Shown here: positions 1-29,514 of the stretch, in pieces | Layout: the number at the start of each line of letters is the position of its first letter | Numbering within the stretch: the stretch's first letter is position 1 | DNA from: Terriglobia bacterium | Lineage (GTDB): Bacteria; Acidobacteriota; Terriglobia; Terriglobales; Acidobacteriaceae | NCBI GenBank assembly: GCA_041493865.1 | Contig: JBGPZS010000001.1 | Coordinates: 1-29,514 of the forward strand | Length of the DNA stretch: 29,514 nt | Direction: 5' to 3' | Translations under genes and position numbers: made by a program | Notes under the pieces: model-generated | What the model saw: the letters and a program-made list of their open reading frames with translations, nothing else | The model's database searches: none | Told to the model about the DNA's origin: nothing

Positions 1-177
1 CTCAGGTCCTACGAAGTTGAATCATTTATTGCGGGCTGTACAGAACTACATGTGCTCGCAAGGCAACTGCAAGATCGGGACGGCTGGCATCCTCTATGCA
101 TTGATCCATTGGATTTGCTCGCCCGGCAGATTTCGAATTCGACTGCACTTTTACACAAGTCAGTCAGTTCTCTTTGA
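1..177 (+). CDS. Aspartate/glutamate racemase family protein, C-terminal fragment (runs off the left edge; absent from the ORF track)
   Basis: Frame 1 is open from base 1 to TGA at 175-177: LRSYEVESFIAGCTELHVLARQLQDRDGWHPLCIDPLDLLARQISNSTALLHKSVSSL. It has the (A/L)GCTE(L) second catalytic Cys motif and the downstream IDPLxxLA motif typical of these racemases. Confidence 0.7.
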   Translation, partial: LRSYEVESFIAGCTELHVLARQLQDRDGWHPLCIDPLDLLARQISNSTALLHKSVSSL

Positions 178-507
178 TATGACGATGCTGCAGGGCAGCG
201 ATTCTCAGCTATTAACAGCATTTCCTGAATTCTCACCCTGTGTTGAAAACGTTTCTGCTTCTAACTTCACTGAAGCAACGGCCAGCAAGTTACGGCTTTT
301 CAGGCGCCGAAGTGCTCTGGCCACCATGATCACAACTCCTCCTTTTACCTGGCGGTAACACCGGCTTACTCCCCTCTGTTAGGAATCTCAATTCTTCATC
401 GAACAGTTGGCGTTTCTATTTATCACTCCTAAGTCCCCCGCTGAAGACTCATTCTTGGAGTGAATCCGTCACGTTTGTATGTTGATTACTGCGTCATCCC
501 TCTTGAG

Positions 508-529
508 AAAAAAAGGGGGCTGATCCCCC
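508..529 (-). terminator. Rho-independent terminator-like hairpin on the minus strand
   Basis: Minus strand reads GGGGG-ATCAG-CCCCC-TTTTTTT: a 5-bp G:C stem, a 5-nt loop and a 7-U tail. Confidence 0.45.
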
Positions 530-900
530 ACAATCCCGCCCCCTGCACCCACTTGATAAATTTTGGTACCAGACACCGCTGGCAACTCCCCTCGAAGGGC
601 TTTGCGATCGGACTTGTTAGTGGAACCACCGTACAATAAATTACAATGAATTCGGCATTGTGCGCGTTGCTAGCATTCTAGGCACTGTGTTGTTTGATAC
701 GCTTGGATCCGCATCATTTAACTCCATCTTCCAGAGATCCAACCTGGGAATGGCAAACCGCACGCTCCTGACTTTTTCAGCGGCTTGACATTGACTTGCA
801 GCTCCTCTGATGCTGGCTCGCGCAGGTCTTGCTACTCTAGTACGGGCGGCGTTCAGCACAGCGCCCAACTCGATGACGAATCCAGAGGAACTAACTCCCC

Positions 901-1695
901 ATGATGACGAGTAGTCGCGCAGGCAATTCCGGCCCGAGTTGGTTTGAGCACCTGTCCCTGGCCAGCATACCGTCGCTCCGGTTGTTTTGCTTTCCATACG
1001 CAGGAGGAAGTTCGGAGATATACCGAAGTTGGCAGCGATGGTTCCCTGAGCAGATTGACATCTGTCTGGTTCATTTGCCGGGCCGCGGAAAGCGCATGAA
1101 GGAACAGGCATTTACCCGGCTCATAGCCCTGGTGAATGCGATTGCGGATCGCATGCATCGCGAAACGAATGTCCCCTATGCTCTATATGGACACAGCATG
1201 GGCGCCCTCATAAGCTTCGAACTGGGCCGGGAGCTTTTTCGCAGGCACGGCACAGGACCGAAGCACCTGTTCGTATCGGGCCATTGCGCTCCTCAGTGGC
1301 CGAGAAATGACCCGGCGACATTCAATCTTCCTCCTGACAAATTTGCCGCAGAACTGAAAAAGCTCAACGGCACTCCTAAGGAAATACTCGAAGAGCCTGA
1401 ATTGTTGGAACTGTTCATCCGCCCTCTTAGGGCAGATTTCGAAATTGTCGATACCTATGAGTACCATCCCGGAGAGCTGCTGTCATGTCCCATTACGGTA
1501 TACGGGGGACTCCGTGACGCAAGTGTTCCCGTAGAAAGTTGCCGTGCGTGGCAGGAACAAAGCTCTGCTGGGTGCAAGGTAAGGATGTTGAGCGGAGACC
1601 ACTTCTTCATTCGCGATCCGGAATTGGAGTTTATGAATGCGTTCCGAAACGACATATTAAGCGCTGTTCCCGCTTCACGCGCGCAGGAAGTTTGA
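901..1695 (+). CDS. Type II (editing) thioesterase of NRPS/PKS clusters (GrsT/RifR-like)
   Basis: RLFCFPYAGG, VHLPGRGKR, nucleophile motif YGHSMG, LRADF (acid) and GDHFF (His), forming the standard TEII triad. Confidence 0.95.
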   Translation: MMTSSRAGNSGPSWFEHLSLASIPSLRLFCFPYAGGSSEIYRSWQRWFPEQIDICLVHLPGRGKRMKEQAFTRLIALVNAIADRMHRETNVPYALYGHSMGALISFELGRELFRRHGTGPKHLFVSGHCAPQWPRNDPATFNLPPDKFAAELKKLNGTPKEILEEPELLELFIRPLRADFEIVDTYEYHPGELLSCPITVYGGLRDASVPVESCRAWQEQSSAGCKVRMLSGDHFFIRDPELEFMNAFRNDILSAVPASRAQEV

Positions 1696-2079
1696 CCATT
1701 GGTTTGGCACCCACCATGCCGAGGCCACTTTCCGCAGGCACCGTTTCACATCTGGCAGATCGACGTTGCCATGCCTTTAAACCGGACCCAAATTTGCCGC
1801 AGGTTTTTTTCTTATGGATGAAAATGGGTGTGCCGATCGTTTCTGTTTTGACGGGGATAGGGCCGTTTCATCACTGCTCGCGTGGCCATGAGGACCATTC
1901 TCGTCCAATACCTGAATATTGTGCCGGTAGAAGTTACCTTCTCCTATGAGGCAAAAGACGCCCCAGGGTCTGTGCTATTCTTGCAGTTCAGGCGCATGCC
2001 TGGAGTAAAATAACCCTTCTCGGAAGATTCAAATCGTTCCGACACGCGTTACCATAACGTCTTTTTCCAGGGAGTTAGT

Positions 2080-4017
2080 ATGTCGACCGCGCCAATTGTC
2101 GAATCATTTCAATTTCAGGCTGAAACTGCACAGCTTCTTAACTTGATGATCCATTCTCTCTATACCCAAAGAGAGATATTTCTGCGGGAGCTGATCTCGA
2201 ATGCGTCGGATGCGTTGGACAGACTGCGATTTGAAGCCTTGACCAATCCCGGACTGGTCAAAGACGGGCACAACTATGAGATTCGCCTGAAGCCGGACGC
2301 GGCAGCGCGGACCTTGACCATCAGCGATACGGGGATCGGTATGAGCCGCCAGGAGCTTATGGAACATATCGGGACGATTGCCCGGTCCGGAACACGGGAA
2401 CTGAGCAAACGAATGAAAGAATCTCAGACCGCACCAGCCTTTGGCGACTTAATTGGACAATTCGGAGTTGGTTTTTATTCCGCATTCATGGTGGCGGAAA
2501 AGGTAACCATCCTGACCCGCCGTGCGGGTGAGCCGGGCGCCAGCCAGTGGGAATCCACCGGAGATGGCACCTATACGCTCATGGATGCGCAAAAGGCAAG
2601 TTACGGAACTGACATCATTCTCCATCTCAAGGAAGTTGATGCTGAAAAAGGCATTGAAGACTATACCGATCGCTGGAAACTCTCCATGATTGTCCACAGG
2701 TATTCTGATTTCATTGCCTATCCCATCATCTATGAAGGTCCGCCGCAGGAACCAGGCGAGACAGAGGGAGAAGCCAAAGAAATCAAGATCGAAACCAAGA
2801 CGTTGAACTCAATGAAGCCGATCTGGACGCGCAGCCGGTCGGAGGTCAGCGAAAGCGATTACAACGACTTCTATAAACACCTTTCCAATGACTGGACAAA
2901 TCCGCTTAAAGTATTGTCACTCAAAGCCGAGGGGACTGTGGAATATGAAGCGCTGCTGTTCATCCCTTCGCAAGCTCCTTATGATCTTTTTTACCATGGT
3001 AGCGAAAGCGGCCTCAGGCTATACGCAAAGCGGGTGATGGTCATGGAAAAATGTGAGGACTTGCTGCCCAGGCATCTTCGCTTCATCAAGGGAGTGGTGG
3101 ACTCCAGCGACTTGCCGCTCAATATTTCCCGTCAGCGACTGCAGCAGGACCGGCATATAACCCAGATCCGTAAATGGCTGACCCGTAAAATACTGGATTC
3201 GCTCACCGAAATGCGGGAGCAGGAGGCGGAGAAATACCAGAAGTTCTGGGGTGATTTCGGGAGGGCGTTGAAGGAAGGTGTCAGCTCTGATTATGAAAAT
3301 AAAGAAAAGCTGCTTCCGCTGCTGTTGTTCGAATCCTCGCATGATCCTAAGGAGCTGACTGCTCTCAAGGCCTATATGGAAAGAATGAAGCCGGAGCAAA
3401 CCGAGATCCTGTATCTGACCGGCGAATCGCGCAAGGTCATCGAAAACTCTCCCCACCTTGAGGCGTCGAAACAGAAAGGGTATGAGGTGCTCTATCTCAG
3501 CGATCCGGTGGATGAATTGCTGGTCCAGCATCTCCACGAGTTTGAAGGAAAACGTCTGAAATCCTTAACCAAGGGCCAAGTCCACCTGGGAACGGAAGAA
3601 GAGAAAAAACAGCTCGAAGAGCAGGTCAAGAAGAAAGAAGAGGAATTCGTAAACTTCCTCAAGGCCTGCCAGAAAAAAATGGATGAATACGTGAAGCAGA
3701 TCCGGCTGTCAACGCGTCTGGTCGATTCGCCTGCCTGCTTGGTCACGGAGGAGCATGAGTACAGCCCGCATCTGGAGCGGCTGCTGCAAAAAGGCAAGGG
3801 CAGCGGTCCGAAACAGCGACGCATCATGGAACTAAATTCTGGCCATCCCATCATCGCGCGTATGTACGATCGCTACAATGCGAATAGTGAGGATCCGGCT
3901 GTCGTTGACTCGATTGAACTCCTGTTCGAACTGGCGCTGATTGCCGAGGGCTCCGAGATTGTTGATCCCGTGCGGCTGAATCAACTCACTCTGGGGCTAT
4001 TGCAGAAGACGTTATAG
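2080..4017 (+). CDS. htpG: Molecular chaperone HtpG (Hsp90), full length, 645 aa
   Basis: FQFQAETAQLLNLMIHSLY, IFLRELISNASDALD, SDTGIGM, GTIARSGT, IGQFGVGFYSAF, FIKGVVDSSDLPLNISR. SD-like GGGAG upstream. Confidence 0.97.
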   Translation: MSTAPIVESFQFQAETAQLLNLMIHSLYTQREIFLRELISNASDALDRLRFEALTNPGLVKDGHNYEIRLKPDAAARTLTISDTGIGMSRQELMEHIGTIARSGTRELSKRMKESQTAPAFGDLIGQFGVGFYSAFMVAEKVTILTRRAGEPGASQWESTGDGTYTLMDAQKASYGTDIILHLKEVDAEKGIEDYTDRWKLSMIVHRYSDFIAYPIIYEGPPQEPGETEGEAKEIKIETKTLNSMKPIWTRSRSEVSESDYNDFYKHLSNDWTNPLKVLSLKAEGTVEYEALLFIPSQAPYDLFYHGSESGLRLYAKRVMVMEKCEDLLPRHLRFIKGVVDSSDLPLNISRQRLQQDRHITQIRKWLTRKILDSLTEMREQEAEKYQKFWGDFGRALKEGVSSDYENKEKLLPLLLFESSHDPKELTALKAYMERMKPEQTEILYLTGESRKVIENSPHLEASKQKGYEVLYLSDPVDELLVQHLHEFEGKRLKSLTKGQVHLGTEEEKKQLEEQVKKKEEEFVNFLKACQKKMDEYVKQIRLSTRLVDSPACLVTEEHEYSPHLERLLQKGKGSGPKQRRIMELNSGHPIIARMYDRYNANSEDPAVVDSIELLFELALIAEGSEIVDPVRLNQLTLGLLQKTL

Positions 4018-4133
4018 AATTTCTGGCTATGCTCGGCAGCGATAGGCAATTTCACCGTGAGGCAAAAAAAACCATTTGTAACGCAACGTAGTGGATCGGC
4101 GGCCGAAAATTAAACTCTCTTGGAGAAGCTGAT

Positions 4134-4352
4134 ATGACGAACGATAGCGAGGATAAGACAATTTACAAAGTCGTGCTAAATCATGAGGAACAATACTCAA
4201 TTTGGCCTGCGCACCGGGAGAATGCATTGGGATGGAGAGACGCAGGGAAGAGCGGCACAAAAGAAGAATGCTTGGCTTACATCAAAGAAGTCTGGACGGA
4301 CATGCGGCCGCTGAGCCTGAGAAAAAAAATGCAGGAGCAGGGCCTGAGCTGA
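4134..4352 (+). CDS. mbtH: MbtH-like protein (adenylation-domain activator/chaperone)
   Basis: [39 protein letters not shown], with all three conserved Trp. GGAG SD upstream. Confidence 0.97.
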
Positions 4353-4693
4353 ATTAGTTGACGATCACAAGGCAGCCGTCGACACCTCACATACAATTGA
4401 GCCCATCCATGCATGAAATGCAAGCGTGAGGCACTGTCACAGGTGGTAGGAGAGTCCCGCGCCGGATGTCTCTGGTCATCCGTCACAATGCCCGCTGGAA
4501 TCCCTTGATTCGCGTTGCGCATTTCGTCTGTCCCACTGTTCCGGAAATCATCGAGGTTTGGGCTCCACCATCTCCCGCAAAATCTCATATTGATCCATGA
4601 TCCGGGGCCGGTTTTCCCTATGGTCATATGTACTGTGTCCAGTGTTCCTGCATCCAATTTGTTATTCTAAATTTAGAGTTTCTGGAGGTTTTG

Positions 4694-5044
4694 GTGCTTA
4701 ACAAAGCGGGTAAAATGGCGCTGGCAATCACTCTGATGGCGGGAATGCTGTTTCTCGCGGGATGCCCCACGCAAACCAGCGTTGCCGATGTCAGTAAAGA
4801 TCCCGGCCGTTTTGCCGGCAAAGATGTAAGCATTCACGGGACCGTGTCTGACTCGTTTGGCGCGCTCGGCAACGGCGTCTTCCAGATTGATGACGGCACC
4901 GGACGCATGTGGGTTTACAGCCAGAATTTTGGTGTGCCGGGCAATGGCAACAAGGTCGCAGTCACCGGTCGCATTGAGCAGGGCTTTGCTTTTGGCGGTC
5001 GCACCTTCGGTGTAATTCTGCGCCAGACAGAAGCCCGGCATTGA
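4694..5044 (+). CDS. Small lipoprotein with a predicted OB-fold
   Basis: GTG start at 4694 after GGAGG. Hydrophobic signal ends in the lipobox LAGC. The mature part (VSIHGTVSDSF..FQIDDGTGRMWV..VAVTGRI) matches the OB-fold pattern 'F.l.DgTG.i.V'. Confidence 0.7.
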   Translation: MLNKAGKMALAITLMAGMLFLAGCPTQTSVADVSKDPGRFAGKDVSIHGTVSDSFGALGNGVFQIDDGTGRMWVYSQNFGVPGNGNKVAVTGRIEQGFAFGGRTFGVILRQTEARH

Positions 5045-5213
5045 CGAACTGAGTTTCTGGCGTGGCTGCTGCGGCTGATCTATTGCGCCGGCCGTCTGCG
5101 GCCTGCTGCGTGGTCCGGCGGCCGAGCTTTTCGCCAGCGCGTTGTCTGCTCTGTTTGCCGAAGCTTGGTTCTTTGCGAACGCTGCAACTTGCTGTAAGCT
5201 ACTTCATTCCCGC

Positions 5214-5732
5214 ATGCCGGTTTCACTCAACAATTCCGGAGTGGTGTATCAGGCGCTTAAAAAATGCGGCATCGGACTGGTGTCGGCGCTGCCTGAAACC
5301 TGGCTGGTGCACCTGATCCGCATGGCGGAAGACGACCCGCAGATGATCCTGGTGCGGCTGGCCAAAGAGGAAGAAGGCGTTGGCATCTCCGCGGGTGCGC
5401 ATTTTGCCGGCGTGAAATCCGCCATGCTCATGCAGAACCACGGCTTTCTGGCCAGCATTAACGGCATCGTTTCTTTCGCCCAGCTCTACCGTATTCCTTT
5501 GCTGATGGTCATTTCCTATCGCGGCCACTTTGGCGAGCGCGATCCCTGGCAAACGCAGGGTGGCGGTGCCACAGAACCGCTGCTACGCGCCCTGGGGATC
5601 CCCTACTCATTTCTTGACGATCCCGCGAAGGTGGAAAAGCGCATTGCAGAGGTGCAAACCTGGGCGTATGCCAGCCTGCATCCTGCTGCACTGTTGCTCA
5701 CGCGCGAACTCATGTGGGAGGAGCCCGCATGA
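5214..5732 (+). CDS. comD: ThDP-dependent decarboxylase alpha subunit (sulfopyruvate decarboxylase ComD-like, PYR domain)
   Basis: YQALKKCGI..LPETW, KEEEGVGISAGAHFAG (catalytic Glu region), LMQNHGFLASING, PLLMVISYRG. Start placed at ATG 5214; TGA overlaps the next ATG (ATGA). Confidence 0.8.
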   Translation: MPVSLNNSGVVYQALKKCGIGLVSALPETWLVHLIRMAEDDPQMILVRLAKEEEGVGISAGAHFAGVKSAMLMQNHGFLASINGIVSFAQLYRIPLLMVISYRGHFGERDPWQTQGGGATEPLLRALGIPYSFLDDPAKVEKRIAEVQTWAYASLHPAALLLTRELMWEEPA

Positions 5733-6331
5733 TGCAGCGCCTGGAATGCTTGCGCGCGATCTATGACCGCCTCGAGAGCTGCCTGGTGGTGACCATCATG
5801 GGCGCCGTTGCGACTGAGCTGCAATCGCTCGGGCACAAGCCGAATTTTTTCTACCTCCAGCACGCCATGGGCCTGGGCTCTTCCACCGGGCTTGGTTTGG
5901 CGCTCTGCCTGCCGCGTGAAAAAGTTGTGGTCTTTGATGGTGATGGCTCTATCCTGATGAACCTTGGTGGATACACCACGCTCGCGCGCTATCGTCCCCG
6001 GAACCTGGTGCATGTGGTCTTTGACAATGAGAGCCTGCTCTCGGTAGGAGGATTTCCCACGGCGACTTCCACCGGCAGCGATCTGGAAGGTGTAGCGCGC
6101 GCCTCCGGCATCGCGCGCACCAAGACCGTCACCACGATGGAGGAGTTTACGCATGCCTTTGACGATGCCATGCGCGCCAACGAGCTCACGTCCATCGTTG
6201 CAAAGGTCGAAGCAGTTGGGCCGAAAGGGTACGTGACCGAGCTGTCATTGCTGGAGAACCGGTTTCAGTTCAAGCGGTATATAGAAAAATCCACCACGGA
6301 GACACGGAGGCACGGAGAAAAAGGAAGCTAA
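5729..6331 (+). CDS. comE: ThDP-dependent decarboxylase beta subunit (ComE-like, PP domain)
   Basis: AMGLGSSTGLGLAL, ThDP-binding motif FDGDGSILMNLG...VFDN. Translationally coupled to the alpha gene (ATGA at 5729-5732). Confidence 0.8.
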   Translation: MMQRLECLRAIYDRLESCLVVTIMGAVATELQSLGHKPNFFYLQHAMGLGSSTGLGLALCLPREKVVVFDGDGSILMNLGGYTTLARYRPRNLVHVVFDNESLLSVGGFPTATSTGSDLEGVARASGIARTKTVTTMEEFTHAFDDAMRANELTSIVAKVEAVGPKGYVTELSLLENRFQFKRYIEKSTTETRRHGEKGS

Positions 6332-6449
6332 GGTCGGGAGAAAGCTGCTTCCGTGTTTCTTCCCTGCGCTGCCAGAACATCTTCGAAGTTTCGCGTCGCT
6401 TTTCTGATCCTGCAATTTCTCCGTGTCTCCGTGCCTCCGTGGTGGATTT
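6287..6449. repeat. REP/MITE-like inverted repeat pair (34-bp arms built from CACGGAG units)
   Basis: Left arm 6287-6320 AAATCCACCACGGAGACACGGAGGCACGGAGAAA. The right arm 6416-6449 is its reverse complement with 2 mismatches. The spacer is ~95 bp. Confidence 0.85.
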
Positions 6450-6473
6450 GCTTTTTTCGAGAGGAGTCAATCC

Positions 6474-7256
6474 ATGTCACAGATCCTCGCTGAACTCATC
6501 ACCCAACTCAACAGCGGCGCGCTACGTGTGGTCGATCTCACGCAGCCGCTGAGCCCGCAGACGCCGTTATTGCCGCTGCCAACGCAATGGCCGAACACGC
6601 CGGCGTTCAAGATCTGGGAGCTTTCCCACTATGACGATCGTGGCCCGGCGTGGTACTGGAACGGTTTTGAGACCGGCGAACACACGGGCACGCATTTTGA
6701 CGCGCCGATTCACTGGGTCAGCGGCAAAGACTTGCCGGAGAACAGCGTCGACAAAATCAATCCCAAGAAATTTGTTGGCCCGGCCTGCGTGATTGACGTC
6801 ACCACCGACGTGGTTCGCGACCCCGATTTCCTGCTTACCGTTGACCGCGTGAAACAGTGGGAGAGCCAGCACGGGCGCATTCCCGCGGGCGCGTGGATGC
6901 TGCTCCGTACTGGCTGGTCCAGTCGCACCGATCCGAAGCAATACATCAACCTGCAGGACGATGGACCGCATACGCCCGGCTTTGTAAAGGCATGCTCTGA
7001 TTTCCTGGCTAAAGAGCGAGACGTTCTCGGAGTTGGCGTTGAGACGGTTGGCACCGACGCTGGACGCGCCTCGACCTTCGATCCGCCCTTTCCGAACCAC
7101 TATGTGATGCACGGCAGCGGCAAGTTTGGACTGGCTGGGTTGTGCAACCTTGACCAGTTGCCGCCGACGGGCGCAGTGGTTATTGCCGCGCCGCTGAAGA
7201 TTGTGAATGGTTCGGGCAGCCCGCTGCGCGCGATTGCGATCACGCCTGTTTTGTAA
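6474..7256 (+). CDS. Cyclase-family metal-dependent hydrolase, isatin hydrolase/kynurenine formamidase type
   Basis: GAGGAG SD then ATG 6474. GEHTGTHFDAP (HxGTHxDxP) metal motif, DPDFLLT, GPHTPG, GTDAG, PPFP.H, APLKIVNGSGSPLRA. The overall pattern is what I recall for isatin hydrolases. Confidence 0.85.
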   Translation: MSQILAELITQLNSGALRVVDLTQPLSPQTPLLPLPTQWPNTPAFKIWELSHYDDRGPAWYWNGFETGEHTGTHFDAPIHWVSGKDLPENSVDKINPKKFVGPACVIDVTTDVVRDPDFLLTVDRVKQWESQHGRIPAGAWMLLRTGWSSRTDPKQYINLQDDGPHTPGFVKACSDFLAKERDVLGVGVETVGTDAGRASTFDPPFPNHYVMHGSGKFGLAGLCNLDQLPPTGAVVIAAPLKIVNGSGSPLRAIAITPVL

Positions 7257-7257
7257 T

Positions 7258-7440
7258 CCCGAGCGCAGCGAGGGAACCTATAGAGACCAGAATCTGCGGG
7301 CTTACATAGGATGTCGTTCGGCCGTTATTGGTGAAATGGAAATCTAATGGCCACAAGTGGCGCTGGTTTGCGGCCTCGTGGTTATAAGGATCCCTCGCTT
7401 TGCTCGGGCAGAAAGAACTTCTCTGTGTCTCCGTGGTGAA
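7258..7440. repeat. Second REP-like inverted repeat pair plus a partial copy of the CACGGAG family
   Basis: 7258-7279 CCCGAGCGCAGCGAGGGAACCT versus 7387-7408 AGGATCCCTCGCTTTGCTCGGG (22-bp arms, 3 mismatches). 7421-7440 CTCTGTGTCTCCGTGGTGAA resembles the 6416-6449 arm. Confidence 0.75.
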
Positions 7441-7445
7441 AGCGC

Positions 7446-10400
7446 TTACAACGTCGCCCTCTTCACCACCGCGGCCAGTGCGCGATTGCGTTCATATTCG
7501 CTGTTGATGGAATCGGCGGCCTTGATATAGCTCTCACGCAGCGAGCCATCCAGCGTGTACGAGTGGGCCACCGCCTGCAGAACGCGAGACTTTTCGTAAT
7601 CAGACTTGATGCGGCCAACCGCGTCCAACACCTTGCCCAGCGACGCATTGCTCAGTTTGTTGGTGTCCATCAGTGCCAGCAGGCAGCGTGAGCGCTCAAA
7701 GTCACTCGTCATGGAGTCCATCACGGTGAGGTACGTGTTCATCTGGCTCTCATCGAACTTGTTGGCCTTTACCAGCGTGGTCAGCACGCGCGACTTCTCA
7801 TAATCGCTGCTCGCACGGGACATGTTTTGTATGGCCTTGCTCACTGAAGCGCCGCTGAGATTGTTGTTTTGCATCAGCTCCAGCAGGCTGCGTGAACGCT
7901 CATAGTCGGACTTCATCGAGTCGACGACCTTCAGGTAGTTCGTCATCTGGGCTTCATCGAACTTGCCTTGTTTCGCCAGGCCCAGCAGCAGCCGCGACTT
8001 CTCGTAGTCAGAGCTCATGCTTGTCGTGGCGTCCATGATCTGGTTGACCTGGCCGGCGGCCAGCGTATATTTCTGCATCGGCGCCAGCAGGTCGCGCGAT
8101 TTTTCATAATCGGAATGGATCGACGCCACCATCTTCAGGTAGAAATCGAGTTGCGACTGGTCAAACGCCTTCTGGTCCAGCAGTGAGAGCAGGATGCGCG
8201 ACTTCTCGTAGTCGCTCTTAATACTGGCGGCAGAGTTGAGCGCCATGCCAACGTTTTCCTTCGAGATGTTGGGGCGCCGCAGCAATTCAATCAAAACGCG
8301 GGAATGTTCGTAGTCGCTCTTGAGCTTGCCGGCGGCGGTGAGGAATGCCGTCCGCGCGGCTTCGTCGGGCAGGTCATATTGCTTGGCCACCGTCATCAGC
8401 ACCCGCGCCATCTCGTAATCTGAATGGATCTGCTCACCCGCCTGCTTGATGATGCGCTGCACCACAGGCGAGGGAAGATTGGGTTGCTCCAGAAGCTTGC
8501 GGAAATAAATGCCGCGCACGTAGTCGGACTGCAGGTTGCTGATTTCATCCAGCACGGCGGTAGGGCCGCCGCGGGCCAGCAGCGCGGGAACGCGCGCGTC
8601 GGCGGCAAAGCCGGTGCTGCGCTCCAGGGCCAGCAGGAATTGCGCGAACCAGGTCTTCGCTTCGCCTTCAAAGGGCTGTTGCTTGCCGTTGACCTTGTAA
8701 ACATATTGCAGGCCGCTGGCCGTGGGTGTGATTTTGACCTGCTTGAGCGTATCGTCCTGACGCAAATTCACTTCAAAGAAGCCGCCGGAGGAGATGCTCT
8801 GGATTTCCGTTGCTTCGGCGTTGAACTTGACCTCGCCTTCCGCGCGAAGGTCCAGGCTACAGTTGTCGCCTGACCACGTTGCGCTCCAGCGCTTGTAGCC
8901 GTCATGGCTCTCCATGTTCATGTTGTGCAGTTTGGCGCGTGTGCCGCACACGCTAATGTCGCCGCCGGGAGCCGCGGGCACTGCCGGGACCGCCGGAACT
9001 GCCGGCACGCTGGGAACCGCGGGTACAGCAGGTATAGCGGGAACAGCAGGCACTGCGGGCACGCCGCCTTGTACACCTCCCGGCACACCTCCCGATACGC
9101 CTCCCGTCGGTATCACTTCAGGCGGCTCTGGCGCTTCTGGGGGCTCAGGAGCTTCAGGCGCTTCCGCCACCTCAGGTGGTTCATCGCTGGCGTCGGGAGC
9201 AGGAGTGGAGGCCACGACAGGCCGTGCTTCGTCACTTGTAGAGGGCGTGGCTGAATTCTTGGGGCGCGCGGCAGCTCCGGGTGTGGAGGCTGGGCTCGGC
9301 TTCTTCTTGGTTGGCTTGGCGCTGGGCGTGCTGGCCTGCGGCGCGGGACGCAACGCCGAAAGCGGCAGCACAATGCCCAGCGTCAATGCCGCCAAAGCCA
9401 GTGCGGCCCTGCGTGAAACCGAGCCGCGAGGCAACGTTGGATTCAACACCGCCAGTACGCGGCCTTCCAACTGCGAGCGTCGCGCCATGGCCAGCGCGGC
9501 CACCAGTTCTGGTTCGCGCAATCCGGAAACGATGTCGAGCAGTTCATGCGCGTAGTCTGAGGCCTTGGTCCCTGTTGCCAGCACATGGTCATCACAGGCG
9601 CGCTCGCGCTCCGCGCGCATTGCCCGCACCATGAGCCATACCAGCGGATGAAACCAGTACAGTGCCGTCGTCAGATGGGCCAGCGCCTGCGTAAACGCAT
9701 CCAGCCGTTGGATGTGCGCCAGCTCATGATTAAGAATGGCAGAGCGCCGTGTGGAGGACCATTCCGCATAATCGAGCGAGAGAACGACGCGTGGAAACAT
9801 GATGCCGGAAGTGATGGGGACTTCAATCTCGTCGCTCACCAGCAACGCCACATGACGCCGGATTCCCAGATCGCCGGCCAGTGCGCGCACTTGCGCGTTC
9901 CAACCCGAGTCGGTGAGTACGCCGGCACGACGCACAAGAGCTGCCAGACGCATCGCGTTCAACCGCCATCGCGCCAGGAAGAACAAAACTCCCGCGATCC
10001 AAAGCCCAAGCAAAAGCTGAGGCATGTAAGCTGGGAATTTCCTTGTTGCAGAGGCGGAAGTCAACTCAGTTGTCGCAACCGGTGCTGATGGAGCTACTGC
10101 TGGGGAGGCCGGCGTGTTCGGGAGATTAACAATGCTGGTCGAAGCCGCCGTAACACGCTGATCTTTCCGGTCAGATACACCTGTTTCAGCTTTGAATTGC
10201 GCAGTTGCCGGCGCAGCTGATGCAGTCACAGCAGTACGCTTTGTCGCGGTCGATGGCGCTTCGGGTGTTTTTATGAATGAAACCGTTGCAGCGGCCTGCG
10301 GTGCAGCCGCTTGCCGCGACGCCGACGGGCGCGGCTTGGAAAATTCGGGAATCCCCTTCACGCGCCACGCAGGCAGCAGCATTGCGGAAAAGGGAAGCAG

Positions 10401-10556
10401 CAACAACGCGGCCAGGGCAAATGCGCGTACCATGTGCTGTGTGGCGGCCGAGCGTTTCTTCAGCATGAGCGCGACACTCCACGCAAGGGCCAGCAGCACT
10501 GTGGATTTCACCAGTGTATCCAGAACCATTGCGAATGATGGCATACCTGTATGCAT
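7446..10556 (-). CDS. BlaR1/MecR1-like M56 metallopeptidase signal transducer, 1036 aa, with a Pro/Ala linker and C-terminal helical repeats
   Basis: N-terminal TM helices, NHELAHIQRLD (HExxH), WFHPLVW, RERACDDHVL, a further TM helix, a low-complexity linker, then 11 SDYEKSR-type repeats. It lies directly downstream of blaI. Confidence 0.92.
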   Translation of the reverse strand: MHTGMPSFAMVLDTLVKSTVLLALAWSVALMLKKRSAATQHMVRAFALAALLLLPFSAMLLPAWRVKGIPEFSKPRPSASRQAAAPQAAATVSFIKTPEAPSTATKRTAVTASAAPATAQFKAETGVSDRKDQRVTAASTSIVNLPNTPASPAVAPSAPVATTELTSASATRKFPAYMPQLLLGLWIAGVLFFLARWRLNAMRLAALVRRAGVLTDSGWNAQVRALAGDLGIRRHVALLVSDEIEVPITSGIMFPRVVLSLDYAEWSSTRRSAILNHELAHIQRLDAFTQALAHLTTALYWFHPLVWLMVRAMRAERERACDDHVLATGTKASDYAHELLDIVSGLREPELVAALAMARRSQLEGRVLAVLNPTLPRGSVSRRAALALAALTLGIVLPLSALRPAPQASTPSAKPTKKKPSPASTPGAAARPKNSATPSTSDEARPVVASTPAPDASDEPPEVAEAPEAPEPPEAPEPPEVIPTGGVSGGVPGGVQGGVPAVPAVPAIPAVPAVPSVPAVPAVPAVPAAPGGDISVCGTRAKLHNMNMESHDGYKRWSATWSGDNCSLDLRAEGEVKFNAEATEIQSISSGGFFEVNLRQDDTLKQVKITPTASGLQYVYKVNGKQQPFEGEAKTWFAQFLLALERSTGFAADARVPALLARGGPTAVLDEISNLQSDYVRGIYFRKLLEQPNLPSPVVQRIIKQAGEQIHSDYEMARVLMTVAKQYDLPDEAARTAFLTAAGKLKSDYEHSRVLIELLRRPNISKENVGMALNSAASIKSDYEKSRILLSLLDQKAFDQSQLDFYLKMVASIHSDYEKSRDLLAPMQKYTLAAGQVNQIMDATTSMSSDYEKSRLLLGLAKQGKFDEAQMTNYLKVVDSMKSDYERSRSLLELMQNNNLSGASVSKAIQNMSRASSDYEKSRVLTTLVKANKFDESQMNTYLTVMDSMTSDFERSRCLLALMDTNKLSNASLGKVLDAVGRIKSDYEKSRVLQAVAHSYTLDGSLRESYIKAADSINSEYERNRALAAVVKRATL
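7470..8545 (-). repeat. Eleven tandem protein repeats, consensus ~(I/M)xSDYEKSRxLxxL, 34-35 aa period
   Basis: SDY/SDF/SEY codon blocks have their left ends at 8520, 8415, 8310, 8208, 8106, 8004, 7902, 7800, 7698, 7596 and 7494 (spacing 105, 105, then 102 eight times). Confidence 0.9.
8973..9062 (-). repeat. Ten tandem 9-bp units encoding (VPA)n in the linker of the M56 protein
   Basis: VPA-VPA-VPA-IPA-VPA-VPS-VPA-VPA-VPA-VPA. It is preceded in the protein by the PEAPEPPE and GGVSGGVPGGVQGG motifs. Confidence 0.9.
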
Positions 10557-10559
10557 GGC

Positions 10560-10949
10560 TTATCTCCCCTCCTGTTGCGCCTTCTTGATCAATTGCGAAA
10601 GGTACTGCTTGTCTTTGGCGGAGAGCTTGCTGTCCGGCATCTCCAGCAGCGCTGCTACCGCCTGCTCGGGCGATCCGCCGAAAAAGGTCTTTACCATGTG
10701 CTTCAGGGCGGTGGCGCGCACCTGGCGGGTATCGTCGGCCGGCAGGTAGACGTATTTCAGCCCTTCCTGCTCGTGCCGCAGGTATCCTTTATCTTCCAGC
10801 AGCCCCAGCATGCCGCGCACGGCGGAATAGCTGGGCGGGTCAGGCAATTCAGCCAGGACTTCAGTCACGGATGCCCGTCCGCGTTGATAGATCACGTCCA
10901 TGATCTGGCGCTCGCGCCGCCCTAACTGCAGATGCTTTTCGTTGCTCAT
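10560..10949 (-). CDS. blaI: BlaI/MecI/CopY family transcriptional repressor
   Basis: LGRRERQIMDVIYQRGRASVTEV...SYSAVRGMLGLLEDKGYLRH..G.KYVY, then VKTFFGGS. GGAGAG SD upstream. 3 bp from the M56 gene. Confidence 0.93.
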   Translation of the reverse strand: MSNEKHLQLGRRERQIMDVIYQRGRASVTEVLAELPDPPSYSAVRGMLGLLEDKGYLRHEQEGLKYVYLPADDTRQVRATALKHMVKTFFGGSPEQAVAALLEMPDSKLSAKDKQYLSQLIKKAQQEGR

Positions 10950-10992
10950 GGCTCTCCTGGAATCAAGGCCGAGGCCAACCCCGGAACTTTTA

Positions 10993-11037
10993 TGCTAATC
11001 CACTAGCACATGCTAATACATTAGCAGAAGATGTCAA
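10993..11037 (-). promoter_or_regulatory. blaI promoter with two tandem 16-bp palindromic operator candidates
   Basis: TGCTAAT-CC-ACTAGCA (10993-11008) and the perfect TGCTAAT-AC-ATTAGCA (11011-11026). On the minus strand, -35 TTGACA is at 11037-11032 and a -10-like TAGCAT lies 16 nt downstream, overlapping the perfect palindrome. Confidence 0.75.
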
Positions 11038-11166
11038 GGGGACCGGCAGGTATTTTTTTAGACGGCTTAAGTCGGTCCTTGTCACTGATCTTTCGTGAGT
11101 GGGCTATCTGGGTATCGTCAGTGGTGCGTTCGACTTTCATGCTCGTCGTGCCGGTAAAATAGCGTC

Positions 11167-11937
11167 TTGTCTCACCCATCCGAATTCGACTGTCTCTGCG
11201 TCGTCCTGGTGTCCACGCGCAATCCGCTCAATATTGGCGCGGCGGCACGGGCCATGAGCAACCTGGGGTTTCTGCGGTTGCGCGTGGTGAACCCCTATGA
11301 AGCGTCTTTTCGCGAGGCCCGCTCCGCCGTGGGCGCTGCGCCGTTGCTGGCCAACGCCGAGGAGTACAAGAGCGTTGCGGAAGCCGTGGCGGACTGTTCT
11401 TTGGTGGTGGGGACCACGGCCGCGCGGCATCGGGAATTGCAACACCCTCTGAGGTTGTTGCAACAAGGGGCGCCGCTCATAAGCAAGCGACTCAGGTCGG
11501 GAGGCCGCGTTGCGCTTTTGTTCGGCTCGGAAAAACGCGGCCTGGCGAATGACGATCTCAGCCACTGCCACTGGCTCATGCATATCCCGACGCGCGAAGA
11601 ACACATCTCCATAAACCTGGGGCAGGCGGTTGCAATCTGCCTCTATGAGTTGGTGCGTGGCACAGGTGTGGCGCGAAAAGGCGCCCAGAACAAGGTGGCC
11701 CAAAAGACGGAGAAGCTTAAGCCTGCGGCCTCTGGGGAACTGGAACGCATCACCTCAATCCTTCTGGACGCGCTCCGCGTCAGCGGCTATCTGGGGCAGC
11801 GGCCCGTGGCGGCGAAGGAAGAAAAGATACGCCGCATGGTGCGCCGCCTGAATCTTTCCGCCAATGATGCCGAGGTCTGGCTGGGCATGCTGCGCCAGAT
11901 GGTCTGGAAGATGAAGCCGCGGGACAGCGGTCAGTAG
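11167..11937 (+). CDS. trmJ: SPOUT tRNA/rRNA methyltransferase, TrmJ/LasT family
   Basis: VVLVSTRNPLNIGAAARAMSNLG, LLFGSEKRGL, HIPT...SINLGQAVAICLYEL. TTG start. Confidence 0.88.
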   Translation: MSHPSEFDCLCVVLVSTRNPLNIGAAARAMSNLGFLRLRVVNPYEASFREARSAVGAAPLLANAEEYKSVAEAVADCSLVVGTTAARHRELQHPLRLLQQGAPLISKRLRSGGRVALLFGSEKRGLANDDLSHCHWLMHIPTREEHISINLGQAVAICLYELVRGTGVARKGAQNKVAQKTEKLKPAASGELERITSILLDALRVSGYLGQRPVAAKEEKIRRMVRRLNLSANDAEVWLGMLRQMVWKMKPRDSGQ

Positions 11938-12773
11938 GCGATTCCCGCCAGCTTTTCGCTTTCCTGCCACAGCCGCCGCGCCGCGTCATTGTCCTGGGCT
12001 TCTTTTGTAGGCGTTGCCGTCCGGCATTTGTAATAGTAAAGACCGTTGGGGCTGGCGGCCTCATCCGACGACGCAAGATAGATGATGGTCTCCGCGCCTT
12101 TCTCCGGCGAGATAGCAAACGTCTTGGCAGCGCTTACGGCAAAAGAAAGCATCCCGCCGCTCTGATCGCCGAAGCGGGTTGACACAAAACCCGGATGCAG
12201 AGAGTTGGCGGTCACGCCGGTGCCTGCCCATCGCCGCGCCAGTTCACGCGTAAAGAGAATGTTGCAAAGTTTGGATCGGCCATAGGCGTTAAGCCCGCGA
12301 TAATTACCGGCCGATTGCAGGTCGTTGAAATCCAGCTTTTTGCCTTTGTGCGCATCAGATGCAACATTGACCACACGCGCCGGCGCCGAGGCACGCAGCC
12401 GTTCACGCAGTCCGTGAGTCAGAACAAAGTAGGACATGTGATTGGTGGCAAAGGTAAGTTCCAGGCCGTCTGCGGTGACCTGACGCGCGCCAAAAAGTGC
12501 TCCGGCGTTGTTGATCAGCACGTCAATGCGCGGTTCCTCTGCGGCAATTTCAGCCGCAACGCGCTTTACCTCGGCCAGGCGCGAGAGATCAGCATAGTGA
12601 ATTCCATGGCTGACGCCCGGCGAGATTGGGCGCAGGCGGGCCAGTTCTGCCTCGCCGCGTGCTTTGTCGCGCGCCACCAGAACCAGGCGAGCTTCCATGG
12701 CTGCCAGTTTTTCCGCCGCAACCTGCCCTATCCCCGACGTGGCGCCGGTAATCACTATAGTTTTTCCGCGCAT
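11931..12773 (-). CDS. Short-chain dehydrogenase/reductase (retinol dehydrogenase-like)
   Basis: ITGATSGIG, IDVLINNAG, YGRSK (YxxxK), HPGFV.T. Confidence 0.93.
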   Translation of the reverse strand: MRGKTIVITGATSGIGQVAAEKLAAMEARLVLVARDKARGEAELARLRPISPGVSHGIHYADLSRLAEVKRVAAEIAAEEPRIDVLINNAGALFGARQVTADGLELTFATNHMSYFVLTHGLRERLRASAPARVVNVASDAHKGKKLDFNDLQSAGNYRGLNAYGRSKLCNILFTRELARRWAGTGVTANSLHPGFVSTRFGDQSGGMLSFAVSAAKTFAISPEKGAETIIYLASSDEAASPNGLYYYKCRTATPTKEAQDNDAARRLWQESEKLAGIAY

Positions 12774-12873
12774 GGTTCGCTGCTCCGGTGATTAACAGTA
12801 CGTAAGCTAGAAGCCAGTTTAACAAGCTCGAAGCGGCAGAAACGGCTGTTCATCAGCCCCGGGTTCGGATATT

Positions 12874-13293
12874 ATGGTTTTCGACGTTGAAAGACTCATG
12901 AAACTCCCTTCGACTACGTCCGGGTTGCTCGCCTTGCAGGAAGCAACCAACACAGAGCTACGCGTCCGCCTGGGAGAGATTTTCAAACGCTACCGCGGCC
13001 TGGCTTTCATTGGCCGCAGTGACAACCTGTTTACCGAGCACTGGACCCCCGAAGTGGCAGCTGCCGGTTACGATTTCGAGGGCTTCGAACTCAACGGTGC
13101 AAATATTGTGTTGCACGGCGCTGAGAACGCCTGCGGCTTCATTTACCGTATCAGCATTACCTTTCCGCTGGACCTTATCGACGAGGCTGCCGCAATCGAA
13201 GCTTACTTTCAACGCCAGTACGCTGAGCGCAAAGCTGAGTCCGAGCTTGCCGCCACAACGCTAAACGGTCCGGACAATCCTTCCGCGGCTTGA
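12874..13293 (+). CDS. Hypothetical protein, 139 aa (alternative start at 12898)
   Basis: It fills the gap between the SDR (divergent) and the PuuD-like gene (convergent). The composition is plausible but I recognise no family. Confidence 0.55.
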   Translation: MVFDVERLMKLPSTTSGLLALQEATNTELRVRLGEIFKRYRGLAFIGRSDNLFTEHWTPEVAAAGYDFEGFELNGANIVLHGAENACGFIYRISITFPLDLIDEAAAIEAYFQRQYAERKAESELAATTLNGPDNPSAA

Positions 13294-13349
13294 ACTCCTG
13301 CCGGCAAGTAAATATTTCTCTTTCTTTAAACCCGCCGCGCCGCAGTTTC

Positions 13350-14108
13350 CTAAGACCTGAATACTGGGTAATGACTGGCTACGGCCATCAGCAGCAGCAT
13401 TGGGAATGACAAAACGAAGTTCGTCCATGCGGCCAGGTGGGCCAGGCGTGCAAGTTTTTGGGCCTCCGGGGGCATCGGCGTTCCGTTGGCGGCGCTCTCT
13501 TCGGTCCAGCGAATGATCTTTTTCTGCATGCGCCAGACAATGCCCCAGACGTTCAGGAGCATGAACCAGCCCAGTCCACCGCCAATGCCAATCGCCAGCA
13601 GACGATTGCTCTCCCAACCGTGAGCATTGAGCGCCAGGTAGAGCCACGCGGACGCGATGATCACCACGCCAATCATGGTACCGAATACAGGGCCTTTCTT
13701 CAGGGCTTCCGCCGGAGACATGAGCAGCCCCATTTCAATGACAAAGGCGACGGTCCAAATGCCGAAGAAGGTCCCGATGGCGCCGCCGCCGCTGGCCTGG
13801 GCATTGCGCGCGTCCGCGCCCACAATCATCATCCAATACCAGATCCCGGCCAGCACCGTTACCACGGAACTCCAGCGGAACCACCACAATGCCCGTGGCA
13901 TCAGAAGCGGCACAACTTTCATACGCGTGGGAGCGTCCAGTGCGGGCAGGAACCTGGCGTTCACCAGAACAAAAAAGTACAGCAGCCCAACCCAGGTGAT
14001 GCCCGCGGCAAAATGGACCCAGCGCAGCAGGAGCTGAAGATGTGGCGTGGAGCCTTCAGGAAGAACAATGTGCGGCGAATGCACCAACACGAGCGCAAAC
14101 CAATGCAT
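13350..14108 (-). CDS. Urate_ox_N/PuuD-like (DUF989) multi-pass membrane protein lacking the cytochrome c domain
   Basis: LRWVHFAAGITWVG..YF, LWWFRWSSVVTVLAG, G.FMLLNVWGIVW..QKKI. GGAGG SD. No CxxCH motif. Confidence 0.7.
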   Translation of the reverse strand: MHWFALVLVHSPHIVLPEGSTPHLQLLLRWVHFAAGITWVGLLYFFVLVNARFLPALDAPTRMKVVPLLMPRALWWFRWSSVVTVLAGIWYWMMIVGADARNAQASGGGAIGTFFGIWTVAFVIEMGLLMSPAEALKKGPVFGTMIGVVIIASAWLYLALNAHGWESNRLLAIGIGGGLGWFMLLNVWGIVWRMQKKIIRWTEESAANGTPMPPEAQKLARLAHLAAWTNFVLSFPMLLLMAVASHYPVFRS

Positions 14109-14251
14109 GCGGCCTCCGTACTTTTAGAGAGTCGACCATCATGGTAGCTCATCCGAGGAGCCGTTTGCCGCGATATGGCCCCGATCCTTTCTGATGGCCG
14201 CGTATGATCACGGTCGTTGACGGCGTTGCTTAGCTATCGCAGGGATTAGGG

Positions 14252-14289
14252 TTGACATCAACAATATATTTCTATTATTATAGAAATAT
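14252..14289 (+). promoter_or_regulatory. ars promoter and probable ArsR operator
   Basis: TTGACA 14252-14257, 18-nt spacer, TATTAT 14276-14281. A perfect 9-6-9 palindrome ATATTTCTA-TTATTA-TAGAAATAT (14266-14289) covers the -10 and the start codon. Confidence 0.8.
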
Positions 14290-14641
14290 GGAAATTAAGG
14301 CGAGATCAGGTAACGAACAGAAGGTCTTGCGCTACGCGGACATGTTCTCCGCCATGGGCGCGGAGCCCCGTTTGCGTATTCTGCGGCTGTTGCTCTCTGC
14401 CCATCCCGATGGGATGGTTGTCAGCGAGATTGGGGAAGAACTGGAGATCGCGAACTCCACCCTCTCACACCATCTAGATAAGCTGAAGACCGAGGAACTG
14501 GTGGAGGTGCAGAGGGAAGGCACGTTTCTGCGCTACTCGGCGAACACCAAGGCGCTGGCCGAACTGCTGGGCTTCCTGTACGCCGAATGCTGCACCCGCA
14601 ACAAAGCAGTAGAGCCACAGAGCATTGTTTGCTGTAAATGA
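14288..14641 (+). CDS. arsR: ArsR/SmtB family repressor with C-terminal vicinal cysteines
   Basis: FSAMGAEPRLRILRLL, SEIGEEL.IANSTLSHHLDKL, FLYAECC...VCCK. Start placed at ATG 14288. Confidence 0.9.
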   Translation: MEIKARSGNEQKVLRYADMFSAMGAEPRLRILRLLLSAHPDGMVVSEIGEELEIANSTLSHHLDKLKTEELVEVQREGTFLRYSANTKALAELLGFLYAECCTRNKAVEPQSIVCCK

Positions 14642-14684
14642 AGCCGGCTGCGAATGGACGCATGTCGAGCTGGAGGAGAAGCCA

Positions 14685-15554
14685 ATGAACGCACAAGACA
14701 TCAAAGAAGTTGTGAAAGAGCGTTACGGCGCGGCGGCGCGTCGCGTGACGGCCGGCGAGGGAAGTTCCTGCTGCGGCGCCTCCGCTTCCTGCGGCACGGA
14801 CATCGATCCTATTACCCGAGACCTCTACGATGCTTCGCAAACCAGTATTTTGCCGGAGGAGGCGGTGAAAGCGTCGCTTGGCTGCGGCAATCCCACGGCG
14901 CTGGCCGAGCTGAAACCGGGCGAAGCCGTACTAGACCTGGGCTCTGGCGGCGGGATTGATGTGCTGCTCTCAGCAAGGCGCGTGGGGCCTGCCGGGAAAG
15001 CCTATGGTCTGGACATGACCGATGACATGCTGGCCCTGGCGCGCGAGAACCAGAAGAAATCAGGCATTACAAACGTTGAGTTCCTCCGTGGCGAGATTGA
15101 GAACATACCGCTGCCGGCAAATTCCGTGGATGTGATCATCTCCAACTGCGTGATCAATCTTTCTGCCGATAAAGACCGCGTGCTGCGCGAGGTCTTCCGC
15201 GTGCTCAAACCAGGTGGCCGCCTTGCCGTGTCTGACGTGGTGGTACGGGGCGAAGTGCCGGAGCAGATCCAGAAGAGCCTGTTGTTGTGGGTCGGCTGCA
15301 TTGCGGGGGCGTTGCGCGACCAGGACTATCTCAACAAATTGAGCGCCGCGGGATTTGAATCGGCCAGCATCGAACCCACACGTATTTACCAGATTGAAGA
15401 CGCGCGAGCTTTCCTGACCGGCCAGGGTATGGACGTGGACGCCATAGCCCCGCTTGTGGAAGGTAAATTCATGAGCGCTTTTGTGCGTGCCAATAAACCC
15501 GCCACGGCCGCGAACCAGAGCGCTGTTTTGAACGTGATGAAGTGCTGTGGGTAG
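14685..15554 (+). CDS. arsM: Arsenite S-adenosylmethionine methyltransferase
   Basis: GGAGGAG SD then [64 protein letters not shown]. Confidence 0.93.
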
Positions 15555-15589
15555 GAATCCGGCAGACCGCCCGAGCGTAACTTTCAGCC

Positions 15590-15653
15590 AAGCCCTGTGA
15601 CAAAACGGGTGGGCATGTGTCGCAGCCAGATGTGCCACTTTGTCACAGGGCTT
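15590..15653. repeat. Perfect 15-bp inverted repeat (REP-like or bidirectional hairpin)
   Basis: AAGCCCTGTGACAAA (15590-15604) and TTTGTCACAGGGCTT (15639-15653). Confidence 0.8.
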
Positions 15654-15844
15654 CACCGCAGCTGCCGCTGTCCCTTTTATTTGCATAGACTTGCAAGCCA
15701 TGCTGCTTTGGTCTGGAGCTTGCAATAAGAACCAGCAGACGGAGCTAAAAATGGCGAGGCGCACCGTATTTGGGGTCGGTGGTGAGGGGTAGCGCTAACG
15801 CTGGTAGCAATGAGCTTTGCTTTAAGAGGAGAAGTCTTGTGGCT

Positions 15845-15926
15845 GAGATAAAAGGACATCGGTTGTGGCGCGTTCCGGGAAAGGTGCCTCCAAGCCTTAT
15901 CTTGCGTCCTGATGTCCTTTTATCTC
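15845..15926. repeat. Perfect 16-bp inverted repeat with a 50-nt interior
   Basis: GAGATAAAAGGACATC (15845-15860) and GATGTCCTTTTATCTC (15911-15926). Confidence 0.8.
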
Positions 15927-16023
15927 TTTTTTCTTCACTCCTGTACGGTCCTATTCCCAAGGCGCTTATCTGGGCTTGCCGCCTGTAAGCGTTGCTCAGA
16001 AACAATCCCACTGAAAAATCTGA

Positions 16024-17385
16024 TTACCAGGTCTTGCGCAGCGGATGCGCTTCCGTGTTGAAGACCACTTTGCTCAGATCAAGAGTTTCTCGCGGCGCAA
16101 ACAGCAGATAGAGGTACTTGAGCGTCTCCGCCAGATAGTAACTCTCCATGCTATCTTTCTTTGCCTTGGTTTCAACGTCGCTGAGCGCGGCGTAGCCAGC
16201 GTCAGTCTTGCAGTAACGCACCAGGCTGAGAATGAACGTGGAACCCATCTCCTGGTAGCGCGGATCTTTGGTGAAGTATTCTAGGTAATACGCTGACTCG
16301 ATGATCTCCGGGCGAAGCTGATATCCGGGTGAGGTGATCTTCATGGTCTGGTAGTCGAGCGCTTCCGGCTCAATGCCAAAGGTCGTCCACATCTTATAGG
16401 ACGATTCCTGCAGCCGCCGCGCGCGGTCCAGGTCGCCCGACCGCGCCAGCACCGCGGGAAAGAACGCATCCAGCGCGCCATATTGCGTGGAGAGCCGCTT
16501 GCCGGTGTTCATATCAGCCTGCCCGTACCACAGGCCGCTTTTCGTGTTGTCGGCCAGATATTTGTTCACGGCCTTCACACTGGCTTCCCACATCTTTTTG
16601 CAGTCCTTGTCGTCAAACAGCAGCCACGATTTCAGCAGGTATTCGTAATAAGAATCTATGCCGCCGCCGATGTGGCTGGTGGTATCAATCCATTTGCCGG
16701 TTTCAACATTGATGGTGGAGCCGACCAGTCCAATGGCGGAGCGCCGGCTGTAGAGTTCCACCACAGCGCGCTTGGCCTTCTCATAGTAGATCGGCTTGCC
16801 GGAAAGTTTGCTGAGCGTGCCGAATTCGAGCAGCAGCGTGCCGATCTCGGCGGGATTGCTCTCCATGCCGCGGGTCTTGCCCGTCTTGAGATTCACGTAC
16901 ATGTAAGGCATGCCGGTGGGCGAATTGAAGACAGGCAGCAGGCGGTTGCCCAGATTGTCGGCCAGATTCAGCAGGCGCTCATCACCGCTGAGCTGGTAGC
17001 TGCTCAACAATCCGCCCAGCAGCCGGATGGTGATTTCAAAATTCTTGACCTCAATGTCCTGGTCAAAAGATAGATTTTTGGCGATGAATTCCCGCGTCTT
17101 GTTGGCTTCATCGGTCAGCCCCATCATGATCATCGTGTCCAGAGCATCCACAGGCGTCATCAGGAGCGTGCCGCTATGCCATTCGCGATAGCCTTTGCTC
17201 AGCGGCTTGAGTTCGTCATGCCCCCAGGCGTATTGCTTGTAGGCGTTCCAGGCATAGAGAAATTCGCCCCGGACCTGCAAAGCCATGGGGCCGGGAGAAG
17301 GGACTTGCGGCGTTTGTGCCAATAAGAAACCAGGCACGGCGACGACCATGCCGATGAAAGCGGCGATCGAGAACCATCTGCGCAT
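16024..17385 (-). CDS. Glycoside hydrolase family 47 (class I alpha-1,2-mannosidase), secreted
   Basis: Signal peptide MRRWFSIAA...LLA, AWNAYKQYAWGHDELKP, FEITIRLLGGLLS, AEIGTLLLEF, GIDSYYEYLLK, LRPEIIES, MESYYLAETLKYLYLLF, FNTEAHP. Confidence 0.93.
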   Translation of the reverse strand: MRRWFSIAAFIGMVVAVPGFLLAQTPQVPSPGPMALQVRGEFLYAWNAYKQYAWGHDELKPLSKGYREWHSGTLLMTPVDALDTMIMMGLTDEANKTREFIAKNLSFDQDIEVKNFEITIRLLGGLLSSYQLSGDERLLNLADNLGNRLLPVFNSPTGMPYMYVNLKTGKTRGMESNPAEIGTLLLEFGTLSKLSGKPIYYEKAKRAVVELYSRRSAIGLVGSTINVETGKWIDTTSHIGGGIDSYYEYLLKSWLLFDDKDCKKMWEASVKAVNKYLADNTKSGLWYGQADMNTGKRLSTQYGALDAFFPAVLARSGDLDRARRLQESSYKMWTTFGIEPEALDYQTMKITSPGYQLRPEIIESAYYLEYFTKDPRYQEMGSTFILSLVRYCKTDAGYAALSDVETKAKKDSMESYYLAETLKYLYLLFAPRETLDLSKVVFNTEAHPLRKTW

Positions 17386-17486
17386 GAAGCAAAGTCTCCC
17401 ATGGGATTTGGGTAGAATCGCATCCATTATCGCAGACAGAGAAGTGATCTTGCGCAAGGAAGAGCGTGCGATCGATGGGCGCCGAG

Positions 17487-17520
17487 AAAAACGAAATCCC
17501 CCACGAGCGTGAGGGATTTT
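17487..17520 (-). terminator. Terminator-like hairpin downstream of the DUF2911 gene
   Basis: Minus strand AAATCCCTCAC-GCTC-GTGGGGGATTT followed by CGTTTTT. Confidence 0.6.
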
Positions 17521-17543
17521 GCAAGTGATCTATTTCTTGTGGT

Positions 17544-18611
17544 TTACTTGTTGATGTCTTCCTTCGCTTCCAGGCGCTTGGTGAATCCATCCAGCGTGCC
17601 TTTGATCTGGTCAGGGGCCGCCACGGAAGCCAGCTTCATTTCTTTTACTGCCGTGTCATAGTCGCCCTTGGCAACCGCTATACGCGCGGCTTCATTGTGG
17701 GCGGTCCAGTGGTTCGGGTTCTTCTTGATATTCGTGCGAAAGACCTCGAACGCCAGGTCCTGTTTACCCTCAATCTGAAGCTGGCGGCCATACGAGTGAA
17801 GCTGAGTGACATTGGCGATGCCCAGCGCTCTATTGCGCGCCACCGTGGCGTCATCTTTCTTGTTCAACGCGTCAAGAATGCGCGCCTTGTTGATGAGATT
17901 ATCGTAGCGTTCCTCCACGCCGATGGAGCGGTCTTCATATTTCAGGGCTTCTTCCAGGTTGTACTTGTTGGCCAGGAAGTAGCCGGCGGCATCGTCCCAG
18001 CCGTCCCAAGTGTACTGAGGAAGGCCGCGGAGCTGGTCGTGCAGGCTGTGGACCACAACGTCATGCGTGTTGACCTCAACTTTGAGCGATACAGCTACTT
18101 TTTCCCAGCGCAGCGATACCACGGCAGAGTCAGGCGTGACACTGTCAATGTCATAAGCCAGAGCTTCTTTCATCTCGGCAGTCTGTGGCTTCACAATTAC
18201 GCGCAGCGCGTCTTCAGACTGGTTGTAGGTAAAGCTGCCCCACGCGGATGAATTTTTCGAGAAGATCACGGTCCATTCATTCTCGGCCGGAATCATGTGC
18301 AGACCGTAAATGCCCTTTGGGAGCGACTTGCCTTCAATGGCGACCGGGTCGCTGAATTCGATGGTGGTGTTTTCATTGGCGCCGGCACGCCACACCTGGC
18401 CGTAGGGAACAATGTTGCCCCAGATTTTTCTGCCCTTCACCAGGGGGCGATGGTAGTTGATGGTGATGTCGGTGATGCCGACGCGTTGCATGACCTTGGC
18501 GTGCTGGCTGTCCCGCGGCAGGTCCAGCAGAGCGGACTGCGCGTTGGCCTGGGTTACGGCGGCAAAGCAAGACGCAACCAGGAGCGTTGCGTTTGCGAGA
18601 TATTTGCGCAT
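17544..18611 (-). CDS. DUF2911 domain protein with C-terminal TPR-like helices, secreted
   Basis: GGAGG SD, signal peptide, QRVGITDITINYHRP.VKGR.IWG..VPYG.VWRAGANE.TTI, then a helical Ala-rich repeat region. Confidence 0.85.
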   Translation of the reverse strand: MRKYLANATLLVASCFAAVTQANAQSALLDLPRDSQHAKVMQRVGITDITINYHRPLVKGRKIWGNIVPYGQVWRAGANENTTIEFSDPVAIEGKSLPKGIYGLHMIPAENEWTVIFSKNSSAWGSFTYNQSEDALRVIVKPQTAEMKEALAYDIDSVTPDSAVVSLRWEKVAVSLKVEVNTHDVVVHSLHDQLRGLPQYTWDGWDDAAGYFLANKYNLEEALKYEDRSIGVEERYDNLINKARILDALNKKDDATVARNRALGIANVTQLHSYGRQLQIEGKQDLAFEVFRTNIKKNPNHWTAHNEAARIAVAKGDYDTAVKEMKLASVAAPDQIKGTLDGFTKRLEAKEDINK

Positions 18612-18716
18612 GTGGGAGCCTCCATGGGATGAATTGTGCGGCCAGAGAAGTAGCCGAGAAGTTAGACGAGAAGCTCGCGCCGTTGTTAGCGACCGGCTTC
18701 CCGTCCACGGCAGCAA

Positions 18717-19142
18717 CTAATTCTCCAGTTGTGCATCTATTGTGATCTTGGCGTTCAGCAGTTTGGAGATGGGGCAGCCTTCTTTGGCGTTTTTGGCCGC
18801 CTCCTCGAACTTGGCCTTGTCAGCGCCGGGGATCTTGGCCTTCACCTGCAAGTGGGACGAGGTGACGGCAAAACCGGTGTCGAGTTTTTCCAGTGTAACA
18901 GTGGCTGTGGTATCGATGGATTGCGCCGTCATGCCGGCATTGCCAAGCTGGGCGGAGAGCGCCATGCTGAAGCATCCGGCGTGGGCCGCGGCGATCAATT
19001 CTTCCGGATTGGTGCCCGGCTGCGATTCAAAACGAGTCGCGAAAGAGTAAGGCGTATTTTTGAGCACTCCGCTGGGCGAGGCCAGTGTACCTTTGCCGTC
19101 CTTCAGCCCGCCGCTCCAGTGTGCGCTTGCGTTCCTTTGCAT
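18717..19142 (-). CDS. osmC: OsmC family peroxiredoxin
   Basis: W.GGLKDGKG, YSF.TRFE..PGTNPEELIAAAHAGCFSMAL, AK.GCPISK (both catalytic Cys). Confidence 0.95.
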   Translation of the reverse strand: MQRNASAHWSGGLKDGKGTLASPSGVLKNTPYSFATRFESQPGTNPEELIAAAHAGCFSMALSAQLGNAGMTAQSIDTTATVTLEKLDTGFAVTSSHLQVKAKIPGADKAKFEEAAKNAKEGCPISKLLNAKITIDAQLEN

Positions 19143-19319
19143 GAGTTGGTTGTTCCTCCGATATCGAGATGCAAGAATTGTATACGGGACATGGCCGTTG
19201 GCGCTTTTTGCGCCAGCCGCAAGTCAAGACGCCACGGCGTTCTCCGCGTGGCGCCTGGTCTTTGTACAATAGTCGCGGCGCTTGCTGCACAAGAGCGCTT
19301 ACTTCACAAGGAAGCCCCG

Positions 19320-20873
19320 ATGTTTGAACGATACACAGAGAATGCCCGCAGGACCATTTGTTTTGGCCGCTATGAAGCCAGCCAGTTGGGCAGCCCGTAT
19401 ATCGAGACGGAGCACCTCTTGCTCGGCGTGCTGCGCGAGGACAAGGCCCTGACCAATCGGTTCCTGCGGGGCCATGCCCAGGTCGAGTCCATTCGCAAAC
19501 AGATCGAAGAGGCCACAATTATTCGAGAGAAGGTTTCGACCTCGGTTGACCTGCCGCTCAGCAACGAAAGTAAACGCGTGCTGGCCTACGCAGCGGAAGA
19601 AGCCGAGCGCTTGTCACACAAACATATCGGTACGGAGCACATGTTGCTGGGGCTGCTGCGCGAAGAAAACTCATTCGCCGCACAGCTTCTGAACGAGCGT
19701 GGTGTTCGTCTTTCGGCGGTCCGCGAGGAGTTGGCGCGGACGCAGCCTGAGGAGCGGGCTGAGGCCTCGCGGGGATTCGCATTGCTTTCGGATTTCAGCA
19801 TCTATCTCACGCGGCTGGCCAAAATGGGGCGGCTTCGTCCTTTGGTAGGCCGGGAAAATGTGCTGGAACAAATCCTTCATGTGCTTGGCCGGTCCGCCAA
19901 AAACAACGTGGTGCTGGTGGGCGAATCCGGAGTGGGAAAGAGGACCATCGTGGAAGGCCTGGTGCAGCGCGTGGCCGATGGCATGGCGCCGGCATTTCTG
20001 GAAAACAAACTCTTCGTCGCTCTCGACCTGTCTGTGATCATCGCCGCAGCCCAGCATGGCGCGCAGGCCAGGGGGTTCCTCAAGGGCGCGACCCAGGAAC
20101 TGATCACAGATGGCGCGAGCACCATTTTCTTCTTTGACGAGTTGTACGCGCTACTTGCTACCGAACCAGGCGGTGGAGCGCATGAAGCGGTCACGCTGCT
20201 CAAACAATCGTTATTGAGCGGCCATGTGCGCTGCATAGCCGCGGCCACTCCGGAGGAACATCGCGCCGCCACGAAGAAAGCACGATGGCTGGAACGCTGC
20301 TTCCGCGCCGTCAAGGTCCAGCCGGCAAGTGAAGGCGAGGCGATCCGGACCTTGCAGGGCATTAAAGATCGCTTCGAAAAATTCCATTCCATACAGTACT
20401 CGGACGAGGCCCTGACTTCTGCGGTCGTTTACTCGAATCGTTACGTGAAGGACCGCTACCTGCCGGACAAGGCCATTGATTTGATCGACGATGCCGGAGC
20501 GTACTTGAAGATGAAGCTGGGGAAAGTCGTCTTACCTGAAGAGGTAGTCGAGGGCCAGAAGCGCCTCAAATTCATTGCCGGGCGACAGGAGATGGCCATC
20601 AGCAACCACGAGTTTGAAAAGGCACGCTTCTATAACGACGAGGAACGCAAGCAGCGCGAGGAGTTGCGCCAACTGTACCTGAAACACAACATTCAAGATG
20701 TCCCCGTCGGCACGGTCACCGTGGAGCACATTGAAGAAGTGCTGGCACGCTGGACGGGAATGCCAGTGGCTTGGATACGCCAGGCGCCTTCATCACCGGA
20801 GAGCGTTGCACAGAAGCAAAAGCCGGATGCGCGGGTACGCGAAAAGAAACCAAGGAAGAGAAAGTCCCCGTAG
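19320..20873 (+). CDS. Half-length ClpC-like protein (517 aa): double Clp-N repeat, one degenerate AAA+ module, UVR coiled coil, no second AAA+ module
   Basis: MFERYTE.ARR...RYEASQLGSPYIETEHLLLG, Walker A GESGVGKR, Walker B FFFDE, DRYLPDKAIDLIDDAG, UVR-like segment, EVLARWTGMPV, then a short basic tail and a stop. Confidence 0.85.
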   Translation: MFERYTENARRTICFGRYEASQLGSPYIETEHLLLGVLREDKALTNRFLRGHAQVESIRKQIEEATIIREKVSTSVDLPLSNESKRVLAYAAEEAERLSHKHIGTEHMLLGLLREENSFAAQLLNERGVRLSAVREELARTQPEERAEASRGFALLSDFSIYLTRLAKMGRLRPLVGRENVLEQILHVLGRSAKNNVVLVGESGVGKRTIVEGLVQRVADGMAPAFLENKLFVALDLSVIIAAAQHGAQARGFLKGATQELITDGASTIFFFDELYALLATEPGGGAHEAVTLLKQSLLSGHVRCIAAATPEEHRAATKKARWLERCFRAVKVQPASEGEAIRTLQGIKDRFEKFHSIQYSDEALTSAVVYSNRYVKDRYLPDKAIDLIDDAGAYLKMKLGKVVLPEEVVEGQKRLKFIAGRQEMAISNHEFEKARFYNDEERKQREELRQLYLKHNIQDVPVGTVTVEHIEEVLARWTGMPVAWIRQAPSSPESVAQKQKPDARVREKKPRKRKSP

Positions 20874-20880
20874 CCAGCGG

Positions 20881-21546
20881 TCACCTCTTCCTTATCGAAG
20901 GGGCAGCTACGTCAAGCACGACCATCTCCCCACGAAGCTCGGCTTTCACTGCCGCCAGCGAAGCCACCACCGCATCAGCCGCTTGCAAGGCCGGAGCAGG
21001 ATACGTGGTATGCAACGCGACCACCTGCGCTCCCGCGGCACGGGCGGATGCAACGCCCGACGGCGTATCTTCGAACACCAGACAATCGCTCGCGGCGAAG
21101 CCAGCCAATGCTGCGCCTTTCAAGTATGGTTCAGGAGAAGGCTTGCCGTGGGTCACATCGTCAGCGGTGACCATCTGCGTGGGAATGGGGAGGCCGGCAT
21201 ATCCCAGACGCGCCACCGCCAGAGGGCGCGTGGCAGAGGTGACAATAGCAAATCTTTGTAGAGGCAGGCCGCGCAAGAGTTCGGCCGCGCCGGGCAGGGC
21301 TTTCACGCCTTCCTTGTCCTCAATCTCCATCTGCTCGACCTTCACGTTCTCACGCTCGGCGTCGATGTGGGGCGCCACCGCGCGGATGGTCTCAATGCTG
21401 CGGCGCCCGTGGGCCTGCTCAATGACGCGAACGGGATCAAGACCGCGGGCGGAGGCCCAGGCGCGCCATACCCGCTCCACGGCGGGAGCGGAGTCAATCA
21501 GCACGCCGTCCATGTCAAAGAGAATGGCTTTTGCCTGGAAGATCAT
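20881..21546 (-). CDS. HAD-IA family hydrolase (YfbT/YniC-like sugar phosphatase)
   Basis: ILFDMDGVLIDS, IVTSA, GKPSPEPY, LVFEDTPSG. Start placed at ATG 21546. Confidence 0.92.
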   Translation of the reverse strand: MIFQAKAILFDMDGVLIDSAPAVERVWRAWASARGLDPVRVIEQAHGRRSIETIRAVAPHIDAERENVKVEQMEIEDKEGVKALPGAAELLRGLPLQRFAIVTSATRPLAVARLGYAGLPIPTQMVTADDVTHGKPSPEPYLKGAALAGFAASDCLVFEDTPSGVASARAAGAQVVALHTTYPAPALQAADAVVASLAAVKAELRGEMVVLDVAAPSIRKR

Positions 21547-21774
21547 TTTCCAGAATAACAGCAAGCGGCAATCCCGGCCGTTAACACAACTTATTGAAGC
21601 AATGTGCACGGCAAGGAAGCCCTAGCACCTGGGATGAAACCAGCTTGATACCATCGGATTCTGGACAATGATCTAGGGCTGGGAGGATAATCGCGGATAG
21701 TTGCTTATAGATCGAGGGTGGATTAATTCGCTGAGTTCTTGGCCTGGTCCAGCCTTCATGCATTGGAGAGTAAC

Positions 21775-22362
21775 TTGAAAAAACTATCTTTGTTCGTTGC
21801 GTCCTTTTGCCTGTTTTTTCTGCTGGGAAGCACGGCGCAAGCGCAGCAGTTTGATTTGTCGTTCGGCGTCTCCGCCCTGACCGCGCCGGCGAGCACTGCC
21901 ACGCTGCAGACCATGGGTGGCGGGGCCTATCCGTCATTCGGCCTGGATTTCCTCTTCTACCACAACCTTGGGATTGGCTTTAATGCGGCGTTTCGCGGCA
22001 GCCAAAACCTCTATCAGGGATTTCAGCCTTTTCGCCCATTTCTCTATAACGTGGGCGCTGTTTACGCGCCTCCGCTGGGCAAACGTGCGCAGTTGGAGTT
22101 ATCGGCGGGAATCGGCGCGGAGAGCATCCGCTTTTACACGCCGTTCCTGACCTGCAGCTCTTTCACAGGATGCACGGATTTCGTCAGCAGCAATCACTTT
22201 CTAGGGCAATTTGGCGGTGGGTTGCGCCTTTATGTTACGCCTCGCATCTTCATCCGTCCTGAAGCCAGTCTTTATCTGATCAACAACAATTTTGAATTCA
22301 GCGGCTCCCGGGCAACGCGTTTCGGCGTTTCCCTCGGCTACTCGTTCAAGAACCAGGAATAG
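21775..22362 (+). CDS. Outer-membrane beta-barrel protein (OmpA/OmpW-like 8-strand)
   Basis: GGAGAG SD then TTG. Signal peptide ends AQA-Q. Alternating aromatic/Gly beta-strands, with C-terminal GVSLGYSF. Confidence 0.75.
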   Translation: MKKLSLFVASFCLFFLLGSTAQAQQFDLSFGVSALTAPASTATLQTMGGGAYPSFGLDFLFYHNLGIGFNAAFRGSQNLYQGFQPFRPFLYNVGAVYAPPLGKRAQLELSAGIGAESIRFYTPFLTCSSFTGCTDFVSSNHFLGQFGGGLRLYVTPRIFIRPEASLYLINNNFEFSGSRATRFGVSLGYSFKNQE

Positions 22363-22390
22363 CCTTCGCGTCTCAATGTGATGATTTGTT

Positions 22391-22418
22391 AAGGCCCATC
22401 CCGCGGGATGGGCCTTTT
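22391..22418 (+). terminator. Rho-independent terminator
   Basis: AAGGCCCATCCC-GC-GGGATGGGCCTT-TT: a 12-bp perfect stem ending in a U run, just after the beta-barrel gene. Confidence 0.85.
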
Positions 22419-22533
22419 GTACATTCAGGGTCCCGCCGGGCGGACATGCCCGCCAACGGGCACGGCCGTTTTATCTTTGTGCCTGTCCAACGATGAGCAG
22501 CTCGGGAACATCTAACACCCTGGAGTTGAATTC

Positions 22534-23355
22534 ATGGCGACCCGGATTTTGTTCGTCGATGACGAGGCGGGGATACGCAAGACACTGAAACTGATTTTGG
22601 AACAACATGGGTTCGAGGTCACCACGTCAGCCACGGTCCCCGAAGCCCTGAAAAATATCAATCATGCAACCTTTGAAGTGCTGCTTTCCGACTTGAACAT
22701 CGGCCAGCCCGGAGATGGTTTTACCGTGGTGAGCGCCATGCGCCGCGTGCAGCCTGAAGCCGCAACGTTCATTCTTACCGGCTATCCTGATTTTGATACC
22801 GCTTTACAAGCCATCCGCAGCCAGGTGGACGATTACCTGCTCAAGCCGACTGACGTGCCCACGCTGATCCAGACCATCCGCCGCCGGTTGGAGCATCGGC
22901 GTCCCGTCCCGCCGGAACGGCCCTTGAAACGCGTTTCACAACTGATGCGGGAGAGCCTGGCGGACATTTCCCGGCAGTGGCTGGACCTGGTGAAATCCAA
23001 CTCCGAGCTTACCGCCATTCGCTTGCGCGACAACGAGCGCATTGACCATCTGCCGCAGGTAGTGGAGGAGATGGCGAACCGCGTGGATATGTGTTCAGAA
23101 GAAACCACAGATGCCGGAAAGACGGCGGCCACTGAGCATGGCAAGGAGCGTGCCCGCCAAGGCTACACCATTCCACTGATTGTGATTGAAATGCGATTGC
23201 TGCAACGCGTTCTTTCTTCCATCCTGCAGCGCAACCTGATTCGCATGGATTTAAGCACGGTGATCGGAGACATGCTGCAGGTGGGCGAAAGCCTGCAGGA
23301 GCAGCTGGAGTTTTCCATTCGCGGCTTTCAGAAGAGCTCGCGCGAAGCCGCATAA
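22534..23355 (+). CDS. Response regulator: receiver domain plus RsbRD_N/HisK_N-like helical (non-heme globin-like) C-terminal domain
   Basis: ILFVDDE, LLSDLNIG (phospho-Asp), ILTGY, YLLKP. The C-terminal ..EHGKERARQGYTIPLIVIEMRLLQR.. resembles RsbRD_N. Confidence 0.8.
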   Translation: MATRILFVDDEAGIRKTLKLILEQHGFEVTTSATVPEALKNINHATFEVLLSDLNIGQPGDGFTVVSAMRRVQPEAATFILTGYPDFDTALQAIRSQVDDYLLKPTDVPTLIQTIRRRLEHRRPVPPERPLKRVSQLMRESLADISRQWLDLVKSNSELTAIRLRDNERIDHLPQVVEEMANRVDMCSEETTDAGKTAATEHGKERARQGYTIPLIVIEMRLLQRVLSSILQRNLIRMDLSTVIGDMLQVGESLQEQLEFSIRGFQKSSREAA

Positions 23356-23373
23356 CCCTTTGCCCGGAGCAGC

Positions 23374-23883
23374 CTATCGTTTGGACGGCACTATTGTTGG
23401 CTGTGGAATCGTCGGAACGTGTCCGCGTTTATAGATCATCATGGTGCGGGTGAATTCAATCACCACACTGCCGTCCTGCTTGTAGCCCGTGGTCTTTACC
23501 TTCACGATGCCGACGTTCAGCCTGGACTTGGACTCGCGCTTTTCCAGGACTTCACTTCGCGAATAAACCGTGTCGCCTTCGAAAAGCGGGTTGGGCAGGC
23601 GGACCTCGTCCCAACCGAGATTGGCCATGGCGTTTTGCGATACATCCATCACGGACTGGCCGGTCACGAGCGCCAAAGTGAATGTGGAATCAACCAGCGG
23701 CTTGCCGTATTCGGTCTGCGCGCTGTACGCGGCGTCAAAGTGAATGGGGTTGGTGTTCTGCGTGAGCAGGGTGAACCAGATATTATCGGCGGCGATCACG
23801 GTGCGGCCCAGCGGATGCTGGTAAACATCGCCCACCTCAAAATCTTCGTAGACCCGTCCTGTCCAGCCTTGTTTTAGTGTCAT
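23374..23883 (-). CDS. MaoC-family (R)-enoyl-CoA hydratase/dehydratase (Rv2499c-like)
   Basis: GRVYEDFEVGDVYQHPLGRTV..ADNIWFTLLTQNTNPIHFD, NLGWDEVR.P.P.F.GDT.Y..SEV. Confidence 0.9.
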   Translation of the reverse strand: MTLKQGWTGRVYEDFEVGDVYQHPLGRTVIAADNIWFTLLTQNTNPIHFDAAYSAQTEYGKPLVDSTFTLALVTGQSVMDVSQNAMANLGWDEVRLPNPLFEGDTVYSRSEVLEKRESKSRLNVGIVKVKTTGYKQDGSVVIEFTRTMMIYKRGHVPTIPQPTIVPSKR

Positions 23884-23899
23884 AGTTCTCTCTTCGAGC

Positions 23900-25060
23900 T
23901 TAATACGAGCGCGGCAGGCCGAGCACATGTTCGGCGATATAAGCAAGTATCAGATTGGTGGAAACGGGCGCAACCTGGTAGAGCCTTGTCTCGCGAAACT
24001 TGCGCTCGATATCGTATTCTTCCGCAAAGCCGAACCCACCGTGGGTCTGGACCGCGGCGTTGGCGGACTCCCAGGAAGCGTCCGCCGCCAGCAGCTTGGC
24101 CATGTTGGCCTGGGCGCCACAGGGTTGATGCGCGTCAAACAACGCGGCGGCCTGCGCCACCATGAGTGACGCGGCTTCCACGTTGGCGTAAGCACGGGCC
24201 AGCGGGAACTGAACACCCTGGTTCTGTCCGATGGGCCTGCCGAATACGACGCGTCCCTTCGCGTAATGGCAGGCGCGCTCCAGGAACCAGCGGCCGTCGC
24301 CAACGCACTCAGCGGCAATCAGGATGCGCTCAGCGTTCAGGCCGTCAAGCAGATAGCGGAAGCCCTGGCCTTCTTCGCCGACCAGATTCTCCGCCGGCAC
24401 TTCCACATCATCAAGGAAGATTTCCGTGGTGGCATGGTTCATCATGGTGCGGATGGGGCGAATCGTCAGCCCCGGCGCATGACGAAGGTCCACTAGCAGA
24501 ACGGAGAGCCCTTCACTGCGCTTCTTGACCTGCTCCAGTGGCGTTGTGCGCGCCACCAGCAGCATCAGGTCAGAATGCTCCGCGCGCGAAATCCAAATCT
24601 TCTGTCCTTTTACCACGTACTTATCACCGGTGCGGCGAGCGAAGGTCTTCATTTGGGTGGTGTCTGAGCCGGTGGTTGGTTCGCTTACGCCGAAGGCCTG
24701 TAGACGAAGTTCGCCCCGGGCCAGCGCGGGCAGGTATTTTTTCTGCTGCTCCTCTGAGCCATGGCGCAGCAGCGTTCCCATGATGTACATCTGGGCATGG
24801 CAGGCAGAGGCATTGCCGCCCGAGCGATGAATCGCTTCCAGAATGAGTGCGGCTTCGGTCACGCCCAGCCCCGCACCTCCATGTTCTTCAGGGATGAGTG
24901 TGGCCATGTACCCGGCCCTGGTGAGCGCCTGGACAAAGTCTTCTGGATAAGCGCGTTTGCTGTCCAGTTCACGCCAGTAGGCGTCAGGAAAGTCGCGGCA
25001 CAGTTCGCCGACGGCGTTCTTCAGTTGCTGGTGCAAGCCGGCGTTGGTGGTGGATGACAT
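23900..25060 (-). CDS. Acyl-CoA dehydrogenase
   Basis: LIPEEHGGAGLG, HAQMYIMG.LLRHGSEEQ, VSEPTTGSDT, GQKIWIS, GLNAERILIAAECVG, GGFGFAEEYDIERKFRETRLYQVAP. Confidence 0.95.
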   Translation of the reverse strand: MSSTTNAGLHQQLKNAVGELCRDFPDAYWRELDSKRAYPEDFVQALTRAGYMATLIPEEHGGAGLGVTEAALILEAIHRSGGNASACHAQMYIMGTLLRHGSEEQQKKYLPALARGELRLQAFGVSEPTTGSDTTQMKTFARRTGDKYVVKGQKIWISRAEHSDLMLLVARTTPLEQVKKRSEGLSVLLVDLRHAPGLTIRPIRTMMNHATTEIFLDDVEVPAENLVGEEGQGFRYLLDGLNAERILIAAECVGDGRWFLERACHYAKGRVVFGRPIGQNQGVQFPLARAYANVEAASLMVAQAAALFDAHQPCGAQANMAKLLAADASWESANAAVQTHGGFGFAEEYDIERKFRETRLYQVAPVSTNLILAYIAEHVLGLPRSY

Positions 25061-25077
25061 GGAGGACCGTTATTAGC

Positions 25078-25149
25078 CGCGAATGCACGCGAATCAATAC
25101 GAACCACCTGGGGTGTTCTTCCATTCGCGTTCTTTCGCGTTGATTCGTG
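25078..25149. repeat. Imperfect inverted repeat made of ~10-bp CGCGAATNNA units (third REP-like family)
   Basis: Left CGCGAATGCACGCGAATCAATACGAA (25078-25103). The reverse complement of the right arm (25123-25149) is CACGAATCAACGCGAAAGAACGCGAAT. Confidence 0.65.
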
Positions 25150-25239
25150 CTGAACGGTTCAGCTGCCCCGGTCAGCGGGCACCCGTTGTTCAGAACGGCG
25201 TATTCTAATCCCGTTGCATCAGCGCGGCAACAGGACGCT

Positions 25240-26055
25240 TTACGCCTTCAGCGCAAAAGGGCGTATCGGCGATCCGGTTGCGCCGCGAATCTTCAAGGGC
25301 GAGGCGACGAACACGAATTCGTAAACGCGGCCGGCCGCCAGCTGTTCCAGGTTAAGACATTCGATGATGTGAATCCCGCTCTCCACCAGCAGATGCACAT
25401 GCGCGGGCATGGTCCGCGAAGGCGCCAGCTCAAAATTGATGGTGTCCGCGCCGGCGGCAAAGACCCCTTTGCCGCTCAGCCAGCGCGCTCCCTGCTCGGC
25501 GGGACCGGGGCCGTGCATCTGCGACTCAAACCGCGCTGCGTCTTCAAAGAATGCACCCCACCCAGTCCGCAACAGGACGACATCGCCGGGCTTGATTTCG
25601 ACGGCTTGGGCGTGCGCGGCGGTCTCCATGTGTTCGGGCGCGATCTCAAATTCTGCGGGCAGGCTCGCGACATTCAGTTGTCCAGCAATATCCAGCAGCA
25701 CGCCTCGCCGCACCATGGGCGAGAGCGTGTCGACCGAAAGCTGGGTCATTCCTCCGCTGTATGACTGTGCAGTCTCTACCTCATGCCCGCCATGCAGCTT
25801 GCCGCCGCAGGAGAAGTGGCACAAGGCGTCAATGTGCGTCCCGAGATGTCCGCCCAGCGCCAGTCCCTCGGAAGCGGAGCTGCCGCCGTTCGGCATAACG
25901 TAATCCCCGTGCATCTTGGTCAGGCTGAACAAAAACGGCGGATGGACCGGGTGATGCGGCATGCCAACAAAATACGGCTGTGCCAGGTCATAAACCTTCG
26001 CGCTGTTGAGCAGTGCCAGCAGTGACTGAGTTTTTGTTCCCATAGCATCCGCCAT
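25240..26055 (-). CDS. Cyclase-family metal-dependent hydrolase (second, divergent copy)
   Basis: VYDLAQPY, GGHLGTHIDALCH, RRGVLLDI, VLLRTGW, GADT..FE, H..LLVESGIHIIE, PLKIRGATGSPIRP. Confidence 0.88.
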   Translation of the reverse strand: MADAMGTKTQSLLALLNSAKVYDLAQPYFVGMPHHPVHPPFLFSLTKMHGDYVMPNGGSSASEGLALGGHLGTHIDALCHFSCGGKLHGGHEVETAQSYSGGMTQLSVDTLSPMVRRGVLLDIAGQLNVASLPAEFEIAPEHMETAAHAQAVEIKPGDVVLLRTGWGAFFEDAARFESQMHGPGPAEQGARWLSGKGVFAAGADTINFELAPSRTMPAHVHLLVESGIHIIECLNLEQLAAGRVYEFVFVASPLKIRGATGSPIRPFALKA

Positions 26056-26087
26056 TGTTTCTAAGCAAGCCTTCCAAGCAACGGCTT

Positions 26088-27005
26088 CTACAGCAAGCCT
26101 GTCTTCTTCGCTATTGCCAGCTTCTTGCGCTCGATGGGCAGGCTCGCGGCGTCCACCATCTCATCTTTGTAGACCACCACGCCCAGTCCGGAGTCAGCGT
26201 CAGCTTTCTCGTAAAGCTCAATGATCTCCCGCGCGCGCGTGATTTCTTCCAGCGAAGGTGTGAAGATACGGTTGATCGCTGGAACCTGCCCGGGATGGAT
26301 GGCCCATTTGCCGTCAAAGCCCATCTGCGCGGCACAGCGCGCATCATGTTCGCATTGCTGCAAGTCGCGGAATTGCAGTGTGACGCCATCTACCACGTCA
26401 ATGCCGGCGGCCCGCGCGGCGGCCACTACCTTGGCTTTGGGATAGTGATAGAGCGCAAACTGCTCGCGCACCGGGTCGCGCGCTCCGATGTTGCCGGCAT
26501 AATCCACCACGCCAAAGATCAGCCCGGCCAGGCGCGGCGTGGAAGCAGCGATCTCTTCGGCGTGCAGCACGGCGTTGGCGCTCTCAATCAGCGCTTCCAG
26601 CCGGATTCGTCCCACCGGCAGGCCAACGTTCAGCTCAATCTGGGTAAGCAAGCGGTCGGCGAAAAGCACATCGGCCGCGTCCTGGACTTTGGGCAGCACC
26701 ACCACGTCAATCCTGCTGCCTGTAGCCTCCACCACCTCAATCACGTCGCGATAGAAAAACTTTGTGTGAATGCCGTTGGGCCGGAAGGCGCGGATCTTGC
26801 CGCGAAAATCAAGCGTGGTGAACGCTTCAATCAACGTATTTCGCGCGGGCACTTTTTGTGACGGGGCGCAGCCATCCTCCAGGTCAAAAACGACCTCGTC
26901 AGCCTCGCTGGCGGCGGCCTTGGCCATCATCTTGAGCGAATGCGCGGGACAGGCAAGCTCGCTGCGGCGCACCGTGATCGTCGCTTCATGCTGGGGAGCC
27001 GGCAT
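26088..27005 (-). CDS. citE: HpcH/HpaI aldolase/citrate lyase beta family acyl-CoA lyase (CitE/malyl-CoA/citramalyl-CoA lyase-like)
   Basis: RRSELACP, ADEVVFDLEDG, VVLPKV, ALIESA, LIFG..DY, GFDGKWAIHPGQV. AAGGAG SD. Confidence 0.88.
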   Translation of the reverse strand: MPAPQHEATITVRRSELACPAHSLKMMAKAAASEADEVVFDLEDGCAPSQKVPARNTLIEAFTTLDFRGKIRAFRPNGIHTKFFYRDVIEVVEATGSRIDVVVLPKVQDAADVLFADRLLTQIELNVGLPVGRIRLEALIESANAVLHAEEIAASTPRLAGLIFGVVDYAGNIGARDPVREQFALYHYPKAKVVAAARAAGIDVVDGVTLQFRDLQQCEHDARCAAQMGFDGKWAIHPGQVPAINRIFTPSLEEITRAREIIELYEKADADSGLGVVVYKDEMVDAASLPIERKKLAIAKKTGLL

Positions 27006-27044
27006 CAGACGCTCCTTCCTTCTCCATTGAGCCCGAGCAACAAA

Positions 27045-28454
27045 TTATTGCTCACCGAACGATTTGATGAATTCATAATAGAAATCCACGCCATCATAAA
27101 AATCTTTCACGCCGATGCGCTCGTCTTTGCCGTGAGCGCGCGTATCGTCCACATCTTCAAACACGCCGGGGACACCGTAGGCGGGAATGCCGGCGATGCG
27201 CAGGTATTTGCCGTCGCTGGCGCCTGTGTCCATCACCGGGACGATCGGCAGACCACCGTAAAATTTGCCGCTGAGCGTTTCCAACCTGCGTACGATCGCC
27301 GGATTGATCGCAGACGAGGGCGCGGGCACCGCCTCACCCACCACGCTCACCATGATTCGATCATCTGCCAGCACGCGCTTCAGCGTGTTCTGGACGTTCT
27401 GCAGCGAATCCTGTGGAAGCATGCGGCAGTTTACGATTGCTGCCGTGGTCTGCGGCAACGCGTTGTTGGCGTGCCCGCCCTCAAGGCGCGTGGCCACGCA
27501 CGTGGTGCGGAGAAGAGCGTTGAAGTAAGGTGACTCTGACAGTCGTTTGGCTGCTACTTCCGCTTTCGCGTGGTCAGTGCCAATCAGCGCACGAAAATCA
27601 GCCGCTGTCGCCGGAGATTCGAGAGCGGCGGTCCGTTCGAAGTATCCGCGCGTGGTTTCGTTCAGGCCCACGGGAAAATCAAACGCGGCCAGGCGCGACA
27701 GACCCTGGGAGAGATGGTAGATGGCGTTGTCTTTCACCGGTCGCGAGCTGTGCCCGCCGTTGCTCTTTACTTCCAGGCGGAAATCGACGTAATTCTTTTC
27801 GCTGGTCTGCATGCCCAGTAGAAGACGTTTGGCTTTCTTGGTTTCGAAGTTGCCGGCGTCAGTGTTGATGCAATATTCGGCATCGATCAGCTCGCGATGG
27901 TTCTTGATCAACCACTGTATACCGTTGGATTCGCCGCCCTCTTCGTCCGCTGTCAGGGCAAGGACCAGATCACGCGCGTGCGTCCAGCCTTCTTTCTTGA
28001 GGCGGAGAAAGTTGGCGACCAGCAGCGTGTCGCCCTGTTTGATGTCTGAGGTGCCACGGCCGTAAAAGAAGCCATTAACCTCATTGAACTTGAAGGGGTC
28101 CATGGACCAGTCCTGGCGCAGCGCTTCAACCACATCAAGGTGGCCGATGAACAGGATGGGTTTTTCCCTACCGCTTCCGCGCAGGCGGACGACGAGGTTT
28201 TTCTTGTTGGGCAGCGGCCCAAGCACATGGACATCTTCCGCAGCGAAGCCGGCGGCGCGAAAGCGCGCAGCCATGGCCTCCGCCGCGGTGGTCACGTTGC
28301 CGGCAGGAGTATCCGTGGTATTGATTTCAATGAGTTCTTTAAAAATGTCGCGGGCGGTCTGGTGTTCCGGAGAAAGGCTGCTTTGCTGGGCCCGGGCCCG
28401 CACGGCCGGCAGAAGCGCAAAAACGCATGTGAGCACAAAATTAATTGTTTTCAT
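27045..28454 (-). CDS. M20/M25/M40 family metallo-hydrolase, secreted
   Basis: Signal peptide, ELIEINT, FIGHLDVV, YGRGTSDIK, TADEEGG, GGHSS.P, GGHANNALP, HGKDERI. Confidence 0.92.
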   Translation of the reverse strand: MKTINFVLTCVFALLPAVRARAQQSSLSPEHQTARDIFKELIEINTTDTPAGNVTTAAEAMAARFRAAGFAAEDVHVLGPLPNKKNLVVRLRGSGREKPILFIGHLDVVEALRQDWSMDPFKFNEVNGFFYGRGTSDIKQGDTLLVANFLRLKKEGWTHARDLVLALTADEEGGESNGIQWLIKNHRELIDAEYCINTDAGNFETKKAKRLLLGMQTSEKNYVDFRLEVKSNGGHSSRPVKDNAIYHLSQGLSRLAAFDFPVGLNETTRGYFERTAALESPATAADFRALIGTDHAKAEVAAKRLSESPYFNALLRTTCVATRLEGGHANNALPQTTAAIVNCRMLPQDSLQNVQNTLKRVLADDRIMVSVVGEAVPAPSSAINPAIVRRLETLSGKFYGGLPIVPVMDTGASDGKYLRIAGIPAYGVPGVFEDVDDTRAHGKDERIGVKDFYDGVDFYYEFIKSFGEQ

Positions 28455-28525
28455 CGTGCGTGGATTATAAATTCTTAAACAGGAAACCAGCTCGCATTCA
28501 GCGGAATGTCCCTATAATTGAGGAT

Positions 28526-28780
28526 ATGGCAAGAGGATGGGAAAGCAAGTCGGTTGAGGCCCAAATGGAAACCGCGAATGACGGCCAGATGTCAGGACCA
28601 AAGCGCCCGCTTACTGACGACGAGAAGAAAACGCAGCACGAGCGAGATAGCCTAAAGCTTTCCCGCGCGTATGTCTTGCATCAGATCGAATCCTCCACCA
28701 ACGAACGATACACGGAATCGCTGCGCAAGGCCCTGGGCGAGATCGAACAAAAGCTCGCACAACTCGGAAATCCCTGCTAA
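28526..28780 (+). CDS. Small helical conserved hypothetical protein (MARGWESKSVE..., 84 aa)
   Basis: ATG 28526, 7 nt after TATAAT. The N-terminal MARGWESKSVE is a motif I associate with acidobacterial hypothetical proteins. The C-terminus is coiled-coil-like. Confidence 0.7.
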   Translation: MARGWESKSVEAQMETANDGQMSGPKRPLTDDEKKTQHERDSLKLSRAYVLHQIESSTNERYTESLRKALGEIEQKLAQLGNPC

Positions 28781-28850
28781 AGCGCCGCACGCGGCGAAGT
28801 CCGTCATGGCGGAAAGACACGCACACGGCCGTGATTGTGAAATCGGGTGC

Positions 28851-29000
28851 TCAGACGGTTGCTCTGCGCCCGGTGATCAGTTCAATGACCAGTACAATCA
28901 GCGCGATCACCAGGACTAAGTGAATAAGGCTGCCCGCAACATGAAATCCCCAGCCCAGCAACCAGAGCAATAGCAGAATCGCGAATACTGTCCAAAGCAT
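28851..29000 (-). CDS. lmo0937-family (DUF5670) small membrane protein, 49 aa (absent from the ORF track)
   Basis: GGAGAAG SD. MLWTVFAILLLLWLLGWGFHVAGSLIHLVLVIALIVLVIELITGRRATV*, which has the characteristic LW.LG....G.LIH.LLV.A.I..I...I.GRR pattern. Confidence 0.88.
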   Translation of the reverse strand: MLWTVFAILLLLWLLGWGFHVAGSLIHLVLVIALIVLVIELITGRRATV

Positions 29001-29221
29001 GCGCTTCTCCAGACCGGGAGTCCCCATCGCTTGATGGTTGGATGCACGAGTGCCGGAGTCGAGTTGACCTGCTGGATTCTGGATGCCAATGGCAAACCGC
29101 GCCAGCAGCTCTGCTCAGCAAGCAACAAGCTGAGCCGCTCACACCTCTAACCAATGTAGTTTGGGAATGCGGCGCGGCGCCTACGCGGCCGGCCTGGACC
29201 AGCGAGAGACTCTCGGGCGCA

Positions 29222-29514
29222 ATGAAAAATTTCCTTTGTTGGATCGGCACTTCGATCATGGTGGCGGTGTTAGTGGCGTCTACCTTGACGGCGGCAAGGC
29301 TACAGGCACAGGAAATTCAGACAACCACGCCTGCAAGTTCGTATGAGGGTCAGAAAGTCACGTCGGTGCAACTGGCAGGGCAGCCGGACGGCAATCTAAA
29401 GGAGCTACGTTCATTGATCGCCCATCTTATCAATACTGCGTATTCGCAGGCCAAGGTAGACCAGACCGCGGCGGCGCTCAAAAAGGCAGGACAGTTCGAA
29501 AATGTCGAGGTGCA
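29222..29514 (+). CDS. POTRA-domain outer-membrane assembly protein (BamA/TamA family), N-terminal fragment running off the right edge (absent from the ORF track)
   Basis: MKNFLCWIGTSIMVAVLVASTLTAARLQAQ signal, then YEGQKVTSVQLAG...YSQAKVD.....L...GQFENVEV, a POTRA-like pattern. Confidence 0.65.
   Translation, partial: MKNFLCWIGTSIMVAVLVASTLTAARLQAQEIQTTTPASSYEGQKVTSVQLAGQPDGNLKELRSLIAHLINTAYSQAKVDQTAAALKKAGQFENVEV

What the first reader, a model, noticed from the sequence alone, without database searches (positions are those of the whole stretch)
901..4352. Hsp90 (HtpG) embedded in an NRPS quality-control cassette: TEII - htpG - MbtH
Seen: a full-length htpG lies on the same strand between a type II thioesterase and an MbtH-like gene, downstream of a racemase, and I see no CIRCE element in front of it. 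Established: TEII edits mis-primed carrier domains and MbtH proteins fold and activate A-domains. Housekeeping HtpG, encoded outside the cluster, is needed for colibactin, yersiniabactin, albicidin and arthrofactin megasynthase function. Inference: this cluster may carry its own dedicated Hsp90 as a third folding/editing module for a large NRPS lying left of the window. A cluster-encoded megasynthase chaperone cassette is not a standard BGC component and is the best candidate for an undescribed system here.
Basis: partly seen in the sequence, partly recalled or inferred. Interest (0 to 1): 0.8.

Follow-up and report, generated by a model that had tools for sequence, protein, structure and literature searches.

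The report
Hsp90 gene clustered with NRPS helpers
In a soil Acidobacteria genus rich in peptide-antibiotic synthetases (Ca. Angelobacter), the genome's only Hsp90 gene (htpG) repeatedly sits beside the small helper genes of those synthetases, which is genomic support, not proof, that bacterial Hsp90 serves these giant enzymes.

Summary
A type II thioesterase (901-1695), a full-length htpG (2080-4017) and an mbtH gene (4134-4352) lie on one strand, after the tail of an Asp/Glu-racemase gene (1-174).

- This is not a second, cluster-dedicated Hsp90. htpG is single-copy in this MAG and in all 55 htpG-bearing genomes of the genus (79 searched).
- In relatives no NRPS megasynthase gene lies within 8 kb of htpG.
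- The linkage recurs. In 39 species loci with adequate flanks, mbtH, TEII or a PPTase lies within 300 bp of htpG in 17 and within 3 kb in 21, in several gene orders.
- No such adjacency was found in 8 other acidobacterial or 33 proteobacterial genomes that have both genes.
- Within the genus, all 25 near-complete genomes with at least 16 condensation domains have htpG, against 14 of 30 with fewer. Too few phylogenetically independent contrasts exist to prove this.

Best reading: a stand-alone NRPS helper neighbourhood that has recruited the sole htpG.

The parts
1..174 (+). 3' end (58 codons) of an Asp/Glu-racemase family gene, cut by the contig start; carries the GCTE motif
   Evidence: Weak PF01177 match to the C-terminus (E 0.11). 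Homologues in the genus at 36-58% identity are 241-311 aa PF01177 proteins (E 1e-18 to 1e-22). They lie directly beside NRPS adenylation or condensation genes or a TauD hydroxylase.
901..1695 (+). Stand-alone type II thioesterase (264 aa) with GHSMG and GDHF motifs
   Evidence: PF00975 at E 1.5e-40. Orthologues at 57-69% identity sit just upstream of PPTase-htpG or htpG in L030, L032, L036, L038, L040, L052 and L055.
1726..1974 (+). Pseudogene remnant of an Sfp/HetI-type PPTase. Only about residues 17-92 remain, with two frameshifts. About 520 bp encoding the catalytic ACPS domain are deleted.
   Evidence: NF042922 HetI at E 4.8e-12, and PF22624 N-domain only. Collinear at DNA level with the intact TEII-PPTase of L040 up to window 1957; homology resumes at htpG. 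The same sequence, without gaps, is present in contigs of four other sequencing runs.
1981..2011 (+). Promoter-like element of htpG: TTGCAG (1981-1986), 19 nt, TAAAAT (2006-2011), 74 nt before the start codon
   Evidence: A TAAAAT box 64-95 nt upstream of htpG is found in about 33 of 47 related loci, whatever gene lies upstream. It often has TTGNCN 19 nt before it. This is a consensus resemblance only, not tested. The sigma-70 scan (spacer 16-18) did not list it.
2080..4017 (+). htpG, full-length bacterial Hsp90 (645 aa); the only copy found in the genome
   Evidence: NF003555 at 723 bits, PF00183 at E 2.9e-134. Aligns to E. coli HtpG 2IOP residues 6-612 with the catalytic Glu, the ELISNASDA and GxxGxG ATP-site motifs and the middle-domain Arg conserved. 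Single copy.
4134..4352 (+). mbtH-like gene (72 aa), 116 bp after htpG; member of the genus-wide 'core' MbtH orthologue group
   Evidence: PF03621 at E 7.7e-22. It is 85-96% identical to the MbtHs that lie 27-103 bp after htpG in other species, and 38-79% identical to the other MbtH copies of the same genomes, which were not checked for BGC context. No terminator-like site is predicted between htpG and mbtH on the + strand.
4628..5044 (+). Small ORF (138 aa) of unknown function that travels with the helper genes in some relatives
   Evidence: No Pfam family above cut-off; only weak OB-fold and DUF5818 hints. Homologues at 67-78% identity lie divergently next to the PPTase in L026 and L037, and at 50% in L020.

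Best explanation
The window holds a stand-alone 'NRPS helper' neighbourhood of the BGC-rich soil genus Ca. Angelobacter. It consists of TEII, a PPTase (here decayed), the genome's only htpG with its own promoter-like element, and the genus's core mbtH, which is probably co-transcribed with htpG.

Proposed mechanism (inferred):
- The genes supply, in trans to synthetases encoded elsewhere, the maturation functions of NRPS megasynthases.
- The PPTase primes carrier domains.
- TEII clears mis-primed carriers.
- MbtH stabilises and activates adenylation domains.
- HtpG, probably with DnaK, folds the megasynthases and protects them from proteolysis, as shown experimentally in E. coli and Pseudomonas.

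Shown here: gene identities, single copy of htpG, recurrent linkage in many species, and the htpG-NRPS load association. Inferred: co-transcription, and any dependence of Angelobacter NRPSs on HtpG.
For: Gene identities.

Recurrent linkage:
- In 39 species loci with adequate flanks, a helper gene lies within 300 bp of htpG in 17, within 3 kb in 21 and within 8 kb in 23.
- At least five arrangements occur: htpG>mbtH, htpG><mbtH, TEII>PPTase>htpG, mbtH>TEII>PPTase>htpG, and PPTase>htpG.
- These states are intermixed on the HtpG tree. The htpG>mbtH state needs 4-7 changes and the TEII/PPTase>htpG state 4-10.
- Genus scan: the two genes are adjacent (within 300 bp) in 15 of 55 htpG-bearing genomes, 13 on the same strand and 2 convergent. 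Two more have mbtH within about 3 kb.
- TEII and PPTase overlap by 4-16 bp in L030 and L040; the PPTase-htpG gap is about 70-140 bp.

Trans action: G103 has 21 condensation-domain matches on other contigs, and its single mbtH is the one beside htpG.

Association with NRPS load:
- Among genomes at least 90% complete, 25 of 25 with 16 or more C domains have htpG, against 14 of 30 with fewer (Fisher 8e-6).
- The association holds inside the 4.4-5.8 Mb size band (p 0.0014).

Controls: 0 of 8 other acidobacterial and 0 of 33 proteobacterial genomes with both genes have them adjacent; the nearest pair is 75 kb apart. None of 31 non-acidobacterial htpG loci has a helper gene nearby.

Literature: NRPS megasynthases are HtpG clients (bioRxiv 10.1101/2025.07.01.662645). 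HtpG is needed for albicidin and arthrofactin (PMC4408752, PMC3039948). The genus is known to be BGC-rich (PMC9723581).
Against: - The linkage was seen only in one genus, so shared descent explains part of it.
- Only 5 well-supported independent contrasts for htpG presence exist on the RpoB tree (2.8 in the same direction, 0 opposite; p at least 0.125), so the htpG-NRPS association is not phylogenetically proven.
- Some htpG-bearing genomes have no condensation domains (G138 and G564). G583 has 14 C domains without htpG.
- 20 of 28 other MbtH-bearing Acidobacteria lack htpG altogether.
- The core MbtH orthologue persists in complete genomes with neither NRPS C domains nor htpG (G070, G547, G592).
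- In this window the PPTase is dead, and no Sfp-type PPTase was found elsewhere in the MAG, which is incomplete.
- No RNA data were available.
Confidence: 0.55

Rival explanations
1. Synteny by descent without a functional link. htpG is an ordinary general stress chaperone. An ancestor of the genus happened to carry it beside mbtH, TEII and PPTase, and close spacing has simply preserved pieces of that neighbourhood.
For: The adjacency is confined to one genus in everything searched. htpG has its own conserved promoter-like element, independent of the upstream gene. Some genomes have htpG but no NRPS (G138, G564). The independent-contrast test is not significant.
Against: The gene order has been reshuffled several times, with mbtH upstream, downstream or inverted and TEII and PPTase present or absent, yet linkage to some helper gene is kept in 54% of loci while outer flanks differ completely. 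htpG has been lost or gained at least 5-11 times in the genus, and all heavy NRPS carriers kept it.
Confidence: 0.3
2. One reading: the cassette is part of one particular NRPS gene cluster lying left of the window, and carries a dedicated, additional Hsp90 for that megasynthase.
For: The racemase tail at 1-174 belongs to a family whose members in the genus sit directly beside NRPS genes. Three independent assemblies break about 830-900 bp left of TEII (the window, L193 and L194), as assemblies often do at repeats such as NRPS modules. NRPS fragments exist on short contigs of the same MAG.
Against: Only one htpG is found here, and htpG is single-copy in all 55 htpG-bearing genomes of the genus. 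Orthologous cassettes in relatives sit among housekeeping genes such as enolase, prolyl oligopeptidase and amidohydrolases, with no megasynthase within 8 kb. In G103 the NRPS genes are on other contigs. The 25 kb to the right of the cassette holds no NRPS or PKS gene.
Confidence: 0.07

Closest known systems
Housekeeping HtpG required in trans for NRPS/PKS-NRPS products (colibactin, yersiniabactin, pyoverdine, albicidin, arthrofactin)
   Same: It is a single-copy, canonical bacterial Hsp90. The proposed role is folding or stabilising NRPS megasynthases encoded elsewhere in the genome (10.1101/2025.07.01.662645; PMC4408752; PMC3039948).
   Different: In those organisms htpG lies apart from the NRPS accessory genes; in X. 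albilineans the PPTase and htpG are required in addition to the alb cluster. Here htpG is physically clustered with mbtH, TEII and PPTase in many species. htpG is also an accessory gene in this genus, present in 55 of 79 genomes. No experiment exists for this lineage.
NRPS accessory gene sets (MbtH-like protein, type II thioesterase, Sfp-type PPTase) inside biosynthetic gene clusters
   Same: The same three helper families are present, with tight spacing and overlapping stop/start codons between TEII and PPTase in relatives.
   Different: The set stands alone, away from megasynthase genes in relatives, and includes an Hsp90. I found no such component described in the papers searched. In this window the PPTase member is a pseudogene.
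Trans-acting or orphan MbtH-like proteins that serve several NRPS clusters (cross-complementation; from my own knowledge, not checked in a paper here)
   Same: One conserved 'core' MbtH orthologue per genome. In G103 and G532 it is the only MbtH, despite about 17-22 condensation domains.
   Different: Here that orthologue is preferentially placed directly after htpG. It also persists in genomes without any condensation domain.

Membership tests
Bacterial Hsp90 (HtpG) | Full three-domain architecture: GHKL ATPase N-domain, middle domain and C-terminal dimerisation domain, scoring above the equivalog cut-off | tested here: met
   NF003555 at 723 bits against a cut-off of 371, covering profile positions 2-608 of 614. 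Aligns to 2IOP residues 6-612.
Bacterial Hsp90 (HtpG) | Catalytic Glu of the N-domain, the ATP-binding motifs (ELISNASDA, GxxGxG) and the middle-domain catalytic Arg | tested here: met
   All are conserved in the residue-by-residue alignment to E. coli HtpG: fqaE, ELISNASDA, GQFGVGFYS and NISRQ.
MbtH-like protein (PF03621) | About 70-aa protein with the invariant Trp signature (SxWP ... GW ... WTDMRP) | tested here: met
   PF03621 at 76.9 bits against a cut-off of 27. The sequence reads ...[14 protein letters not shown]...EVWTDMRP....
Type II thioesterase | Stand-alone protein of about 250 aa in the PF00975 family with a GxSxG nucleophile and a C-terminal GxH motif | tested here: met
   PF00975 at 140 bits. 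GHSMG and GDHF were read in the translation of 901-1695. Editing activity itself is not testable here.
Sfp-type 4'-phosphopantetheinyl transferase | Both halves present: the AASDHPPT_N domain plus the catalytic ACPS domain in one open frame | tested here: not met
   Only the N-terminal third survives, in three frame pieces. The ACPS domain is deleted. The same state is seen in four other runs. It is therefore filed as a pseudogene.
Cluster-situated, dedicated (second) chaperone of one BGC | A housekeeping paralogue exists elsewhere in the same genome | tested here: not met
   One PF00183 match in G000, and one per genome in the 54 other htpG-bearing genomes of the genus. G000 is only 68.6% complete.
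Cluster-situated, dedicated (second) chaperone of one BGC | Megasynthase genes lie within the same cluster | tested here: inconclusive
   In the window the contig ends 900 bp left of TEII, and the racemase tail hints at a BGC edge. In 49 related loci only adenylation-domain-sized hits occur within 8 kb, and only in 5 loci.

The most novel reading that the evidence does not exclude
In Ca. Angelobacter, bacterial Hsp90 has been recruited as a standing member of the NRPS maturation toolkit. The MbtH-like protein encoded directly after htpG would work with it physically, as an adaptor or co-chaperone that hands adenylation domains to HtpG. That would be the first client-specific partner of a bacterial Hsp90, for which no co-chaperone is known (10.1101/2025.07.01.662645).
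Probability: 0.12. Interest if true: 0.85.

Novelty: new variant of a known kind. Interest (0 to 1): 0.55.

Why it matters
Experiments in a few proteobacteria show that HtpG is needed for NRPS products and that the megasynthases are its clients. There has been no comparative-genomic signal for this, and no bacterial Hsp90 partner is known.

A genus in which htpG is an accessory gene provides that signal. There it is kept by every heavy NRPS carrier searched and is repeatedly placed beside mbtH, TEII and PPTase. This gives a concrete, testable pairing (HtpG with MbtH and adenylation domains).

It also has a practical side. Heterologous expression of the many uncharacterised Angelobacter BGCs may need this htpG-mbtH pair, and genome-mining tools might count htpG as a helper gene in this lineage.

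Tried and rejected
- Leftward extension. The window is the whole contig C377. No other contig of the MAG overlaps its first 180 bases. The racemase N-terminus is not in the MAG. An exact 40-mer search of JGI metagenome contigs found nothing. Other assemblies carrying the same TEII (L193, L194) start at nearly the same place. Logan contigs of runs X3 and X4 reach about 1.38 kb further left, but their letters cannot be read with these tools.
- RNA evidence for co-transcription. No RNA run was listed.
- Sigma-70 and terminator scan of 300-5200. Nothing above the shuffled expectation.
- CIRCE. None found; this says little, because htpG is not usually HrcA-controlled (own knowledge).
- Horizontal transfer inferred from the low GC of 1-5000. 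Rejected as weak, because htpG is a little below its flanks in GC in four of five relatives checked.
- Phylogenetically independent contrasts. Too few to reach significance. Two rows of the RpoB tree (G580, G518) were clearly not RpoB and should be ignored.
- HtpG origin. The genus's HtpG sits inside the main acidobacterial clade, while other genera of its own family carry a very divergent type at 39-40% identity. I could not decide which lineage replaced which.
Full report
**What is in the window**

The window is the complete contig C377 of a MAG (4.06 Mb, 607 contigs, 68.6% complete), so it cannot be extended.
- TEII at 901-1695 matches PF00975 at E 1.5e-40.
- htpG at 2080-4017 scores 723 bits against the NCBIfam HtpG equivalog (cut-off 371) and matches PF00183 at E 2.9e-134.
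- mbtH at 4134-4352 matches PF03621 at E 7.7e-22.

HtpG aligns from end to end with E. coli HtpG (2IOP). The catalytic Glu, the ATP-site motifs and the middle-domain Arg are conserved. No CIRCE element occurs in the window, even with three mismatches allowed.

The 'racemase' is a 58-codon tail at 1-174. On its own it matches PF01177 only weakly (E 0.11). Its homologues in the genus (36-58% identity) are complete Asp/Glu racemases (E 1e-18 to 1e-22). They sit directly beside NRPS adenylation or condensation genes or a TauD hydroxylase.

The 385-bp 'junction' between TEII and htpG is not empty. Positions 1726-1974 are the N-terminal third of a HetI/Sfp-type PPTase, broken by two frameshifts (NF042922, E 4.8e-12).

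DNA comparison with relatives that have an intact TEII-PPTase-htpG row shows collinearity up to window position 1957. Homology resumes at htpG. About 520 bp that encode the catalytic ACPS domain are therefore deleted.

Contigs from four other public runs carry the same sequence across 852-4010 without gaps, so this is not an assembly error. The only other ACPS match in the MAG is an AcpS-sized ORF.

**Organism**

The nearest HtpGs (up to 85% identity) come from MAGs labelled Candidatus Angelobacter, Sulfotelmatobacter, Terriglobia or Acidobacteriaceae. Ca. Angelobacter is a soil genus already described as enriched in biosynthetic gene clusters. That paper does not mention HtpG, MbtH, thioesterases or PPTases (PMC9723581).

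**Is it a second, dedicated Hsp90? No**

- One htpG is found in this MAG.
- One per genome is found in the 50 high-quality htpG-bearing genomes of the order sample.
- One per genome is found in all 55 htpG-bearing genomes among the 79 species of the genus.

On an HtpG tree the genus forms one clade (support 100). That clade is nested among HtpGs of other acidobacterial families, which are 46-60% identical (six of the eight branch beside the genus's clade; one groups with the Pseudomonadota). Curiously, the other genera of its own family carry a very different HtpG at 39-40% identity on a long branch.

**Is it embedded in an NRPS cluster? Not in relatives; unknown here**

With NRPS probes from this MAG's own NRPS contigs, only adenylation-domain-sized hits appear within 8 kb of htpG, and in only 5 of 49 related loci.

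Flanking genes of the orthologous cassettes are housekeeping: enolase, prolyl oligopeptidase, CN-hydrolase and amidohydrolases.

In the 98%-complete relative G103 the htpG-mbtH pair is on contig 7. All 21 condensation-domain matches lie on contigs 14, 19 and 21.

In the window, the 25 kb to the right holds BlaI/BlaR1, methyltransferases, GH47, acyl-CoA dehydrogenase and similar genes. To the left, the racemase tail hints at a BGC edge. So does the fact that three assemblies (the window, L193 and L194) break about 830-900 bp left of TEII. That hint could not be verified.

**The linkage recurs**

tblastn with the window's MbtH and TEII and a full PPTase, run against 49 species loci, gave the following counts for the 39 loci with adequate flanks.

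| Distance from htpG | Loci with a helper gene |
|---|---|
| within 300 bp | 17 of 39 |
| within 3 kb | 21 of 39 |
| within 8 kb | 23 of 39 |

The arrangements differ between species.
- htpG then mbtH, 27-103 bp apart, in 11 loci.
- htpG with an inverted mbtH, in 2 loci.
- TEII-PPTase-htpG, in 3 loci.
- mbtH-TEII-PPTase-htpG in L032, and mbtH-TEII upstream of htpG in L055, where no PPTase was detected.
- TEII-htpG, in 2 loci.
- PPTase-htpG, in 5 loci.

In L030 and L040, TEII and PPTase overlap by 4-16 bp. The window combines the upstream row and the downstream mbtH. One close relative (P0002) has PPTase-htpG-mbtH.

On the HtpG tree these states are intermixed. The neighbourhood has therefore been reshuffled several times without losing contact with helper genes.

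The whole-genome scan of the genus agrees. mbtH lies within 300 bp of htpG in 15 of 55 htpG-bearing genomes, and within about 3 kb in two more.

The htpG-linked MbtHs form one orthologue group at 85-96% identity. They are distinct from the other MbtH copies of the same genomes, which are 38-79% identical.

**Controls**

- In the order sample outside the genus, MbtH is rare (2 genomes), and in both it is unlinked to htpG.
- In a phylum sample, 8 further genomes have both genes and none has them adjacent.
- In 401 Pseudomonadota, 33 genomes have both genes. The closest pair is 75 kb apart.
- None of 31 non-acidobacterial htpG loci has a helper gene nearby.

**htpG tracks NRPS load**

htpG is an accessory gene in the genus, present in 55 of 79 genomes. 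Among genomes at least 90% complete, all 25 with 16 or more condensation domains have htpG, against 14 of 30 with fewer (Fisher 8e-6; Mann-Whitney 7e-6). The association holds within the 4.4-5.8 Mb size band (p 0.0014).

On an RpoB tree, htpG presence changes 5-11 times. The well-supported independent contrasts number only 5, with 2.8 in the same direction and 0 opposite. That cannot reach significance. I therefore treat this association as suggestive, not proven.

**Regulation**

A TAAAAT box lies 64-95 nt upstream of htpG in about 33 of 47 loci, whatever gene lies upstream. It often has TTGNCN 19 nt before it. In the window the two elements are at 1981-1986 and 2006-2011.

So htpG, probably together with mbtH, looks like its own transcription unit, possibly with read-through from TEII-PPTase. 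The deletion that killed the PPTase spared this element. None of this has been tested with RNA.

**Interpretation**

Best reading (0.55): this is a stand-alone NRPS helper neighbourhood that has recruited the genome's sole htpG. It acts in trans on synthetases encoded elsewhere. This is in line with experiments showing that NRPS megasynthases are HtpG clients (10.1101/2025.07.01.662645) and that HtpG is needed for albicidin and arthrofactin (PMC4408752, PMC3039948).

Main rival (0.30): inherited synteny without function. Points in its favour:
- the restriction to one genus;
- htpG-bearing genomes without NRPS (G138, G564);
- 20 of 28 other MbtH-bearing Acidobacteria lacking htpG;
- the core MbtH persisting in genomes with neither NRPS nor htpG (G070, G547, G592).

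**Novelty**

I found no paper that places htpG in one locus with mbtH, TEII or PPTase. The scan itself had already noted an mbtH 30 nt after htpG in another genome (e1-3973083). I found the same arrangement in L064 and L008.

This is a new variant of known things: the known helper genes and the known HtpG-NRPS dependence, now physically linked in one lineage. It is not a new kind of system.

Noticed in passing
window:5142-7256: Two adjacent ORFs resemble the alpha and beta subunits of a split sulfopyruvate/phosphonopyruvate decarboxylase (TIGR03845 and TIGR03846, both below their cut-offs). A cyclase / kynurenine-formamidase-like gene follows. No pepM was seen nearby.
   Followed up: no
window:7446-10949 (- strand): A BlaI-type repressor (Penicillinase_R, 129 aa) followed by a very long BlaR1/M56 sensor-protease (1036 aa).
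   Followed up: no
window:18729-20873: A 714-aa protein with two Clp_N repeats and an AAA lid, but only weak AAA-core matches. It may be an atypical Clp-type ATPase.
   Followed up: no
window:1-5000: GC content is 50-53% here, against 54-64% in the rest of the contig. htpG is also slightly GC-poorer than its flanks in four of five relatives checked, so this is weak evidence for transfer.
   Followed up: partly
L096-L105 (HtpG of other genera of the same family): Other genera of the window's own family carry an HtpG only 39-40% identical to this one, on a long separate branch. More distant acidobacterial families have HtpGs at 46-60% identity. Two HtpG lineages therefore exist within one family, and which one replaced the other is unresolved.
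   Followed up: partly
G070:C31:22552-22704 (L013), G547:C176, G592:C6: The 'core' MbtH orthologue (80-84% identical to the window's) persists in 98-100% complete genomes that have no condensation domain and no htpG. An MbtH without an NRPS partner is unexplained; it may serve stand-alone adenylating enzymes.
   Followed up: partly
L041 (JBLMYN010000051.1): A 6.4-kb contig binned in an 'Actinomycetota' MAG carries an Angelobacter-type htpG-mbtH pair (80% and 92% identity). It is probably a mis-binned contig.
   Followed up: no
window:193, 263, 367: Contigs of the other sequencing runs laid on the window differ from it by single-base indels at these three non-coding positions: all four runs at 263 and 367, and three at 193 (no X4 contig covers that position). 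These are strain differences or small errors at the 5' end of this contig.
   Followed up: partly
window:513-529 (- strand): A GC-rich hairpin followed by a T-run (terminator-like) on the minus strand, in the non-coding gap between the racemase tail and TEII. No convincing minus-strand gene ends there.
   Followed up: no
G103:C7:109926-110693: In G103 the TEII orthologue (53% identity) lies 100 kb from htpG-mbtH on the same contig, with no condensation domain on that contig. Its neighbours were not examined.
   Followed up: no

Follow-up and report, generated by a model that had tools for sequence, protein, structure and literature searches.

We identified a three-gene unit in a soil Acidobacterium that, judging from its sequence, probably converts isatin to isatinate, then to 2-aminobenzaldehyde and on toward anthranilate. 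It encodes a ComDE-like pair predicted to form a split ThDP decarboxylase, followed by an isatin hydrolase orthologue. We put the chance that the missing isatinate decarboxylase is this ComDE-like pair at about even. The minimal split ThDP fold would then have a new substrate class, the aryl-glyoxylates, and in evolution the pair would be interchangeable both with IorAB/IadAB and with an enzyme of the full-length ThDP type. It is small and easily expressed, and it offers a concrete candidate for the step after isatinate.

Gene content of the unit

The window is the whole 29,514-nt stretch of DNA that was analyzed, and positions are counted from its first nucleotide. The genome it comes from was 68.6% complete. 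The unit contained the following features.

5214 to 5732, plus strand: comD-like alpha subunit, the pyrimidine-binding (PYR) half of the predicted split ThDP decarboxylase, 172 aa
5729 to 6331, plus strand: comE-like beta subunit, the diphosphate-binding (PP) half, 200 aa, ATGA-coupled to the comD-like gene
6287 to 6449, no strand: dispersed palindromic repeat (REP/MITE-like) between comE and the hydrolase gene, supplying the last comE codons
6474 to 7256, plus strand: isatin hydrolase orthologue of the cyclase family, a predicted Mn-dependent cyclic amidohydrolase, 260 aa

The ATGA at 5729 to 5732 contains the comD-like stop and the comE-like start. The ATG at 5214 is where comD-like homology begins in 56 related loci. 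An earlier note on this DNA had described the coupled genes and a cyclase following on the same strand, and all of these coordinates and strands were confirmed. Its picture is corrected between the comE-like gene and the cyclase, where the dispersed palindromic repeat takes up the 142-bp gap. The two 34-nt arms of the element show 94% complementarity and are separated by 95 nt, and the 17-mer core of the repeat occurs in 16 copies genome-wide (0 for the reversed control). In relatives such as L015, L022, and L059, the matched comE-to-hydrolase stretches are only ~16 to 26 bp apart. A GGAG lies ~7 nt 5' of the hydrolase ATG. The promoter and terminator scan returned nothing exceeding the shuffled background.

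The hydrolase and the ThDP pair

The cyclase at 6474 to 7256 matched PF04199 with 136 bits. It aligned over its full length with the solved isatin hydrolases 5NMP, 5NNA/5NNB, and 4J0N (E values of 3e-92 to 3e-76). The isatin hydrolase likeness proposed in the earlier note is a close homology, and every motif quoted there was found in the protein. KynB (kynurenine formamidase) was rejected as an identity. The protein scored 33.2 bits against TIGR03035 (cut-off, 223) and contains Ala221 at the second-metal Glu position of the I(L/I)E motif. By homology, the cyclase is closely related to the characterized isatin hydrolases and not to KynB.

The hydrolase contains all of the metal, proton-relay, and aromatic-pocket residues named for LaIHA (PMC6117287). 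The Mn ligands H70, H74, and D76 align with H69, H73, and D75 of LaIHA (HxGTHxDxPxH, a mononuclear His-His-Asp site). The relay residues H80, H209, and D195 align with His79, His207, and Asp193. The pocket residues W60-Y-W62, W81, and F206 match W59, W61, W80, and Y204, which stack on isatinate in LaIHA (PMC6117287). The aromatic pocket motif of isatin hydrolases is WxW or FxW from the swapped hairpin, together with Trp80 and Tyr204/Phe209. Both GEHTGTH(F/L)DAP(I/V)HW and WYW were present in 81/81 acidobacterial homologues. The signature G219-L220-A221-G222 is GLAG rather than the published GLAS or GLQC, placing Gly at the Ser/Cys position that gates the water channel. GLAG was found in 63 of the 81 homologues and GLAS in 18.

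The outline of a lactam or amide hydrolase followed by a ThDP decarboxylase may be right for a related substrate, such as dioxindole or a substituted isatin; an aryl- or heteroaryl-glyoxylate other than isatinate, formed from tryptophan or kynurenine, is a further candidate. We consider this possible but unlikely. The GLAG variant fits such a substrate. So does the Variovorax cyclase IadI, which a 2025 preprint places downstream of C8H7NO2 (dioxindole-like) and calls a broad-specificity amidase (PMC12633357); the natural substrate of the hydrolase family may therefore not be isatin itself. Isatin is favored by the retained isatinate-stacking residues (W60, W62, W81, and F206) and by the close homology to enzymes assayed on isatin.

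The comD-like protein scored 133.3 bits against TIGR03845 (cut-off, 147.95) and 26.3 bits against PF02776 (TPP_enzyme_N; cut-off, 26.8). Its EEEGVG stretch bears the cofactor-activating Glu, and its closest solved chain was 9IZ3_A (E value of 9e-12). The comE-like protein scored 122.4 bits against TIGR03846 (cut-off, 221.5) and 59 bits against PF02775 (TPP_enzyme_C). It contains the ThDP motif G71-D72-G73 followed by D99-N100. Its closest solved structure was a putative phosphonopyruvate decarboxylase (split form, PDB 9IZ3/9IZ4; E value of 3e-17). Against TIGR03297, the pair scored 72 and 120 bits, the latter for the comE-like protein (cut-off, 312.5). The family search found the PYR and PP halves alone, without an FAD, CoA, or Fe-S module. 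These scores do not qualify the pair as an equivalog of either ComDE or phosphonopyruvate decarboxylase.

The comE-like clade was split with an SH-aLRT of 100 from a PGAP-named ComE, whose neighbors are DHPS/sulfolactate-type genes. H36, H45, V106, and F109 are fixed in the hydrolase-linked clade, at positions where the ComE clade has D, G, T, and Q. The last of these replaces Gln with Phe in the GGQ stretch. These differences may be linked to substrate choice.

A genuine sulfopyruvate or phosphonopyruvate decarboxylase beside a functionally unrelated hydrolase is the least probable reading we considered. It is favored by the pair's best family matches (TIGR03845, TIGR03846, and TIGR03297), by the nearest solved structure, and by the labels of many databases, including JGI, which names many close homologues "sulfopyruvate decarboxylase subunit beta." These matches all fall under curated cut-offs (133 versus 148, 122 versus 221.5, and 120 versus 312.5), and the clade stands apart from a PGAP-named ComE located among DHPS/sulfolactate-type genes. 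The earlier note had seen no coenzyme M or sulfolactate genes in the window. None were present among the main open reading frames, nor were other sulfonate genes or a member of the PEP mutase family, and the genome, 68.6% complete, yielded no Xsc above the cut-off. The near-perfect co-occurrence with the hydrolase and the IorAB-complementary distribution described below also argue against it.

Conserved linkage and alternative partners

The comD-comE-cyclase order was kept in ~58 of 80 acidobacterial loci, with flanking genes that vary between lineages. Since the flanks differ while the trio is kept, the arrangement is not due to chance. Of 201 acidobacterial genomes sampled evenly, 17 encode the hydrolase. 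The hydrolase-linked comE type was present in 16 of the 17 and was adjacent to the hydrolase in 15 of the 16 genomes with both, across at least six families, although these genomes are relatives and the counts overstate independence. The co-occurrence of comDE-like pairs with this cyclase, a point raised in the earlier note, is borne out. A comE that is 60% identical, from another assembly, overlaps a hydrolase that is 61% identical.

The linkage could also be inherited synteny with no common pathway, which we regard as very improbable. In its favor, a single phylum supplies most of the loci, and many belong to one genus-level group. Persistence of the trio despite flank turnover, the codivergence of comE and hydrolase to ~60% identity, and the recurrence of three ThDP enzyme types beside the hydrolase in three phyla speak against it.

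Some members of the wider comE clade are not linked to a hydrolase. None follows comE in P0132, P0186, or P0130, and the window's own genome encodes a second, paralogous pair (69%) adjoining a flavoprotein. The clade is thus not tied to one substrate, and these unlinked members lend some weight to a related substrate for the unit. For more distant comE representatives, contigs were mostly too short for gene context.

Loci of the Acidobacteriaceae type place the trio in divergent orientation to genes for two PLP enzymes and an amino acid permease, an arrangement that is also consistent with a related substrate. The upstream class V aminotransferase genes of these loci were considered as kynureninase, an identity that would have pointed to the kynurenine route. 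They matched TIGR01976 (cysteine desulfurase-like) with 520 bits and kynureninase with 57 bits (cut-off, 246), and the assignment was rejected.

Genomes with the hydrolase that lack comDE encode an IorAB-type ThDP/Fe-S oxidoreductase in its place. Among 13 hydrolase-bearing genomes searched for both partners, 8 contained comE only, 5 contained IorA only, and none contained both or neither. The Angelobacter relatives, which lack comDE, have the hydrolase in divergent orientation to IorA, IorB, and a PRK08255-type gene (1161 bits); the last is of the 2-aminobenzoyl-CoA monooxygenase/reductase type. Tsukamurella has the same hydrolase/IorAB layout. A full-length ThDP enzyme is overlapped by the hydrolase on two Deinococcus plasmids and in Rhodococcus erythropolis R138. 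In one Deinococcus, the hydrolase lies within a cluster encoding an aryl-CoA ligase, an acyl-CoA dehydrogenase, an enoyl-CoA hydratase, and the PRK08255-type protein. These contexts indicate the 2-aminobenzoyl-CoA pathway specifically, which favors isatin over a related substrate.

The window's own genome also encodes the PRK08255-type gene (C73, 7952 to 10237), 82% identical to the relative's copy. A 240-bp stretch before it was considered as a decayed IorA remnant. It matched only residues 22 to 96 of the IorA open reading frame, in which the IOR profile begins at residue 89. The stretch may therefore be conserved leader sequence, and the remnant reading was rejected. The comparison indicates that the PRK08255-type locus occurs with and without IorAB. 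An absence of aryl-CoA ligase from IorAB genomes, as in a ligase-free route, was also rejected. Two of three IorAB genomes hold a 73 to 77% orthologue near the PRK08255-type gene, so there is no clean complementarity between IorAB and the ligase. The orthologous ligase was not found in the 68.6%-complete window genome.

Proposed route and comparison with known systems

Bacterial breakdown of indole and auxin (IAA) repeatedly passes through isatin and isatinate. Isatin arises by oxidation of indole and auxin, and the three genes would work as a single unit for its catabolism or salvage. The Mn2+-dependent hydrolase would open the lactam ring of isatin, and the product would be the aryl 2-oxo acid isatinate (2-aminophenylglyoxylate). 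The two ComDE-like subunits would assemble into a split ThDP/Mg2+ decarboxylase. Ylide attack on the 2-oxo group of isatinate, loss of CO2, and protonation would give 2-aminobenzaldehyde, which an unlinked aldehyde dehydrogenase may oxidize to anthranilate. Anthranilate could then be used for tryptophan synthesis or channeled into the 2-aminobenzoyl-CoA pathway. We infer the identity of the two substrates, the release of an aldehyde, and the steps that follow it. The conversion of isatin to isatinate and 2-aminobenzaldehyde had been suggested in the earlier note. It now has computational support from the hydrolase homology, the sub-cut-off ComDE scores, the conserved linkage, and the alternative ThDP partners.

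The chemistry from isatin through isatinate to anthranilate has long been known, so the earlier note's description of the possible route as undescribed has to be narrowed. In the literature searched, it is the enzyme for the decarboxylation that lacks an assignment, and none was named for isatinate to anthranilate. Searches for isatinate decarboxylase, isatin with thiamine, and sulfopyruvate decarboxylase with isatin or anthranilate returned nothing relevant there. C8H7NO3 and C7H7NO were detected between the cyclase step and anthranilate, with no enzyme assigned to this stretch (PMC12633357). The formulas fit isatinate and 2-aminobenzaldehyde, names that do not appear in that preprint.

No aldehyde dehydrogenase, transporter, or regulator was linked in the window or conserved across the 80 loci, and the missing dehydrogenase leaves the fate of the reactive 2-aminobenzaldehyde unexplained. 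The pair may release no aldehyde at all, with the isatinate-derived carbanion entering carboligation or another ThDP reaction or with a further unlinked partner required. Carboligase side reactions are common in ThDP decarboxylases, free 2-aminobenzaldehyde readily self-condenses, and both facts fit this alternative, as does the missing dehydrogenase. It is nevertheless decidedly improbable. The pair consists only of a PYR and a PP half and lacks any FAD, CoA, or Fe-S module, the families nearest to it are simple nonoxidative decarboxylases, and C7H7NO was detected in an organism that uses the isatin route (PMC12633357).

If the proposed decarboxylation is correct, bacteria have solved the step that follows isatin hydrolase in at least three ways, with enzymes that are nonhomologous or distantly related. 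Soil Acidobacteria entries labeled "sulfopyruvate decarboxylase," numbering in the thousands, would be misnamed, and a widespread misannotation as a coenzyme M/sulfonate enzyme would be corrected. An aryl-aldehyde-forming ThDP catalyst of ~370 residues in total would be added to the biocatalysis toolbox. The IorAB-complementary distribution suggests a role for iadA and iadB, two unexplained genes that serve as markers for auxin degradation loci. Soil Terriglobia, an abundant and mostly uncultured group, commonly carry the unit, which therefore has a bearing on the removal of indole and auxin signals by soil communities.

The window hydrolase shares its Mn site, Asp-His-His relay, WxW swap motif, and Trp/Phe pocket with LaIHA and LaIHB from Labrenzia/Roseibium aggregata and RsIHA from Ralstonia solanacearum (PDB 5NNA/5NNB, 4J0N/4M8D, and 5NMP). 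Those enzymes carry GLAS or GLQC, whereas it carries GLAG. Its partner is a split ThDP decarboxylase, and the examined Roseibium copy, in an iad-like auxin locus, has none. The surroundings of that copy contain iad-type genes missing from the window.

The pair shares with ComD/ComE (TIGR03845/TIGR03846) the two-gene PYR/PP split, similar sizes, overlapping genes, the ThDP motif, and the lack of a middle domain. The comE-like protein is ~39% identical to Leisingera ComE. The context of ComDE is sulfonate or coenzyme M genes, and that of the window pair is an isatin hydrolase. Phosphonopyruvate decarboxylase (TIGR03297) provides the nearest solved structures, yet the family score is far short of the cut-off. 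The PEP mutase expected near that enzyme is absent from the window's annotated open reading frames.

Benzoylformate (phenylglyoxylate) decarboxylase of the mandelate pathway converts an aryl-glyoxylate to an aryl aldehyde with ThDP. It is a single chain of ~530 aa with three domains. The chemistry proposed for the window pair is the same, but the enzyme is split and has no three-domain chain. Similarity to the PP half is weak (NF005485, 21.8 bits; 7ORX, E value of 4e-5).

The iad loci of Variovorax, Achromobacter, and Bradyrhizobium encode the IadI cyclase with IadA/IadB, homologues of IorA/IorB. They share with the window the hydrolase family and a ThDP-dependent 2-oxo-acid enzyme. The window lacks their upstream genes for auxin oxidation and contains no IadCDE Rieske oxygenase, CoA ligase/thiolase/SDR, MarR regulator, or IadAB, whereas such genes surround the Roseibium hydrolase. 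It encodes a small, predicted nonoxidative decarboxylase in place of the IorAB-type partner. The end product of the iad loci is anthranilate, as proposed for the window route. The window pair would yield an aldehyde and not a CoA thioester.

The locus and its surroundings

The window spans the whole of contig C377 (29.5 kb), from a Terriglobales MAG that is of the Candidatus Angelobacter type and 68.6% complete. The earlier note had described comD-like and comE-like genes coupled by ATGA and followed on the same strand by a cyclase gene (5214-7256). This arrangement was confirmed at these coordinates.

5214-5732, + strand: ComD-like protein, 172 aa
5729-6331, + strand: ComE-like protein, 200 aa; its start codon and the comD stop share the sequence ATGA
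6474-7256, + strand: cyclase-family protein (the hydrolase), 260 aa; GGAG about 7 nt 5' of the ATG

The genes 5' of the trio encode a type II thioesterase, HtpG, and a small lipoprotein-like ORF. A BlaR1/BlaI pair lies 3' on the opposite strand. These flanking genes look unrelated to the trio. The thioesterase and htpG genes fall within a low-GC part of the window (1-5000, G+C about 0.50-0.53 versus 0.56-0.64 in 5000-29514), and the step lies at about 5 kb, just 5' of the comD-like gene.

The gap between comE and the cyclase gene is 142 bp. It is occupied by a palindromic element with 34-nt arms (6287-6449), which also encodes the C-terminal codons of ComE. Its 17-mer core has 16 copies in the genome, and the reversed control has none. 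In relatives that lack the element, about 16-26 bp separate the matched stretches of comE and hydrolase, or these overlap, so the trio was ancestrally a tight operon. Palindromic repeats flank the hydrolase gene on both sides (6287-6449 and 7258-7408), and a related 15-mer recurs at 7421-7435. They look like a REP/MITE-like family of the genus.

The window also contains a glycoside hydrolase family 47 (alpha-mannosidase) gene (16024-17457, - strand, 429 bits). This family is known mainly from eukaryotes. A second, distant cyclase-family gene, 29% identical to the hydrolase over residues 118-256, lies in a group at 23900-28454 that may be another amide-opening catabolic unit.

23900-25060, - strand: acyl-CoA dehydrogenase gene, on one side of the second cyclase gene
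25240-26055, - strand: second cyclase-family gene
26088-27005, - strand: HpcH/HpaI-type aldolase/lyase gene, on its other side
27045-28454, - strand: M20 peptidase gene of the same group

The hydrolase and its linkage to the comDE-like pair

The cyclase had been read as isatin-hydrolase-like, and its comparison with solved structures bears this out. It matches RsIHA (5NMP) at E 3e-92, LaIHA (5NNA/5NNB) at 2e-91, and LaIHB (4J0N) at 3e-76, near full length. Kynurenine formamidases match at E 1e-4 to 5e-6 only, and the KynB equivalog model scores 33 bits against a cut-off of 223. Residues were checked against the list of Sommer et al. 2018 (PMC6117287). The cyclase retains the Mn ligands (H70, H74, and D76), the relay residues (H80, H209, and D195), the WxW motif (W60-Y-W62), W81, and F206. 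It carries GLAG where published isatin hydrolases have GLQC or GLAS. GLAG is also the commoner form in the acidobacterial homologues (63 of 81), and the other 18 have GLAS. The change to GLAG seems a minor departure from the LaIHB type and not the mark of a different enzyme. The substrate of the predicted hydrolase is probably isatin or one of its very close analogues.

The linkage is conserved. The comD and comE genes lie directly 5' of the hydrolase gene on the same strand in about 58 of 80 fetched acidobacterial hydrolase loci. When all ORFs in these loci were clustered, only comD, comE, and the hydrolase were widely common, and the flanks varied by lineage. We sampled the phylum evenly with 201 genomes, each at least 85% complete. 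The hydrolase was present in 17, and 16 of these encode a comE of the window's type, adjacent on one strand in 15. In an 18th genome the only comE is 42% identical. At least six families contain carriers, and identity goes as low as 58% (hydrolase) and 64% (ComE). An unrelated assembly encodes a 60%-identical ComE overlapping a 61%-identical hydrolase with canonical GLAS. The hydrolase is patchy (1/16 genomes in the window's own family), and the trio is an accessory module, not housekeeping.

The ThDP pair and other partners of the hydrolase

The motifs expected of each subunit are present: EEEGVG in alpha (ComD-like), and G71-D72-G73 and D99-N100 in beta (ComE-like). Among family models, the pair scores best against sulfopyruvate decarboxylase (alpha 133 bits versus a cut-off of 148; beta 122 versus 221.5) and phosphonopyruvate decarboxylase (72 and 120 versus 312.5). 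Every score is below its curated cut-off. The closest solved chains are from 9IZ3, a putative split phosphonopyruvate decarboxylase (E 3e-17 and 9e-12). When 92 ComE-type sequences were placed in a tree (quick search, LG+G4), the window's protein belonged to a 47-row clade. An SH-aLRT of 100 separates this clade from the one that contains the Rhizobium and Deinococcus taeanensis types and a PGAP-named Leisingera ComE, whose gene has DHPS/sulfolactate-type neighbors. Hydrolase-linked sequences have H36, H45, V106, and F109 fixed where the ComE clade has D, G, T, and Q. These differences may be tied to substrate choice.

The window's genome (G000) also encodes a paralogous comDE-like pair (contig C149, 8835-9947; locus L106:5835-6948) with a 69%-identical beta subunit. 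A flavoprotein (FAD_binding_3, geranylgeranyl-reductase/QhpG-like) and an M2 (angiotensin-converting-enzyme-type) peptidase lie 3' of it, with no hydrolase. A similar 69% copy occurs in genome G004. These pairs suggest a second substrate for the comE clade.

Some 22 loci of the Angelobacter type have no comDE, and in these the hydrolase gene is divergent from three others, sometimes with an outer-membrane barrel gene interposed.

IorA-like gene: TPP_enzyme_C and 4Fe-4S
IorB-like gene: PRK08312, 680 bits
PRK08255 gene, 'salicylyl-CoA 5-hydroxylase/oxidoreductase': 1161 bits

The PRK08255 family includes 2-aminobenzoyl-CoA monooxygenase/reductase. This arrangement of IorAB, hydrolase, and PRK08255 recurs on a Tsukamurella plasmid. 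In three other cases, all on plasmids (Deinococcus psychrotolerans, Deinococcus sp. KNUC1210, and Rhodococcus erythropolis R138), the hydrolase gene overlaps that of a full-length ThDP enzyme of the 546-aa class. The D. psychrotolerans cluster also contains benzoate-CoA-ligase-type, acyl-CoA dehydrogenase, enoyl-CoA hydratase, RidA, and PRK08255-type genes. The hydrolase is therefore partnered by a ThDP-dependent 2-oxo-acid enzyme of three architectures in three phyla. These partnerships are often wired to the aminobenzoyl-CoA pathway.

We searched 13 hydrolase-bearing acidobacterial genomes for both partners. Eight have the comE type without IorA (G000, G004, G006-G010, and G140), five have IorA without comE (G001, G002, G003, G005, and G157), and none has both or neither. 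G157, the sole carrier without comE in the phylum sample, has a 61% IorA. G000, G004, and G006 have the barrel and PRK08255 locus, with the IorAB genes absent from the space that separates a conserved leader stretch from the PRK08255-type gene. These counts come from related genomes, several incomplete, and are suggestive rather than statistical proof.

In G000 the barrel and PRK08255-type genes are back to back (contig C73, 4497-10237). Just 240 bp lie between them, and this sequence is homologous to the 5' part of relatives' IorA ORF. Sister genomes have IorAB and the hydrolase at the equivalent locus.

On a D. taeanensis plasmid (L083; NZ_CP083457, 307396-316668), a split ThDP pair is flanked by genes for an MmgE/PrpD protein and for the lactamase PxpA. 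Its beta subunit (52% identity over 60% of length) falls across the tree's basal split from the window's protein. Acyl-CoA dehydrogenase, CaiB-type CoA transferase, MaoC dehydratase, and aldehyde dehydrogenase genes lie 3'. Here too, a lactam hydrolase is paired with a split ThDP enzyme.

Predicted pathway and known systems

The best description of the unit pairs an isatin hydrolase with a predicted isatinate decarboxylase of split ComDE-like fold. The hydrolase would open isatin, and the ThDP pair would then decarboxylate isatinate. All the comparative evidence gathered points to the isatin route that the earlier note had proposed. The full mechanism, through 2-aminobenzaldehyde to anthranilate, is somewhat favored on this basis.

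The PRK08255-type gene of G000 (82% identity) is at the end of C73. In a sister comDE genome it is followed 3' by MarR, enoyl-CoA hydratase, acyl-CoA dehydrogenase, RidA, and AMP-forming ligase genes; no orthologue of the ligase was found in the incomplete G000. An aldehyde dehydrogenase gene was found neither linked to the trio in the window nor conserved across the 80 fetched loci, which is the main gap in the proposed pathway.

It is established that the degradation of indole and IAA passes through isatin, isatinate, and anthranilate (PMC6221969, PMC8383072, PMC9613470). In the Variovorax iad pathway, C8H7NO3 (not N-formylanthranilate) and C7H7NO accumulate between the IadI step and anthranilate, a stretch given no enzyme in that 2025 preprint (PMC12633357). 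The formulas fit isatinate and 2-aminobenzaldehyde; this identification is ours, not the paper's. No isatinate decarboxylase was found in the literature searched; one may have been assigned in a subscription journal. In the passages available from PMC9613470, iad loci likewise pair a cyclase (IadI) with IorA/IorB homologues (iadA and iadB), which are termed exclusive markers of these loci and are given no stated function there.
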